DNA from: Candidatus Nanohaloarchaea archaeon
GTDB taxonomy: Archaea; Nanohalarchaeota; Nanosalinia; Nanosalinales; Nanosalinaceae
Assembly (NCBI GenBank): GCA_041640035.1
Contig: JBEQBC010000002.1
Span: 96,001-160,000, forward strand
Length of the DNA stretch: 64,000 nucleotides
Reading direction: 5' to 3'
Both the position numbers and the translations under genes were made by a program. The notes under the pieces are model-generated. The model saw nothing but the letters and a program-made list of their open reading frames with translations. It made no database searches and had not been told where the DNA came from. Shown one piece after another: positions 1 to 64,000 of the stretch (positions are counted from its first letter, which is position 1; each line of letters opens with the position of its first letter).

Positions 1-2
1 CC

Positions 3-410
3 CTCTGATAGAGTTGACATGTCAGAAGTAAGTTCGGCGACATTCTCTTCCAGGTTCTCAAGTCTTTCATCTATATCCGGAGCTGTGTTCTCATTCACCT
101 TATCAGCTACCGACTCAACATCGTTCTCAAGTTCTTCCAGACGCTGCTCGAAGTCCTCTACAGTATCTCTACGATCAATCTCATCTTCCAGTTCTTCCAG
201 TCTGTTGCTCATCGCTTCCTGGTGCAGAGTCTCGTTGTGGTAGTTGATCTCCAGTTCCTCGATTCTTTGCTCCATCTCGGCAATCTTCTCCTGAAGCCTC
301 GATTCCTTATCTACTATCATTTCCTCCAGGTTCTCCAAGGTCTGCTTCTCCTTAGAGTCGTGCTCGTCGATGTGCTGTTTCACTTCCTGGATGTTGTCGG
401 AGATAGCCAT
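3..410 (-). CDS. Acidic coiled-coil protein, runs off the left edge (partial)
   Basis: ATG at 410; hand translation MAISDNIQEVKQHIDEHDSKEKQTLENLEEMIVDKESRLQEKIAEMEQRIEELE... stays open to the window edge with heptad-like L/E pattern; absent from ORF track. Confidence 0.8.
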   Translation of the reverse strand, partial: MAISDNIQEVKQHIDEHDSKEKQTLENLEEMIVDKESRLQEKIAEMEQRIEELEINYHNETLHQEAMSNRLEELEDEIDRRDTVEDFEQRLEELENDVESVADKVNENTAPDIDERLENLEENVAELTSDMSTLSE

Positions 411-471
411 CTTCTAATTTAGTACTGGTTAGGCGTTGTTAATAAATCCTCCAGAAACAAAAATACTTTGT

Positions 472-1905
472 ATGGAAAAGACTCTCTTGGTAGTCATAGA
501 CGGATTCGGAGTAAGAGAAGAAACACAGGGAAACGCAGCCAAGCAAGCAGACACACCAAACCTCGACAGATTGAAGGAACAATACAACTACACCGAGCTA
601 GAGGCCTCCGGACCTGCCGTAGGACTGCCCGAAGGATACACAGGCAACTCAGAGGTCGGCCACCTACACCTAGGTGCCGGACGAACAATACCACAGAGAC
701 TCACCCGGATCAACCAAGCAATCGAAAACAACGAACTGAGGGAAAAAGAAGCACTGAAAAACGCCTTCCAGAGAGCCGAAGAAAAAGAAGTACCAATCCA
801 CCTAGCAGGAATTATCAGCGACGGAGGAATACACGGACACATCAATCACCTCAAAGCACTGCTTCAAATATCTACTAATTATGATGTAGAGGTTAAGATC
901 CACTGCTTCACAGACGGACGAGATGTCGCACCAAAAAGCGCAGAGAATTTCCTAGACCAGATAGAAGACTGGACAGAACAGTATGGTGGGCAGATATCTA
1001 CCGTCATGGGTCGTTACTACAGTATGGACCGTGATCACAACTGGGAGCGAACGCATAAAGCATACCAGGCTATGGCGCAGGCAGAAGGATTCGAGTTCAC
1101 CGACCCGCGTGAAGCGCTCGATGAGACTTATGATGAGGGTGACTACGATTACTTTGTTATCCCTTCAGTGAACGAAAACTACTCAGGTATGAAGGATGAC
1201 CACGAGGTGGTTTTCTACAACTTTAGAGCTGATCGTGAAAGACAGATTGAGGAGGAACTAGTTTCAGATGTTGACCCTGATGAGTTTGACGAACCGGTTC
1301 ATCCAAAATTTACTTCGATGTTCCGTTACGAGCATGAAATCGAGAACCCTGCGATCTTCGAGAAAAAGATAGTTGAAAACACCTTGGGAGAGAAGCTTGA
1401 AGAGAAAGGTTATTCGCAGCTGCGTGTAGCGGAGAGCCAGAAACGACCTCACGTAACATTCTTCTTCAACGGTCAGAGAGAGCTCAAGTTCGAACACGAG
1501 GAACGCCACTTCGTTGAATCCGACAAGATTAAGGCCTATGATCAGAAACCGGAGATGCACGCAGATGATATTACCGATGTAGTTCTGGAAGCTATGGAGG
1601 AAGGTGAGAAAGACTTCATACTACTGAACTTTGCGAACTGCGACCTAGTCGGTCATACAGGCGATATGGAGGCTGCAGTAACAGCAGCCGAAACAGTTGA
1701 CAGAAATATCGGAAGATTAGTAGATAAATTAGAGGAAACTGAGTACAGATTCATCATAACCTCTGATCACGGGAACTGCGAGGATATGGGGACTAAAGAC
1801 AGTCCTAACACTTCTCATACAACGAATCCTATTCCCTTGTTCTCCGATATAGATATAGAGAGTGATTTGGAAGGTATTACTGATGTGAGGAATTTGATTA
1901 CATGA
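472..1905 (+). CDS. gpmI: 2,3-bisphosphoglycerate-independent phosphoglycerate mutase
   Basis: Motifs IDGFG, GNSEVGH (catalytic Ser), DGGIHGH, FTDGRD, GRYYSMDRD, NFRADR, NCDLVGHTG, TSDHGN, HTTNP; start moved to ATG 472 (MEKTLLVVIDG). Confidence 0.96.
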   Translation: MEKTLLVVIDGFGVREETQGNAAKQADTPNLDRLKEQYNYTELEASGPAVGLPEGYTGNSEVGHLHLGAGRTIPQRLTRINQAIENNELREKEALKNAFQRAEEKEVPIHLAGIISDGGIHGHINHLKALLQISTNYDVEVKIHCFTDGRDVAPKSAENFLDQIEDWTEQYGGQISTVMGRYYSMDRDHNWERTHKAYQAMAQAEGFEFTDPREALDETYDEGDYDYFVIPSVNENYSGMKDDHEVVFYNFRADRERQIEEELVSDVDPDEFDEPVHPKFTSMFRYEHEIENPAIFEKKIVENTLGEKLEEKGYSQLRVAESQKRPHVTFFFNGQRELKFEHEERHFVESDKIKAYDQKPEMHADDITDVVLEAMEEGEKDFILLNFANCDLVGHTGDMEAAVTAAETVDRNIGRLVDKLEETEYRFIITSDHGNCEDMGTKDSPNTSHTTNPIPLFSDIDIESDLEGITDVRNLIT

Positions 1906-3160
1906 TTCTAGGGATATCTTCGGGCCAGCATCTTGTTAGGATTGGATTATCTTGTACATAGTCCGTGGTAGGTGTCATTTCCTCAATCTGCCAGTCAACA
2001 GGAGAGTTTACCGTTGCAGCATCTTCATCAGTGAACTCTTCTCTCACCTGTAGGAATAATTTCGTTATTTCCCAGTCGTCTTCCTGAGGTGTGGAGCACG
2101 TAGGCAAGTTTGCCTGCTGCTGCAGGTCAATAGTAGCATTTAGAGGGCATATATCTCCGCAGTTCTCCCCTACCGTCACATTATCTAAGACCATTTCCTC
2201 CATAGCTCCCAGATTATCTTCAGAGCCGTTAGGATATACCATCAGCAGACTCACATTTTCCACATTTCTCCGATCATTGGAGAGATCCACTGTAATGTTA
2301 ATCTCTTCCTCTTGTCCGATCATGAAGTTATTCTGATCTACCTCCATTTCTCTAAGGAACATCTGTCCATTGCTGAAGGACGGTAAAGCATTACCTGTCC
2401 AGCAATCGTTGAACCGGGTATCTCTCAGATTCAAAGATTGATTCATTACCGTGACCCAAGCCTGCTTGTTCTGGAAATTGTCTCCGTTTCTATCCTCAAA
2501 TACCTGGATGAAAACTCTTTGACTGAACTGAGATTGATCTCCATTTAGGTGATCTTGACAAGGTGTCAGGTCTTCAGACATGTTTCCTGGTTCCGAGTAT
2601 GTGAAGTTGTTGCTTACTTCACAGGTTTCTTGATCATGGCAGACATTCCCTACATCTCCACCCCAGTGAATCGTACTATCTGTGCTGTCTGCGCTTTTCG
2701 GATAGGCAACCTGAAAACCTACGGTATAGTAGTAATCAGAATTATACTCGAATGTCCCGTCATTCCACTCGCTTCCGCCATATTCATCAAGATATTCTTG
2801 TCCATCCAGCTCCTCAAGATTTATTTCATAATTGTAGTTTTCCTCAGAATCGTATACTACATATGAAGGCCATGCACCTATCGCTATACCATCCATTTTG
2901 GTAACGCCGTTATCTGCATCTTCTATCTCGAAATTCTGGATATTACCATATATCTCGCCGCAGCCCATCTCTTCGTATTCTTCTTCCTGACCTGTTTGAC
3001 CTAATCTAGTACATTCTGACTGGTTCTGAACACCTGAGGAGTATCCTGATAGAAAGTTGGTTTGTCCAAATACAAATGTAGCAGCAAAGGCTGCTGAAAT
3101 AAATGTGACGAGCAGAACCACCATAGAAGAGGTTACTTTATTCAATTGTATCACCCGCAA
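1898..3160 (-). CDS. Secreted or membrane-anchored Cys-containing protein at distal end of pilin cluster
   Basis: N-terminal hydrophobic segment, acidic beta-rich body, several Cys and NxS/T sequons; true start uncertain (TTG at 3145 follows GGTGA). Confidence 0.7.
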   Translation of the reverse strand: MRVIQLNKVTSSMVVLLVTFISAAFAATFVFGQTNFLSGYSSGVQNQSECTRLGQTGQEEEYEEMGCGEIYGNIQNFEIEDADNGVTKMDGIAIGAWPSYVVYDSEENYNYEINLEELDGQEYLDEYGGSEWNDGTFEYNSDYYYTVGFQVAYPKSADSTDSTIHWGGDVGNVCHDQETCEVSNNFTYSEPGNMSEDLTPCQDHLNGDQSQFSQRVFIQVFEDRNGDNFQNKQAWVTVMNQSLNLRDTRFNDCWTGNALPSFSNGQMFLREMEVDQNNFMIGQEEEINITVDLSNDRRNVENVSLLMVYPNGSEDNLGAMEEMVLDNVTVGENCGDICPLNATIDLQQQANLPTCSTPQEDDWEITKLFLQVREEFTDEDAATVNSPVDWQIEEMTPTTDYVQDNPILTRCWPEDIPRIM

Positions 3161-3411
3161 GATATGTCGACATTGTCACAGTCCTGAAGGTTATCCCAGA
3201 GGTCTGTATCTCTTCCTTCAGTTATCATCTCGCCATCTTCACAGAACTTTCTCTCGTAATTAGATTCCCATAAAGAACACTGAGCATTGGAAGTGGTGTC
3301 GTTAGAAAAATTCGTAAACCCCTCTGTTTGACCGGTCATAAAACCTATCACCACTACCGCACCGATCATCAAGACCATGAGAACTACCACTATCTCCATG
3401 GTCTTGTCCAT
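3151..3411 (-). CDS. Type IV pilin-like protein without class III leader
   Basis: MDKTMEIVVVLMVLMIGAVVVIGF hydrophobic N-helix, small Cys-containing C-domain, pilus locus context. Confidence 0.75.
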   Translation of the reverse strand: MDKTMEIVVVLMVLMIGAVVVIGFMTGQTEGFTNFSNDTTSNAQCSLWESNYERKFCEDGEMITEGRDTDLWDNLQDCDNVDISCG

Positions 3412-3417
3412 GACTCT

Positions 3418-3663
3418 TTACACCGACACTCGATTTATTTGAGAGTTTACTTCCTCAGTTATCTCATACATTTCATATCCCTCTTCCTGATAAGAGGTTG
3501 GGATGTCATTAAGTTCATCAGATAAGTTTCCTTCAACATCCCCTCTCTGTTCATCTATTGAGTCTCCAAATCCTCCTATCTGAGTGTTAGCCATGGCTAT
3601 GACTATTACAGCAGCCACCATCAGTACCATCGCGACTAACACTAACTCCATGGTTTTATCCAT
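3418..3663 (-). CDS. Type IV pilin-like protein without class III leader (paralog of 3151-3411)
   Basis: MDKTMELVLVAMVLMVAAVIVIAM; ATG directly follows the upstream stop codon. Confidence 0.75.
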   Translation of the reverse strand: MDKTMELVLVAMVLMVAAVIVIAMANTQIGGFGDSIDEQRGDVEGNLSDELNDIPTSYQEEGYEMYEITEEVNSQINRVSV

Positions 3664-4020
3664 CTAGCTATCATCTTCTCCTGTACCTTCTAAACCGGAT
3701 GAATCAGACTGTGCGCTCGCAGATGCACATGTAATTGTAGAACTTCCTCCACCCGAGTCTACTGCATTATAACTATTGATTGTCGTACCAGCTACTCCTT
3801 GACACTGTGTAGGTTTACTTATAGATCCTCCAGGGTTCAAAGAGCATTTGGTCTCAACCTGTGCTTTGCATCCCTGTGAACTGGTGCTGTCGAAGAGATC
3901 TGTTAGGCTTCCTTGTGCCATGAATACGATTATCAGTGCTGTCATCATCAGTACGGATGCGGCTACGATTAGGGTTAGTATTTGTGACATTCCTTTGTGA
4001 GAGGAAAGTTTATCCATCAT
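3664..4020 (-). CDS. Type IV pilin with class III signal peptide (candidate major pilin)
   Basis: MMDKLSSHKG|MSQILTLIVAASVLMM; four Cys; first gene after an intergenic gap with an AT-rich TATA-like element. Confidence 0.85.
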   Translation of the reverse strand: MMDKLSSHKGMSQILTLIVAASVLMMTALIIVFMAQGSLTDLFDSTSSQGCKAQVETKCSLNPGGSISKPTQCQGVAGTTINSYNAVDSGGGSSTITCASASAQSDSSGLEGTGEDDS

Positions 4021-4113
4021 ATAGGTTGGTTATGAAGGGTTGAATAAAAATGCTTCCCAGTTAACCCTGTTTTTCTAGAAAAATAAGAGAGAAAAATATG
4101 TGGTTGACAGGCT

Positions 4114-4407
4114 TTATGCCTGGGATAGGTTCAGTTGGATACTTGAGACATTGAGTTCTTCTCCTTCATCGGTCTCAATCTGGTCGGTTCCTGTCTCGAT
4201 GTCATCTACTTGTACATCTTCGAGGAAACGGTTCTTCACAATTTCTACTACATCTACTGCTCGGCTGATTGCTTTTCCACGAGCCTTTACATGAACCGTT
4301 TCATGTCCTTCTGTGAACTGGGTTACTACTGCCAGTACATAGCTGTAAGCTGGCTTGGAACCGACATATACTGTGTTGTCGTCTTCTTCTACTTGGTCGT
4401 CTGCCAC
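4114..4407 (-). CDS. albA: DNA/RNA-binding protein Alba
   Basis: VYVGSKP-x-x-SYVLAV, [21 protein letters not shown]; GTG start preceded by AGGTGA. Confidence 0.97.
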
Positions 4408-4455
4408 TACTAAATCACCTATACAGCTATAGAATCTAAAAGGATAAAAAACCTG

Positions 4456-5718
4456 CTAGTATGGCCATCCTGCATTAATAGTATGGTTGTATTGGAAATT
4501 GAACGGAATGTTGGTCTCTCCATCATGTGTTATTACAGGCTCTTCATTGTCAGTCATGTCTATTTCAGCTTCGTATTTCGCCAAGCTGACATTGTAATCA
4601 TAATCTATCTGAACTAAGACATCGGGATCGCTTTCATGATCATGAGTGTGACTTACACATGTATCTCCTGGGGGAACATACCCTGTGCAGTCCCAAGATG
4701 GATCTTGGTAGGTATCACCGAATGAATCACTGTCCGAGTGATCGTGGTCACCGGTACAATCCTCGTTATCACAGGTGGTATTTAGATGAGAGTGAGTCAA
4801 ATCACATTCCACCTCAGTCGCATTGTTAGGGTTATCCTCTCTAGGCCACCAAGATGAGGATTCGTCGCTTTCTACATCTATATAGTCGGATTTATCAGTT
4901 CTATCTACAGCGCCTTCAACAACTCCCTGTATGTTATCAACTGCGTTCTGTCTGGCATCCTTGTGAACAGATTCTCTCTTAGACTCTCTTTGGTCGCTTG
5001 TAGGGTCACAGTTTGAAGTTGTTCCTGAATCAGTTCCCCAGGTCTGTGTTTGAGTCATTTCTTCTCTTATGGCCATTGTCAGGTTTCTTGCATATCTTGA
5101 AAGCTCAATATAGTTGTGCGGTATTTCTTGGTCATCGTCTACATCTGGTCCTCGGATGCTATTCATTTCTACTTCTTGGAAGGCTTTTGTCTCCCATCTG
5201 CTTCCTCCGCAGGCAACTATCTTTTCATCTACACTATATTCGAAGACCCAGTCTCCTCCAAAGGTCGATTCTTCTATATCGTAGTAATCAACATTTGGTG
5301 TTTTACTACAGCCTAAATAGTAATCATTAGATCTTAACCCATATTGAGAATGTGCAACTATAGTTTCATTGAACCTGTGCATCAAATAATCCCTGCTGGG
5401 CATGTGAGTTTTGTTCCAGTCCGCATATGAACCGTTTTCGCCTAAGACTAAAGCAGCATTATTTATGGCAAACTCTGCTTGATTATGCATGTAACCCGGG
5501 AACTCTTGAGAGCGCATCTGGGTTTCAGCTACCACCCCCATATCACCCTCGAAATAACTGAACACGAAGTTCATCTGCGTTCTTGCAAAGAGTGTTGTGA
5601 ATAGAGATCCGCCCGAGATAAAAAGCAGCGTTACAACCACGAGTATACTTAGGAACTGGCCTTTGCTGACTTCTGATCTTTCGTAGAGGTTTTTCAACTT
5701 ATTAATGATAATCACCAT
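4456..5718 (-). CDS. Large minor pilin-like protein with His/Cys-rich insert
   Basis: SKG|QFLSILVVVTLLFI class III site; start reassigned to ATG 5718, overlapping upstream stop region. Confidence 0.72.
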   Translation of the reverse strand: MVIIINKLKNLYERSEVSKGQFLSILVVVTLLFISGGSLFTTLFARTQMNFVFSYFEGDMGVVAETQMRSQEFPGYMHNQAEFAINNAALVLGENGSYADWNKTHMPSRDYLMHRFNETIVAHSQYGLRSNDYYLGCSKTPNVDYYDIEESTFGGDWVFEYSVDEKIVACGGSRWETKAFQEVEMNSIRGPDVDDDQEIPHNYIELSRYARNLTMAIREEMTQTQTWGTDSGTTSNCDPTSDQRESKRESVHKDARQNAVDNIQGVVEGAVDRTDKSDYIDVESDESSSWWPREDNPNNATEVECDLTHSHLNTTCDNEDCTGDHDHSDSDSFGDTYQDPSWDCTGYVPPGDTCVSHTHDHESDPDVLVQIDYDYNVSLAKYEAEIDMTDNEEPVITHDGETNIPFNFQYNHTINAGWPY

Positions 5719-6262
5719 AACCTGGATGCCGGTTTGTAGAGGGTGTCGTCGATCCAGAAGGCTCATACGCCTGTGCTACAGATCCATCGATATTAAGAGT
5801 GACATAGACTGTATCGCCCTCAGGGGAAGCTATATTTGCTCTTGCGTGATCGCTTCCCATCCATACCTGCGAACTGCTTACATTATAATCATCGTGATCT
5901 GGATAGTTGATGTGGAAATCATACTCGAAGTTGTCTCCTCCAATAGGCATATATCTACGGACCACTGTACGGATTTCATCTTCCTTATCACTTCTTGAAT
6001 CAGCGTAAGGAAGTTCTCGTATTTCTGATCGAGTTAAATTTGATTCAAGGATTTGATTTAGCATTATTTGGGCTTGGAAACCCTTCTGATTCTTATTGAG
6101 TTCTGCATTTAGACCTGCGTCAAGTTGTGAGTCTTGAAGCCAGTAACCAGCTAGCAACATCATTAAAATCATAGGCACCATTCCTACCGCCAAAGCTGCT
6201 ATTCCTATCTGGCCTTGTAGTCTTTCAGACATCTTTCTTGTGATTATATTTTCTTTAATCAT
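5702..6262 (-). CDS. Minor pilin-like protein
   Basis: Basic leader, LQG|QIGIAALAVG, hydrophobic helix; ATGA overlap with upstream gene. Confidence 0.72.
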   Translation of the reverse strand: MIKENIITRKMSERLQGQIGIAALAVGMVPMILMMLLAGYWLQDSQLDAGLNAELNKNQKGFQAQIMLNQILESNLTRSEIRELPYADSRSDKEDEIRTVVRRYMPIGGDNFEYDFHINYPDHDDYNVSSSQVWMGSDHARANIASPEGDTVYVTLNIDGSVAQAYEPSGSTTPSTNRHPGYGDYH

Positions 6263-6690
6263 TTTTCCACCCCTATATACAGAGGATGATCATCATTAGA
6301 TATTCTTAAAGGCGCTGAACGGACATAACCGGACGGATTTACGCATTCTGATTTCATGGACATATCTACTTGTTCTAAAGAATTCCAAAAACCAATTTCA
6401 AGCGGTCCAGAAGGTTTAAAGTGGCCCTCCCCATCTACCGTACACTCGCTTCCTGTATCTCTCAATGCATTGTCTAAATCTTGACCATCTGAAAAGTGGC
6501 CAAAGCTATCTGCATTGTCGTGAGAAAATACATGCATTAAGCCGGCAGTTTCCCATGTTGCCTCTGTGTAGGTTGTGCTTACTCCGCCAGCAGCTTCTCT
6601 GACCATTGCTGTTTGCATCTGCACCACTGCATTTATTATGAAAAGAAGGAATACCGTTCCAGCGATTAAGGCAAAGACATTACGATCCAT
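6259..6690 (-). CDS. Minor pilin-like protein without leader
   Basis: MDRNVFALIAGTVFLLFII; TGATG stop/start overlap supports ATG 6690. Confidence 0.65.
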   Translation of the reverse strand: MDRNVFALIAGTVFLLFIINAVVQMQTAMVREAAGGVSTTYTEATWETAGLMHVFSHDNADSFGHFSDGQDLDNALRDTGSECTVDGEGHFKPSGPLEIGFWNSLEQVDMSMKSECVNPSGYVRSAPLRISNDDHPLYIGVEK

Positions 6691-7121
6691 CAGCACTTAG
6701 ACCTGTATATGTGTACTACGGGATCTCCTGAGGTTTTATTTAGGCAGTAAAATCTTGAGGGTGATTCGGACTCTTCATTTCGTAGATTGAAGGATCCTGG
6801 CGAGTCTGGAGGATCGAAGGGGGATATCTCTCTTTCTCCATTGAAGGTGAACGATATGTAATACTGTTTGTTCTCTTTGAATAGTGCATAGCCTCTACCA
6901 TAGTCTAGTTGTAGCTTTATATCATCCATAGCCGATACACCATAGACAGTTCTTTCCATCCTCTCTGAAGCCATTCCAACCGATTCACTTCTTATTACTC
7001 CTCCAACATCCACAAGCATTGAATTTGCTATCGTTGCTATCAATCCTACCAGCATAAATGTAACTATTGCAACTGCCATTGTTTCAAAAGTTCCTTTCCT
7101 GGAGTTGGAGGATATTCTCAT
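6690..7121 (-). CDS. Minor pilin with class III signal peptide
   Basis: MRISSNSRKG|TFETMAVAIVTFMLV. Confidence 0.78.
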   Translation of the reverse strand: MRISSNSRKGTFETMAVAIVTFMLVGLIATIANSMLVDVGGVIRSESVGMASERMERTVYGVSAMDDIKLQLDYGRGYALFKENKQYYISFTFNGEREISPFDPPDSPGSFNLRNEESESPSRFYCLNKTSGDPVVHIYRSKC

Positions 7122-7522
7122 TGTCCTTCGGATATATCGTATAGATCTTCCCCATCATCGTTTTCTTCAGATTCTATCGTGTAGCCACTCCATGAGCTGT
7201 CTATAGTGGTTCTTGAATCTACCTTACAGGCCATTTTTCTTTCTTCCAGTGTTTCACCTTCTGGGTTTGTCAGTGTGTAATTATCGTAATTAAGTGTTAA
7301 TTCATAGCCATCCTGTAGATTTATCGTATTCGTGACCTCGTCTTCGTTTCCACAGACATTTCCTATGTCTTCAACGAGATTATTGGTAGAACTTCTGACA
7401 GCACCTTTCTGCTGGGCGCTCACTGAGCCTATTATTATCTGAGGCATGATAATGAGAGCCACTGTCAGCCCAATAGCTCCCGCCACCACATTAGACATTG
7501 TAACCGGACTTTGATTGGTCAT
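7118..7522 (-). CDS. Minor pilin-like protein
   Basis: MTNQSPVTMSNVVAGAIGLTVALII; Cys pair; ATGA overlaps with both neighbours. Confidence 0.68.
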   Translation of the reverse strand: MTNQSPVTMSNVVAGAIGLTVALIIMPQIIIGSVSAQQKGAVRSSTNNLVEDIGNVCGNEDEVTNTINLQDGYELTLNYDNYTLTNPEGETLEERKMACKVDSRTTIDSSWSGYTIESEENDDGEDLYDISEGQ

Positions 7523-7749
7523 AGCTGCACCTCTATTCTTTTAGATTCTGTCTTAGGATATACTTCATCATTTTCATCACTAATAATAAAATCTAGATTT
7601 TGGCCTCTGCTATCGTCCTCTGCTCTTTCTGTAATATTGCCTACACCTTGTTCTCCTAGGTCAATTCCTCCGGAAATCATGCTGTAGATTATGGTTATGA
7701 CTATTACTGCTAATACTACTGCCATTGCAACTGCGGTTTCATGATTCAT
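7519..7749 (-). CDS. Small pilin-like protein without leader
   Basis: MNHETAVAMAVVLAVIVITII hydrophobic N-helix. Confidence 0.68.
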   Translation of the reverse strand: MNHETAVAMAVVLAVIVITIIYSMISGGIDLGEQGVGNITERAEDDSRGQNLDFIISDENDEVYPKTESKRIEVQL

Positions 7750-7764
7750 TCATTAACACCATTT

Positions 7765-7896
7765 TTATTCTAAGGTCATGAATTCCGATAGGAATCCTTC
7801 AAATCCTCCTGTGTTTTGTTGTAAAAGCATAACTATCATCAAGAGTATCATTGCTCCAAGTAAAAGTGATACTACAAATCGGAGGGAAAAATCCAT
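7765..7896 (-). CDS. 43-aa micro-pilin-like protein (not in ORF track)
   Basis: Hand translation MDFSLRFVVSLLLGAMILLMIVMLLQQNTGGFEGFLSEFMTLE*; fills a gap among co-oriented pilins. Confidence 0.68.
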   Translation of the reverse strand: MDFSLRFVVSLLLGAMILLMIVMLLQQNTGGFEGFLSEFMTLE

Positions 7897-7927
7897 GTAT
7901 CTAGATAGGGTTTCGCCAGTTTTTATT

Positions 7928-8140
7928 CTATGGGTCCGGACCTACTGTAGATGCATCTTCGCTAAACTGGTTTAGGGCGTTATCTAGCCAGCCGGAAACC
8001 GATCCAAAGTAGACCGAGACAAATATTACTGCTAATGTTATAGCTGCGACAATGAAAACCGGTTTGTCAAGACCATATCTGTCTTTTTCTTTGGAGAGTT
8101 TGTAGTAGTTCTTCGAGACGCGATAAATATTTTTCATCAT
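7928..8140 (-). CDS. Small pilin with class III signal peptide
   Basis: Basic leader ending DRYG|LDKPVFIVAAITLAVIFV. Confidence 0.75.
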   Translation of the reverse strand: MMKNIYRVSKNYYKLSKEKDRYGLDKPVFIVAAITLAVIFVSVYFGSVSGWLDNALNQFSEDASTVGPDP

Positions 8141-9643
8141 CTAATTATCTACCTCTATAGTTTCATGGTACTCTATTGTGACCCTTTCATCTATTTCAAC
8201 ATAGTTGCCTCCATCAGTTACACATGAATCGGGATCCCCACCAGTTACCATGATATAGGTGGTAATTTTTGTGGCATCAATAGAAGGCATGTGATCCTGA
8301 TCAACGGTGTGCTCTCCTCCACTTCTTCCACCATCGTCTCTGTTGGTTTGAATATAACCTTCTGTTCCCGGACAAAGGACATATTTAGCTTCTGCACCGA
8401 AGTTAATTCCTCTTTCATCATCTCCTGGATCTCCTACTTCTATATCACCTTCATCTCCAGGTTCAAGTACCACAGGGGCATCTACAACTACATGACCTAA
8501 TTTGAGATTTATTCCAGGCCAGTTGGAATCTCCATCAATCACATCCACGCTGTAAGGAGCATATCTTGCAAACTGTAGTCCTGCGAGAGAAGGAATAATC
8601 GCTATATCACCGGAGCCCCATTCATGACTTGTGACGACGCCTGCACCTACGACAGCGATGGTTGAACCTGCCCATGGATTTCCTGTAGCTGACGCACCTA
8701 CGGCAGCTGCGCCAAATCCTACAGCAGTTACTGCTCCAGCCACGTAACCTTGCCAGCAGGTGTCATCCTGTTCGCCAACGACATAGTTAGCTGTCCATAC
8801 TGCATCCCTTCTTACCTCTCCTTTATTGTCTCTTGCCAGTATTATTGGTCTTTCTAGATCTTCAGAAAGTTTGAAAGGTACTCTTCCATATCTTCCTTCC
8901 ATATCGTTACCTGATCTTTTTGCCCATCCTGGCGTACTTTTACAGCTGAAGTAATTCCATACATCTGCTGAGGCAGATAATACTGTATCGATTGTTCCTC
9001 CAACAGTATATCCTATTGGATCGCTTAAGAAGCCGTTAATCGCTCCAGCAAATGCACTACCAGGTATGACCGAGTCTGCATTTTGTACACCTACGCATCT
9101 TGGAGTGTAATCTGTAAACTGGACTGCGTAGTTTGGAGCCTTTTCATAGAAAGGATTCTGTGTTGCTCTTCCAGGGAAGGTGTGCCAAGGAATTGTTTTC
9201 CAGGCATCATCATCGTTTGTAGCTTCTGTTATTCTTTCTTTAGTATCATCAGGTATTGTTATCAGGAATCCTCTATCCGAGTTTCCTGTGTCGTCCCTTG
9301 TAACTTCTTCAGAGTTTGGTACGGTATTTGCATAGAGCATTTGTCCAGATATTAGTTGTCCGGTTTTTGTACAGCTTATTGCTGATAGTTGACTTACTGC
9401 TATTACATCTCTAAACATTTCTGTACCTGGATATTCTGAGGTGAAGTCATCGTGATCTATTGCTCTTTGAATAGTACTATTATCTATGTATAGTCTGTTG
9501 TTTTCTCTTTCTAGAAGCATATCTACGGTGTCATATTCTTCATCTACTGACTCCGTCTTCATTGTTTGAAGTGATCCTAGCACTGCCGAGCCAATCATTA
9601 AGGGAATAATTACTAACCCTATTACTTTTGTGAGGGACCACAT
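8141..9643 (-). CDS. Large pilus-associated protein, candidate adhesin (paralog A)
   Basis: N-terminal hydrophobic helix; shares SQ(L/I)SA, PxCVG, PGWxxxxGNDMEGRYG and CxGxxGY(I/V)xTN blocks with 9683-11158. Confidence 0.7.
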   Translation of the reverse strand: MWSLTKVIGLVIIPLMIGSAVLGSLQTMKTESVDEEYDTVDMLLERENNRLYIDNSTIQRAIDHDDFTSEYPGTEMFRDVIAVSQLSAISCTKTGQLISGQMLYANTVPNSEEVTRDDTGNSDRGFLITIPDDTKERITEATNDDDAWKTIPWHTFPGRATQNPFYEKAPNYAVQFTDYTPRCVGVQNADSVIPGSAFAGAINGFLSDPIGYTVGGTIDTVLSASADVWNYFSCKSTPGWAKRSGNDMEGRYGRVPFKLSEDLERPIILARDNKGEVRRDAVWTANYVVGEQDDTCWQGYVAGAVTAVGFGAAAVGASATGNPWAGSTIAVVGAGVVTSHEWGSGDIAIIPSLAGLQFARYAPYSVDVIDGDSNWPGINLKLGHVVVDAPVVLEPGDEGDIEVGDPGDDERGINFGAEAKYVLCPGTEGYIQTNRDDGGRSGGEHTVDQDHMPSIDATKITTYIMVTGGDPDSCVTDGGNYVEIDERVTIEYHETIEVDN

Positions 9644-9682
9644 AACTATAGAATTGCTTTCTCTATTGTAAAAGGTACCGGA

Positions 9683-11158
9683 TTAGACAGGCATCCAGCC
9701 TATTTCCCATATATGTGTAAGTAAATCTTCATCTCCACCCGTACCGCCTTCGTGGTTCCATCTATATCTTCTAGTCACACATTCATATTCTTCGCCTAGG
9801 TAATCTACGACCTGCCCCTCATTTGCGTCCGATAGACTGTCACAAGAGTAGGTGGTTCCACCGGAGCTAAGATCTCCATGGTATTCCAGATCAGGGTCAG
9901 GATAGAAATGCCGATTCTGGAGGCAGTTTGTTGCATTTACTTTTACTCTGATGAAGGTGAATGTGCGGCTTTCGAAACCACGGTACTCTCCAACAATCTT
10001 ATTGTTTTTACCCCATACGGCTTCACCCTCATTCCATATGGTGTTCGCGTTTGTCTTTACATACCCTGATGCGCCTTCACATATGGCATACCAAACATCT
10101 CTTCTTGGAAAGTCTCCCCATCCGTCCCCACCATTATCGCCATAGTCACTTCCATCAACTTCTTCATCTATATTTTCTTTTGTCAAGATAGGTGCCTCTA
10201 TGATGGCATCGCTTTCAGCGCTTTGATGCTCATTAAATGGAGGACTATTACCATTAACTCCGTAATTAAGATCTTGAGGGGACCCAGCTCCATCATCTGG
10301 GTAGGGAAGATAATCCATCCATTCGTTGGCCTCATAGAATTCAGGGCCTACATACTCCTCGTTATCAGCAGGACAGTTACCAACATAATTCAGGAATTGT
10401 GCTGCCCATACTCGACTACCTGAGTCTCTTCCGGGAAAGAATGTCTGAGCTGCTTCGAAAGTAATCTGTCCGTAACGACCTTCCATGTCATTTCCACGGT
10501 TCGATAGCCATCCCGGCTCTAATTTACAGGTCGCCATGTTCCATAGATCTTCCAAACCTCCCATCAGAGTTCCGAAAGTGAATTGGAAGGCAATACCTAT
10601 CAAGTCGCCTTCTCTCAGTGCTTGAGATCTTTTATCTACAATATGATGACTTATCTCGTTACCTGTTCCCACGCATGTAGGTACGAAGTTGGATCTTTCC
10701 AAATAATTGAAGGGGCGATACCATCCTTCTCTGTCACCACTGGAGCGGTGTTGACGGCCAGGTATAGAATATTTGATCTTTTTTTCACTGTTTTGAGCTA
10801 TCTTACTTGGCCATTCCCATCCTGATACATATTCAGAAACTCTTTGTCCCCCTATATCATCCTGACCGCTTTCTACCTCACCATGAATCCAGTATAGAAG
10901 CTGGCAGTTAACAGCTGATATCTGACTATATATCACTAAATCCCTAAATTGTTCCTTCGCTCTTCGCTGACGCAAAGTCTCTCCCTCAGGAGATTGACCT
11001 ATCACAATATGCCGAGCTTCCTGATTTATGTCCTGTCTCGCATTTTCCTGCCAGAAGTTGAGTTCATTCTCCTTCATTTGCTGGAGACCGGCTAATATGA
11101 CTCCTCCAAACATCAGCGGAATCATTACTATAACAACAATCTTCTTTACAGATAACAT
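9683..11158 (-). CDS. Large pilus-associated protein, candidate adhesin (paralog B)
   Basis: Same conserved Cys-anchored blocks as 8141-9643. Confidence 0.7.
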   Translation of the reverse strand: MLSVKKIVVIVMIPLMFGGVILAGLQQMKENELNFWQENARQDINQEARHIVIGQSPEGETLRQRRAKEQFRDLVIYSQISAVNCQLLYWIHGEVESGQDDIGGQRVSEYVSGWEWPSKIAQNSEKKIKYSIPGRQHRSSGDREGWYRPFNYLERSNFVPTCVGTGNEISHHIVDKRSQALREGDLIGIAFQFTFGTLMGGLEDLWNMATCKLEPGWLSNRGNDMEGRYGQITFEAAQTFFPGRDSGSRVWAAQFLNYVGNCPADNEEYVGPEFYEANEWMDYLPYPDDGAGSPQDLNYGVNGNSPPFNEHQSAESDAIIEAPILTKENIDEEVDGSDYGDNGGDGWGDFPRRDVWYAICEGASGYVKTNANTIWNEGEAVWGKNNKIVGEYRGFESRTFTFIRVKVNATNCLQNRHFYPDPDLEYHGDLSSGGTTYSCDSLSDANEGQVVDYLGEEYECVTRRYRWNHEGGTGGDEDLLTHIWEIGWMPV

Positions 11159-11159
11159 G

Positions 11160-11375
11160 TTAACAAAGCTCTAAGCGGCCTCCAGTCATGTCTGCAATTA
11201 CTGATGCTAGGTTGGTACATCCTGAGGCGGCTTCTCCTGATTTTTGGATTGCTGAGACAGTCATTGTTCCCAGAATAAGGAGCAAGAGTAAAGCAATTAT
11301 TAGCCCTATTATAAATGGTACAGCCTGTACCCCTTTCCTGTGTGCTTTTACTTTCAGGGAAGGGTTGATTGCCAT
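11160..11375 (-). CDS. Small pilin with class III signal peptide
   Basis: HRKG|VQAVPFIIGLIIALLLLL; Cys pair at the C-terminus. Confidence 0.8.
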   Translation of the reverse strand: MAINPSLKVKAHRKGVQAVPFIIGLIIALLLLLILGTMTVSAIQKSGEAASGCTNLASVIADMTGGRLELC

Positions 11376-11461
11376 GTTGACATAAACGCGGCGATCAGTA
11401 TTAAAGCTAATGCCAGCCCTATCATCGCATTTATCCCAAGTTCTGCTTTTCTAGACTGCAC
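11354..11461 (-). CDS. 35-aa micro-pilin with class III signal peptide (not in ORF track)
   Basis: GTG start preceded by GGTGA; MQSRKA|ELGINAMIGLALALILIAAFMSTWQSTLP*; spans the gap between platform gene and next pilin. Confidence 0.68.
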   Translation of the reverse strand: MQSRKAELGINAMIGLALALILIAAFMSTWQSTLP

Positions 11462-13634
11462 CCATCTCACCCACCATTCCACCGAACATCAGAGACACTA
11501 TAAGTAAAGTCATGGTATAGAACATGAGTCCGGCAATCATAACTTTTCCGATAAACATATTTCTGTAAGTCTCGTTCTCTCCCTTCGTAATCTTCATGTA
11601 GAAGGTTCCAAGCAGGTATAGAAGTTGAATTAAATACAACCCTACAACGAGCTGCAGAAGTTCTGGCGGGATAGCCTCATCCAGATTTCCTAGGATCCCT
11701 CCGAAGCTGGATACACCTCCGCCTCCAGGAGCTCCGGCAGGGCCGCCACCTGAACCTATACCCGCGTTAGCTTCTTGGAAGGATGATGATAATCCAAACA
11801 TAGAGGTTATGATTGTCTGGCTCATTCCTACCGCTACTCCTGATACAACTGGTGCAAGCATGTATGCAAGCATCTGGATAGTGGTTGTAGTATCTTCCAT
11901 CAAATCGTTAAGCTTTTCCTGCGTCTCATGGATGTTCTCCAGATATCTCGAAATCGTAAGCATCGCCTGAGAGGCCATCTTATTTCCTTTCTCTGATGAA
12001 CGGATTATAGCCCGCATTACTGTCGATATTAGCTGGCTTGGGAACTCATGTACTGCTCCGTACTGATCATCAAACAGAGATTCCTCAAATGTCATACCCA
12101 TTCTGTGAATATTTGCTGATGCCGAGTTGAACAACTGAGAGATCTCCATATCTGATGTTGCCTCCGCTGCATCCTCCAATGCGACTTCTATAGGTGTTCC
12201 ACCCGATATCTTGTTTCCAAGCTGGAACAGTGCTGTTGGGAACTGTTTCTCGATGCTATGGATTTCCTCTTCAGCTGCCTTACGCTCCATGTTCCCAAGT
12301 ACTTTAGAAACCCCTATCCCAAGCCCCAAACCTAGTGTTATTGAAACACTCCTGAGCAACATCGGTAGCGGCGCCAGAGAACCATCCGATACAAAAATAC
12401 CTGGAACAGCTGCAGGATCAATATCCGAGACAGGATAGAAAGCCGGGAATGCCAGATATCCTAGGAACCCATAGGCTGATATAACCATGAATATTGCTGC
12501 ACCTATCATCCAAGTGGGTATCTCCAGTTCAGAGTCGATAAGTTCTATCCTGTAGATCCCACGCTCAGGAAGCCGTTCCTCATCAGTTGAAGAGCTTGAT
12601 GATACCGTTGGAGGTCGGGAGCTAAGCACTCTCTGCATGAATACATACAGGGAGGCAGGAAGCATGATGTTAAATAGTATAATTAGATGCATAGGCGTTA
12701 TAGCGTCCCCCATAAAGACCGAGATAAGTGGGAGCATAATCATCGCAAGTACAGGCAGCATAGCTCCTAATGCGTTCAGTATCATGACCGGCGTTTTCAA
12801 CCCCTGAGCGTAGTGCTTCATCTCTTCCCGGGTTCCATCCAGAATGGTATCAATAGCGTCCTGAAGCATATCATTCCTTCTTTCCGCGTTTGGTTCATTC
12901 ATTGAGCCTTTGATCAGGTTCAGAGACTGCAGGAAGTCGTCATTGTAGTCTTTCCATTTCTTGGTGTAGTTCTCGAGAGATGTCTCTACATTTGAGTATT
13001 CTCCAACCTCTACATTCCATAGCACCTCTTTCAGATCGTCTGAGATAGGTCCATCTAAGTTCAGTGCCGCAAAACGTAGAGCTCCTTCCAAATTTGGACT
13101 CGAACGCATGTATACAACCATGTAGAGTATTGCAAGGATCATCTCTCCGCTGCTCCGGATCACCTTGTTTTTGGCCTCGAATTTAGGCTTGTAGAAGATG
13201 AATACTGCTACGCCAAACGGAATAATAGCCGATATCGCCATCAATGAAACAGGTATAATAGCTCCAAGTAGCATGTTTACCGCAAATACGAACATCCAGG
13301 TAAGAAAACCTATTATTGCAGCTCCTACAGTTCCTGAGAGAACCTGACCTGGCGTAATCTGCCATCCAAGAAGATTGATAGCTGGATTCAGTTTATTAAT
13401 TGTGCTTTCGTCTGCTTCAAGATTGAGGTAGCCTGCCATTCTGTGGCAGAACTTTTCATATTTAGATATCTGTCGGGCGTCTTTCTCTTCTTCCTTAAAT
13501 TCCTTGTATCTTTTTGAGTACAGGCTGTGACGGTTGTTGTCGTATGGAGGGAGTTGGAGATCTTTGTCTATATCGTTGATGATGTTCTCTATATCTTCTT
13601 TTTCTTCTTCTCCTATTCCCTCTTCATCTCTCAA
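11451..13634 (-). CDS. Type IV pilus membrane platform protein (TadC/PilC/FlaJ-like, two T2SSF domains)
   Basis: Polytopic; SSPNLEGALRFAA and ISGGTPIEVALEDAA T2SSF-like segments; directly downstream of the ATPase. Confidence 0.88.
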   Translation of the reverse strand: MRDEEGIGEEEKEDIENIINDIDKDLQLPPYDNNRHSLYSKRYKEFKEEEKDARQISKYEKFCHRMAGYLNLEADESTINKLNPAINLLGWQITPGQVLSGTVGAAIIGFLTWMFVFAVNMLLGAIIPVSLMAISAIIPFGVAVFIFYKPKFEAKNKVIRSSGEMILAILYMVVYMRSSPNLEGALRFAALNLDGPISDDLKEVLWNVEVGEYSNVETSLENYTKKWKDYNDDFLQSLNLIKGSMNEPNAERRNDMLQDAIDTILDGTREEMKHYAQGLKTPVMILNALGAMLPVLAMIMLPLISVFMGDAITPMHLIILFNIMLPASLYVFMQRVLSSRPPTVSSSSSTDEERLPERGIYRIELIDSELEIPTWMIGAAIFMVISAYGFLGYLAFPAFYPVSDIDPAAVPGIFVSDGSLAPLPMLLRSVSITLGLGLGIGVSKVLGNMERKAAEEEIHSIEKQFPTALFQLGNKISGGTPIEVALEDAAEATSDMEISQLFNSASANIHRMGMTFEESLFDDQYGAVHEFPSQLISTVMRAIIRSSEKGNKMASQAMLTISRYLENIHETQEKLNDLMEDTTTTIQMLAYMLAPVVSGVAVGMSQTIITSMFGLSSSFQEANAGIGSGGGPAGAPGGGGVSSFGGILGNLDEAIPPELLQLVVGLYLIQLLYLLGTFYMKITKGENETYRNMFIGKVMIAGLMFYTMTLLIVSLMFGGMVGEMGAV

Positions 13635-13640
13635 TCCGTA

Positions 13641-15905
13641 TTACACCTGTCTTTCCAGCCATTCTTCCCATCGAGCCATTATTCTCTCGGTTTCTTGCCC
13701 GCCATATTCTTTCCTTACGTCTTCAGCTATAGTATGGTACTTCTGATTTGCTTTTACAACGAACTCTGCTTCCAGAAGCTCATCGTTACCTGTTTCATCT
13801 GCTTTATCAGCGATTTTCTGCTTCATGTCTTTTCTCAGTTGGATATTGTCCCATACTGCTTCCCAGTTGTTCTTCCATTCACGGATATTGGAGGCGATAC
13901 GGTTCAGGATAAGTGATTCGCCGTTCAGAAGTGTATCCGTTGGAACGAGTTCGTCCTTGTTGCTGTCATAACGCATAAGTTCAACGAAGGCATTCTCTTC
14001 TTGTGGGTCGTCTGTCCAGGATTTTCTGACCTCTGTGATACCTGTTACTCTTCTATATGTTTCCAGGCCGTCAGGGCTTCTAATCTTGTTGACTGATACG
14101 ATGATATCTGTAGCTTTGAAAGAAGTTTTCGGTACATTTAGGTCGTTGACCACTCGGTCGAATACGGAATATGCGTCTTCTCCGTGGATTGTTCCTCCAA
14201 CGAAGTTCGCGACTGCTCCTACACGCATAGCCTCGTAAAGTGCCTGAGCTTCATCCGATCTTACTTCTCCGATGACAAGTGCTGAGTCTCCTAACCGGAG
14301 TGATGTTCTGATTGCTTCATCTGCTCCTAACTCACTTTCGTTCTGAGTAATTACGGACTGTGATTTCATCCTTTCGATGTTGTATCCGAGGTCTTTCATC
14401 TGCGGAATCGGTAGCTCTAGAGTGTCCTCTACTGTGACTATACGGTGGTTTTTCATGATTTCGAGCATGGATGCTGATAGTATGGATGTTTTTCCTGCTC
14501 CTCTTGTCCCTGCGAATAGTACGGACCGGTTTCCGTCGACGATGAATGATAGTAGTGCGGCTCCGAGTGCATTGATCATGCCGTTGTTGACGAATAATGG
14601 TAGTGTCCATGCTCTTGATCGGTGTCGTCGGAAAGCGAACGCTAATCCTTCGGGTGATAGGCTTTCCTGGATGACTGCTACTCGTGCTCGTCCTCCTTCG
14701 ACCTCTGTCTCAGTGTCCAGTACCGGGTTGGCTTCGTCGAGTGGTCGGCCTGACTGTATTCTGAACCGGGTTGCCCATGACTCTGCCTCGTCTCTTGTCG
14801 GTATCAGGTTGGTTTTGCATTCCTCGTAGTCCTGATGGCTGATGTACATCGGTGAGTCTCCGATCGGGGAGTTGATGTAGACATCCTGCACTTTCGGGTC
14901 AGAAAGCAGAAGTTCGAGTACTCCGAGTCCGGAGGTGTACCTGTTTAGTATGCTTGTTAGTTCTTCGAGTTCTTCCATCTCTAGGTTCATGTCCATTTGT
15001 GCGGCGATATCTCTGAGCATGTCTTTTCCGATGTTCTCGAATACATCACGCATTCTTTCCGGCTGAGCGAACTCTCCGGACTCCGGTTTATGTGACGCCA
15101 TATATCTCCTGGCTGCGTCAAGCAGCTTGTACTTCTCTTCAGAAAGGTTGAACTCCGGCGGATCGATGTGGTATACTGGCCGGGTTTTTCCTGGTACGCG
15201 GTAGATGGTTACTTCTACATCGTTCCGAGCTTCGTACCGGTCGATCTCCTCTCCTTTTTCGGGAGGGAGGCTCATGAACTTCGTAAGCATGAAGTTAGGC
15301 CGAACCAGAGGGTGGAAGAACTCTCTGTATACATCCCTGTCCCCTACATGGAATCCTGTAATGTACTCTTGTGCCTGATCGATTATCTGGCAATCTTCTA
15401 TTCTTTCTCTTATAGGCTTGAGAACATCCTGTACGAAGTATTTGTTGCATCTCTTCTGCTGTGGGTAACCTTCCTTCATTTTCTGTTTCATGTGGCGCTC
15501 TTTTCTCTTTATCTTGACATATGCGCCGACAGGATCTCTTCTAAGCCTGTCTAGCACTATTTTCTGTACTTCAGGTAGTTCTTCTGAGTAGAGTTCCTGG
15601 CATTTCTTTCTGTCGATGTCCTGTGACAGGTAGCCCTGATTGGCTATGTCTTCTATGGCTGTTGAGATTTCTTTCAATAGTTCTATCTGTTCTTCGGTGT
15701 ATTCGTAGTCTCTGGATTCTGATAGTACTACGGAGCTGGCTCCTGGTACTTCTTCTAATATGTCTACTACTCTTCCCATTACTTCGGGGTAGTCCTCTAT
15801 TGAGGCTCCGTAGACTGATCCCAAGGTGTTCACTTCTATTGTGCCGGATTCTTCGTCGTATTCGTAGTCGAAGATGTCTTTGTCTGAAGGGGGCATACCA
15901 AGCAT
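13641..15905 (-). CDS. Type IV pilus/type II secretion assembly ATPase (PilB/FlaI/VirB11 family) with long N-terminal extension
   Basis: Walker A GTRGAGKT, Asp box EDTLEL, Walker B VIGEVRS, His box GTIHG. Confidence 0.95.
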   Translation of the reverse strand: MLGMPPSDKDIFDYEYDEESGTIEVNTLGSVYGASIEDYPEVMGRVVDILEEVPGASSVVLSESRDYEYTEEQIELLKEISTAIEDIANQGYLSQDIDRKKCQELYSEELPEVQKIVLDRLRRDPVGAYVKIKRKERHMKQKMKEGYPQQKRCNKYFVQDVLKPIRERIEDCQIIDQAQEYITGFHVGDRDVYREFFHPLVRPNFMLTKFMSLPPEKGEEIDRYEARNDVEVTIYRVPGKTRPVYHIDPPEFNLSEEKYKLLDAARRYMASHKPESGEFAQPERMRDVFENIGKDMLRDIAAQMDMNLEMEELEELTSILNRYTSGLGVLELLLSDPKVQDVYINSPIGDSPMYISHQDYEECKTNLIPTRDEAESWATRFRIQSGRPLDEANPVLDTETEVEGGRARVAVIQESLSPEGLAFAFRRHRSRAWTLPLFVNNGMINALGAALLSFIVDGNRSVLFAGTRGAGKTSILSASMLEIMKNHRIVTVEDTLELPIPQMKDLGYNIERMKSQSVITQNESELGADEAIRTSLRLGDSALVIGEVRSDEAQALYEAMRVGAVANFVGGTIHGEDAYSVFDRVVNDLNVPKTSFKATDIIVSVNKIRSPDGLETYRRVTGITEVRKSWTDDPQEENAFVELMRYDSNKDELVPTDTLLNGESLILNRIASNIREWKNNWEAVWDNIQLRKDMKQKIADKADETGNDELLEAEFVVKANQKYHTIAEDVRKEYGGQETERIMARWEEWLERQV

Positions 15906-15938
15906 TATTATTCGGGGTTTCCTAAATTAAAAGATACG

Positions 15939-16349
15939 ATGCCAGATCAAGACCTGATCAACCAGATTATTAACCGGGTGAACGATTTCAACCGGCGGAT
16001 GAGAGACCTGGAGGAGAAAATCCGGAACCTGACTGCCCGAGTTAATACTCTTGACGATACGATTATGAACAAGACCAAGACCCTGAATAATGACTTACAG
16101 GAACTGGATGACGAGATAGGAGAGCTCAGCGATCGTATCGCAAACCTAGAGGTCGATGTAAAGGAAATCAACCGTGAAAAGCGTAAGTATGTGAGCCAGC
16201 AGGAACTTGAGGAGATGGAGAACTACATGGATCTCATGAACCCTGTGAATTCTAATTTCACGACTGAGAAGCAGGTTGATCAGAAGATCGAGAACAATTC
16301 ACTAAGCCAAGAGGAAGTTGAGAAACTGATTGAGCAGAAGATGAATTAA
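15939..16349 (+). CDS. Coiled-coil protein divergent from the pilus ATPase
   Basis: Heptad pattern RRMRDLEEKIRNL...; 33 bp from the ATPase start. Confidence 0.8.
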   Translation: MPDQDLINQIINRVNDFNRRMRDLEEKIRNLTARVNTLDDTIMNKTKTLNNDLQELDDEIGELSDRIANLEVDVKEINREKRKYVSQQELEEMENYMDLMNPVNSNFTTEKQVDQKIENNSLSQEEVEKLIEQKMN

Positions 16350-16408
16350 AGTGTGTATGATTTAATAACGGGCGGAACCAAAATGTTTTCTAGAGGTAAT
16401 CCTGATAA

Positions 16409-17332
16409 ATGAAATTTGAACTTTTTGGACGCCTCGGCGACGACAACGAGACCGGAGATCAGCAAGCAGAAGACTCAGGAGGATTTAATGCCGGATACGA
16501 TGACGAAGGAGGCGACTTCCAGACAGGCGGAGACCTAGATAGAACGGTTCAGAACCTGTTCGACCAGGGTTACTCGGAAGACGAGATCAAGAATGAACTG
16601 CAGGGACAATACTCTGCGACAGAAGTTTCTCAGGCAATTAATCGCGTTGTAACTTCTAACGCCACAGGAAACGCCAATAATAGTGGTGGCAGCGGAAATA
16701 GTGATGGACCTGAGCCTATGACTCCTTATCAGGGAGATGAAGATGCGGTCAGTCCTATGGACGAAGGTTATGACGGAGATGACCAAAATGGTGGTGGAGG
16801 CGGAAACAGTATGGAAAACAATATGAACCAGAACAACAATCAGAATACTATGATGCAAGGGCAGCAAAACCAGCAGTCTCAACAGCAGCAACAGCAACCT
16901 CTGCAGTCAGGAGGTCAGAGCCAGAAAGGAAGCGCTAACTCTGGTAATGTAGATCCTGCTGTAGAAGAACTTATTGAAACTATAATCGCAGAGAACTTCG
17001 AGAAGGTTGAAGCAGAGTTCCATAATGTTTACGACGAACTTGATACCTTCGCAGATGAAATCGAAGACCTGAAGCAAAGAGTGCACGATCTTGAGGTCAG
17101 AGATGACGAGGATCAACAGCAGTTCGTTCAGAAGATCGACGAGGTTGAAGAACATATCGATGAGTACGAGTCCCGTATCGGAGGACTTGAGAAAGCCTTC
17201 CAGCAGGTACTTCCATCACTCGTTGACAATGTAAGAGAGCTTACAGACCTTGTCCAAGATCTGAAGGATGAAGGAGATGTGAGCGAAGGAGACTTCGAGG
17301 ACATGGACATGGAAAGTCTCAAGAACGAATAA
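16409..17332 (+). CDS. Protein with small helical domain, Q/N/G-rich disordered linker and C-terminal coiled coil
   Basis: QGYSEDEIKNELQGQY helical unit; NNMNQNNNQN...QQQQQQ; VEELIETII...LEKAFQQVLPSLVDNV coiled coil. Confidence 0.8.
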   Translation: MKFELFGRLGDDNETGDQQAEDSGGFNAGYDDEGGDFQTGGDLDRTVQNLFDQGYSEDEIKNELQGQYSATEVSQAINRVVTSNATGNANNSGGSGNSDGPEPMTPYQGDEDAVSPMDEGYDGDDQNGGGGGNSMENNMNQNNNQNTMMQGQQNQQSQQQQQQPLQSGGQSQKGSANSGNVDPAVEELIETIIAENFEKVEAEFHNVYDELDTFADEIEDLKQRVHDLEVRDDEDQQQFVQKIDEVEEHIDEYESRIGGLEKAFQQVLPSLVDNVRELTDLVQDLKDEGDVSEGDFEDMDMESLKNE

Positions 17333-17426
17333 GAATTCCTTCTCGTTTTCTATTTCCCAAATTTTTCTCTTTCTAAACAATTCTTTCTAAATAAAATCTA
17401 GTTGAGAGAAGAAACTAGAGTTTTTC

Positions 17427-17939
17427 CTATTCTGACTGTCCTGCTGTCAGAGCCACGAGAGCTACTATCATCAGCAGTATAAGTATTGGCATGACTACTT
17501 CCTCGAATATCTTGCTCCAGTTCTCTATGTCCGGAATGATGTTGGGTATTCCGAAGAAGTTAGATATTATAGCAAGTAGTGCTACTACAAATATTCCTGC
17601 ACCAAGAATGAGAGGTAGGGATCTATCATTATCCTGAAGGTTCTCCAAGTCATATCCTGCTACTCCGAGCACGATCATCAGGCCGATTACCGCGAAGATG
17701 CCGAAAGTAGCTGCTGCAACTACATTAGTCAGAAGTCCTGCCGGAATAAACATGTAAGCTCCTCCACCAGCCATGAAAGCTATAGCTAGAGATATCGAGC
17801 CATTGACAAACTCATCTTCACTTATGAAATGGTATTTCTCTAGCACACCGTAACTTACTGCTAGTACGAGTAACCATGGGAAGAAGAATCTGAATATCTG
17901 CATTTCTGCCATGGTCTGGATTATCTGCTCGAAAACCAT
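17427..17939 (-). CDS. Polytopic membrane protein, unknown function (paralog family)
   Basis: FFFPWLLVLAVSYGVLEK...ISLAIAF; about 5 hydrophobic segments. Confidence 0.85.
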   Translation of the reverse strand: MVFEQIIQTMAEMQIFRFFFPWLLVLAVSYGVLEKYHFISEDEFVNGSISLAIAFMAGGGAYMFIPAGLLTNVVAAATFGIFAVIGLMIVLGVAGYDLENLQDNDRSLPLILGAGIFVVALLAIISNFFGIPNIIPDIENWSKIFEEVVMPILILLMIVALVALTAGQSE

Positions 17940-17946
17940 GACTGGT

Positions 17947-18558
17947 TTATCCTCCTCCGGAGCCGCCGGCTAGTTCATCGAACAGTTTTCCAGGCGAGAA
18001 ACTACTACCGGCGTCAGGATCTGACAGTGTCCAGTAGATCAGCCCTGCTACTACCAGTACCCATATTAGTCCTGAATCAACTGTGAAGTTGATGAACTGT
18101 TCCAAGCCCTCACTGTTGATGTTATCCGGTATGAATATTCTTCCTCCTCCTGTTACGAAGAAGGCCAGTACTACGATACCAGTTAGTATCAATCCGTAGA
18201 TACCTCTGGACTCACTGTCTCCAGTGCCGATATCTAGGCCGATGAATGCTAGTACGACCAGTAACCCGAGCAATCCTATTACGGATACTGCTATTGCTCC
18301 AAGGTACTCTACGAAGAAAGTCTGGTAGGCTGGGTTCCTTACGAGGAACTGTGCTACGAAGAATGCGAATACTACTGAAAGCGTCGCTGCGAACTTGTTG
18401 TCTCCGTCCTCTTCCTCGAATAGAGGTATTCGTTTGAGTGTGAGGAAGAAGAGTACATATGCCACTACGAAGGGCAGGAGACCTGAGAAGAATCCGTTCT
18501 CCGCCATTATTTCTAGGAGGTTGTTGAACCCTCCTGCACCTGCGTCGTGGCTAGTCAC
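17947..18558 (-). CDS. Polytopic membrane protein, unknown function (paralog family)
   Basis: LLPFVVAYVLFFLTLKR...LSVVFAF; GTG start after AGGTGA. Confidence 0.85.
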   Translation of the reverse strand: MTSHDAGAGGFNNLLEIMAENGFFSGLLPFVVAYVLFFLTLKRIPLFEEEDGDNKFAATLSVVFAFFVAQFLVRNPAYQTFFVEYLGAIAVSVIGLLGLLVVLAFIGLDIGTGDSESRGIYGLILTGIVVLAFFVTGGGRIFIPDNINSEGLEQFINFTVDSGLIWVLVVAGLIYWTLSDPDAGSSFSPGKLFDELAGGSGGG

Positions 18559-18564
18559 TTTCTA

Positions 18565-18822
18565 TTATTCACCTTGTTGATCTAGGTAGTGGCTTACTTT
18601 TCGGTTTAGTAGCCATAGTTCTCTACCTATGATCATTAGTCCAAGCATGACGATCCATGGCTGGATGTCTCTTCCGAATGATACCATGGTTGCTTCCTGT
18701 GATGAGTAGAATGCTGTCCATAGAGCTACCGCGATCGCTCCGAATGATAGGATTACGATTACGAGTTCGTCTAGGATGTTTTCTACATTGTATAGGTAGT
18801 TTCGGAATCTTTTGGAGTCCAT
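18565..18822 (-). CDS. Small two-TM membrane protein
   Basis: Two hydrophobic segments; tightly packed in the operon. Confidence 0.8.
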   Translation of the reverse strand: MDSKRFRNYLYNVENILDELVIVILSFGAIAVALWTAFYSSQEATMVSFGRDIQPWIVMLGLMIIGRELWLLNRKVSHYLDQQGE

Positions 18823-18825
18823 AGT

Positions 18826-18966
18826 TTAGAAACCTCCTCCGCCCATGCCGCCCATTCCTGAGCGCATTCCTAAGAGTTTTGCGATTACAAATCCTGCTAC
18901 TAGGCCCACTACGGCGGCTTCTGGTTCAGCCATCAGGCCGTTCATTATTTGGTCAGGTAATGCCAT
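18826..18966 (-). CDS. 46-aa single-TM microprotein with Gly/Met tail (not in ORF track)
   Basis: MALPDQIMNGLMAEPEAAVVGLVAGFVIAKLLGMRSGMGGMGGGGF*; stop 3 bp from next ATG; similar to 23764-24033. Confidence 0.8.
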   Translation of the reverse strand: MALPDQIMNGLMAEPEAAVVGLVAGFVIAKLLGMRSGMGGMGGGGF

Positions 18967-19017
18967 TGTTGTTTTAAGCCTCTGATAAAGTTCATTATGA
19001 ACTACTTGTTTAAATAA

Positions 19018-20064
19018 TTAAACCGATGTTGCCTTCTGCGTTGTTTCTGATTTCGCTGGAGTTTCCGGGGTTTGAGGTGTTTCTCTGGTCTGCTGTACTT
19101 CCAGATGCTCCATATATCTATTTTCTGCTGGAGCGTATTCTTGGTCTTCTGATCTGGCTGCTATGTAGTCGGAGATCTCTTGGTTTACATCTACTTCTTC
19201 AGAGTACATTTCATTGATAGCAGTACCTGGGTCAGAATTAACTTCTAAGCCGACTATCTCGCCATCGGGAGTCTTCATGTAATCGAATGCGGCTACCTCT
19301 AAGCCTTCAGTTGCCTGTATTGCTGCATCGATTTCATAGTCAAATATATCTCCCGGATCTGTGTATTCTCCGCCGTTAGCTATATTGTTAGCAATTCCTT
19401 CTCCATCTTCACGGGCAGCTATCTCTAGCACGGTGGCATCTTCTCCATCACCTAGCACTAGTGCACGACAGTCTTTGAAGCCTTCTTCATGCGGTACAGA
19501 TTCTTCTAACCTGTATTCTTCTCTATCAAATTCCTCAAGATATTCTTCCAAGGTCTCGGATTCTTCTATTTCCGTGATTCCGTTCCCAAAAGAGCTTCTC
19601 GCTGGTTTTGCGATAACCTGATCGTCTTCAAGCACCTCAAAAGCTCCTTCTTCAGAATAGCTTTCAGCCATTCGGACATTTTGGAGGTTACTAAATGATT
19701 CTTCCAGCATTTCAGAAGTCCTGTTCTTATCGTTATGGAACCAAGACATCAAAGGATCTTGTATAAAATCTATATCCTGGTCTTCTACTGCCGCAGAAAC
19801 CTGCTCAGCTATTTCTCTGCTTTCTTCATCATCCATTCCTGAAGTAAATTTTTTGTGGCGATAGAAAACTGTTTGATCATCTATTTTTTCTAATTCGTCT
19901 ACAGATGATACATCGGTTACATCGTACCCCTGTTCATCCAGTTCTTCAACAGTCTTTTTCCTGGTCGGTGTATCTACTTCGCCTGCGTACAGTATATCTG
20001 CCTCTTCAACATCTGTTTCTCTTATTATATCATGTACGGTTCTGTCGAAGAGCCATCCAAACAT
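19018..20064 (-). CDS. RimK/LysX-like ATP-grasp ligase
   Basis: IAKPARSSFGNGI, DCRALVLG, NNIANGG, AFDY, GLEVNSDPG (ExNxxPG). Confidence 0.85.
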   Translation of the reverse strand: MFGWLFDRTVHDIIRETDVEEADILYAGEVDTPTRKKTVEELDEQGYDVTDVSSVDELEKIDDQTVFYRHKKFTSGMDDEESREIAEQVSAAVEDQDIDFIQDPLMSWFHNDKNRTSEMLEESFSNLQNVRMAESYSEEGAFEVLEDDQVIAKPARSSFGNGITEIEESETLEEYLEEFDREEYRLEESVPHEEGFKDCRALVLGDGEDATVLEIAAREDGEGIANNIANGGEYTDPGDIFDYEIDAAIQATEGLEVAAFDYMKTPDGEIVGLEVNSDPGTAINEMYSEEVDVNQEISDYIAARSEDQEYAPAENRYMEHLEVQQTRETPQTPETPAKSETTQKATSV

Positions 20065-20098
20065 AGAAACAGATTTGTTACATGAAAGTTATAAAATT

Positions 20099-21709
20099 TT
20101 AGAAGGAGTCCTTCCAGTTCTCGAGACCCTGAATAGCGTCATCTATCGCTGCGATCAAGTCCTGATCATCATCAATCTCGTGGTTGTTTGCGTTATGAAG
20201 AGCTCTGAGATCGTCTCTCAGATCTGCGAGTTCGTTCGGTATATGAGTATTCACCAGTTCGTTTACATCACTGTCCGGGAATTCAGGGTTGTTGCATCCT
20301 GTATCCGTGTTCAGGTCGTCGATGATATCACGGATATCTGAAAGGTATGCATGTATATCACCGGAGTTGGAGTGGTTCTGTATGTCTCCAATACGGGATT
20401 CGATTTCGGTCTTCTCTGAATTGCTTATCTGCAGCTCGTCCTTGAGTACAGATTTCAAGTCCTGTAACTGTCTCTTTATAGTTCCTTTGCGGTTCTTGAG
20501 TTGTTCAAGAGAGTTCTCCAAGGCTTCTTCGTGCTCTTCCATTCTACGGGCTCTGTTGAAAAGTCCTTCGTTGTCCAGTTCCTGTGCATAATCTTCTATC
20601 CTCTGTTCGTAGTCCTCAACCTGATCTACATCCTGCATCAGAAGGTTGATGCCTTTCAGTGATTTTGTGACGGTTTCGGCTTCAGCTATCAGTTTGTTTA
20701 GTTCATCGTCCAGGTTTGAGGTTACATGTTCCTCTTTCGTTTCTATCCTCTCGACTGCATCTATTATTGTTTCAAGCTCCTCCTTTGCATCAATCAAGCC
20801 GAATTCTTGATACCGGGATGGAAGGTCCATCGTACCGAGGTCAGTGTTCTCCAACAGTCCTCCTCCGCCTAGAATCATGTCCGGATGCAGGTTGTCTAGG
20901 TTTGGGTTGGATCCGCTGGAGGAGTTGTTTTTGAGCTTGGTGAGTTTTCCACGCATATGGTTAACTCCGGCTGTCAGGTACTTTATCCGGTTATTTACAT
21001 TTTCGTAATCTCTGCTTGCGTTCTTAACACCGTTGATAGCATCGTTGATGTGATCTATCTCCGAGCTCAGGTCTTTGGCTGCGTTGTTCATCGCTCCTTC
21101 TATATGGTCATCTGAGTCGTCTATTTCTTCTACTATCGATTCGATTTCTGCTTCTGTCTGTTCAGGTTGGTCCTGTACATTTCCGTCACCGACATTTCTT
21201 AGTCTCTGACCTGCTTCCCTTGCTTCCTCTATACCGTAGTTCAGGGCCTTGCCTGTTTTTCCTGCTGTCCAAGCTGCACTTGCTGCTCCACCTCCTACTA
21301 CTGCAATCAGGAGGGCGATTACTCCGAAGAAGAGTGCTCCTACTAGCATCATCTGGATGTCCCAGACGAATCCCATAGCGTGACCGGTGCCTAAAATAGA
21401 CAACACTGTCAGAAGCGCAAGTACCGCCAGAAGATTCTTTTTATCGTCATCCTGAACCCCTGAAGATTGAAGGTTGAATAGCTCTTCTATCTCGAGTTTG
21501 ACGACGATTTTCTTCATGATCATGTAGACAGAGAGCCAGATCAAGCCAAAGGTAGCAGCAAGGCCTAGATTGTGAACCATATCTCCCTGTGTAAGTCCAA
21601 GTGCACTTATTATGCCGGTAATATCTGTTAGAGAAGTGCTTCCGCCATGATTTGCTGCTGCTAAAGGTGTTGCTAAAAGGGTCAAAGTTGAAAGTAGTTT
21701 TTTCTTCAT
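20099..21709 (-). CDS. Signal peptide + 3-TM domain + long coiled-coil protein
   Basis: PLAAA-NHGGS; AATFGLIWLSVYMIMKK; NLLAVLALL; GGGA; ~350 aa acidic heptads. Confidence 0.85.
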   Translation of the reverse strand: MKKKLLSTLTLLATPLAAANHGGSTSLTDITGIISALGLTQGDMVHNLGLAATFGLIWLSVYMIMKKIVVKLEIEELFNLQSSGVQDDDKKNLLAVLALLTVLSILGTGHAMGFVWDIQMMLVGALFFGVIALLIAVVGGGAASAAWTAGKTGKALNYGIEEAREAGQRLRNVGDGNVQDQPEQTEAEIESIVEEIDDSDDHIEGAMNNAAKDLSSEIDHINDAINGVKNASRDYENVNNRIKYLTAGVNHMRGKLTKLKNNSSSGSNPNLDNLHPDMILGGGGLLENTDLGTMDLPSRYQEFGLIDAKEELETIIDAVERIETKEEHVTSNLDDELNKLIAEAETVTKSLKGINLLMQDVDQVEDYEQRIEDYAQELDNEGLFNRARRMEEHEEALENSLEQLKNRKGTIKRQLQDLKSVLKDELQISNSEKTEIESRIGDIQNHSNSGDIHAYLSDIRDIIDDLNTDTGCNNPEFPDSDVNELVNTHIPNELADLRDDLRALHNANNHEIDDDQDLIAAIDDAIQGLENWKDSF

Positions 21710-23298
21710 TATAGATCAGCGAATTTGTTCAGTAGTCGTTCTTCGGCTGCTTCTTCCTGTTCGTTCTGCTGTTCGATTTTCTCTAGGTGCTCTCCAATCT
21801 TGTTGAGATTGTCTTGCATGTTCTCCATTCTTCTCCAGGCTTGCGGTGCATAATCACTGTCTCCGATGTTTTCCAAGACATTCTTCTCGAGAGCTTCTAT
21901 CTGATTGAGTATTCTGCCGTCTTCTTTTACGAGCGTTTGAAGCTGCTGAATCTCTTCCTCTTCAAGTTTTATTTCATTCTTGATTAGGTCTTTGGCTCTC
22001 TCGATGAGTTCTTCCAGTCTCTGTTCTTCGCTCATTAGTTCTTGGTAGTAGCTCTTCATCTGCTCGATTTCTTTCTCTTCCTGTTCAGCTTCTTTGTATA
22101 CTTTCTCGCTCCCCATCTCTTGAGAGATGCTTTCGAGATATTCATCTAGCTGTTCAGCCTCGCCTATCTCCTGTTTAATCCTGCTGAGAAGATTCTGAAG
22201 GACGATAAATTCTTCAAGCTTGTTGACTAGGATATGGACCTCATCTTCCATTTCTTCCTCTTCTTTGGTTTCCAGAGATTCGATAAGTTTGATATCCTCT
22301 TGGACTCCCTTTAGTTCTTCATCTATTGTCTTGAGGCCTTTGAAGCTGTCTACAAACCCTCCTGGCGCTACCTGGTTTTCTGTTGCTCCTTTTCCTAACC
22401 CTGAAGCGGAAAGATTGTTCTCATGCGAGTTCTCCAACGAACTATTAGCTTTGTTTAGTTCATTATTGACATCATCCAGTCTTGCTTTAATATCCTTGAC
22501 GCCTTTCTCTTCTTTCTGATCCTGCTTAAGAATCCTTTGTGCGTCCTCAATAGCCTGCTCGAACTCATCCAGATCCTTCTTCATCATTCCGGAAAGAGTT
22601 TTTTCTGATGATTCCACAAGTTCGATTACTTTCTCTACATCATGGGCGGCTTGATCTGATTCTTGCTCGGGATCTTCACTTTGACCCGAAGTCACATCTT
22701 CTTCTTCATGTTCTGCTCTTGTTGCTACATCCTGAGCCTGAGTGGTCCGGTCTCTAACCGCTTCAATATCCTGATTATCGTACTCATCGCTGCCTGCGTT
22801 AGCCCCTTCATCAAGTTCATTAAGTCCCCATGCACCTGCTTTGGCAGCTTTACCGGTGGAGAACATGAAGAGACCTGCTCCACCACCTAAAACCAGAATT
22901 ATCAGAGAAGCTACCAAGAAGCCTACTGCTAACAGTAGTGTTTGTTGAATAGTATCTATTGTGAATCCGAGGTAGGTGTGTGATGCACCTGCTGCAGAAA
23001 CAACTATTAGAAGAGATAGTACTGCTCCTAGGTTTCTGCCGTCATCTCCGTATGTGCCACCTCCCATGTTGAAGAGGTCTTCGAGTTCGAATCGCATGAT
23101 CAGTTTCTTGGTTATCATGTAGACTGTGAACCAGATCAGTGCGAAGGTTGCTGCGGAGATTGCGATCTGTCTCCAGTTATCTACAGGGAATGGAAAGTTG
23201 GAGATTAGACCGATTAGTCCTCCGGACCCTCCGTGGTTCGCGGTTGCGATTGATGTGAAAGCCAGTAAAAGTGAGGAGAAGATGGCTTTTTTGTTCAT
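21709..23298 (-). CDS. Signal peptide + 3-TM domain + long coiled-coil protein (paralog of 20099-21709)
   Basis: SIATA-NHGGS; AATFALIWFTVYMITKK; NLGAVLSLL; TAATG coupling to the downstream paralog. Confidence 0.85.
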   Translation of the reverse strand: MNKKAIFSSLLLAFTSIATANHGGSGGLIGLISNFPFPVDNWRQIAISAATFALIWFTVYMITKKLIMRFELEDLFNMGGGTYGDDGRNLGAVLSLLIVVSAAGASHTYLGFTIDTIQQTLLLAVGFLVASLIILVLGGGAGLFMFSTGKAAKAGAWGLNELDEGANAGSDEYDNQDIEAVRDRTTQAQDVATRAEHEEEDVTSGQSEDPEQESDQAAHDVEKVIELVESSEKTLSGMMKKDLDEFEQAIEDAQRILKQDQKEEKGVKDIKARLDDVNNELNKANSSLENSHENNLSASGLGKGATENQVAPGGFVDSFKGLKTIDEELKGVQEDIKLIESLETKEEEEMEDEVHILVNKLEEFIVLQNLLSRIKQEIGEAEQLDEYLESISQEMGSEKVYKEAEQEEKEIEQMKSYYQELMSEEQRLEELIERAKDLIKNEIKLEEEEIQQLQTLVKEDGRILNQIEALEKNVLENIGDSDYAPQAWRRMENMQDNLNKIGEHLEKIEQQNEQEEAAEERLLNKFADL

Positions 23299-23336
23299 GC
23301 AGTAGTTAATCCTCTCCTTCTTTAAATTAATTCACC

Positions 23337-23783
23337 TTAGAAGATGGCTTTGAATCCCCAGTAGAGAACTAGGAGTCCTACCCCTATGAATATTATGTAG
23401 GTGAGTCCTCCGAAGACTACGAATATCAGTTCGTTGATATCTTGGAATAACTGGGTTGGAACCAGCATGAGTGAAACTGCCAGAGCGATTAGTGTGGCGT
23501 ACTTGTTTCTCTGTTTTCTGGCCTGTTCTCTTTCACTGTGCCATTCGTCTTCAGCGCTTAATGCGAATTTTAGGGCTTGTTTCAGTCCGATCTGGAAGAT
23601 GAAGAATATCAAGAGGAATGGTGCTACAAGTTCCGTTAGTATCTCTGCCTGAGAATCGTAATGCGGTATCTGGAGGTTCTCGTATGGGTTTCCTCCACCA
23701 CTGTGAAATGAAGCGGCTGCTGTTGAAACAGTGATAGTTAGTAGTAGAATGATTGAGAGGTATTTAGTCAAAGTCGAAGTCAT
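23337..23783 (-). CDS. Signal peptide + 3-TM membrane protein (paralog family)
   Basis: Start reassigned to ATG 23783: MTSTLTKYLSIILLLTITVSTAAA-SFHSGGG; LVAPFLLIFFIFQIGLK...LIALAVSL. Confidence 0.8.
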   Translation of the reverse strand: MTSTLTKYLSIILLLTITVSTAAASFHSGGGNPYENLQIPHYDSQAEILTELVAPFLLIFFIFQIGLKQALKFALSAEDEWHSEREQARKQRNKYATLIALAVSLMLVPTQLFQDINELIFVVFGGLTYIIFIGVGLLVLYWGFKAIF

Positions 23784-24033
23784 CGCCGCCACCTCCCATG
23801 TCGCCGCCTCCGCCGATATCTCCTCCACCACTTCCGCCGCTACGGGCGTGTTTGATGTAGGCCGGCAGCATATCATCTATTACGAAGCCGACTATGAGTC
23901 CAACTATTGCGGCTGCTGCGTATTCTCCTGGCAGGGGGAGTAATGAATCAAAGCTTCCTCCTAGCATATCTGCTGCTCCGACTGCTGCGATAGAGGCTAC
24001 GGGATAGGCGACGAATTCCCAAGGGTCCTTCAT
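23764..24033 (-). CDS. Small membrane protein with Gly/Asp-rich tail
   Basis: AAIVGLIVGFVIDDML...GGSGGGDIGGGGDMGGGGDDFDFD. Confidence 0.8.
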   Translation of the reverse strand: MKDPWEFVAYPVASIAAVGAADMLGGSFDSLLPLPGEYAAAAIVGLIVGFVIDDMLPAYIKHARSGGSGGGDIGGGGDMGGGGDDFDFD

Positions 24034-24136
24034 ACAAAAATTGTTTTTGAAGGAGAGTTATTAAATTACTTGGAGCCTGGCTACGGCGTCTGTAAGCAAA
24101 ATTTATATAAGCAGAAAACGGGTTATTACGGTCTAT

Positions 24137-25312
24137 ATGGGTCTACTTTCAAGCGCTAAGAATCAGATCAACAAAGCGAAAAAATCTATGGGAAATGTAA
24201 AAGACAGGCTAAGCCGTGTAGCAAAAGGCGAGCAAGAGCTTCAAGACGAGATGAACCACTACCAGGATCTTGAAGGACAGGTGGAGGATGACCTTAGACA
24301 GGGAGATAGAAATGTAGCAGATGAAGAAGCTCAGAAACTTGAAAGCGGAGAAATGGAAGCTGCAGAAAGACTGGAAAACCTAGATGAGGAGATGCTGGAG
24401 ATCTTCAAGCAAAACATGAGAGAGGTAAAGTTGACCGCGAATGCCATGAAGGAAAGAGATCAGTTTGAGGAAAGGACTAGGAAGAAGGTGCGACAGATCG
24501 CGAACGAACATAAGGAATTTGATGAGAGACTAAAGCAGGCTTCTCAAAATCTTGAAAGATATATTCAGGAGTCCAAACAGAATAGCAATAGAATGACTAG
24601 AGGTGAAGTCGGTAGAGAAGCACAGACCGACCAAGGTAAGAACTGGCAGGACCTAGAAGAAGAGGCCGAGCACATGAGAGATAGTATCAACGATGTGGTA
24701 AGAAGAGAGAACAACATGCTTGAGCTCTTGAATGCTGAAGAAAAAAGCATGGAAGAATTCAAGGAAGAGTGGGAAGAAAGCCTTAAAGAAATGAAAAAAC
24801 TCAGAAACGAGGTTCAAACTTTCTATGGTCAGGAGCAGGAAATGGAGAAAATTGCAGAAGAGCTTGGCGACAGCGATTTAATGCAGAAAGTAGCTCAGGG
24901 AGAGGAAGAAGCTAAACAGATCAAGCAGACATTCAAGGAACTTGATAGCCGTATCGAAGAAATCGAACAGATGCTGGAGAAGATGGAACAGGAAGACGAT
25001 TCAATCGTAAAGCACCAGAGTAATGTCACCAATAGAGCTGAAGAAATCCTTGAGATGTCTAAAAACGCTAGAAGGCAAGTTGCAGAGGTAGAGAACATAG
25101 TTGAACGAGATAATTATGAGCATCTGGAGTTCACCAGCCCTGAAAAATGGGAGAAAGAGATAGAGGTCATCAACAAATCTCTCAACAATGTTGAAGAACT
25201 TGTGCAGAAGTTCGAGGAAATCGAAGATCAGGAAATTAAGATTGAGGAACAGGAAGAACAGGTTATTGAAACCGAAGCACAGGAGGGCGCTCAGGCAGTC
25301 GGAGACGACTAA
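24137..25312 (+). CDS. Long coiled-coil protein with basic amphipathic N-terminus
   Basis: MGLLSSAKNQINKAKK then E/K/Q-rich heptads along the whole length; TTTATATA upstream. Confidence 0.85.
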   Translation: MGLLSSAKNQINKAKKSMGNVKDRLSRVAKGEQELQDEMNHYQDLEGQVEDDLRQGDRNVADEEAQKLESGEMEAAERLENLDEEMLEIFKQNMREVKLTANAMKERDQFEERTRKKVRQIANEHKEFDERLKQASQNLERYIQESKQNSNRMTRGEVGREAQTDQGKNWQDLEEEAEHMRDSINDVVRRENNMLELLNAEEKSMEEFKEEWEESLKEMKKLRNEVQTFYGQEQEMEKIAEELGDSDLMQKVAQGEEEAKQIKQTFKELDSRIEEIEQMLEKMEQEDDSIVKHQSNVTNRAEEILEMSKNARRQVAEVENIVERDNYEHLEFTSPEKWEKEIEVINKSLNNVEELVQKFEEIEDQEIKIEEQEEQVIETEAQEGAQAVGDD

Positions 25313-25333
25313 AAAACATCTAACAACTATTTT

Positions 25334-25570
25334 TTATTTCTCTTCAAACTTACCTAGTCTTTCCAGAGTTTCTAGTATACCCCATGCGTAGATTACAGCT
25401 TCCCAGGCGCGTATATAGTCTTCCTCCTCTAGAAAATGATATGTGTCATCTCTGTATGCCTTTACATTCTCCATCTGTTCGACTTCACTGTCTCTCTCCT
25501 CCATTCTACTTTCCAGTTTCTCTAACCATTCCCTGGTTTCTTCCTCAAGTTTCTCCTGAGTCTTGTTCAT
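25334..25570 (-). CDS. DUF357-family protein
   Basis: AYRDDTYHFLEEEDYIRAWEAVIYAWGILE; coupled to dph5 as in many archaea. Confidence 0.85.
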   Translation of the reverse strand: MNKTQEKLEEETREWLEKLESRMEERDSEVEQMENVKAYRDDTYHFLEEEDYIRAWEAVIYAWGILETLERLGKFEEK

Positions 25571-26265
25571 TAGAAGTCCTCCAAGTTTTCGTCCTCTACA
25601 TGGGAGGTTTCCCCTAATATAATAATGGAGTGCGGTGTCTCACCGGTGATATCTAGGTCGCCTAACCTGCCGCAGCTTATGTTTTGATCATCGAGATTAG
25701 CTCTTTCCAGGAAAATAGCGTCCTTATCCGCTAGTTCTTCGTCCATTTCAACCAGTTTATCCCTCGCCTCATCGGCCGGATAATCGATATCAAGAAGTAC
25801 TAATGTGTGGAGGCCTACAGAGAGGTTATCTTGAATGTACTCTGTGATTGATTCCGGTTTCATATCCTTGGGAAGAGTTACTGTTCTTCCGAACTTGTAG
25901 ATGCTTAAACCAGTCTCTGCGATGGATGTGAATATAGAAGGTGCGTGAACAACATCGGTTTCGATCCCTTTCTTTTCTGCTCTTCTCTTGATATCATAAT
26001 GGGTTGTAGCGGTTAACGCATCTCCCGAAACAAGAAAGGCTGTTTCCTGTTGTTCAGCTGATTCTACAATAGTATCCTTCTGCTCTACTTCATCGCGTGA
26101 AAGCTTCTGGATATCCTTACCTGTTTTTTCCTCTAATTTCTTTAGATCAACTGTTTCTGTATTTGTGTAAAACTCTGCGAATACTTTTTCAGAGTTTTCT
26201 ATCCCTTTCAGGCCTTTTACGGTTATTTCATCGTCGTCGAGACCCAGTCCAATAAGGTGAAGCAT
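25570..26265 (-). CDS. dph5: Diphthine synthase
   Basis: MLHLIGLGL, EFYT, GDALTATTH, GLSIYKFGRTVT, GLHTLVLLDI. Confidence 0.95.
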   Translation of the reverse strand: MLHLIGLGLDDDEITVKGLKGIENSEKVFAEFYTNTETVDLKKLEEKTGKDIQKLSRDEVEQKDTIVESAEQQETAFLVSGDALTATTHYDIKRRAEKKGIETDVVHAPSIFTSIAETGLSIYKFGRTVTLPKDMKPESITEYIQDNLSVGLHTLVLLDIDYPADEARDKLVEMDEELADKDAIFLERANLDDQNISCGRLGDLDITGETPHSIIILGETSHVEDENLEDF

Positions 26266-26322
26266 CTTAACTAAACAGGTTGATGTAACTGTTTTTAATT
26301 AGTTGGAAGACATTTCGATTTC

Positions 26323-27354
26323 ATGAAACAGGAAAAACTAGAGAAAAAGGCTGAAGAACTGTTTGAAAGACAGGGATTCAGAATTAAGAGAGAAGACGAT
26401 GTCTTCAAGGCCTGTAATGAAGGAGACGAATTAGAATTCCAAGTATTCAGCTCTGAGAAATACAGTGTAGAAGAAGCAAGAGAAAGAATTGAGAATGATA
26501 CAGATGCAGTATTTGTAGATGAAAGCCTGAGAGAAATCAAAGAAGTGGCGGAAACTGATGTATCTGTCTTGAAAGAGGAAGAAGACGGTAAAAGCTATGA
26601 TTTACCTAGTTTTGAGTTGATCGGAGATATCGCAGTAATAAACGATCTGGACGGAAAAGATGAGGAAGAAGTGGTTGAGGGAATCACTGAGAACCATCCT
26701 CACATTGAAACTATTCTATTGAAATCAGAGCAGCTGTCAGGCGAATTCAGAGTTGGCGGATACAAGAAGCTGTATGGACAGGATACCGAAACAGTGCACA
26801 AGGAGTTCGGAGTGGATATCAAAGTGGATCCGACCAAGGCTTACTACTCCGAAAGGTTCTCTACCGAAAGAAAAAGAGTAGCCGATCAGATCAAACCAGG
26901 AGAAAAAGTACTGGTGATGTTCGCAGGAGTAGGACCTTTCGCACTGATCGCAGCCAGGCACTCAGAGGCGGAAAGAATAGTAGCAGTGGAGAAAAACCCT
27001 GAAGCGTGCGAATACCTGAAGGAAAATATCAAGCTAAACAACTTTACAGAACGGATCGAAGCTAGGTGCGGAGATGTTGAGGAGATACTTCCAGAGCTAG
27101 AAGACCGTTTTGATCGGATAATAATGCCTCTACCAGGAAAAGCCGATGAATTCCTCGACCTTGCAGAATCTGTCGTATCTAAAGACGCAGTGATTCATTA
27201 CTACCGTTTCATGGAGGAAGACGACAGAGAGGGTTTAGAATCAGAGATAGAAAGTATTTTAGAACATGATTTCAGAGTGAGGGAGATGGTGAAATGCGGG
27301 GAGAAAAGTCCATCTACGGACAGAGTTTGCGTTGATATTGCTTTAACTTCTTGA
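26323..27354 (+). CDS. trm5: Trm5/Taw2-family tRNA methyltransferase
   Basis: FELIGDIA, GEFRV, ETVHKEFG, YYSERFSTER, MFAGVGPF, EKNP, DRIIMPLP; exact subfamily not resolved. Confidence 0.85.
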   Translation: MKQEKLEKKAEELFERQGFRIKREDDVFKACNEGDELEFQVFSSEKYSVEEARERIENDTDAVFVDESLREIKEVAETDVSVLKEEEDGKSYDLPSFELIGDIAVINDLDGKDEEEVVEGITENHPHIETILLKSEQLSGEFRVGGYKKLYGQDTETVHKEFGVDIKVDPTKAYYSERFSTERKRVADQIKPGEKVLVMFAGVGPFALIAARHSEAERIVAVEKNPEACEYLKENIKLNNFTERIEARCGDVEEILPELEDRFDRIIMPLPGKADEFLDLAESVVSKDAVIHYYRFMEEDDREGLESEIESILEHDFRVREMVKCGEKSPSTDRVCVDIALTS

Positions 27355-27500
27355 ATAGAACAACCATTTAAAACTTTGTAGTTATTGTATAGTTGTAAAA
27401 ATCTGAGAGCGAGCGATTGAGTCAGCAAAGAGTTCCAAAAATTAGTGATCTGGAAGCTCTCTAAAATCCAAAAACAATCAAAAAAAGAGGTGAATTTATT

Positions 27501-27875
27501 ATGAGCGCAGAAGACGCATTTGAAGTCCTTGAACTAGCAATGGACGATCACTACACAGCAGCAGAGCTTAAGGACCAGTATGATGATGAACTGGTAGATC
27601 AGGCATACGAAGCAAGAGACAAAGCAGTTCAGATGGCAGATGAGTACGGAGACGCACTTGAAGCTACAGAAACAGAAGCAAGAGCAGTTGCAGATTACCT
27701 GATGAAGCACAGAAGCCACATGGACGAAAAGGCACTCGAGCTAAGCAACGCTGCTGATGAGATTCAGGAAGATCTAGAAGATGTCGACGAACCAGATGTA
27801 GATACAGACAACCTTCTTGACATGGCGAACGATCTAGAGACCCGAGTCGAGAACGAGTACGACTTTAACTTCTAA
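27501..27875 (+). CDS. Acidic helical protein (paralog of N-domain of next gene)
   Basis: MSAEDAFEVLELAMDDHY...YLMKHRSHMD; GAGGTGA ribosome-binding site. Confidence 0.85.
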   Translation: MSAEDAFEVLELAMDDHYTAAELKDQYDDELVDQAYEARDKAVQMADEYGDALEATETEARAVADYLMKHRSHMDEKALELSNAADEIQEDLEDVDEPDVDTDNLLDMANDLETRVENEYDFNF

Positions 27876-27979
27876 GATCTTTCACATACTTTCCTATCCC
27901 CTATTATTTCTTCTCATTTTATCGATCATGAACAGAAACATCAAAACATTTAAAATGTTGTCACCATAAGGTAAACAAT

Positions 27980-28714
27980 ATGAGTGCAGAGGATTCATTC
28001 GAAACCCTAGAACTAGCTGTGGACGATCATTATAGAACAGTAGAACTGTTCGAGGAAGCAGTAGATGATGCCGCAATGGGCAGAGAAGTACTGACACAGC
28101 TGATAGATATAACACAGGAGTACGAAGAATTCAGGGAAAGCACAGCGACAGTCAACACGGCCATAGCATCCTACCTTATGGATCATAGAGATCATATGGA
28201 TGCAAGAGCAGTAGAACTGAAGAACGACCACGATCGCCTCGAAGAAGTTATTGAAAATTACAGCCCTGACGGAGCCACAGGTGGAGGAAGCAGTGACGAA
28301 ATAGACATCAACATAACATTTGAAGACGACAGAAGAGGCTTCCTGAAAACAGTAGCTGCAGGCGGCGCATTACTTGCAGGCGGAGGCCTAGCATACGGAA
28401 CATGGCAGAACAGCGGCGACGATATCTACATCGCAGAAGAAAATATAGGGGAAACACCTGGAGACTATACACAGGATGTGGCTAGCAGCGAAGTCATAGA
28501 AAAGTATGTATCAAACATGATGGACGAGGAAGCGTTCTCCGATACATTCACCGAGGTCGGCCAGGATATTGACGGAAAAGACCTCAGCATGGGTTATATG
28601 GATAGTGAAAACCGTATTGACTTCTACGGCGACCAGGTAGTCAGCTCGGTAGAGATGGAAGACCAGCTTTACAATGAGGCAAAAGACGAACTCAACGAAG
28701 TACTACAAAACTGA
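27980..28714 (+). CDS. Helical N-domain + internal twin-arginine motif/TM + acidic domain
   Basis: MSAEDSFETLELAVDDHY...; DRRGFLK at aa ~117-123 followed by hydrophobic segment. Confidence 0.82.
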   Translation: MSAEDSFETLELAVDDHYRTVELFEEAVDDAAMGREVLTQLIDITQEYEEFRESTATVNTAIASYLMDHRDHMDARAVELKNDHDRLEEVIENYSPDGATGGGSSDEIDINITFEDDRRGFLKTVAAGGALLAGGGLAYGTWQNSGDDIYIAEENIGETPGDYTQDVASSEVIEKYVSNMMDEEAFSDTFTEVGQDIDGKDLSMGYMDSENRIDFYGDQVVSSVEMEDQLYNEAKDELNEVLQN

Positions 28715-28774
28715 ATTGTTGTTACTATCCAATAACTATAAAAAACATGAGTGTTAATACTATAGTGTGATAAC

Positions 28775-29926
28775 ATGGTAAACTGGACTAACCTAAAGAA
28801 CACGCTTACAGGCGGAGCAAGTACCGCCAAAGACGAGATGACCAAAACCACAAGAAGAAAATTCCTAACCGGGACAGCAGCCGCAGGAGCAACAGTACTA
28901 GGGGCAGATGCCCTGAGCGACGGAGCAGTCTCTGAAACAGCAGGAAACTGGTGGGAAGAGATTGTAGAAGATCCTATCGGAATGAACATCGATACAGTTA
29001 ACGAATACAATGAAGCAGTGACTGACTTCGAGAACAACTTTGAGGACATGTATCGGTCCGAACTACATTCAGCCAGAGGAACAGACGATGTAGGAAGAAT
29101 GCCCGGCAACCTAGAAGCAGGAGATTCCCTAGACGACGGACAGTACAAAGCACTAGGATTCAACGATGACGACATCAACAACTCCGACGGAAGAAATGTA
29201 GTAGAAAGAGTCGTAGATGATGAAGAATTCACAGTTCTCACACCTGACGCAGTCAGCATGGAAGACAGCAGCTTCGGAGACGAGTTCGGAGCACTAGCAA
29301 TCAACCAGGATCAGAACGAGTTCGATGCTTCTGATCTAAGACAGATGAGAGATGCATACCAGGAAGCAGCTCAGGTAACTCAGGACTGGATGGTCCGAGT
29401 AAACGAACTGCAGACAGAAGGAGAAAGCCTCGACAGACTCTCAACCGAGTACGAAGATGAGGAAGAAGTTCCAGCAGTTCAACAGGCAAGAGAGAACCAG
29501 CAGTACCTCGGAGATGTACAGAACACACTTACAACCGACCACCTCAAGTTCCGAGCACAGGCTAACCTGTTCGACCACGCACTTCAGAACAGCCCTTACA
29601 GCGATGGTGACGAAGTAGGAGTAGACTACGAAGAAGAAACTCAAACACCTGAAGACACTGCTACGGACACACCTGACGATGATACTCCGACAGAAACTCC
29701 AGGCGATTCCTACGGAGAGCACGACACTTACGGAGATCTTTCAGGTTACTGTGAATGGGAGGACGACACGATCAACGAGATCCATGAGTACATGGACGAG
29801 AACGACATCGACAGCTATGATGAGTTCGATGTTGACATCAGCTCAACAAACGGGGACTTCACAGTTGAGCTTACCTACGATGGTAACACCATCAGCGCTG
29901 ACAATGTAGAAGGCTGCGGGGCATAA
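28775..29926 (+). CDS. Twin-arginine signal domain protein, very acidic
   Basis: TRRKFL-TGTAAAGATVLG; T/P/D-rich linker; terminal Cys pair. Confidence 0.82.
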   Translation: MVNWTNLKNTLTGGASTAKDEMTKTTRRKFLTGTAAAGATVLGADALSDGAVSETAGNWWEEIVEDPIGMNIDTVNEYNEAVTDFENNFEDMYRSELHSARGTDDVGRMPGNLEAGDSLDDGQYKALGFNDDDINNSDGRNVVERVVDDEEFTVLTPDAVSMEDSSFGDEFGALAINQDQNEFDASDLRQMRDAYQEAAQVTQDWMVRVNELQTEGESLDRLSTEYEDEEEVPAVQQARENQQYLGDVQNTLTTDHLKFRAQANLFDHALQNSPYSDGDEVGVDYEEETQTPEDTATDTPDDDTPTETPGDSYGEHDTYGDLSGYCEWEDDTINEIHEYMDENDIDSYDEFDVDISSTNGDFTVELTYDGNTISADNVEGCGA

Positions 29927-29978
29927 ATACCCCCTTCCCCCTTTATTGTATTATTGTAGAGGTGTTTACCCTTAATCT

Positions 29979-32900
29979 ATGAAACTAAACAAAGGCTTGA
30001 TAATCGCATTCTTCATAATTTTCGCAGCATCAGCTGCAGCTAACCCAGATGTTTCAGTAAACAACCTTCCTGACACCGCAACACTTCAGGACGGCATAGA
30101 TATAGAGGGAAGCGCCAGTGGAGAAGATCTCGACGAACTCAGCATCAGAATGAGAGACGCAGGAGACAGCCTCTGGACCACATATGTAGAAACCAAAGAC
30201 TGCCAGGGATTACCGGACTGCAGCGTAAACATAAACGACTACAGCCCAGACAGCACTGGAGAAAAAGAATTCTCAGTATACATAGACAATAATAATGGCG
30301 AAGGCAACCACACCGAACCTCAAACCGTAGAGTTTACAGACGGATCCGGAGACGCACAATTAGATGTTTCAATGGATAATCTAGATAGCCAGGCTCCGAC
30401 AGGAGAAGACTTCACATTTGGAGCTAGCGCCAGTGGAGAAAACCTTGACACTCTAGAAATCCAGTATAGAGAGGAAAATGGCGACTGGGAAACACTAGGA
30501 GCAACCAAAAACTGCGAAGGACTACCAGACTGCTCTATTGACTCAAGAACATATAATACAGATACAGCACAGAATGTAGACTTCAAAGCAGTTGTAACCG
30601 AGGAGAGCGGAGACACAGACGAAACAAGTATTCAGACAGTAGAATTTACAGAGTCATCAGATGCACAGCTAGAAGTAACCATGGACAACCTGGACAGCCA
30701 GGCACCAGTAGATGAAGACTTCAACTTTGATGTATCAGCGAGCGGTGAAAACCTTGATACACTGACCGTCGAGTACCGTGAAGAAGGTGGCAGCTGGGAA
30801 CCCCTTGACTCCAAGAACTGTGAGGGACTTCCAGACTGCAGCTTCAACCCGGTTACTTACACACCTACAGAAACACAGGAAGTAGACTTCAAGGCAAACA
30901 TCGAGGAAGAAAGCGGCGATACTGACGAAACAAGTTCTCAATCAGTTGATTTTGTTTCAGACACAAGGATTGACTCCAAAAGCATGAACGATCTTCCAGA
31001 CGAACACTTTACAGATACAGACCTCGAGGTAGAGGGAAGCGTATCTGGAGAGAACCTTGACAGGCTTGAAATACTTGTAGATGATGGAGACGGGTTCTCA
31101 GAATGGGAAGACAAAGACTGCAACGACGCACTGGACTGCTCTATAGACAGAGACTACCAGACCTCTGAAACAGGAGATGTAGAGTTCAAACTGAAGGCTT
31201 ACGCCGGAACTCATGAGGAAGAAACTGATGGAAAGACAGTAGAGTTCGTTGAACCACAGATCTCATTAAGCGCAGACTACCCTATCAACACCCCGGAAGT
31301 AGAATCACCTGTCGATATCAACTGGTTCGTCGATAACCCGGAAGATGTAGATATTGACTACACATTGACGGTAGAGGATGAGGACGGCGACCAGGTGTTC
31401 TCAGAAGATAATATAGACGAGACAAGCTACAGCCTCGACGAAGACTTGGATGAAGGAACATACACATGGACCGTAGAAGCAGTAGACAACGACGGAGATG
31501 TAAGAGCAGATGCAGACGGATCATTCGACCTACAGAACGCTTACATAGACGGAGTAACGATGAATGATCTGCCGAACCAGCAGCTTACAGATGAAGACAT
31601 GGAGATAGAAGCAAGCGCAAGCGGAAGAGACCTCCAAGAACTAATGATAAAACAGAGAGTGCACGGTGACTGGGATACTTACCATGACAAGGACTGTGAA
31701 GGATTGCCTGACTGCAGTATCGATCTACCGGATTACAGCAGAAGTACAGAAGGAGAAGTAGACTACAAAGCAGTAGCAGTCGCAGGAACAGGAGATGACG
31801 AAGAAGAACAGGAATCAGATATACAGACAGTAGAGTTCGTTGACGAAGTTTACCTTGAAGCAGACTTCGACTACCATCCGGAAAATCCGGAGGTAGATGA
31901 AACAGTAGAGTTCGAATCTGAAAGTTCAGGTGATATCGAGGAATGGACCTGGGACTTCGGAGACGGAGAAACAGCCAGCGGACAGGAGGTAGAACACGAG
32001 TTTGATGAGGAGGGCGAATACCCTGTCGAGCTGACAGTCAGCAACGGAGAAAACGAAGATGACGAAACAAAGATCATAGATGTAGGAACTGAACCGGATG
32101 ACTGTGATATAGATGTAGGCGACATCGAATTTGATCCAGAATATGTACAGCCTGGAGAGGAAAGCACTATCAGCATCACAGTCGAGAACGACGGCGACAG
32201 ACAGGACATAGAGGTAGAGTTCCAGGTAAACGACTACAGAGAAAGCCTGGAAGAAGACACACTTGACAGCGGTGAAGAAGAGGAATACAGCATAACAATC
32301 AGCCGCGACTACGACGCAGAGATCATAGCAACAGTAACAACCGAATCCGGAGGAGAAAACCCATGCGGATACCAGGAATGGAATCGAATCGATACACTAT
32401 ATGTAAACGAGGAAGGAGAGAACGATGCAACTTTCAACTTCGATGTAGAAGATGAAGACGGAGACTCACTCGAAGATGTAACAATCAGCGGAGAGAACGG
32501 AGACGACTTCACACGGTACACCGACGATGATGGAGAAGCAACTGCAAACATCGAAAGCGGAACATACGATATAACCGCCTCCAAACCAGGATACGATTCA
32601 GAAACAAAGACAAGAACTGTTGACAGCGGAGAAACCAGAAATGTGGATTTCGAACTAGAAAGAGATGAATCAGCAGAAAACGAAGGTCAGCTATCCGTAC
32701 TTGCAGAAGAACTTGACGGAGAGAGACTTGAAGATGTAGAAATCACAGCAGAGAACGGAGATGACGAAACAGAGTACACAGATGATGACGGAAGAGCATT
32801 CATCTACCTGGAAGAAGGAGATTACACCATCACAGCAGAGAAAGACGGATACCTCGATCAGGCAAGAGATGTAGAGATCGAAGCAGGAGAAAGAACACCT

Positions 32901-34124
32901 GTACTGTTCGAGATGGTTTCCGAAGATGAAGACAGTATAAGGATAACAGATCTGGAATATGACGACACAGTTTGTAGAGGAGACACACTATCCGTTGTAG
33001 TATCTATCAGGAACAGCCGTGACTCTGATGAGATAGTCACCATGAGAACCGAAGGACTTGGAACAGATACAGACAGAGAAGTAGTCACAGACCGTGGAGA
33101 AACAATAACACGAGAAGTCCTTCTGACAAATGTAGAGGGAAGCGGAACAGAACAGTTCACAGTATCGATCGAGAACTCGGTATACGACGAAGAGACCGGA
33201 GAAGTAGAGGTCGAGGACTGCGGAACAACCGATCAGCCTGACGCAGAGGCAACAGGTCTGACTGCAGAAGTCAACCCTAGAACGATCCAGGCAGGAGAAA
33301 CAGTCAATATCAGAGGATTCGTTGACGGGATTCGTGGAGCAGCAGAAGTAGAGTTCGAATCCAACAGCGATCAGATCGCAAGCACGAGCACCGACAGATC
33401 AGGCTACTACTCAACATATGTCAGATTCAACACGCCGGGAACCAAGAGCATCGACATAGAGGCAGGTGGTTTGACCCGTACAAGAAATGTAGAAGTCCTG
33501 GCGACAGCGACGGTAGGTGGAATCACAGCTCCAAGACAGGTATTTGAATCAGAGACCTTCGAGATCTGTGCAGATGTAAGTTCGCAGGTTGACGCAGATG
33601 TGGTACTGCTTCGGAACGGAGATGTAGTTGAGTCAAAGACCGGGGTCGGAGAAGTCTGCTTCGAGACAGAAGCAGGTGAGCCAGGAACAGCGATCTACGA
33701 AGTAAGAGCATTGACAAGCGGTTCAGGTGGAAGTTCAACCCGTGCAGTTCAGGTACTTGAGCAGGGTAATGAGGTAGAGAGCTTCCCAGGACAGTTGGCT
33801 TCGGTTGAGTCTGGAGGCAGTATCGCGAGAGTAGAATTGTATAACACCAACGATGATCTGAAGAGCTACGATATTGAGCTGACAGGTATTGATGATAGAT
33901 GGTACACTCAGAGTGATGAGACAGTTCAGCTGAGAAGCGGTGAAAGAGAGACAGTCTACATCTACCTTACGCCAAGAGCGGAGGGCGAGTACCGTCCACT
34001 GCTCAGCGTAAGTTCAAAGGGAACCACGATTTACAGTCAGGAGATAATCCTGGAGACAGAGGGTACGACTGATTCGAATCCTCCAGGATTTTTCCAGAGA
34101 CTTTTCAGATTCCTTGGAATTTAG
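29979..34124 (+). CDS. 1381-aa cell-surface protein with Ig-like repeats, PKD, CARDB-like and carboxypeptidase-regulatory-like domains
   Basis: Sec signal; WTWDFGDG PKD motif; TDDDG...GxYxITAxKxGY repeats; C-terminal GFFQRLFRFLGI. Confidence 0.88.
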   Translation: MKLNKGLIIAFFIIFAASAAANPDVSVNNLPDTATLQDGIDIEGSASGEDLDELSIRMRDAGDSLWTTYVETKDCQGLPDCSVNINDYSPDSTGEKEFSVYIDNNNGEGNHTEPQTVEFTDGSGDAQLDVSMDNLDSQAPTGEDFTFGASASGENLDTLEIQYREENGDWETLGATKNCEGLPDCSIDSRTYNTDTAQNVDFKAVVTEESGDTDETSIQTVEFTESSDAQLEVTMDNLDSQAPVDEDFNFDVSASGENLDTLTVEYREEGGSWEPLDSKNCEGLPDCSFNPVTYTPTETQEVDFKANIEEESGDTDETSSQSVDFVSDTRIDSKSMNDLPDEHFTDTDLEVEGSVSGENLDRLEILVDDGDGFSEWEDKDCNDALDCSIDRDYQTSETGDVEFKLKAYAGTHEEETDGKTVEFVEPQISLSADYPINTPEVESPVDINWFVDNPEDVDIDYTLTVEDEDGDQVFSEDNIDETSYSLDEDLDEGTYTWTVEAVDNDGDVRADADGSFDLQNAYIDGVTMNDLPNQQLTDEDMEIEASASGRDLQELMIKQRVHGDWDTYHDKDCEGLPDCSIDLPDYSRSTEGEVDYKAVAVAGTGDDEEEQESDIQTVEFVDEVYLEADFDYHPENPEVDETVEFESESSGDIEEWTWDFGDGETASGQEVEHEFDEEGEYPVELTVSNGENEDDETKIIDVGTEPDDCDIDVGDIEFDPEYVQPGEESTISITVENDGDRQDIEVEFQVNDYRESLEEDTLDSGEEEEYSITISRDYDAEIIATVTTESGGENPCGYQEWNRIDTLYVNEEGENDATFNFDVEDEDGDSLEDVTISGENGDDFTRYTDDDGEATANIESGTYDITASKPGYDSETKTRTVDSGETRNVDFELERDESAENEGQLSVLAEELDGERLEDVEITAENGDDETEYTDDDGRAFIYLEEGDYTITAEKDGYLDQARDVEIEAGERTPVLFEMVSEDEDSIRITDLEYDDTVCRGDTLSVVVSIRNSRDSDEIVTMRTEGLGTDTDREVVTDRGETITREVLLTNVEGSGTEQFTVSIENSVYDEETGEVEVEDCGTTDQPDAEATGLTAEVNPRTIQAGETVNIRGFVDGIRGAAEVEFESNSDQIASTSTDRSGYYSTYVRFNTPGTKSIDIEAGGLTRTRNVEVLATATVGGITAPRQVFESETFEICADVSSQVDADVVLLRNGDVVESKTGVGEVCFETEAGEPGTAIYEVRALTSGSGGSSTRAVQVLEQGNEVESFPGQLASVESGGSIARVELYNTNDDLKSYDIELTGIDDRWYTQSDETVQLRSGERETVYIYLTPRAEGEYRPLLSVSSKGTTIYSQEIILETEGTTDSNPPGFFQRLFRFLGI
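30048..31844 (+). repeat. Five ~100-aa intragenic repeats each carrying K(D/N)CxxxxDCS
   Basis: Each unit has ASGE(N/D)L, a Cys pair and ends in TVEF/SVDF; units 2 and 3 are visibly similar at DNA level; a different domain lies between units 4 and 5. Confidence 0.85.
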
Positions 34125-34134
34125 AGTACTTTTT

Positions 34135-34179
34135 GGGCTGACTTGGGTTTCTATTTATGCCCGAGTAGCCAATTTTTTT
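34135..34179 (+). terminator. Stem-loop followed by T-run
   Basis: GGCT-G-ACTTGGGT / GCCCGAGT-AGCC stem with G.U pairs, then TTTTTTT, just after the stop at 34124. Confidence 0.6.
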
Positions 34180-34236
34180 CACTACTACAAATTAATATAA
34201 AAGATTTAGTTGAGGTGTTATTATTAGGTGACAATT

Positions 34237-35988
34237 ATGAACTATAAAGGTTCCAAACTTGGATTACTACTTGCACTTTTAACTCTTACAACAGCCGTGG
34301 CTGCGGCAAGCCCAGCCGAAATGTACATGTTCCCTCAGTCCTCCGATGTGAGGATTGACTCATTCACAGAGTACCAGATAGAGATCGAAAATACTGGTAC
34401 GACAGAAGATGTCTATACTATCTCATCCCCTAACGAAGGAGTTAGAGTGATGCCATCAAGGATACCACAGAACACCGGTCAAACACTTGCACCGGGAGAA
34501 AGCGCGGAGATCTATGTTGTTTATAACCCGCCTACTGATACTGAAGCAGGAACTTACTCATTTACTATCAACGCAGAATCAAGAGCTTCTGGCGAAACTT
34601 ACTCCGTACAGGGAGAAGCAGATGTGATCCGTGGCCACGATATCGAGATCACAGCAGACAGCACTCAAACTGTTTGTAGAGGAGAACAGGCACAGTACCA
34701 GCTAGTACTTGAGAACAGAGGTATGCAGCCTGAAGAATTCCAGCTAACAACAGATAGAGGCGACCTTTCCCAGAGCCGTGTAAACCTTGCAGAAGGAGAA
34801 ACCAAGACAGTTACAGTCACAACATCCTCAGAAACAGCTCTGCAAGAAAGCTTCAATGTAGTCGCAGCATCAACAACAAGCTACGCTCAGGATATCCAGA
34901 CACTCAACCTAGATGTTGAAACATGTTACACATCTGAGATGTCTGTAACACCTGAAAACCAGAGAACAGCTGCATACACAGAAGCAGAGTACGATATAAC
35001 AGTTCGGAACCTTGGAACCAAAGCCGACACATTCACACTTTCCGCAAGCAACGGACAGTTCACAAGCAACCAGGTAGAAGTCGGTGCAGAAAGTACAGAA
35101 ACAGTTACTCTGAGCTACAGACCTGAAACACTTGGAACCACCAGCATCGATATCTCAGCTGAAGGAAAGTCCTCAGCATCAAGCACTGTACAGGTCGAAT
35201 CCTACAACGGCATGGATGTAGAGACCTCATTCAGCCAGGACGGCTACACCGTATGTGAGAATCAGGAAAGAAATGTAGGCCTGCGTGTTGAGAACACAGG
35301 CGAGGCAACAGACACCTTCGATCTTTCAACAAGTGAAGGAGAAATCAGAAGCGATGAAGTAACACTTGAACCAGGAGAATCACAGAGAGTTCCAATCAGA
35401 TTCACAGGTTCGGACTATGAGGAAGGTAGCGAAATCGGTGTTGATGTAGAGGCAGTTTCACAGACATTCGACGAGACAAGCGACACTGTTTCAACAACAG
35501 TCACAGTTGACAACTGCTGGGACCTAGAGATGAATGTAGTTCCAACAGTTCTCAGCGCAGGAGAGAACAGAAGCGCAGTCTACGAGGTCAAACTCGAGAA
35601 CACAGGTTCAAAGGAGAACACCTACAGACTAGACAGCCAAGGACCAGAATGGATCTCACTCAGACCAGAACAGGTCACAGTCCAAGCAGGAGAAACAGAA
35701 CACGCCTACATCTACGCAGGAATCCCTTACGAGAAGAAGGGAGAAGTACAGATCACAGCAGAAGCAGTAGGAACCAATGTAACTGAAACCGAAGAGGTTA
35801 CACTGGTAATAGGCCAAGAAGTAGAGGAATCAATCAGAAACAACCAGAACAAGGTAACAGGCGCATTCACAAGACTAGGCGACTCAATCACAGGCCTAGC
35901 TAACTCAAGCACACTGGTCAAGCTCCTAGGAGCAATCCTAGCAGGAGCAGTCCTGACAGGACTCATCCTGTACAGAGAAACCAGATAA
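34237..35988 (+). CDS. Cell-surface protein with tandem Ig-like (COG1470/NPCBM-associated-like) repeats and C-terminal TM anchor
   Basis: Signal peptide; five repeats of xN(T/R/L)GxxxxxY/FxL; C-terminal hydrophobic helix; ATG 34237 after AGGTGA. Confidence 0.85.
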   Translation: MNYKGSKLGLLLALLTLTTAVAAASPAEMYMFPQSSDVRIDSFTEYQIEIENTGTTEDVYTISSPNEGVRVMPSRIPQNTGQTLAPGESAEIYVVYNPPTDTEAGTYSFTINAESRASGETYSVQGEADVIRGHDIEITADSTQTVCRGEQAQYQLVLENRGMQPEEFQLTTDRGDLSQSRVNLAEGETKTVTVTTSSETALQESFNVVAASTTSYAQDIQTLNLDVETCYTSEMSVTPENQRTAAYTEAEYDITVRNLGTKADTFTLSASNGQFTSNQVEVGAESTETVTLSYRPETLGTTSIDISAEGKSSASSTVQVESYNGMDVETSFSQDGYTVCENQERNVGLRVENTGEATDTFDLSTSEGEIRSDEVTLEPGESQRVPIRFTGSDYEEGSEIGVDVEAVSQTFDETSDTVSTTVTVDNCWDLEMNVVPTVLSAGENRSAVYEVKLENTGSKENTYRLDSQGPEWISLRPEQVTVQAGETEHAYIYAGIPYEKKGEVQITAEAVGTNVTETEEVTLVIGQEVEESIRNNQNKVTGAFTRLGDSITGLANSSTLVKLLGAILAGAVLTGLILYRETR

Positions 35989-36312
35989 CTTGCCAAATAT
36001 TTTTCTTCTCTCATCTTCTTCTCATTACTTATTTCTCAACAGCTTAACTGTCCATATTTGCCTAGTTGTTCGAGTATGTCAAAGACAACCAAGTAACTGA
36101 TCCGATACCACAATTAATACAAACATTTGAAAAACTTCACAGACTCTTCACCAGATATCTAATTTCTCTCTGAAAAGCATAAAGCTCATAGAGCTAGTAT
36201 AGTAGAAAATGTTACCAAAAGACGATAAGGTGTTGCCTAGTAGCGAAACATTATCTAGAGAATTGTTTTCTCAGTTCAAAAATAGAAAGAAGAGAAAATA
36301 GAAACGGACTGA

Positions 36313-37278
36313 TTACCGCCTTGGCTGAACTGTAGCCGTCGTGCTTGCATCCGTGTAATAACTGTAGCTAGCGTCAATGGTTAGAGGAACTGTCTGTGTG
36401 ATTGAGAATGAGTCTGGCAGAGTCATCTCAAAGCAGTGATTTCCTCTTGAACCTGTCAACATTACTGTCTCTGTCGCAGTTCCATCGTCATTTGCTGCGG
36501 GGAAGTCTACTCCTGCGGATTCAGATACACTAACTTCTACTTTGTCTCTTGGATCGTTGTCCTCTGAACCTAGATCAATGCTTGTGATTTCTCCATCTTG
36601 CGTATCAGTGTATTCATCGACACTAGGTGCGAATGGTGTTCCCTGACCTTCATTTCTGACTGTTACACAGAGATCGGAGTCAACACTTGAACTTTCCCCA
36701 TCTTCAGATGTGAAGTATCTGACCGGGCTGCGTGTATTGATATCAATCTGGATCGGACCATCTGTGTTGGATGTTGAAGGTCTTGAAGGACTGTAGTCTC
36801 CCTGCAGGAATTCGTCCTCCCGTACAAGTTCAATCTGTGTAGTTGCTTCGGATGAGTAGTCGTAGTAGAGCCGAGTCTGGAAATTGTAGTCAACAGATTG
36901 AGATCCTAGGTCGGGAGCAGTAAGCGCCCAGTTCTGCCTTCTTGTCTGAGCAGGTATCTCATTCTCTGGATCTGCTGCTCTAATTCCTCCTATGTCTACA
37001 ATCTGAGGCCCTGATTCAATCTCCCAAGAGCCAGGTCCTCCTCCGATAGGAGCCTGGTAAAGCTTGGCTACTGCATTGGATGCATCAACTCCTCCTTGAT
37101 TGATTACGCTCATGGATATCTGAGCTGACTGTCCACTAAAGGTGCTAGAAGGAGTTGCGGAGAAATTGGTTATTTGAACACCAGCTGTTGAAGCTGATTC
37201 TTCGCCGCCACCATTAGTACATCCTGCAATGATGACGGTAATTGCGATAAGTGCTAAAGCTGTTTTGTTTGTTTTCAT
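36313..37278 (-). CDS. Lipoprotein, Ig-like fold
   Basis: Lipobox IIAGC; YYDY and GPIQIDI motifs. Confidence 0.8.
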   Translation of the reverse strand: MKTNKTALALIAITVIIAGCTNGGGEESASTAGVQITNFSATPSSTFSGQSAQISMSVINQGGVDASNAVAKLYQAPIGGGPGSWEIESGPQIVDIGGIRAADPENEIPAQTRRQNWALTAPDLGSQSVDYNFQTRLYYDYSSEATTQIELVREDEFLQGDYSPSRPSTSNTDGPIQIDINTRSPVRYFTSEDGESSSVDSDLCVTVRNEGQGTPFAPSVDEYTDTQDGEITSIDLGSEDNDPRDKVEVSVSESAGVDFPAANDDGTATETVMLTGSRGNHCFEMTLPDSFSITQTVPLTIDASYSYYTDASTTATVQPRR

Positions 37279-37280
37279 GG

Positions 37281-38141
37281 TTATCGTACTATTGTTATAG
37301 GCAGGGTTTGTTGTTTCTGGTATTTATAGGATGCGGCAACGAAAACATTACGCTGAGACTCTGAATCCACATTAAACGCACATTCATCACTGAACTCATC
37401 ATCCTCCGTATTTCTCCTACGGCCATCTGAAGGACATATCAAATCGCCGTCATCATCCTCAAATATTGATCTAGGAGTATAACTGAAGTCGTACTTCTCT
37501 GATTCAACGGAGCCTGGTCCACTGTTCCTTATATCGAGCTCAAATTGGTTGAAACTGCTGTCCAGAGCCGCCGGGTTGTCTGCTGTGATAGTCAATGTAA
37601 CTTCATTATTTGAGAATTTTCTTGTGACCTGATCTGAAGACTCTATATCGTCTCTATCCATGAAACTAAATGTAAGCGGTTCTCTATTGGTTACCTGTGA
37701 ATCATAGGAAACAATTACTGAAACATATTCCTGTTTCTGATCAAACTGTCCTAACCGTGATCTGTTAGGGGCGTATACTTCCCAGGTACATCTCATTTGA
37801 TCCACTGTTTCCTCTCTCACTGCATTCAAATTCTCTTTGTTACATGCTTCATCAGTAGTGGTATCGCTTACATTTTCTAGATATCCTGTATTAGCTAACT
37901 CGATTTGTGGGTCGACATCGATTTCGTGGTGGTTGGATAGAACAAGCTGTATCTCTGTTCGCTGACCTAGATTTCCGTCACCTGCACGGAGCTGGTTATC
38001 CGCTACAGAAACCTCTGTTAGTTCTAGGCCTTTTCCTGGATCTGGTTCTATTCCTTCTGGCGAATCATTGGTTTCAATTAGGCTTGTGCATCCTGAGACT
38101 ATGACTGCTGCCGCTATTAAGGCTAGAATTCGTTTATCCAC
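37281..38141 (-). CDS. Lipoprotein, Ig-like fold
   Basis: Lipobox IVSGC; terminal ASYKY. Confidence 0.8.
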   Translation of the reverse strand: MDKRILALIAAAVIVSGCTSLIETNDSPEGIEPDPGKGLELTEVSVADNQLRAGDGNLGQRTEIQLVLSNHHEIDVDPQIELANTGYLENVSDTTTDEACNKENLNAVREETVDQMRCTWEVYAPNRSRLGQFDQKQEYVSVIVSYDSQVTNREPLTFSFMDRDDIESSDQVTRKFSNNEVTLTITADNPAALDSSFNQFELDIRNSGPGSVESEKYDFSYTPRSIFEDDDGDLICPSDGRRRNTEDDEFSDECAFNVDSESQRNVFVAASYKYQKQQTLPITIVR

Positions 38142-39027
38142 GGTACTGCACCGTTATGTGGTCTTTTGAAACGGTTTTTGTGAAGTTGTAGTCTGCTGAA
38201 ACTCGGATTTCTTCTCTGATACTTGAATCAACTTCTTTGTTGACATCTACATTACATGTGATACTGGTAGAGGATGAGCCTCTGACCTGTATATTGCTTG
38301 GTGTGTTGCAGTTGTTTACTTCTACATCATTGCCGGGTACTTGAATAGTCGGTGATTCGATGTTCAGAAGACCTACTCCATCTCCTTCCTCGGTATCCTG
38401 GTTGGCAAATTCTACCCTAACTTGGATGTCGTCTCCCTCCATGAAGACCGGAGAACCACCTTCAGAGCTACTTCCGATTAGTTCTATGGTTACATCCATC
38501 GGTCCGTTGGAGGAAGCTGCTCCAAGACCTTCAAGGCTTTCAACATCACTGTTATCCTTCACCTGGAACTGGTGGTATGCTTGTACGGTGTACTGGAAAG
38601 GTATTCTGAAGGACATATCGATTGTCTGGTCGGCGTAGAATCTGATTCGGCTCTCGTCGAACTGGTGTAAATCCCAGTTCATGGATAAAGTGCCGTCCGG
38701 TCTCAAAGTGTATCTTTCTTTGGTTTCAGTTGTATTAGTACTTTCCGCTCCAAAGTCCGATATCAACAGTAAGTCTGGCGTGTAGCTGGTTAGAACATTT
38801 TTACCTTGATCTCCAACCGTGATATTAGCTTCCGTATTACCTACATTCCTTACATTCAGTGTTGCAGTTACATTTGACCCCGAGTATATGGTCTGTGGAA
38901 CTAGTTCGAATCTTTCTACTGCGATCGCGTCTCCTTCATGTGATTCTTCTCCTGATCCGCCATTTGTACATCCGGATATAATTACTGTAGCTGCTAGAAC
39001 CAGCATAATTACTTTACTGTTGTGCAT
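38134..39027 (-). CDS. Lipoprotein, Ig-like fold
   Basis: Lipobox IISGC; FQY and GPMDVTI motifs. Confidence 0.8.
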   Translation of the reverse strand: MHNSKVIMLVLAATVIISGCTNGGSGEESHEGDAIAVERFELVPQTIYSGSNVTATLNVRNVGNTEANITVGDQGKNVLTSYTPDLLLISDFGAESTNTTETKERYTLRPDGTLSMNWDLHQFDESRIRFYADQTIDMSFRIPFQYTVQAYHQFQVKDNSDVESLEGLGAASSNGPMDVTIELIGSSSEGGSPVFMEGDDIQVRVEFANQDTEEGDGVGLLNIESPTIQVPGNDVEVNNCNTPSNIQVRGSSSTSITCNVDVNKEVDSSIREEIRVSADYNFTKTVSKDHITVQYRG

Positions 39028-39040
39028 ATATTGTACAGTT

Positions 39041-39841
39041 ATGTTGGCTGGGATTAAAAGGTTTTTATACGAATACTACTGGCTGCCGATAATAGATGAG
39101 TCAGTCTACTATAATCCTGTCAACACCATCACATATGCTCTGCTTTTCGCAGTACTTACAATTTACTTCATACCATGGTTCTTCGAAAAACTAGATTTAG
39201 ATTTTGACAGAGATCTAGTTACAGCACTCACTCCTTACATCTTCTTAGGAGGGGTGACCCGCAGCCTGAAAGACGGAGGCTATGTGGACACAATACTGCT
39301 GGAAACACCTATCATCTACATCTTGTTAATCGGCTTCGCACTGTCAATGTTGACAGTAGGGAAAAAGATAGAGAAAAACTTTGAGGATCTGCGGTACAGC
39401 TATATTACAGGAGGAGCAGCGGCACTGGTCATCATCCTGGAACTATTCGTGATGGACTACAGCACCCTTTCGGGACTTTCATGGTTCATCATCATCTCTG
39501 CTCTAAGCCTAGGAATAGTTTACGGAATTTTGAAAGCGATTAAAACAGAGATGAATCGAACTATTGATTTAATTCCAATATACGCACATTTCTGGGATGC
39601 ATCAAGCACCTTCGTAGTACTGAACTACGGCGGAACCGAAAAACATGTGCTAGCCGACTACTTCATCCAGTTGATGGGTCCAAAAGGAATGTTCATCATG
39701 AAAGGAATAGTCATCTTCCCAGCAGTACTCTACATAAACAAAGAATTCGAAGGAGAAGAAAGAAACTACTACCTATTCCTCATAGCCCTACTCGGATTCG
39801 CGCTCGGAACAAGAAATATTCTATCATTGATAACAGCTTAG
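39041..39841 (+). CDS. DUF63-family membrane protein
   Basis: YNPVNTITY, PYIFLGGVTRSLKD, TPIIY, AHFWDASST, EKHVL, LGFALGTRN; start reassigned to ATG 39041. Confidence 0.88.
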   Translation: MLAGIKRFLYEYYWLPIIDESVYYNPVNTITYALLFAVLTIYFIPWFFEKLDLDFDRDLVTALTPYIFLGGVTRSLKDGGYVDTILLETPIIYILLIGFALSMLTVGKKIEKNFEDLRYSYITGGAAALVIILELFVMDYSTLSGLSWFIIISALSLGIVYGILKAIKTEMNRTIDLIPIYAHFWDASSTFVVLNYGGTEKHVLADYFIQLMGPKGMFIMKGIVIFPAVLYINKEFEGEERNYYLFLIALLGFALGTRNILSLITA

Positions 39842-42729
39842 CCTTCAAAGCAAGAGTAGGTTCCAGACTCAAGCATCGTCAATACACCACTGCACCCATT
39901 CTTAGCTTCGTTGTAGGCATCTCTCCTGTCCTTACCGTCCAAAAGGTTATCAAATGCCTGATCTAACCAACCTTGACTTGGAGAACATGATGTTCTTACA
40001 TCGGCAGGTTTAAGGAAGAATACCTGTTCTGCATAACTTTCCTCCCATTCTAATGCAAACTCTTCTACTGCTCTCTTCTTATTGTTATTCTGTAAATCAG
40101 CGCAGACAGTTCTCCAAGTTATTTCTCTTGATTCAACATCTCTTCCTCCTACATCTGTAAGATATATTGCGGCGGGCGGTGCGTCAACGTCTAGTTCATC
40201 TTCACCGAGATTTACATATTCCCATTCTCCCGTTTGCATACCTATTACCGGCTTACCTCCGGTTTTGCTGAAGTAGGCTATTTTTCTATCGCTTTCAGTG
40301 ACTTCTTCTTCTATAATGTAGTTCCAATCTATAGCCATGTCTCCCTCATTGATATTTTCATAGTTTATGGTCTCTCCTTCGTATAGGCCATTTACCCATG
40401 CGTCTTCGTTTAGACTTCTCTCGTCTTCAATACTTGCGCCGACCTCCATACCAAGGCTTCTAACATCACATCCTCCTACTGCTGTAGATCTCCGGGCTGA
40501 GTCACATGTCGTCAAGAAGTTGTCTTTGACCCATTCTGGCTGTCCATTGAGCTCTTGTTTCGGTATGAGGAATGGACAATCTCTTCCAGAACATAGGGTA
40601 TTCCAGACCTGGAAATCATCTGTTATTCCATCCTTGATCACCGTGTAATTAGCTGAAACATCCATGATGAGGGTCTCACCAGAAGAGCTAATCTCATCCG
40701 GATTAGCTAGTTTCATTGTGCACTCCATAACACTCGGAGATCGTGCAGTTGTATACCATCTATCGGCTTCTATTGTTTCTCTTCTTATCTGTTCTCTACC
40801 AGGTTCAGACAATTCATAAGTCTGAACATTAGCCATACCAGTATCTTGAAGTGTGAAGTCACCACATGACCCCTCAACGATTTCCGTTGACCTAGATGGC
40901 GTAAAAGTAACGCTTTCCGGATCAATCCTGTAAATTACATCTGAATCATCAGTCTGGAAACCAATCTGTACCTCAAACGGCCTAGATCTTCTTTCCCCAT
41001 CATCCATTTCATCATATATTACCGGAGCGTATACATTGATATAGCTCTTCACGGGAGTATCAGCAGTCTCAGACTTTTTGTAGCCTCTCTCCAATTCTCT
41101 GTCTGCGTAATTTTCATAGGACATAGCTCTGATTCTCAGGTTAGACTGCGAGAAGTAATCATACATATAGCTAAGTTCTGCTGTCCTCGTTAGCTTGGCC
41201 TGACCTGGCTGAAGCAGTCTACAATCAAACAGGTTGATTTCCTCTTTCAGAGTTTCTTCCTGTTCAGTACCTACACCAACTACATAGCTGTCACCAGGCG
41301 GAATAGTGGTACGATCTGTGCCATCTACATCTTGGTAGAAGCTTATTGGTAGGAAATCGGTCCCGCAAACACTATTTCCACTTATATCTCTTATATCAAC
41401 TCTATACTGGACATCTCTGGCAGCAATACCTTTGAGACCATTCATAGGGTTCTCTAATGCAAAGGAGACGCTGAGAGGTCTCCAAGGTCTCTGATAAGCT
41501 ACATCTATTGTTTGACCTTGCTCAATTTCAAAACCTGATGATGTCAAATCATACTCTTCTCCCTGCTCTTCTGAACCTGGACGTTGAGTATTGTTCATCT
41601 GCCATTCCGTGAAGCATTCCGGTCCCTGTGCAAAGCACTGAAGTTTGGCCACCTGACTCTGAACTGCCAGCGTTACAGGCTCCAAGTCTATATTTGGAAT
41701 GTATGGTGCGATTGCCTGTCCTCCGTAGTTTGCATATTCTGCTGAGAATCCTAATGCACCCATTATCGGTCCTCCTATGAGAGGCATGTATATCTTGAGC
41801 ATGAATCCGAACAGTGCGAATATGATTCCGATCTGGAATACAAACAGTACGATTGCAAATAGCATTAGTGGCCAGAGTGCTACTCCTTCACCTGCCTCGA
41901 CGGCTTCGTAACCCATTTCAGCTCCTTCACTCGCGACTCCGGCTTTAGTTGCTTTCTTTGCGCCGGCTTCAGCAGCTTCGGAGGCCATCGGGTTGAGTTC
42001 TGCTAGTTTTCCTCCTATACTTGAGACATTGCCTGGTACGCATCCTTTGAACCATTCGACTATGCCGCTTCCTTCTGCTTCTGCGGCCTTTGAGGCTCCT
42101 TTCTCTACTGCTGATTTGGCCTCGTGAAGTTCTCCTCTTGATTCCATAGCGTCCCTGTATTCGTCTGCTGCTGAAGAGGCTCCTGGGTTTGTATACATTG
42201 AGTCTAGCTTGGACCCAGAGTCATCGCTTCCGCCGATACCTCCTTTGAGAACGCTTACTATGGTTGCAAGTATGATTATCGGGAGGAAGGCTCCTACCAG
42301 AAGTAGTAGTACTGTTATTAGTGCGCCCTGTATGCTTGAGAATGAGAGGACTGATGCTGCTGAGGTTAGTGTTCCTAGAGATGGCTGGAAGATTGCGAAT
42401 GCGAAGACTAGGAAGATTGCCGCGCCGAACACAGATTTCTTGGTGTTGTGTTCTACATACTCTACTCCCTTTGTCAGGTTCTCAAGTTTATCTTCAATCC
42501 ATTTGAGGACGCCATAGCTTTCCTTGAACGGTAAAGCGATCAATCTTATTATGAAGAACAGTATTATCTGCGGTATTCCTAGGAACAGGAGGTAGGTCAG
42601 ATATATGTCGGCTTTGACCTTTATCTTGATGTATTTCCATCCGAAATAGAGGATTGAGAACAGCGGTATACCTGGCGGTGGCAGGAACAAGTCTCCTATA
42701 ATCAGTATCGCCATCGTCAGTAGTCCCAT
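39838..42729 (-). CDS. 963-aa multi-TM protein with large Cys-rich extracellular region
   Basis: N-terminal TM cluster, Ala/Glu/Gly linker, YMYDY...TPVK and VSANY motifs like the neighbouring lipoproteins. Confidence 0.8.
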   Translation of the reverse strand: MGLLTMAILIIGDLFLPPPGIPLFSILYFGWKYIKIKVKADIYLTYLLFLGIPQIILFFIIRLIALPFKESYGVLKWIEDKLENLTKGVEYVEHNTKKSVFGAAIFLVFAFAIFQPSLGTLTSAASVLSFSSIQGALITVLLLLVGAFLPIIILATIVSVLKGGIGGSDDSGSKLDSMYTNPGASSAADEYRDAMESRGELHEAKSAVEKGASKAAEAEGSGIVEWFKGCVPGNVSSIGGKLAELNPMASEAAEAGAKKATKAGVASEGAEMGYEAVEAGEGVALWPLMLFAIVLFVFQIGIIFALFGFMLKIYMPLIGGPIMGALGFSAEYANYGGQAIAPYIPNIDLEPVTLAVQSQVAKLQCFAQGPECFTEWQMNNTQRPGSEEQGEEYDLTSSGFEIEQGQTIDVAYQRPWRPLSVSFALENPMNGLKGIAARDVQYRVDIRDISGNSVCGTDFLPISFYQDVDGTDRTTIPPGDSYVVGVGTEQEETLKEEINLFDCRLLQPGQAKLTRTAELSYMYDYFSQSNLRIRAMSYENYADRELERGYKKSETADTPVKSYINVYAPVIYDEMDDGERRSRPFEVQIGFQTDDSDVIYRIDPESVTFTPSRSTEIVEGSCGDFTLQDTGMANVQTYELSEPGREQIRRETIEADRWYTTARSPSVMECTMKLANPDEISSSGETLIMDVSANYTVIKDGITDDFQVWNTLCSGRDCPFLIPKQELNGQPEWVKDNFLTTCDSARRSTAVGGCDVRSLGMEVGASIEDERSLNEDAWVNGLYEGETINYENINEGDMAIDWNYIIEEEVTESDRKIAYFSKTGGKPVIGMQTGEWEYVNLGEDELDVDAPPAAIYLTDVGGRDVESREITWRTVCADLQNNNKKRAVEEFALEWEESYAEQVFFLKPADVRTSCSPSQGWLDQAFDNLLDGKDRRDAYNEAKNGCSGVLTMLESGTYSCFEG

Positions 42730-42732
42730 CTA

Positions 42733-43863
42733 TTATTCCTCCGTCTTCACCGATCTGATCTCAAAGTCGTTAAGTTCGTACACATTTCTGCTTATTATTT
42801 CTAGCTGGTTTTGAGAACTTAAATCTTCTGAATCGATGTTAATCGTGTTTTGACCTGTTTCCGGATCAAGTTCAAATGTGTTCCCGTTCAGGGTTACATT
42901 CATCGGTTCTGTTGTCAGAAGATTCTGATAATCAAATGTGATAGTCTCGTTAGTATTTCCTCTCTGAGCATAGTTTAGCTCTGTCTGGTTGAGTGCGAAG
43001 CTGTCTTCAACTTCTTCTAGCTGGACTGCTCCACGGTACCGAACTGATAGTACTGCGTTCTCTAACACATATTCCGAGTCGGATTCCGTTTCAAATCTAA
43101 TAGTGTTGTATCCTGGCTCGAGATCGCTGTTTGCAGGAGTCAGTTCTACTGTCTGTGTCCCCCTGACTGTTCGCTGGCTGAATACCTGATTATCATTTAC
43201 ATAGACTTCAAGAGGGCTATTCTTGGTTGTTTCTCCAGGCGGCAGATTCATCTCTAGGGTTGCTGTATCGAAGTCCTGTATCTCGTATTCGAACATACGG
43301 AAGCTTGTCTCATAATCGTGGTACTTACGGTCATTAACTCTTACCTCAAAGTCCTCTAAAGCATATTCAACATTTCCTAGGATGCCATCACGGTTTGCTG
43401 AAATCTTGATATTGTTCATGCCGTTCTTTAGTGTTTCTTCAGGTATCTCGACTGTTCTTTCGGCGGTTGCGACCATGTATTCGTTGAAAACGGTTTCTCC
43501 GTTGACTGAGACTTTGACTTTTCCATTTCCTTGCTTTCCAAGTACTTCGAAGGTTACATTTCCTTCTCTTGGCTGTGTTCCGTTGTACTGTACTGTTGTT
43601 GAGCCACCGCCAAGAAGCTTGTCAGAAATAGTGATTTCTTCTCTGTTGTAGACCGGTATGTTTCCACGGGTTTCTCCCACAGTGATCCTTCCGAAGTCTA
43701 CATTCCTGTAGTCTTCATTGGAGGATCCTACCTGTCCGAAATCGTTTTCATACAGTGTCATGGCTTCTGCTGGCTGTCCTCCACCGAACTCGCCGCTTGC
43801 TATGAAGAACAATCCGAATATTGCGAGTCCGACTCCTAGTATCGCTGCGAACTGTTGAGCCAT
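42733..43863 (-). CDS. Membrane-anchored beta-rich protein with repeated domains
   Basis: N-terminal TM; repeated VxVN...LxxGxNxI units. Confidence 0.8.
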   Translation of the reverse strand: MAQQFAAILGVGLAIFGLFFIASGEFGGGQPAEAMTLYENDFGQVGSSNEDYRNVDFGRITVGETRGNIPVYNREEITISDKLLGGGSTTVQYNGTQPREGNVTFEVLGKQGNGKVKVSVNGETVFNEYMVATAERTVEIPEETLKNGMNNIKISANRDGILGNVEYALEDFEVRVNDRKYHDYETSFRMFEYEIQDFDTATLEMNLPPGETTKNSPLEVYVNDNQVFSQRTVRGTQTVELTPANSDLEPGYNTIRFETESDSEYVLENAVLSVRYRGAVQLEEVEDSFALNQTELNYAQRGNTNETITFDYQNLLTTEPMNVTLNGNTFELDPETGQNTINIDSEDLSSQNQLEIISRNVYELNDFEIRSVKTEE

Positions 43864-43918
43864 ATAACAGGTTTTTGCTTATGGAGGTTTTTATTTGTAG
43901 GCCGGGCAACCTGTAATT

Positions 43919-44896
43919 ATGAAACTGTTAAACCAGAACCGTCAGGAAGGATACGCGAAGATTGAGGTCGAGAACGAGGACGATCTCTGGCGTATCAAAG
44001 ACTTCTTCAGAGAAGGCGATAAAATCAGAAAGTTCACACAGAGAACCAAGCTGGAGGGAAGAGAGAAGAAGAGCATGAAGATTACGATCCAGCTTGAGAA
44101 GAAGAGTTTCGAGAACGGACGACTCAGGCTTACCGGAGAGATAACAGAAGCTGGAGACGATGTAGAGCTTGGATACCACAGCTTCAATGTAGAGAACGGA
44201 TCCGAACTCGAGCTCTGGCGTGACTTCTCAGAAGGTGACTGGGATAAACTGGAGGAATGGAGCGAGAAAGATCCTTACAGCGTCCTATTTTGTCTAGTTG
44301 AGAAGGGAGAAGCCGATTTCTACATAGTCAGAGAATCCGGAATACAGAGCCTTTCTGGAGTAGAGGAAAACCTTCCTGGAAAGATGTACGGCTCTGAGAA
44401 ATCAGAAGACGAGTTCTTGAAGCAGGTCGCTGCAACGATAAGAAGAGTTGAAGGCGATGTCGACTTCGTGGTTCTGGCCGGGCCAGGATTCACGAAGAAC
44501 AGCCTGAAAAACCACTTGGAAGTCGAGAACCTTTTTATGCAGGATACATCAGTTACAGGAGAAACCGGTTTACATGAAGCTATCAAGCGTGGTGCACTGG
44601 ATAAAGTAGTCCGATCCTCCAGAGTAGCTGATGAAACCCAGATAATGGAGGAATTCATGGAAAAACTGAGAAAAGACGAGCCGGTAAGCTACGGAGAGGA
44701 AGTAGAGGAACTAGCGGAAATGGGTGCTGTTGAAAAACTGTTAATTACTCCGAAAAAGGCGCGTCAAAGGAAAGATATTGTTGAAACGGTGGAGCAGCAG
44801 GGCGGCGAGGTCCAGGTCGTACATACAGACCATGAAGCCGGTGAAAGACTGGAAGGATTCACTGGACTGGCAGCTATTCTGCGTTACCGGGTTTAG
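43919..44896 (+). CDS. pelA: mRNA surveillance/ribosome rescue protein Pelota
   Basis: EDDLW, RLRLTG, LGYHSF, AGPGFTK, GLAAILRY. Confidence 0.93.
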   Translation: MKLLNQNRQEGYAKIEVENEDDLWRIKDFFREGDKIRKFTQRTKLEGREKKSMKITIQLEKKSFENGRLRLTGEITEAGDDVELGYHSFNVENGSELELWRDFSEGDWDKLEEWSEKDPYSVLFCLVEKGEADFYIVRESGIQSLSGVEENLPGKMYGSEKSEDEFLKQVAATIRRVEGDVDFVVLAGPGFTKNSLKNHLEVENLFMQDTSVTGETGLHEAIKRGALDKVVRSSRVADETQIMEEFMEKLRKDEPVSYGEEVEELAEMGAVEKLLITPKKARQRKDIVETVEQQGGEVQVVHTDHEAGERLEGFTGLAAILRYRV

Positions 44897-45999
44897 GTAT
44901 CTGGACGGTCCTGAAGAGTCATCTCTACAGTCTGTCTTTCTCCATCCCGGATGATATGTACATCTACAGTATCTCCAACTTCAGTATTTCTTAGAAGATA
45001 GTCAAGTATATCATTGATGTCTTCAACCTCTCTGTCCTCAATACCTACTATTACATCGCCTCCAAGAACGATATTTCTACCCTCCATTTCTCTATTTCCA
45101 GGCCTGAGACCTGCTTCAGCTGCAGGGCCGTCCTCGATCACACTTTGAACCAGGAAACCTGAGGAATTTTCTAAATTCATTTCACGGGCGATTTCTGCGT
45201 CTACATTTACTCCTGTTATCCCTATCCAGGAATGCTCGTAATCATTTTCCTCTATCAGTCTAGGTATTACTTCTCCGACAGTTTTGGAGGATACTGCGAA
45301 CCCGATACCTGAGAATGTGCCGGTGTTGGACTGGATCGCGGTGTTGACTCCGATGACTTCTCCGTCCATGTTGAGAAGTGGTCCTCCGCTGTTGCCAGGG
45401 TTGATTGCGGCATCTGTCTGGAGTACATTTGGTATGGAGAATCCTCCGCCTACACGGATTCTTCTCTCTTTCTGTGATATGATGCCAGAAGTCATCGATC
45501 CTTCAAGTCCGAAAGGATTTCCGATTGCTGCTACTCGCTGTCCGACCTTGACATCTGTGCTTTCCGCAAGTTCCAAAGGCTGAAGATCGTTTTTCTGTAC
45601 CTTGATCACAGCGAGATCTGTGTATTCGTCAGTCCCTGTTATTTCTGCTCTTCTGCTCGTTCCGTCCGTAAATGTAACCGTTATCGTTTCCGCATCTTCT
45701 ATTACATGGTAGTTTGTAACTATATGACCTCTTTCAGTATATACAAACCCTGAGCCTTCTGCCTGTGTCTGTCCTCCGGTGTGTATAGCTACTACTGATT
45801 GATCTGTCTGTTCGAATAAAGTGTTGAGACTGTAACTAGTGTTTACGATTCTTGTCTGTGTCTGCTGTTGCGGCTCCTGATTCTCAAGTTCGTTAATTCT
45901 TTCGTCAAGTGTTTGGTAGGATACAAAGCCACCTAGAAGTGTTCCGAAAAGCAGAATAGATGCTGCGGCGAATATGTTTATCCGTGTTTCTGGTTTCAC
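44893..45999 (-). CDS. htrA: HtrA/DegP-family serine protease with PDZ domain
   Basis: TNYHVI, DLAVIK, IGNPFG, QTDAAINPGNSGGP; N-terminal TM. Confidence 0.95.
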   Translation of the reverse strand: MKPETRINIFAAASILLFGTLLGGFVSYQTLDERINELENQEPQQQTQTRIVNTSYSLNTLFEQTDQSVVAIHTGGQTQAEGSGFVYTERGHIVTNYHVIEDAETITVTFTDGTSRRAEITGTDEYTDLAVIKVQKNDLQPLELAESTDVKVGQRVAAIGNPFGLEGSMTSGIISQKERRIRVGGGFSIPNVLQTDAAINPGNSGGPLLNMDGEVIGVNTAIQSNTGTFSGIGFAVSSKTVGEVIPRLIEENDYEHSWIGITGVNVDAEIAREMNLENSSGFLVQSVIEDGPAAEAGLRPGNREMEGRNIVLGGDVIVGIEDREVEDINDILDYLLRNTEVGDTVDVHIIRDGERQTVEMTLQDRPDT

Positions 46000-46039
46000 A
46001 GATTTAACCTGTTATATGAGAATTTTATATCTACGGTTT

Positions 46040-46840
46040 CTAGATCAAGTCCATCTTGTAAAGCTTCAATCCTTCCTCTACTTCGATATTAACCTGTTTC
46101 TGATTATTTTTCCCGAGTTCTGCGAGATGGGAGATGCCGGCGAACATGATGTTCTCTTTCCCGACCATTTCATGATCTGAGTATACTTTTACAGTCTTGA
46201 CAGAGTCCTTTGGGTCAGCTACTATGTAAAGCTGGTTTTTACCAGTTATGAAGCTGATCTCTGCGTTTTCTCCTGCTTCTAGACATTCTTCTGTCTGTTT
46301 CCATTCTCCTGATATCGACAGGTCTGTTTTGGTGGGGCTCTTGGATTTGACCTCTTTCTTGCCGTGGAATCGGTGTTCTGGATGTAGGTCGGAGTTCTTG
46401 AGACCTAGGTGTTTTTCCTGTGGGTTGTGAGGTACCCTGAGTTCTGTCTGTATGCCGAGGAAGTCCTCCAGGTCTTTGAGGTCGTGGTCGCCTGAGCTGT
46501 GGTGTTTGACTTCTCCATCTTCTATTACAAGTTTTTTAGGCGAGTTTCTTTCCATCCATCGCTGTTTTTCTGGTTTATGTGCGGCGCTGAAGTCTGCTTC
46601 TTTATCTTTGATGGTTTTTTCCAGGAATTCTCTGTCCTCGAAGTCGTGCTCAGGCTGGTGAAGTACGACCAGGTGTATTCCACGGTTGCGGGCTATCTCT
46701 GCCAGCATCTCCAGCTCTGTATGGCATCTGAGGCATTTCGGATCCCACAGGTGTACTAGGTGTTTGCCTTGGCTGAAGTCTGGTTTTCCGTTTATCCATT
46801 CCTCGGCTTCGATATCTTCGAATTCGTCGCCTACAAACAT
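46040..46840 (-). CDS. Thioredoxin-like protein resembling the DipZ C-terminal region
   Basis: EWIN, WDPKCLRC (CxxC), HQPEHDFE, LSISGEW...E. Confidence 0.7.
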   Translation of the reverse strand: MFVGDEFEDIEAEEWINGKPDFSQGKHLVHLWDPKCLRCHTELEMLAEIARNRGIHLVVLHQPEHDFEDREFLEKTIKDKEADFSAAHKPEKQRWMERNSPKKLVIEDGEVKHHSSGDHDLKDLEDFLGIQTELRVPHNPQEKHLGLKNSDLHPEHRFHGKKEVKSKSPTKTDLSISGEWKQTEECLEAGENAEISFITGKNQLYIVADPKDSVKTVKVYSDHEMVGKENIMFAGISHLAELGKNNQKQVNIEVEEGLKLYKMDLI

Positions 46841-46906
46841 TCTTACTGTATGTTTTGAGCTGGTTATCTATTAAGTTATGGCTGAGAACTTGTTCATTAC
46901 AGGTCT

Positions 46907-47272
46907 ATGAAAGAGTTCGTTAACCGTTGGGATGAGAAAATATTCAGTATCACCCCGATCGGAGCATCAGATTACGAACTTAAGCAAAGGATTCAAGGAG
47001 AAGATCTTGATTTTGAGGATTATGAAGAGTCTCTGGATAGCTACCGTTTTGCACAGGCAGTATTCAATATTTCACGGGTGCTTCTATACGCAGGTTTAAT
47101 CAGCTCGATAGCAAGCACCTTCAATATCTACGGTCTTGGAATCATCGAGCAGATAGCATCCTATATCGGTGCAACAGTCACATTCATATTTTACACCGTT
47201 ACAAGACACATAGCCAGTCGCAGGAAGGAGCTGTACCGTTTGGAGCGGGAGCTGCTTCTGAATCAGGTTTAG
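46907..47272 (+). CDS. Small two-TM membrane protein
   Basis: Two hydrophobic segments; fills the gap between flanking genes. Confidence 0.75.
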   Translation: MKEFVNRWDEKIFSITPIGASDYELKQRIQGEDLDFEDYEESLDSYRFAQAVFNISRVLLYAGLISSIASTFNIYGLGIIEQIASYIGATVTFIFYTVTRHIASRRKELYRLERELLLNQV

Positions 47273-47275
47273 GTT

Positions 47276-48478
47276 TTATTCTCTATCGAGCACGGTGTAA
47301 AGGATTATTATCGTGAGTGTTGAGAACAGTACTGCTGGTGCGAATACCTGAAGCATCTGCTCTGAGATAACACCTAGATCTATCGCGATTATCAGTACTA
47401 CCAGTGTTTCTATATCCAGGCTGAGCAGTGATGCCGCTACTGTCATTGGTTTCTCTATATCGTGTAGCCTTGATACTATGTATCCGATTACGATCTTTGG
47501 TACTGTTGAGAGTGCGAAGAGCAGGAATGCTGCATCGATGTTTGCTATCATCCCGGAGCTTCCGAATATTGTTAGTCCGAGGCCGAACCAGGCGAAGAAT
47601 ATCGGTATGAAAAGTCCTTCTGCTATGGCGCTTATTTTTTCCTGGAATGCGCGGCTGTCTGTGAAGTCGCTTCTTGATACGATGACTCCTGCGAAGAATG
47701 CGCCGAGTACTGAGGATAGTCCTACTGTCTGGCTTATGTAAGACATGAAAAGCAGCAGTGAGAAGGTTATTGCGAACTGTGCTTCTGTCTCCTCAAACAT
47801 CATGATGTAGTCATCGATCTTGTGGATAAATTCATGTAGTATGTAGAATACCGCGATGAAACCTAAGATAGATCCTATCTTGATCAGTTTAGCCTGTAAT
47901 CCCTGTGTTGCATAGACTACAAGACCGGTCAGTGCTATGAAGCCCATTGTTACATTTATTACAGATGATTTTATCGTGTATTTGCCGATGTGTTCTCTTA
48001 GCAGTCCTTTTGACATCATCAGCTTGGAAGGAACTCCTATATCTACTACCGCGTATGCCAAAGCGATGAACAGGAATGCTGATACCCCTTGATCCGGTAG
48101 GTAGGATGGCTGAAGTAGTAGAAGGGTTGAGAATATTACGGCGAATGTTCCGAGTAGTATAGATGTACCTAGCTGTAGGCCTTCACGGTGCGTGAATATA
48201 TCAACTACATTTTCTTCTTTCAGTCCTGCTTGGAAAAGTATGAGTGTGGCGCCTACTGTGGCGAATCCTGCTACGGATGATGCTGATATCGCCCATCCTT
48301 CAGGTATCAGAGAAGTGTATGATGCCAGGTTTGTGATTCCGGGTCCTAGAAGTACCCCGGCTACTATGTAGCCCAGTATGGATTCCAGTCCTATCCTTTC
48401 GAAGAGTTCTCCGACTAGGAAGGAGAACGCGAGTAGTATTCCGACTGAGAGCAGTGTTGCTCCGCTGAGACTAGCCAT
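47276..48478 (-). CDS. Cation:proton antiporter (CPA2/Kef family)
   Basis: GYIVAGVLLGP, LFQAGL, GLSSVLGAFFAG, FIPIFFAWFGL; start at ATG 48478. Confidence 0.9.
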   Translation of the reverse strand: MASLSGATLLSVGILLAFSFLVGELFERIGLESILGYIVAGVLLGPGITNLASYTSLIPEGWAISASSVAGFATVGATLILFQAGLKEENVVDIFTHREGLQLGTSILLGTFAVIFSTLLLLQPSYLPDQGVSAFLFIALAYAVVDIGVPSKLMMSKGLLREHIGKYTIKSSVINVTMGFIALTGLVVYATQGLQAKLIKIGSILGFIAVFYILHEFIHKIDDYIMMFEETEAQFAITFSLLLFMSYISQTVGLSSVLGAFFAGVIVSRSDFTDSRAFQEKISAIAEGLFIPIFFAWFGLGLTIFGSSGMIANIDAAFLLFALSTVPKIVIGYIVSRLHDIEKPMTVAASLLSLDIETLVVLIIAIDLGVISEQMLQVFAPAVLFSTLTIIILYTVLDRE

Positions 48479-48893
48479 TGTGAGCCTCCTCAATCAGTGT
48501 GTCTTCATGTACGACGCCGATTATTTCGCCGTCTTCCTCGACCGGCAAGGCTCTGATATCCTCTCTATCCATCAGAAAAGCCATCTCTCCAACTTCTTCG
48601 TCAGGTTCGATTGTTATCTCGTGTTTGTTCATCAGATCTTCAGCTGTATCCGGCGTATAGCTTCCATCAAAGCTGAAGCCAAGTATACCTACGACTTTCT
48701 CCTCATCCAGTCTCTCCTCAGGTATAAGGTGTTTTAGAAGAACTTCTTCATGGATCTCGCCCACGAAATCGCCATCTTTCTCAACTATCAATGCGTTCTC
48801 AGAACCGTGAAACTCCTCTACAACAGTATCTATATCTGTATCATGCGGGATAAAATCCGGTTCATCCATTATATCGCGGGCAGTCAAAGCCAT
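48471..48893 (-). CDS. CBS-domain pair protein
   Basis: TARDIM...GDFVGEI; TAEDLM...ALPVEEDGEIIGVV; start reassigned to ATG 48893. Confidence 0.9.
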   Translation of the reverse strand: MALTARDIMDEPDFIPHDTDIDTVVEEFHGSENALIVEKDGDFVGEIHEEVLLKHLIPEERLDEEKVVGILGFSFDGSYTPDTAEDLMNKHEITIEPDEEVGEMAFLMDREDIRALPVEEDGEIIGVVHEDTLIEEAHNG

Positions 48894-48932
48894 ATCAAGA
48901 AATAAAAGGTTCTGTAATTTAAAGAAAGTGGT

Positions 48933-49021
48933 CGCCGGGACTGGGATTTGAACCCAGGAGGGACGGTATGTCCCACCGGTTCTCAAGACCGGCGCGTTCA
49001 ACCAAGCTCCGCCATCCCGGC
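48933..49021 (-). tRNA. tRNA-Ser(UGA)
   Basis: Acceptor GCCGGGA/UCCCGGC, anticodon arm CCGGU-CUUGAGA-ACCGG, long variable arm GGGAC/GUCCC, T arm CUGGG-UUCAAAU-CCCAG, discriminator G. Confidence 0.95.
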
Positions 49022-49065
49022 AAAAGGCTGTATGAACTGTTTTTCAGGTTAAGTATCTTATAACC

Positions 49066-49638
49066 TTACTCTAGTTTGGCTTCTTCGTATCTCTTTTTGA
49101 TTTCTTCGAAAAGTTCTCTTCCTGTTTCTGTGTTGAGTCTTTCCTCTGAGTGCTGGAAGAATTCGTCGAGTGATTTTTCTTTGGAGTGGCGTCTCTGTTT
49201 GGAGTATTTTAGCGCCTGGATGCACATGTCCAGGACATCCATGTCTTTGACGAATTTGGCTGTCTGTGTTTCTCTTTCTTGGTATTCTTCCCAGAGCTCT
49301 ATTATATCGTCGAATCTGCTTTCTGGAGGTAGGTCGTGTATTGCTCTTCTCTCCATTTCCTCCTTTTCTTCATCTGTTCTTTCGTATCTGTCGGAGTGTT
49401 TCTTGGATACTAGGTCGCCTGTTTTGGCTTCTGGTAGATCCTGTATAACAGCCATTTTGACTGCTTTTCCTTCATCTACTCCTTCTTCTTCGGCGTAGAG
49501 TAGGCATAGAAATTTGACGCCCCATACATGTGATGCTACGGATTCAGGGTCTTTGATTCCTTTGAAAAGCCATCCTGTACGCGGTTCGTCCTTGAGGTTG
49601 TATGACTCCAGTAGGAAGTCGATATCGTCAGATTTCAT
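49066..49638 (-). CDS. HD-domain protein (YfbR/HDDC2-like 5'-deoxynucleotidase family)
   Basis: LKDEPRTGW, ESVASH, QDLPEAKTGD, LWEEY, AKFVKDMD. Confidence 0.88.
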   Translation of the reverse strand: MKSDDIDFLLESYNLKDEPRTGWLFKGIKDPESVASHVWGVKFLCLLYAEEEGVDEGKAVKMAVIQDLPEAKTGDLVSKKHSDRYERTDEEKEEMERRAIHDLPPESRFDDIIELWEEYQERETQTAKFVKDMDVLDMCIQALKYSKQRRHSKEKSLDEFFQHSEERLNTETGRELFEEIKKRYEEAKLE

Positions 49639-49644
49639 TGTATT

Positions 49645-50604
49645 TCATTGATCCCAGTTTTTCGGGTATGTTTCCGGGTCCATGAAGACTTTTTCTAGTT
49701 CGGCTGCTTTTCCGTCTTCTGCGTCGTACATTTCCTGGGAGTTCATCGATGCTTCTGCGAGTGCGACGAGTTCTCCTTTCAGGGTCATGATCGCTACGGT
49801 TTCTTCTTCCTTGATTCCGTCCTGTAGTTTGGTTATCCCGTTTACTCCAAGGTTTGCTCCGTTGGCTACGGCGTTTACTGCTGTGTCTTTGATGACTATC
49901 TTGGATAGGTGGTTTACGGCTTTTTCTATCGGCTGAAGTATTTCCTGGAGCTTGGATTCTTCGTCCTGTATGTGGAACTGGTATTCGTCTACCAGATCTT
50001 GAAGTGTGTATGTGTCTTCGATTTCCAGTTCTCCTTGTTTGGTTCTGCGGAGTTCTGTCATCTCTGCGTCTGTATCTGTTTCTTCTCCGAGCTGTTCTGC
50101 GAACACTCTTACATAGAACCCTGATTCACATTCAAGCCGTACAAGTATCTTTTCTTCCCTGTTTTCGATTAGTTTCGCTTCGTACAGTTCTCTTTCCCGT
50201 GGTTCTTTCTTCACCGCGCTTTTCTCTGGCGGCGTTTGAGTATTGGTTCCTTCGAATTCGCTGAGTACTTTTTTGAGTTCCTGAGTACCTATTTCTTCGT
50301 CAAGTTCGATTTCTGCTATGTATTCCTTCTTTGCTTTGGATAGTGCGTCTGCTATCTTGGTTCCCTTGTTGATTCCGACAGGCAGTATTCCGGTTGCGTG
50401 AGGATCTAGTGTGCCGAAATGCCCCGTCTTTCTGAGATCAAGTTCCTCTTTTATCCAGTGGCTGACCTGGTTACTGGTCGGTCCGTGTGGCTTGTCGATA
50501 GGTACGAAGCACTGTTCCAACAGTTCTTCTACTGTTCTCTTGTGCGGCGGCTTTCCATAGCCCTGCTCCGGCTCTGCCTCCTCTCTTGTATACCACTGAA
50601 CCAT
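49645..50604 (-). CDS. cbf5: RNA-guided pseudouridine synthase Cbf5
   Basis: DKPHGPTS, GHFGTLDP, QTPPEKSAVK, ELRRT, PUA domain. Confidence 0.95.
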   Translation of the reverse strand: MVQWYTREEAEPEQGYGKPPHKRTVEELLEQCFVPIDKPHGPTSNQVSHWIKEELDLRKTGHFGTLDPHATGILPVGINKGTKIADALSKAKKEYIAEIELDEEIGTQELKKVLSEFEGTNTQTPPEKSAVKKEPRERELYEAKLIENREEKILVRLECESGFYVRVFAEQLGEETDTDAEMTELRRTKQGELEIEDTYTLQDLVDEYQFHIQDEESKLQEILQPIEKAVNHLSKIVIKDTAVNAVANGANLGVNGITKLQDGIKEEETVAIMTLKGELVALAEASMNSQEMYDAEDGKAAELEKVFMDPETYPKNWDQ

Positions 50605-50673
50605 ACCTATTAACTAATAAGAGACTTTTTTTAATCAGACCGGTGCTGGAATTAGAAGAGAAAAAATATTGTG

Positions 50674-51402
50674 TTATTGTACTCCGAGTAGTTTTCTGAA
50701 TAGGATGCTGAGTGGCATGAGTACTATGATGTAGTATCCTAGCCAGTTGAGTTCGTCTCCTGCGAACGGTATTGAGATTGGTAGTTGTACGAACTCTGAT
50801 GTTAGTTTGAGGCTGTATCCTTCTGTGCTGGTTAGTCCGCCTTCGCTGTATCTGAAGTCTTTGATCAGCCACTGGATTCCGTATCTTTCGACTTTGTCTC
50901 CTACCTGGTACTGTTCGCCGTCAATCTCTACCGTCTTGTTGGCTGTGGTGTTGTCTACATTCAGGGTTGTTGACTGGCCGGCGTATGAGAACTCTCCCTG
51001 GAACATCTCTGTGGAGTTGTCGACTGGTTGGAGCTGTATTGCTGGTGCGTATGTGGCTCCTAGCCATGGGAAGATTAGCATGACGAAGACCATGGTGGCG
51101 ATTGATGGTTTGAAGTTGACCATCATGAACTTCTTGTTCAGTTCGAAGGATTTCTTCATGTGTTCGGATGCGTCCTTGTCTTCGTCCTTCTGTGCTTCCT
51201 TCAGTTTTTCCTGTTCCTTGTCCAGTTTTTCTTTGATCTTGTCCCGTTTTTCCTGGTCTAGGAAGATGTAGTATAGTAGTGAGAATATTATTGCCAGTCC
51301 TGCTGCTATTGCTCCGAGACTTATGTACGGTCCCATTGATAGGAGTGGCTGGAAGATTGCGCTGTAGAAGCTGAATAGCGCTGTTTTGAGTCCTGTAATC
51401 AT
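50674..51402 (-). CDS. EMC3/TMCO1 (DUF106, Oxa1 superfamily) membrane protein
   Basis: TM-coiled coil-FKP-TM; WLGYYI...FRKLLG; position after secY. Confidence 0.9.
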   Translation of the reverse strand: MITGLKTALFSFYSAIFQPLLSMGPYISLGAIAAGLAIIFSLLYYIFLDQEKRDKIKEKLDKEQEKLKEAQKDEDKDASEHMKKSFELNKKFMMVNFKPSIATMVFVMLIFPWLGATYAPAIQLQPVDNSTEMFQGEFSYAGQSTTLNVDNTTANKTVEIDGEQYQVGDKVERYGIQWLIKDFRYSEGGLTSTEGYSLKLTSEFVQLPISIPFAGDELNWLGYYIIVLMPLSILFRKLLGVQ

Positions 51403-51454
51403 TTTTTCTGTCTCTACTTTATGTTGGGGTTTTCTGGGTTAAAAAATGGTTTTT

Positions 51455-52864
51455 TTATGACTGGAAGAAGTCTCCGAGTGCTGGGTGGATTTCTTCCAGT
51501 TGTTTCTGTGCTAGCTGTTCATACATTCTGTAGATGATCATAACTGTTAGCAGGATTCCTGTTCCTCCTCCTGCTGCCTGTGTCATGTTCGCGGATGCTG
51601 CTAGCAGTCCCATGGTTGCTCCGGAAAGTACGGTTAGGCCTGGGATGTATCTGTCTAGTACTTTTTTGATGACTCGAGAGTCTTTTCTGAATCCTGGGAC
51701 TTTCATGCCTGTTTCGCTGATCTGTTCTGCGACGCTCTGTGAGTCCTGTCCGCTGGTTCGTGCCCAGAAGATGGAGAATACTGTTGATCCTGTGATGTAT
51801 ACTCCTAGGTAGAAGAATATGTGGAAGATGTCTGATGGGCCTACTGCGGCGAATCCGTTCTGGATTAGCCCGGTTATTACATCTGTTGGTGCGTTGAGGT
51901 ATCCTGCGAGTCCGCCTGTTGCTTGTCCGTTGCTGAAGGTTCCGAGGATGCTTGTTCCGCTTCCTCCTGTTAGTGCGGAGCCGACAATCTGTACATTTGC
52001 GACTAGTGCTCCGACGAATATGATTGGCATTACGCTGGTGTATAGGAATTTGAGCGGCCATTTCTGTCCGAATCCTCTTACATTTCCGAATGTGAGCGGT
52101 ATTTCAACTCGCATGGATTGTAGGTATACTGCTACTGCGAATACTCCTATTGTTGCTACTACTGGTAGGAGTGCTGATGCTTCTAGGTTTACTGCGAAGT
52201 TGAGTAGTGCTCCTGCAGGGTTTCCTTCTACATTCCAGAATAGGTCCTGTGTCTGGGTTAGTGGGCTGATGAAGCCGATTATGATTTGTTTAGATACTCC
52301 TGCGGCAATGAACAGGCTGACTCCCTGTCCGAATCCCCATTTCTTGACGAGGTCGTCAAGTAGTATGATTAAGACTCCTCCTAGTGCGATCTGCGCTGTT
52401 ATCAGGGAGATTACTAGGTATGAGTTCTGTACTGATGCCTGTAGAAGGTTTCCAAATGTTCCGCTGAGTACATACCCCAGGGCCATGAAGATTGTTAGGC
52501 CGTATGCTAGGAGTTTCTGTGCGGACTGGAACTTTAGCTGTCCTTCATCTGTGTTTGTGTTCCATGGAAGTATTTCGCTTCCTACCATCATCTGTAGTAC
52601 GATGGATGCTGTGACGATCGGTGTAATTCCGAGTGTCAGTATTGTTCCGATTGATGCTCCTACAAGTGTCTGGAACTGTTGCAGCTGTCCAAGTGCCCCT
52701 GATGCTACAGGGTTTCCGAGTGTGTATACAGGTATGCTGCTTAGAAGGAAGTATAGTAGTAGTACTATCCCTGTCCAGGTAAGCATTTCTTTAAGTGACT
52801 GTTCTTTTTCCGGTTCTCTTACTGTTGGAAGGTACTGAGCTGCTTTGACTAATGTTTCTGACAT
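51455..52864 (-). CDS. secY: Preprotein translocase SecY
   Basis: LGITPIVTAS, KWGFGQGVSLFIAAGVS, LYTSVMP, VPGFR, GTGILL. Confidence 0.98.
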   Translation of the reverse strand: MSETLVKAAQYLPTVREPEKEQSLKEMLTWTGIVLLLYFLLSSIPVYTLGNPVASGALGQLQQFQTLVGASIGTILTLGITPIVTASIVLQMMVGSEILPWNTNTDEGQLKFQSAQKLLAYGLTIFMALGYVLSGTFGNLLQASVQNSYLVISLITAQIALGGVLIILLDDLVKKWGFGQGVSLFIAAGVSKQIIIGFISPLTQTQDLFWNVEGNPAGALLNFAVNLEASALLPVVATIGVFAVAVYLQSMRVEIPLTFGNVRGFGQKWPLKFLYTSVMPIIFVGALVANVQIVGSALTGGSGTSILGTFSNGQATGGLAGYLNAPTDVITGLIQNGFAAVGPSDIFHIFFYLGVYITGSTVFSIFWARTSGQDSQSVAEQISETGMKVPGFRKDSRVIKKVLDRYIPGLTVLSGATMGLLAASANMTQAAGGGTGILLTVMIIYRMYEQLAQKQLEEIHPALGDFFQS

Positions 52865-52955
52865 TCTTGTTTTTCACTCCTGCTTACTCTGGGTGGTTCT
52901 GGGGACATGAAAAGTGGAAAAACCGTGTAAATAATATGTTATGTATGAGGGTTTT

Positions 52956-53384
52956 TTACTCCTCTGTCTTTACCGCTTTGCCTTCTGCTTCTTCGATCTT
53001 TTCTTCGGCTCTGCTTGAGAACTTTGGAGCGTGTACCTCGATGTTTTTGGTCAGTCGGCCTTTGGCAAGTACTTTGTCGTAGCCTAGTTCCTCTAGATCG
53101 ACTTTGAAGCCATCTTCTGTTTCTTCTGCTAGTCCTTCTTCTACAAGTCTTTCAATCTGCTGGTCTAGATCTCGTAGGTTGATTCCTGTCTGGTCTTCGT
53201 TTCTAGTGTTGAAGCCGTCTTCTCCGAGTTTGTGGACGCCGTCTTTGGTCATTTTTTCGTGCTTAGCTTTCTTTCCGCGTCCTGCGTTTCCTCGGCCTCC
53301 TCTGTGGCCTGCTCCTCTGTTTTTCTTGCTGCTTCCGTGTCCGTGGCTGCCGGATTTGTTCTTCTTGGATCTTCTCTTTGTCAT
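52956..53384 (-). CDS. rpl15: 50S ribosomal protein uL15
   Basis: RGAGHRGGRGNAG, GYDKVL. Confidence 0.96.
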   Translation of the reverse strand: MTKRRSKKNKSGSHGHGSSKKNRGAGHRGGRGNAGRGKKAKHEKMTKDGVHKLGEDGFNTRNEDQTGINLRDLDQQIERLVEEGLAEETEDGFKVDLEELGYDKVLAKGRLTKNIEVHAPKFSSRAEEKIEEAEGKAVKTEE

Positions 53385-53388
53385 CTGT

Positions 53389-53736
53389 TTACACCATCTT
53401 CTGAAGTAGTTCGTCTAGGTTTTCTCTCTTGCCGAGTGCTCCGCCTTGGTTCACATTTCTCTTGGTGTCTTTGAATCCTCCTGTTGGAGGTGCAAGGCTT
53501 ACTGTTGTTCCGTGTTCGACTTCGACATCTCTGGAGTCTTCAAGTTCTTCGATCATTTCGTCGCTGATCTCTCCGTATGTTACGAAGTCTTTGACTTTGT
53601 TGAACATTCCCTGAATTGATTCTTCGTCTTCGTAGATTACGCACTGGTTTCTCTTATCTAGGTTGAGGTTTTCCATCGTTCTTTCTATATCGTGTGGTGT
53701 GTCTCTGTTTCCTCTGATTCTGATTGCTGCTATCAC
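53389..53736 (-). CDS. rpl30: 50S ribosomal protein uL30 (short form)
   Basis: AAIRIRG, KVKDFVTYGE, LAPPTGGF. Confidence 0.94.
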   Translation of the reverse strand: MIAAIRIRGNRDTPHDIERTMENLNLDKRNQCVIYEDEESIQGMFNKVKDFVTYGEISDEMIEELEDSRDVEVEHGTTVSLAPPTGGFKDTKRNVNQGGALGKRENLDELLQKMV

Positions 53737-54404
53737 TGTTCTTCACCTTTGTATTCTCCGATTTTTTCTAGTGCATTGAAGACTGCTTTGATCAGGTTTT
53801 CTCGTGTACGGGTTTGTCCTCTGCTTTCTACCCATACATCTTCGAAGCCTGCTAGTTCGAGTACTTTTTTGACATCGTCGCTTGCTGCGATGCCGATTCC
53901 TTTTGGTGCTGGTTTGAGTTCTGCTTCTACGCTGCCGGATTTTCCTGTTACCTTGAATGGTACGCTGTGGTCTGTTCCGCATGCGCATTCCCAGCTTCCG
54001 CATCCTTTGCTTACTTCGATAAGGTTGAGCTTGGCTCTGCGGTTGGCGTCTTCGATTGCTGCTCTTGTGTCGTCTGCTTCTCCCATGCCTAGTCCGATAA
54101 TTCCGTTTCTGTTTCCGAGGACTGCCATGGATTTGGTGTTGTATCTTTCTCCTGATTTATGCATTCTGCATGTTCTTTTGGAGACTGTTCTTCTTTTTCC
54201 TCCTCCTTTTCCTGGTGTTCCTCCGATGAGGATCACTTCTTCTTCCAGGTCTGTGAGTTGGTCGACGATCTCTGTTTCCATGATTTCTCGGTCATGGTTG
54301 AGTGCTTCTCTGATGGTGGTTACTTGTCCTTTTGCGACCTCTCTTCCTAGCTTGGTCTTTGGTTTCCAGACTTCTTCTGTTTCTTCGGTTTGTTGTTCTG
54401 CCAT
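53733..54404 (-). CDS. rps5: 30S ribosomal protein uS5
   Basis: WKPKTKLG, GCGSWECAC, PAPKGIG. Confidence 0.97.
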   Translation of the reverse strand: MAEQQTEETEEVWKPKTKLGREVAKGQVTTIREALNHDREIMETEIVDQLTDLEEEVILIGGTPGKGGGKRRTVSKRTCRMHKSGERYNTKSMAVLGNRNGIIGLGMGEADDTRAAIEDANRRAKLNLIEVSKGCGSWECACGTDHSVPFKVTGKSGSVEAELKPAPKGIGIAASDDVKKVLELAGFEDVWVESRGQTRTRENLIKAVFNALEKIGEYKGEEQ

Positions 54405-54410
54405 TCTATA

Positions 54411-54920
54411 TCACTCATATTCTTCGTCAATTTTTTCAAGGGTTTTATCGAACTGTTCAGGAACATTTTCTCCTGTCATTTCCTCGATGTGTTCTCCCCG
54501 GATTCTTTCCTGTGCTGGGAAGATTCCGTCGCCGGCTGGTATTTCGAGTCCACCGTCGATCAAGCCTTTGAGGGCTGCGTATTCTCTGCTGCCCTGTTTT
54601 GGTGTCTTGAGTCCTAGGTCGAGGATTGCTTCGTTGCTGTCTGCTTTCTTTGCTGCCAGGTATCCTGTCAGGTATGCTGCTGGAAGGTTTCCTGTGTGCT
54701 GTTCCCATCCGTACTCTCTAAGGTGTTTGCTTGTTGTCTGTGCTGTGTTTTCGTCGCCTTCTTCACTGTAGTGTGAGAGCTGGACGGTTGTATGCTGATT
54801 TGATGTTCTTACTACTGCTCTTGGTTGACCTGATTTCAGAAGTTTCAGTCGCTGATCGTAATCTGTTTTCTTTTCTCTTCGTCTTCTGAAAGGAAGGTTA
54901 AAGTTTGTTGAATCTGCCAT
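54411..54920 (-). CDS. rpl18: 50S ribosomal protein uL18
   Basis: RRRREKKTDY, NLPAAYLTG. Confidence 0.97.
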   Translation of the reverse strand: MADSTNFNLPFRRRREKKTDYDQRLKLLKSGQPRAVVRTSNQHTTVQLSHYSEEGDENTAQTTSKHLREYGWEQHTGNLPAAYLTGYLAAKKADSNEAILDLGLKTPKQGSREYAALKGLIDGGLEIPAGDGIFPAQERIRGEHIEEMTGENVPEQFDKTLEKIDEEYE

Positions 54921-54927
54921 TAGTATT

Positions 54928-55371
54928 TCACTGCTCCATCTTGTTTTCTACATGGTTTTCTAGGTGTTTTGTGTCTCGGAAGAAGCCTCCTTTGCTCATG
55001 TCGTAAAGCTTCCGGTACTGTTCCTGTGTGATCTCGTCATTGTCTCTCATCTCTTTGAGACGGTTTCTGATCGCCCGGATTTTCTCCATCCATTTGTCTT
55101 TGTCGCTTTTCCGTGCTGACTTCTTTCCTTTTCTGCTTCCTTGGCCTTTTCTCTGTCCTTTCTTCTTCTGTTTCTTGATCTCTTTGCTTCGGCCTTTGGA
55201 TGTTCCTTTTTCGTCTCTTTTCTGGATTGCTCCTCCTTCGATAAGGTTTCTGATGTCGTTCCGTGTGATTGCTTCGGATACTTCTTCCTGTTCATCAGGA
55301 TCGATGTAGATCCTGTTCTCTCCGACATCAAGGATTTCTGCTGCCATTCTTTTCTGATTCTTGAGGTCCAT
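54928..55371 (-). CDS. rpl19e: 50S ribosomal protein eL19
   Basis: QKRMAA, AITRNDIR, GQGSRKG, KGGFF. Confidence 0.97.
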   Translation of the reverse strand: MDLKNQKRMAAEILDVGENRIYIDPDEQEEVSEAITRNDIRNLIEGGAIQKRDEKGTSKGRSKEIKKQKKKGQRKGQGSRKGKKSARKSDKDKWMEKIRAIRNRLKEMRDNDEITQEQYRKLYDMSKGGFFRDTKHLENHVENKMEQ

Positions 55372-55701
55372 TTATTCTTCACCTCTGTTCAGGACTTTGA
55401 TGTCCTGACTGTCTGCTTTTTCAAGTATTTCTTGTTTTTTCCGTCCGCCGACATTTGAGCTGATTCTTGCTGCTTCTGTTTCCGGATCGATTTCTTCTAG
55501 ATCCTTTGGTCGGTGGACAAGTGTTTCTTCGAGTCCTGAAGGATGTTTTCCTCTGTCTTCGGTTGCTGTTCTTCTGCCGACTTTCGGAACCTGTACTGCT
55601 CCTTTCTTTTCAAGTCGGGCTCTTGAGTGCTTTCCTCGAGGTCTTCTCCAGGATGTGTTCTTCAGTTTGCTCTTCTTGTGTTTATCTTCTCTCTGTGTCA
55701 T
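55372..55701 (-). CDS. rpl32e: 50S ribosomal protein eL32
   Basis: WRRPRGKHS, RGKHPSG, KVLN. Confidence 0.96.
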   Translation of the reverse strand: MTQREDKHKKSKLKNTSWRRPRGKHSRARLEKKGAVQVPKVGRRTATEDRGKHPSGLEETLVHRPKDLEEIDPETEAARISSNVGGRKKQEILEKADSQDIKVLNRGEE

Positions 55702-56249
55702 TATTGACCATCCTCCGCGTTGGTGATGTAGATTCCGTCTTGGAATGTTCGTGGGTCACGGTTTCCTTTTTGGGAGAGCTGTTCGATCCGTGCTGCTGTT
55801 TGGCTTGCTGCTTCTTTGTCTGGACTGGTTACTGTGATTTCATCGCCGTCAACCTGTACACTGGCGTTGTCCATGATGTCTGCTTCTCTTGGTTTTCTTT
55901 CTCCCATGAAGTTCTCTACCAGCACTTTGTCTCCTTCCTGTTTGATTGTCATCGGGAAGTGGGCGTAGACCGCCTTTAGTTCGTATGTGTGCGGATTCTC
56001 GAGGCCTTCGATCATGTTGTTTACATGGCTTCTGAAGGCGTTGACTATGCTCTTTACATCTTTCTTGTGTGAGTCTGTGCTGATTGTTACTTCGTCGCTA
56101 CCTACTTCTACTGTTACTAGTGCGTGTTCCAGTTCTTTCTGTGCTTCTGTACCGTTCTGGCTGACTGTGAGTACGCCGTCCTGGTATTCTGCTTCGACTT
56201 CTTCTGGTAGTTCTACTGTTTCTTTCATTGTTGGATCACTAGTAGACAT
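55701..56249 (-). CDS. rpl6: 50S ribosomal protein uL6
   Basis: YAHFP, NFMGE, DPRTFQDGIY; start may be 56228. Confidence 0.96.
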   Translation of the reverse strand: MSTSDPTMKETVELPEEVEAEYQDGVLTVSQNGTEAQKELEHALVTVEVGSDEVTISTDSHKKDVKSIVNAFRSHVNNMIEGLENPHTYELKAVYAHFPMTIKQEGDKVLVENFMGERKPREADIMDNASVQVDGDEITVTSPDKEAASQTAARIEQLSQKGNRDPRTFQDGIYITNAEDGQ

Positions 56250-56640
56250 ATCCGAGGAGTTTTCCGCCGTGATTGTCCTCGATTGCTTCTTCGTGGGTTT
56301 TGATGCCTTTCGGCGTGGTGACGATCAGGTGTCCGAAGTTTCGGGCTGGTAGGTATCTCTTTGCCCATTTGTCGAATTCGTCTACCTGTGTTGGGAAGTT
56401 TGGTTTGATCGGTCGGCACTGGTTCAGGTTGTTTGTTACTTCTACTCTGAATCGGTCTCCCTGTCCGTCCTCGATCAGTTCGAATACGCCGATGTAGTCC
56501 AGTCTCTGTAGCTGGATGAGTACCTGCTTGATTGTCTCTGTTGCAGGTTCAATCTCTGCGTATTCACGGTTTTGCTGTACTGCGTTATTGATTGCGGATA
56601 GTGCGTCGCTGAGTGGATCTTGCTTCATCTTTTTGGTCAC
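56239..56640 (-). CDS. rps8: 30S ribosomal protein uS8
   Basis: DPLSDAL, YLPARNFG, TTPKG, GGKLLGYVY; start may be ATG 56628. Confidence 0.96.
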   Translation of the reverse strand: MTKKMKQDPLSDALSAINNAVQQNREYAEIEPATETIKQVLIQLQRLDYIGVFELIEDGQGDRFRVEVTNNLNQCRPIKPNFPTQVDEFDKWAKRYLPARNFGHLIVTTPKGIKTHEEAIEDNHGGKLLGYVY

Positions 56641-56865
56641 CTACTTGAGCTGTTCAAATCCTAGGTCTTCTGCGATTTCACGGAAGCACTGTCTGCAGTA
56701 GTCAAGTCCGTATTTTGAGATGACTCCTCTGCCTGTTCTTCCGCATCTTCTGCATTCTTTCTTTGATTTTCCGAAGTCTTTTTCTTTAGGTGTGTTGTGT
56801 TTCTCGAACTTCCGTCTCTTTCCGTCTTTGTGGCTGATCTGGTCGAGTATTTCTTCGTATCCCAT
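56641..56865 (-). CDS. rps14: 30S ribosomal protein uS14
   Basis: CRRCG...CRQCFRE; N-terminal extension. Confidence 0.96.
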
Positions 56866-57374
56866 TATTGTACCACCTCTGCTCCGAGTTCTTCTTCGAC
56901 GAACTCCTGAGCGTCTTCACGGTCTACTTTGTGGTCTTTTCCTAGTTCTCTTGGCTTGTGGTCTCTTTTCTTGGTTCTGTAGCCAGGTCTTTCGAGTTTG
57001 ACATTTACTTCGAAACCTTTCATGCCGATGTCTGCGTCGTAGTCCATTCCTGGTACATCGATGTATTCGGATACTCCGAATCCGAAGTTTCCGTTGTCAT
57101 CGAAGCTTCGAGCTGAGATTTCGTTGTTTACTGCTGGAAGGATTTTTTCTAGGAATTCTCTTGCTTCTTCTCCTCTAAGTGTTACTTTGGCTCCTATGTT
57201 GAGGCCTTCTCTTAGTCCGAATGTCTTACTTGTCTCTCCGGATTCTGTTCTTACTGGTTCTCTTCCTGTCAGTTTTTCGATCAGGTCGTATGCTTTTTCT
57301 ACTCCGTCGCCGACCTGTCCTTCTGCGATGTTAACTGTTACTTTTTCGATATGTACTTGCTTCATCTCGTTCAT
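56865..57374 (-). CDS. rpl5: 50S ribosomal protein uL5
   Basis: [31 protein letters not shown]. Confidence 0.97.
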
Positions 57375-58027
57375 TGTGTGTCACCTAGGTCAAGTCCTGT
57401 TGTTGCTACAAGGTTTTCGAGTCGTGTGTCGAATTCTTCGCCGTTGCTTACTGTGGCTGTGTCTGGGTTGACTCCTTGCCGTGTGATTTCCTGTAGTTCG
57501 CCTGTTTTTCCGGCGTGTTTTCCGTCTGTTACCAGGACCTGTGCTCCTTCTTCTAGTACTACTTCTTCTCCGTCGTTCAGTCGGAGTGTGTTTCCTGCGT
57601 CGTATTCTTCGTCTGTCTGGTAGTTTTCTCCGTTGTGAAGATGGTAGACATATTCTCCTCCTTCGTCTTTCTTGCCTGTGATCTTTGCGATCACTTCGTC
57701 ACTGTCTGTCTCCTGGAACTCTAGGTCGTTTTTCTTCTTGACTACCCGGAATTTTTCTTCTGCGTCAGGTAGTTCGATCAGGTCCAGGTTGCCTACTCCT
57801 TCACGGATATCTCCTACTGGTTCGTTGTTTCTTAGTAGCTGTCCGTTTCGGATGATTTCTTTTGCTTCTTTCTTGTTTTCTGCGTAGTTTGTTACATCTC
57901 TGAGGAATACCAGTGCCGGGATGGCGTCGGTATTCTCTCTTGAACCCGTGATGGTTGTGATGTAGGTCTGATCCTTTCTCTGGATCGGGTAGTGTCGTGG
58001 TGCGGAAAGTCTTTTCTGATGTGTCAT
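57371..58027 (-). CDS. rps4e: 30S ribosomal protein eS4
   Basis: HQKRLSAP, FLRD, GKHAG. Confidence 0.95.
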   Translation of the reverse strand: MTHQKRLSAPRHYPIQRKDQTYITTITGSRENTDAIPALVFLRDVTNYAENKKEAKEIIRNGQLLRNNEPVGDIREGVGNLDLIELPDAEEKFRVVKKKNDLEFQETDSDEVIAKITGKKDEGGEYVYHLHNGENYQTDEEYDAGNTLRLNDGEEVVLEEGAQVLVTDGKHAGKTGELQEITRQGVNPDTATVSNGEEFDTRLENLVATTGLDLGDTQ

Positions 58028-58030
58028 ATT

Positions 58031-58729
58031 TTACTTCTCCTCCTTGTTTTCTTCGTCTTCTTCAGTTTCTTCGGATTTTTCAAGTTCCTCTTCCATTTCC
58101 TCGATTTCTTCGTCGATCTCTTCATCGAGGTCCTCATCTTCTTCTGTCTCTTCTTCTGCTTCTTCCTGCATCTGTTCGAGTTGTTCCTCATCGATCTCTT
58201 CTTCAAGTTCTTCGAGTTCTTCTTCGTCCATGTCCTGCATCTGCTGTGCTGCCTGCATCTGCTTCATCATTTCATCTTCTTCCTCTGCTGCTTCGAGAAC
58301 TTCTTCGACTTCTTCTTCGTCTACTTCGATGCTTGCGATGTCTGCTTCTTCGTATCTTTCGATTCGTTTTTCGTCTTCGATGCTTAGTGCTACTACTTGA
58401 AGGTTGGATGGTGCGAACGGTACATGTATTTCTGTTCCGTCCTGACGGTTCTTGGATAGGCCGTCGATGTATACTTTCTGTTCTTCTCTGTCGATGTTTC
58501 TGATTATTCCTTTGCTTCCTTCGAATTCTCCGGTCATGACCTGTACTCGGTCTCCTCTTCGGAGTGGAAGTGTTTTGGTTTCCAGTTCGTCTCTGATTTC
58601 GTCGCTGAGTCTTGCTGAGAGAAGCTTGTCTTTTACATGTTTTGGAGCGTTTCTACGGTATTTTCTCTGTTTGGAAGGGTTTTTGCTTCCTTTCCATTCT
58701 CGGCTCCAGTTCTGTGTTTTCTGTGTCAT
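58031..58729 (-). CDS. rpl24: 50S ribosomal protein uL24 with long acidic C-terminal tail
   Basis: PSKQRK, RRGDRVQVMTG, PSNL. Confidence 0.95.
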   Translation of the reverse strand: MTQKTQNWSREWKGSKNPSKQRKYRRNAPKHVKDKLLSARLSDEIRDELETKTLPLRRGDRVQVMTGEFEGSKGIIRNIDREEQKVYIDGLSKNRQDGTEIHVPFAPSNLQVVALSIEDEKRIERYEEADIASIEVDEEEVEEVLEAAEEEDEMMKQMQAAQQMQDMDEEELEELEEEIDEEQLEQMQEEAEEETEEDEDLDEEIDEEIEEMEEELEKSEETEEDEENKEEK

Positions 58730-58743
58730 TATCTAGTTTACCT

Positions 58744-59145
58744 CTATACTACCTGTGATGCGATTTTTCCGACTGAGCTGTATCTCTGTACTACTTCTTT
58801 TGCGATCGGGCCTCGTGTTACTGATCCTTTTGGCATTCCTGTCTGTTCTTCTACTAGTACAGCTGCGTTGTCTTCGAATTTTACTCGGAGTCCGTTTGGT
58901 CTTTGGAATTCTTTTGCCTGTCTTACGATTACTGCGTCGTATACCTGGTGTTTGACTTCCTGGTCTCCTTTCAGGATTTTGACTTTGACTGTGTCGCCGA
59001 TTCCTGCGCTGTTTCGTCGGCTTCTTCGTCCCTGTCTATGTTTTACTCCGATTATCTTCAGTTTTTTAGCTCCGCTGTTGTCGGCGCATGTTAGTTCTGC
59101 TCCGATGTCCAGTCCTCTTGTGATGTTGGATCCTACTGGCTTCAT
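58744..59145 (-). CDS. rpl14: 50S ribosomal protein uL14
   Basis: CADNSGAK, FEDNAAV, GPIAKE. Confidence 0.97.
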   Translation of the reverse strand: MKPVGSNITRGLDIGAELTCADNSGAKKLKIIGVKHRQGRRSRRNSAGIGDTVKVKILKGDQEVKHQVYDAVIVRQAKEFQRPNGLRVKFEDNAAVLVEEQTGMPKGSVTRGPIAKEVVQRYSSVGKIASQVV

Positions 59146-59432
59146 TGTTCTTCAGCCTCTTCGTCGTCTACTTTTTCGATTATGATGTGGCTTTTTGTCT
59201 TGGAGATTGGTCGTGTTTCGCCGACTCTAACTGTTTCTCCTTCTTCTACCTCCATGTCCTCTGGTACATGGACGGTTATTTTTGTGTTTCTTCTTTCTTT
59301 TCTCTCGTATTTCGGTACATTTTCTGCGTATTCCCATCTGACGGTCGCTGATTTCTCCATTTTGTTGGATACTACTGTTCCTGTGAACTGTCCGCCGCTT
59401 ACTGGGTATTCTGTTTCGGTATTGGTTGTCAA
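59142..59432 (-). CDS. rps17: 30S ribosomal protein uS17, N-terminally shortened, probable TTG start
   Basis: GTVVSNKM, PKYERKERR, ETRPISKTK; AGGTGA about 10 nt before TTG at 59432. Confidence 0.9.
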   Translation of the reverse strand: MTTNTETEYPVSGGQFTGTVVSNKMEKSATVRWEYAENVPKYERKERRNTKITVHVPEDMEVEEGETVRVGETRPISKTKSHIIIEKVDDEEAEEQ

Positions 59433-59513
59433 AGCTGTTTTGTCACCTTTTGTGGTTGTCTTCTCGTTGTTTTGATGGAAGGGAGTAATCAAGTTCTTGG
59501 TTTATCTGGTTCT

Positions 59514-59687
59514 GCCTGACTACAGTGATTTCCAGTTAGAATCTGTCAAAGAGTAATATGCAGTACCTCACCTTAACTGAGGTGTTCGAGCAGGGATTTT
59601 GACAGACCTAACCGAAAGTATCGAACACTTAATGTGTCCGAGTTTCGTCAGGGAAAACCGGGTAAACTGTGTTTCCCTTCTCAGGTC
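59514..59687 (-). ncRNA. Candidate structured RNA or 5' leader, family unrecognised
   Basis: Closing stem CCUGA/UCAGG enclosing three hairpins, including a perfect 9-bp UCUGUCAAA/UUUGACAGA; TATA-like box ~25 nt upstream. Confidence 0.6.
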
Positions 59688-59710
59688 GTGAAGTTAAAGT
59701 GGAAAGTAAA

Positions 59711-59728
59711 CTTTAAAAGGGTGGTTTT
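59711..59728 (-). promoter_or_regulatory. Putative BRE/TATA promoter
   Basis: Minus-strand AAAACCACCCTTTTAAAG; similar AAAACC...TTTTAA elements precede the minus-strand genes starting at 39027, 51402 and 60341. Confidence 0.55.
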
Positions 59729-59730
59729 GG

Positions 59731-59976
59731 TTAGATCCTATCCTCAGGTCGTTCCAGTATATCCGTACCTTCGACCTCAACCATGTTATCCTGTACATGT
59801 ATTATGAATTTGCGGCCTTTCTTCGGAACCTTCTTCCCATCAATATTCAGAGTGTTCTGCGTTTCGTCAAGTATCTCACCTGAGATATCTTCCTGTGAGT
59901 CATCTGGTGAAGACTTTACCTCTGCCTGGAGGCCTATTAGTTCGTGACGAAAAATGTTTTCAGAGGTTCTTGGCAT
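59731..59976 (-). CDS. rnp1: Ribonuclease P protein subunit Rpp29/Pop4
   Basis: HELIGL, GEILDETQNT, VPKKG, RPEDR. Confidence 0.93.
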   Translation of the reverse strand: MPRTSENIFRHELIGLQAEVKSSPDDSQEDISGEILDETQNTLNIDGKKVPKKGRKFIIHVQDNMVEVEGTDILERPEDRI

Positions 59977-60035
59977 GGTAGAACAGGTATTGAAAGGAGA
60001 GAAAATGTGGGAAAAAAGTTGTTAGAGAGGTTTGA

Positions 60036-60341
60036 TCACTTGATCTCGATCTGTGATCGGTCGAAGCCTTGGTCTACAAGGACATCTTCTATCCTTCTTT
60101 TGTGGTTTCCTTGTAGCTCTATCTTGCCGTCTTTGGCTGTTCCGCCGCAGGCAAGCTTTGTTTTGAGCTTGGAGGATAGGTCGCCAAGGTCGACTGAATC
60201 GTCGATTCCCTCGATTACTGTGACTTCCTTGTTGTAGCTTCTTGTGTCGATTTTGACAGTTATTTTCTGTTCATCTTTTGCGATGTCGCCGCAGACACAA
60301 AGGTCCTGTGGCATTCCGCATTTTGGACAAGTCTCGGACAT
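60036..60341 (-). CDS. Translation initiation factor aIF1/SUI1
   Basis: [35 protein letters not shown]. Confidence 0.96.
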
Positions 60342-60385
60342 TTTAAGTATAATTTATAATGGAGAAAAGAACTTGTTAAAAGGTT

Positions 60386-60583
60386 TTATTCTTCCTCGTT
60401 GAGGACTGTTTTGATCCGGGCGATGGTTCTCTTCATTTCCTTAATCCGTCCAGGGTTTTCGGAGAATCCTCCTACTTCGATCTGTCCTCGTTCTTCAACG
60501 AGTTCTTTCTTCAGATCTGTCATTTCCTGTTTGAGTTCGTCTTTGCTCATGTCCCGGATTTCTTCTGTTCTTAGGATTGCCAT
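60386..60583 (-). CDS. rpl29: 50S ribosomal protein uL29
   Basis: EIRDMS, NPGRIKE, IARIKTV. Confidence 0.96.
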   Translation of the reverse strand: MAILRTEEIRDMSKDELKQEMTDLKKELVEERGQIEVGGFSENPGRIKEMKRTIARIKTVLNEEE

Positions 60584-60595
60584 TTTTTATCGCCT

Positions 60596-61687
60596 CTATT
60601 TGCGGTTCCTCAACCATTCTAGAAGTGTTTTTCTGCTTTTTCCGCTTTCCTCAGCTTCGATCAGTTCGTCGACTGGCACTTCTTCAAGCTCTTCTTCTAG
60701 TTCTCTTACTTCTTCCTTTGCTTCCTTTACTGTGTTGGAAACGATTTCGTCGTGCTCGATTTCTTCAAGAGCTTCTTGAGCCTCTTCGATAGCTTCTTCA
60801 GCCTCTACTGCCTCCTCTTTGGCTTCTTCCAGTTCTTCTTCAGCTTCTTCGACTGCTTCCTCTACTTCTTCCTCAATGTCTTCGTCTTCTTCTGTTAGTT
60901 CGTCTGGCTGGTTCTCGAATGCGTCTCTAATCTCTGATTTTTCGACACTGGATGTATCTACATCTTCTTCGAGATCCTCCATAGCTCTTTCGAGCTCTGC
61001 TGAGGTCATGTTATCTGCTTCCTGGATGATCTTGTCGATGAGCTCTGGCTTCTCTGCTTCGTCAGCTGTTTCTCCTTCTGACTGGTGAAGGATTTCCTTG
61101 CTTACATCGACATCTCTGTGCTTGAATTCTGGCAGTTCCTTCATGATCCGGACTTTTACGCCGATTGCTCCCGGCTTGGTTCTTGCAAGCTGGTATGCCT
61201 TTTCGACATTGTCCTTGGATGTGTTTCCGCATCTCTTTACATATCCGAATGAGAATTTCTCTGTTCTTCCTCGGTTACCAGATAGCTTTCCTGCAATCTC
61301 TACTTCTGCTCCGATTACTCCTGCTTCCTTCATTCTTCGGATGTATGTGTATCCGACTCTTTTGGCGTGTCCTCCTTTTTCTAGCCAGGAGGCGATGCTT
61401 TTTGCTACGATTTCTGCGTCGGAGTCAGGGTTCTCGATTTCGTTGACCTCGATCTGAGGGTTCTCGAAATCGAATTCTTTCTCCATTTTCTCTGTAAGTT
61501 CCTGTATTCTTGATCCACCGCGTCCGATAACGAGTCCTGGACGCTGTGCGTGTACTACTATTTTTGTTGAAGTAGGTGTTCTTACAAGTTCACTTTTACT
61601 GTATCCTGCGCCTTCGAGTTCTTCTTCTAGGAACTCGTCCAGCCTTACTTTCCTTGCTCCTTGTTGAATGAATTGTTTTTCTTGCAT
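60596..61687 (-). CDS. rps3: 30S ribosomal protein uS3 with long acidic extension
   Basis: RPGLVIGRGG, GKLSGNRGR, GAIGVKVRI. Confidence 0.96.
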   Translation of the reverse strand: MQEKQFIQQGARKVRLDEFLEEELEGAGYSKSELVRTPTSTKIVVHAQRPGLVIGRGGSRIQELTEKMEKEFDFENPQIEVNEIENPDSDAEIVAKSIASWLEKGGHAKRVGYTYIRRMKEAGVIGAEVEIAGKLSGNRGRTEKFSFGYVKRCGNTSKDNVEKAYQLARTKPGAIGVKVRIMKELPEFKHRDVDVSKEILHQSEGETADEAEKPELIDKIIQEADNMTSAELERAMEDLEEDVDTSSVEKSEIRDAFENQPDELTEEDEDIEEEVEEAVEEAEEELEEAKEEAVEAEEAIEEAQEALEEIEHDEIVSNTVKEAKEEVRELEEELEEVPVDELIEAEESGKSRKTLLEWLRNRK

Positions 61688-61701
61688 TAGTATAACCTCT
61701 T

Positions 61702-62112
61702 TTATTTCTCTCCTACCACGATTTCGACATGTGCTCTTTTGTTTGTTCCCTGATGTCTTCCAGGAGTTCTGAATTCTCTTCCCTGGTTAGTGATGAAGTC
61801 TTCAACATACAGGTTTGAAGGGTTTAGTCCTTCATGTTCTGCGTTGCTTTCAGCGCTTTCAAGCACTTCAAGAACATTCTTTGCGGCTTTTTCAGGGTAT
61901 TTACCTGAGTCACCGTGTCCGCTTCTATGTCCTGCATCGCTGTCGAACTTGGTGTATGGGACTGCTAGGTCCTTCTCGATTACCTTGTTCAGTTTTCTTT
62001 TCGCTTTCTCTACTGAGTCTCCTTTCAGGAAGCGACCGATTTCGGTGCAGTCCTTCCAGGAAACGGGCATGTTTTTGCCCTGTGCCTTTGCCTGGTGTGC
62101 TGTTGTTTCCAT
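61702..62112 (-). CDS. rpl22: 50S ribosomal protein uL22
   Basis: PVSWK, GKYPEKAA, AESNAE. Confidence 0.95.
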   Translation of the reverse strand: METTAHQAKAQGKNMPVSWKDCTEIGRFLKGDSVEKAKRKLNKVIEKDLAVPYTKFDSDAGHRSGHGDSGKYPEKAAKNVLEVLESAESNAEHEGLNPSNLYVEDFITNQGREFRTPGRHQGTNKRAHVEIVVGEK

Positions 62113-62121
62113 TGTTGATCA

Positions 62122-62499
62122 CTACTTGAGCGGTACATGCTTGGAAGATCTTGTAGCTCCAAGTCCTGGTGCGCTGTGTGATACTTTCTTTCGGGTTTTG
62201 GATAGTTCTCCTAGGTAGTGGCCGATCATTTCTGCCTGGATTTCGACATCCAGGAATCCTTGGCCGTTGTATACCTTGACTGTCTTGCCCACCATCTCTG
62301 GTAGTACAATCATGTTTCTCTCATGAGTTTTCGCTACATCGCTGTCTTCAAGTGTTTCCAGTAGCTTTTTCTCGTCTTCATTCAGGCCACGGTTGAGCTT
62401 GCGTCGTCCTCGTGCATCGAGGAGTTCTGCGAACTCGTCGCGGCTCATCTCCTTGAGTTCATCAAGGCTTTTTCCTCTGTATTTGAAATCTTCTGACAT
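62122..62499 (-). CDS. rps19: 30S ribosomal protein uS19
   Basis: YRGK, MIGHYLGE, GATRSSKHVPLK. Confidence 0.97.
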   Translation of the reverse strand: MSEDFKYRGKSLDELKEMSRDEFAELLDARGRRKLNRGLNEDEKKLLETLEDSDVAKTHERNMIVLPEMVGKTVKVYNGQGFLDVEIQAEMIGHYLGELSKTRKKVSHSAPGLGATRSSKHVPLK

Positions 62500-62520
62500 T
62501 ATAGTATCACTCTAGTTGTT

Positions 62521-63222
62521 TTAGTCCTTGTTTTTACCGCTTCTTTTAGCGGCGATGTTTCCGACCTTTCTACCAGGCGATTCATGCCGGGATACGGTTT
62601 TTGCTTTTCCAGGTTTTGCTGATCCACCGAATGGGTGGTCTACTGCGTTCATTGCAACACCGGAAACCTTTGGATACAGTTTGCCTTTCGCCTTCATGGA
62701 GTGATGCTTGTTTCCTGCTTTGACGAATGGCTTGTCCTTTCTTCCGCCTGCTGCTACCTTTCCAACTGTGGATCGGCATTTCTTGGACAGTTTCTTGAAG
62801 CTGCCGCTTGGAAGCTGGATTCGTACGCCGTCTTCTTCATGTGTTACGACGAATGCGTATGTTCCACTGCTTCTAACTAGTTTCCCGCCTGCTCCAGGCT
62901 GTGTTTCGATATTATGTATTGGTACTCCTTCTGGGATTTCTGCCAGTGGGAGTGTGTTTCCTTCTTCGATTGATGCGCTTACACCTATTTCGATTTCATC
63001 TCCTACTGCAAGGTTCTCTGGTGCGAGGACATTTCTTGTTTCGCCGTCCTCGAACTCTACTTCTGCTACGGGAGCAGTCCTTGCTGGATCGTGCTGTATA
63101 TCTGTGACTGTTCCTGTTGTTTCTGCGTTTTTCTGTTCTACGCTGCCTTTGCCTTTATGGCCGTTGGCTTTGTAGTTCGGAGATCCTTTTCCTCGTCGTT
63201 GTTGTCTTAGTGGACTTCCCAT
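62521..63222 (-). CDS. rpl2: 50S ribosomal protein uL2
   Basis: QRRGKG, HDPARTAP, GVAMNAVDHPFGG. Confidence 0.98.
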   Translation of the reverse strand: MGSPLRQQRRGKGSPNYKANGHKGKGSVEQKNAETTGTVTDIQHDPARTAPVAEVEFEDGETRNVLAPENLAVGDEIEIGVSASIEEGNTLPLAEIPEGVPIHNIETQPGAGGKLVRSSGTYAFVVTHEEDGVRIQLPSGSFKKLSKKCRSTVGKVAAGGRKDKPFVKAGNKHHSMKAKGKLYPKVSGVAMNAVDHPFGGSAKPGKAKTVSRHESPGRKVGNIAAKRSGKNKD

Positions 63223-63238
63223 AGTTGATTCACCTTGT

Positions 63239-63505
63239 TTACATCATACCTAACTGAGTTGCTACATCCATTGCATCGTCTGATTCGCTTAGTGTGACGA
63301 ATGCCTTTTTCTTTGCCTGTGGAGTGATAGCGGTGTTTACTTTTTTAACCGTGACATCAAACAGTGTTTCGACTGCGTCTTCAACTTGAGGCTTGTCGGC
63401 CTCAAGATCGACGATCAGTACTAGTTGGTTCTGTTCTACCAGATCCATTGCTTTCTCTGTTAGATGTGGATTCTGAATTATGTCCCATGCTCTTTCTTCC
63501 TGCAT
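63239..63505 (-). CDS. rpl23: 50S ribosomal protein uL23
   Basis: PHLTEKA, KVNT, KKAFVTL. Confidence 0.96.
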   Translation of the reverse strand: MQEERAWDIIQNPHLTEKAMDLVEQNQLVLIVDLEADKPQVEDAVETLFDVTVKKVNTAITPQAKKKAFVTLSESDDAMDVATQLGMM

Positions 63506-63522
63506 CGTGTGTTAAACCTCAT

Positions 63523-63999
63523 TTATTGGAAGAGGTTTTCCTCTTCCAGTCTTTCAACTGCTTTCTGACTCCAAACTGTGAGTCGGCCCGGTGTTACGCC
63601 GGATGAAAGCAGTTGTGCGTTCAGATTTTCTACTGATACTGCGTCTACGCCCGGAATATTCTGGGCTGCTTTGATAGCATCTGTTTGTTCGCCGAAGACT
63701 ACTAGAGGTCCTGTTCTGTGGTTGTATTTTCTTCCTCTGTTGCTTCCCTGTCCTGCTCTGAAGCTTACATCTGCTGCTCGTTCAAGTTCTTCGCTCATTC
63801 CTAGTTCTTCAAGCTTCTCTTGGATTTCCTTAGTCTTTTCCAGGTCTTCTAGTCCTTCCTCTACGACTGGTACTTCGCCGTCGTATCGGTGGTTTTCCTG
63901 TACGAGGTCTTCTTTGGTTGTTGCTGTGATTGCAGATCTGATTGCCTTTCTTCTTTCCTTGTCGTTGATTTCTTCATCAAAGTCTTTCTCTGCTTTTGG
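63523..63999 (-). CDS. rpl4: 50S ribosomal protein uL4 (partial, start beyond window)
   Basis: PKAEKDFDEEINDKERRKAIRSAI...RAGQG...NIPGVD...PGRLTVW. Confidence 0.95.
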   Translation of the reverse strand, partial: PKAEKDFDEEINDKERRKAIRSAITATTKEDLVQENHRYDGEVPVVEEGLEDLEKTKEIQEKLEELGMSEELERAADVSFRAGQGSNRGRKYNHRTGPLVVFGEQTDAIKAAQNIPGVDAVSVENLNAQLLSSGVTPGRLTVWSQKAVERLEEENLFQ

Positions 64000-64000
64000 A

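Follow-up and report, generated by a model that had tools for sequence, protein, structure and literature searches.

Our analysis identified a conserved RNA element in the non-coding gap between rnp1 and the S17 gene of a nanohaloarchaeal ribosomal protein operon, which we interpret as a leader through which ribosomal protein S8 would regulate its own operon by means of a copy of its 16S rRNA binding site in helix 21 (the probability that we assign to this reading is roughly 0.6). The element is conserved among relatives, its core matches the rRNA core letter for letter, its helix covaries and the S8 gene is linked to it in the same operon. The preliminary description of the window, i.e. of the whole stretch of 64,000 nucleotides that was analysed, had suggested an autoregulatory ribosomal protein leader that possibly imitates rRNA. 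This remains the best-supported reading, with 16S helix 21 and not 5S rRNA being the part that is imitated.

Genomic setting of the leader

The ribosomal genes lie in a row on the minus strand, which is the coding strand of the operon, and all coordinates are given for that strand. The genome comprises 0.98 Mb on 24 contigs and is 89% complete. The genes and signals on which the argument is based are the following:

60386-60583, minus strand: L29 (Pfam)
60036-60341, minus strand: SUI1 (Pfam)
59731-59976, minus strand: Rpp29/rnp1 (Pfam)
3' of the gap, minus strand: S17 and L14 (Pfam; Ribosomal_S17 with E 2.1e-22)
59447-59443 and 59432-59430, minus strand: Shine-Dalgarno sequence GGUGA and TTG start of S17 (N-termini and Shine-Dalgarno positions of relatives)
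56239-56640, minus strand: S8 gene, the proposed ligand (ORF packing and phmmer against archaeal S8 chains)

The TTG codon at 59432 is most likely the start of S17, because relatives start at the equivalent place and, in the relative of the same genus, a stop codon interrupts the longer frame upstream. With this start the non-coding gap that separates rnp1 from S17 spans 59433-59730 and measures 298 nt, in agreement with the gap of about 300 nt in a packed operon that had been noted before. The packing of the ORFs gives the order S17, L14, L24, S4e, L5, S14, S8 and L6, with the genes between L14 and L6 other than S8 named from their translations. S8 is a normal, full-length protein whose ORF matched archaeal S8 chains in phmmer (4v6u, E 5.2e-34; 1i6u, E 4.9e-32), and its gene is located 2.8 kb downstream of the gap on the same strand and in the same packed operon. 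The translations of two further genes of the window, read as L24 (58031-58729, minus strand, 232 aa) and S3 (60596-61687, minus strand, 363 aa), end in very long C-terminal tails rich in Asp and Glu.

No frame of 20 or more codons lies within the leader, and a frame of 34 codons (59694-59798) that overlaps the end of rnp1 extends only to the promoter region. Frames were not kept in relatives, and a small conserved leader ORF was accordingly not found. A scan of the gap against Rfam 15 yielded nothing at the gathering thresholds and, with E values up to 10 admitted, two noise hits (E 6-8). RNase P RNA and SRP RNA were ruled out as identities of the element, with the candidate for the former and the genome's copy of the latter (132.9 bits) being located on other contigs, and so was 5S rRNA, for which two genes are found on the contigs C1 and C9. 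The RNA had been described as unrecognised at the outset, and neither the Rfam scan nor the comparison with these three RNAs claims anything in the gap. The only RNase P RNA candidate in the genome (L002, G000:C4:48829-49139; 41 bits, E 1.1e-10) stays under the 84-bit cut-off, and by this low score the RNase P RNA of the lineage is divergent. A 16S rRNA gene was not found in the 89%-complete assembly, and 16S rRNA of relatives was therefore used for comparison.

Occurrence of the element in the family

A DNA search in 60 relatives returned the promoter box, together with parts of the element in two genomes. Searched with the S17 protein, 42 of 50 genomes of the family proved to carry the gene, at 43 loci in total, and the upstream DNA was read for all 43 of them (ten loci from the DNA search and 33 that were fetched separately). 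This collection of spacers, which the preliminary description had proposed, showed the full module at 37 of the 43 loci, corresponding to 36 genomes of 17 genera, and also provided the covariation of the lower helix that is presented below. At the remaining loci, a contig end in G023 leaves only the 3' half of the module visible, the upstream DNA of G002 and G028 is too short to judge, and the module is missing from intact upstream DNA in G004, G014 and G016, which belong to three genera of the family.

A covariance model of the module hit 32 of the 70 genomes of the order, including 31 of the 49 other family members; the same 70 genomes make up the phylum level. The four other families of the phylum, represented by 20 genomes, gave no hit. 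Under the strict filters applied, the model missed four genomes of one genus with a variant core. Each hit lies immediately 5' of S17, and no genome has more than one except G068, whose two hits correspond to its two S17 loci. The spacing between rnp1 and S17 is only about 50 nt in five genomes of three other families and, together with the absence of hits from the 20 genomes outside the family, these short spacers make the element look like the invention of one family.

Some loci are noteworthy for other reasons. The two S17 loci of G068 (L131 and L156) have different leaders, one with a short hairpin P2 (see below) like its own genus and the other with a long P2 like another genus, pointing to a mixed bin or to duplication of the region. 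A search for S17 in contigs of public genomes kept 80 loci, of which 79 were bacterial or distant and one, L044, belonged to a close relative. Its record is titled as a marine gammaproteobacterial MAG while its S17 is 86% identical to the archaeal one, and the label is probably wrong or the bin mixed. In the genus of L017 (G020) and L031 (G032) an unrelated gene of 250-370 codons is inserted between SUI1 and rnp1, and the S17 leader is still kept.

A core resembling the S8 site of 16S rRNA

The module is a helix that is interrupted by AGUC on one strand and by GAUACU on the other. In the window it consists of the following parts, with core positions numbered as in 16S rRNA:

59643-59647, minus strand: helix-21-like lower stem, 5' strand CGAAA, pairs with 59613-59617 (constrained fold, pair counts in the anchored alignment, RNAalifold)
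59613-59617, minus strand: lower stem, 3' strand UUUCG, with U644 at 59617; forms the base of P3 in the minimum-energy fold instead
59618-59642, minus strand: S8-core-like internal loop and hairpin P2 (invariant positions and letters of relatives' 16S)
59621-59641, minus strand: P2, with 59641-34 paired to 59628-21 and the loop at 59633-29 (fold of the window)
59641-59639 and 59622-21, minus strand: core positions U598-C599-G600 and G639-A640
59642 and 59620-59618, minus strand: core positions 597 (C59642), U641 (59620), A642 (59619) and C643 (59618)

Every one of the 37 leaders has a 5' strand that reads [A/G][A/G]-G-U-C-G (A-C-U-C-G in two genera), then a variable hairpin and then C-G-A-U-A-C-U. 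The core of helix 21 in the 16S genes of the four relatives that cover it reads AAGUC...GAUACU, and the complete AGUC/GAUACU is present in 27 of the 37 leaders. Ten positions of the anchored alignment are invariant throughout, namely A596, U598, C599, G600, C638, G639, A640, A642, C643 and U644.

The internal loop of 16S helix 21 has been described as the primary S8 site, with seven conserved nucleotides and the base triples (G597-C643)-U641 and A595-(A596-U644) (PMC4176348). The roles of the core positions as S8 determinants, A642 among them, are taken from the available text of that paper. A642, which in S8 sites is bulged next to position 641, is found in all 37 leaders (A59619 in the window), as is the pair A596-U644 (A59643-U59617). 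The U598-A640 pair is kept as well and lies between regular flanking helices, with U-A, C-G and G-C each occurring in 37 of 37. In comparison to 16S helix 21, the leaders thus share the core AAGUC / GAUACU with A596-U644, U598-A640 and A642, and they differ from it in the upper helix and at position 595. At the latter, the leaders carry A or G, which in most of them forms a Watson-Crick pair with an additional base (G-C 18, A-U 13, other or unpaired 6) instead of being left for the triple.

The G597-C643 pair that forms the triple with U641 is G-C in 31 of the 37 leaders and absent from the window, where C59642 stands opposite C59618 so that the pair cannot form. C at 597 occurs in six of the 37, in the genus of the window (the window included) and in one other genus, and the 16S rRNA of the window's genus has the normal G. 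U641 is present in 32 of 37, again including the window (59620), and is replaced in five. If S8 binds the C597 copy of the window at all, this binding would probably be weaker or different.

Three leaders were compared with 16S and 23S rRNA of relatives, and past the core the likeness was confined to words of 8-10 nt, which is chance level for P3; a second rRNA mimic in P3 was rejected for this reason. In the genus of L013 (G008), and in no other, P2 carries a 9-nt word, UGAAAUCCA, that equals a part of upper helix 21 of relatives' 16S, which with an E value of 11 may be chance.

Covariation of the S8-like helix

The anchored alignment of the 37 sequences is ungapped on both flanks of the core, which makes the covariation test free of alignment choices. 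The tested structure consisted of a 9-bp lower stem, the pair 597-643 and 4 bp of P2, i.e. 14 pairs or 518 cells. Paired cells accounted for 84.9%, against 35.7-48.5% with the 3' partner slid by 1-3 columns, a control that keeps the relatedness of the sequences. Both sides change in eight of the 14 pairs, and the covariation score was 0.307 versus 0.177. Double changes were seen in 47 cells compared to a shuffled mean of 19.4, and none of 500 shuffles reached 47, although such shuffle-based figures overstate the significance somewhat since related sequences are not independent. The pair beside A596-U644 illustrates the exchange, with the G-C and A-U types given above.

RNAalifold, run unguided, recovered the same helix on the core alignment, on the 21 long-P2 leaders and on the 16 short-P2 leaders (plus 100 nt downstream). 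It also found the apical hairpin of P2 to covary in the long-P2 group, one pair being A-U in 11 leaders and C-G in seven, with three other types besides, and in the anchored alignment the P2 base pair 20-69 covaries.

Fold of the leader and its competitor

The predicted folding energy of the segment 59493-59730 (minus strand) is -66.6 kcal/mol, as opposed to -48.5 on average for shuffled sequences (z -4.6), none of 200 shuffles being as stable, and the plus strand of the region reaches a z of only -1.9. The structure of the leader is strand-specific and real. Apart from P2, the fold contains the following elements:

59530-59617, minus strand: long hairpin P3, 59617-59598 paired with 59550-59530, apical hairpin at about 59585-59567 (minimum-energy folds of the window and relatives)
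59515-59520, minus strand: 3' strand GUCAGG of the closing stem P1, pairs with 59647-59652 in the minimum-energy fold
59476-59484, minus strand: 3' strand of an outer helix, pairs with 59674-59683 near the 5' end of the transcript (minimum-energy fold only)

Among the five stems predicted in the preliminary description, 59621-28/59634-41, 59542-50/59598-606 (with its extension) and the apical 59565-70/59578-83 recur in the minimum-energy fold, and the other two are replaced. Specifically, 59515-20 does not close the structure with 59681-85 but pairs with a second copy of CCUGAC at 59647-52, and the stem 59651-56/59672-77 is lost. P1 and the lower stem compete for 59647. The apical part of P3 contains a conserved A-rich GAAAAACC in the alignments of relatives, and the window reads CAAAAUCC at 59601-59594.

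In none of 34 leaders, each folded singly between its putative transcription start and the initiation codon of S17, did the minimum-energy structure contain the S8-like lower stem; forcing the stem raised the energy by 0.6-14 kcal/mol (5.7 on average). In 24 of the 34 folds its 3' strand was instead paired downstream, as the base of P3, and in 22 its 5' strand was paired downstream. Several genera possess a downstream stretch that is complementary to the whole 5' strand and the core over 12-14 bp (z down to -5.3). A universal P1 closing stem or anti-S8-site strand was rejected, since strong complementarity (z <= -2.0) is found in only 14 of 37 leaders. The alternative pairing that had been pointed out originally, 8 bp between 59621-28 and 59582-89, does exist in the sequence but is restricted to one of the 34 leaders, that of the window, and loops with UUAAG are likewise not conserved and peculiar to the genome of the window. 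What holds across the family is the general competition for the 3' strand and not this specific helix. A helix that covaries and yet needs help to win is what would be expected of a fold that is stabilised by a protein or formed co-transcriptionally. The S8-like site is situated 82-189 nt upstream of the S17 start codon in the 34 leaders, and a simple sequestration of the Shine-Dalgarno sequence is unsupported, with a mean openness of 0.52 with the helix forced versus 0.54.

Promoter-like regions

Two features at the 5' end of the leader suggest that it has a promoter of its own:

59705-59722, minus strand: promoter-like box, BRE and TATA (conservation in relatives)
59686-59690, minus strand: candidate transcription start region CACGA (aligned with a conserved TTAC[G/A], about 27-30 nt past the start of the TATA box)

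A TATA-like box had been suspected at 59711-59718, and TTTTAAAG is indeed found there (59718-59711) within the box CCACCCTTTTAAAGTTTAC, which is conserved 5' of S17 across genera. Its core is invariant in all of the ten relatives that were collected first, and such a box is located 5' of the element in at least 34 of the 37 leaders. Box and element are kept even where the upstream gene is not rnp1. Transcription would start at 59686-59690, to judge by the alignment.

A second TATA-like box (GGTTTAAAAG...) was read by eye in about 18 of the 21 long-P2 leaders, immediately 3' of the element at a distance of 35-90 nt from the start of S17; a pattern search caught only ten of these boxes. It was found in none of the 16 short-P2 leaders, the window's own included. 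This box may be a second promoter that lets transcription of S17 bypass the element, and it keeps the reading as a separate small RNA alive in those genera. Partial second copies of the 5' strand of the element were observed in L151 (G010) and L154 (G025), about 70-120 nt past the element, and in L139 (G016), just before the S17 Shine-Dalgarno sequence. They follow the second TATA-like box, directly precede the Shine-Dalgarno sequence and are fused straight to GAUAC (or GAAAC) without a hairpin (…CAGUCGAUACC…), and they look like a collapsed duplicate of the promoter and the start of the leader.

Alternative explanations

One alternative is that the promoter drives an independent small RNA whose transcription stops ahead of S17. 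Such an RNA might nevertheless bind S8, for example as a buffer or an assembly helper, and would not act in cis on the operon. The strongly conserved promoter box fits with this, and so do the second box between element and S17 in about 18 of 21 long-P2 relatives, a possible promoter of the mRNA, and the predicted openness of the ribosome site, which remains unchanged when the S8-like fold is forced. However, all 16 short-P2 leaders lack the second box and have the element contiguous with the S17 Shine-Dalgarno sequence, no long U-tract follows the element in the window, and the position directly upstream of S17, on the same strand and once per genome, is that of a cis element. We consider a small RNA unlikely, the novel ncRNA beside rnp1 of the preliminary description included. 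Somewhat less likely still is a structured leader that works free of protein, in stability, processing or a response to salt or temperature, and resembles the S8 site by coincidence. Such a leader would be in line with an S8-like helix that is never the minimum-energy fold and with the one defining pair that is broken in the copy of the window. Against a coincidence stand the ten invariant positions, which carry the same letters as the S8 core in the rRNA of these organisms, the covariation of the very helix that presents these letters, and an operon that encodes S8.

Another ribosomal protein of the operon might be the ligand, either L5/L18 through a 5S-like string or a different one through GAAAAACC of P3. 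The preliminary description had pointed to a resemblance to 5S rRNA loop C, and by eye the tip of P3 in the window has CGAACAC and AGU.AAG in common with the genome's own 5S rRNA. This much of the resemblance stands, but MAFFT did not align the leader with 5S rRNA in this way, and the string is missing from a relative of the same genus and from all other genera; a loop C mimic for L5/L18 is not a conserved property of the family. The conservation of GAAAAACC across genera leaves some room for another protein. The matches of P3 to 16S and 23S rRNA of relatives are chance-level words of 8-10 nt in the three leaders compared, and it is the S8 core that accounts for the invariant letters; a ligand other than S8 therefore appears improbable to us. 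The common letters of the helix 21 core might finally be thought to derive from a decayed fragment of a 16S rRNA gene, a notion to which we attach next to no weight: matching words do not exceed 10 nt and there is no similarity past the core, the flanking stems have covarying sequences of their own, and the place before S17 is fixed across 17 genera.

Proposed mechanism

In the autoregulatory reading that we prefer, the operon S17-L14-L24-S4e-L5-S14-S8-L6... would be transcribed from its own promoter just past rnp1. Its leader would present, near the 5' end, a helical mimic of the S8 site in 16S helix 21, composed of the lower stem, an internal loop of A-(G)-U-C / G-A-U-A-C-U and P2. We infer that S8 occupies this mimic and locks the helix-21-like fold in place once more of it is made than free 16S rRNA can take up. 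Without S8 the competing fold would win. There, P3 takes up the 3' strand of the lower stem as its base, and the 5' strand frequently finds a partner farther downstream. Bound S8 would then lower the expression of the operon that encodes it, with translation, decay and early termination as candidate means.

In a more specific version the leader is a protein-sensing switch. The nascent transcript would adopt the helix-21-like fold first; S8 would capture it, and failing that the stabler fold of the same strands would take over. We put this forward as a tentative proposal that may well not hold.

Comparison with other ribosomal protein leaders

Feedback on ribosomal protein operons through rRNA mimicry is textbook knowledge for E. 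coli. S8 represses the spc operon of this organism through a mimic of helix 21 (PMC4176348, PMC3616713, PMC10931766), S8 feedback has been described for E. coli and Vibrio, and in the available text of the latter two papers (PMC10931766, PMC3616713) the Gammaproteobacteria are the only group with documented control of the spc operon by S8. The spc operator of E. coli and the element of the window both are RNA mimics of the helix 21 core within an operon that encodes S8, and the feedback use that we propose is that of E. coli. The operator of E. coli and other Gammaproteobacteria is bacterial, overlaps the start of rplE (the third gene, encoding L5) and, according to the parts of these sources at hand, acts by direct translational repression with coupling. 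In contrast, the element of the window is archaeal, is located in the leader of the first gene, S17, has an additional P3 and a competing fold, and shows no likeness past the core. An overlap with the start of rplE or a relatedness beyond the core, as expected of a homologue of the spc operator, was not found, and the element occurs upstream of S17 in a single archaeal family. Judged by these sequence features it is an independent invention and not a homologue of the spc operator.

Few examples of ribosomal protein feedback are on record for Archaea in the available texts, namely L1 (PMC3616713, PMC10931766) and the computational candidates for S15 and eL15 (PMC7247131). The L1 site of Methanococcus vannielii is similar in that an archaeal ribosomal protein represses its own operon via an mRNA copy of its rRNA site (PMC3616713, PMC10931766), and it differs in the protein, the rRNA (23S), the operon and the lineage. 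The candidates of Eckert and Weinberg 2020 (S15 in Halobacteria/Methanomicrobia; eL15) are conserved structured leaders of archaeal ribosomal proteins, some of them being rRNA mimics (PMC7247131). In the passages and table rows of that paper that match these terms, S17 and Nanohaloarchaeota are absent and S8 appears only in cited references. Outside the prokaryotes, the intron of yeast RPS22B (uS8) mediates self-repression via a conserved stem with two bulges that its authors likened to the S8 site (PMC13232506). It acts on splicing and, as stated in the accessible part of that report, could not be aligned to the S8 site by its authors, whereas the core letters of the family of the window match. 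The full-text literature that was searched, with subscription papers and supplements lying outside of it, contained no description of an S8-site leader before an archaeal S17 operon. The element is most likely an S8 feedback element, which would be new for Archaea.

Implications for archaeal ribosomal protein regulation

Nanohaloarchaeota are tiny symbionts, and to our knowledge almost no RNA biology has been described for this lineage with its genomes of about 1 Mb, to which the element adds a conserved non-coding RNA. A candidate S8 site before an archaeal spc-like operon represents a directly testable archaeal case, in which the same solution would have arisen independently at a different operon position. 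The natural variants of the core (C597; A, G or C at 641) could be used to probe what archaeal S8 needs. If the switch proves to be true, Nanohaloarchaeota would have evolved their own S8 feedback on a whole spc-like operon, self-control by uS8 would have been invented separately in bacteria, eukaryotes and archaea, and the genera with a second promoter may also use the RNA as a free S8-binding small RNA.
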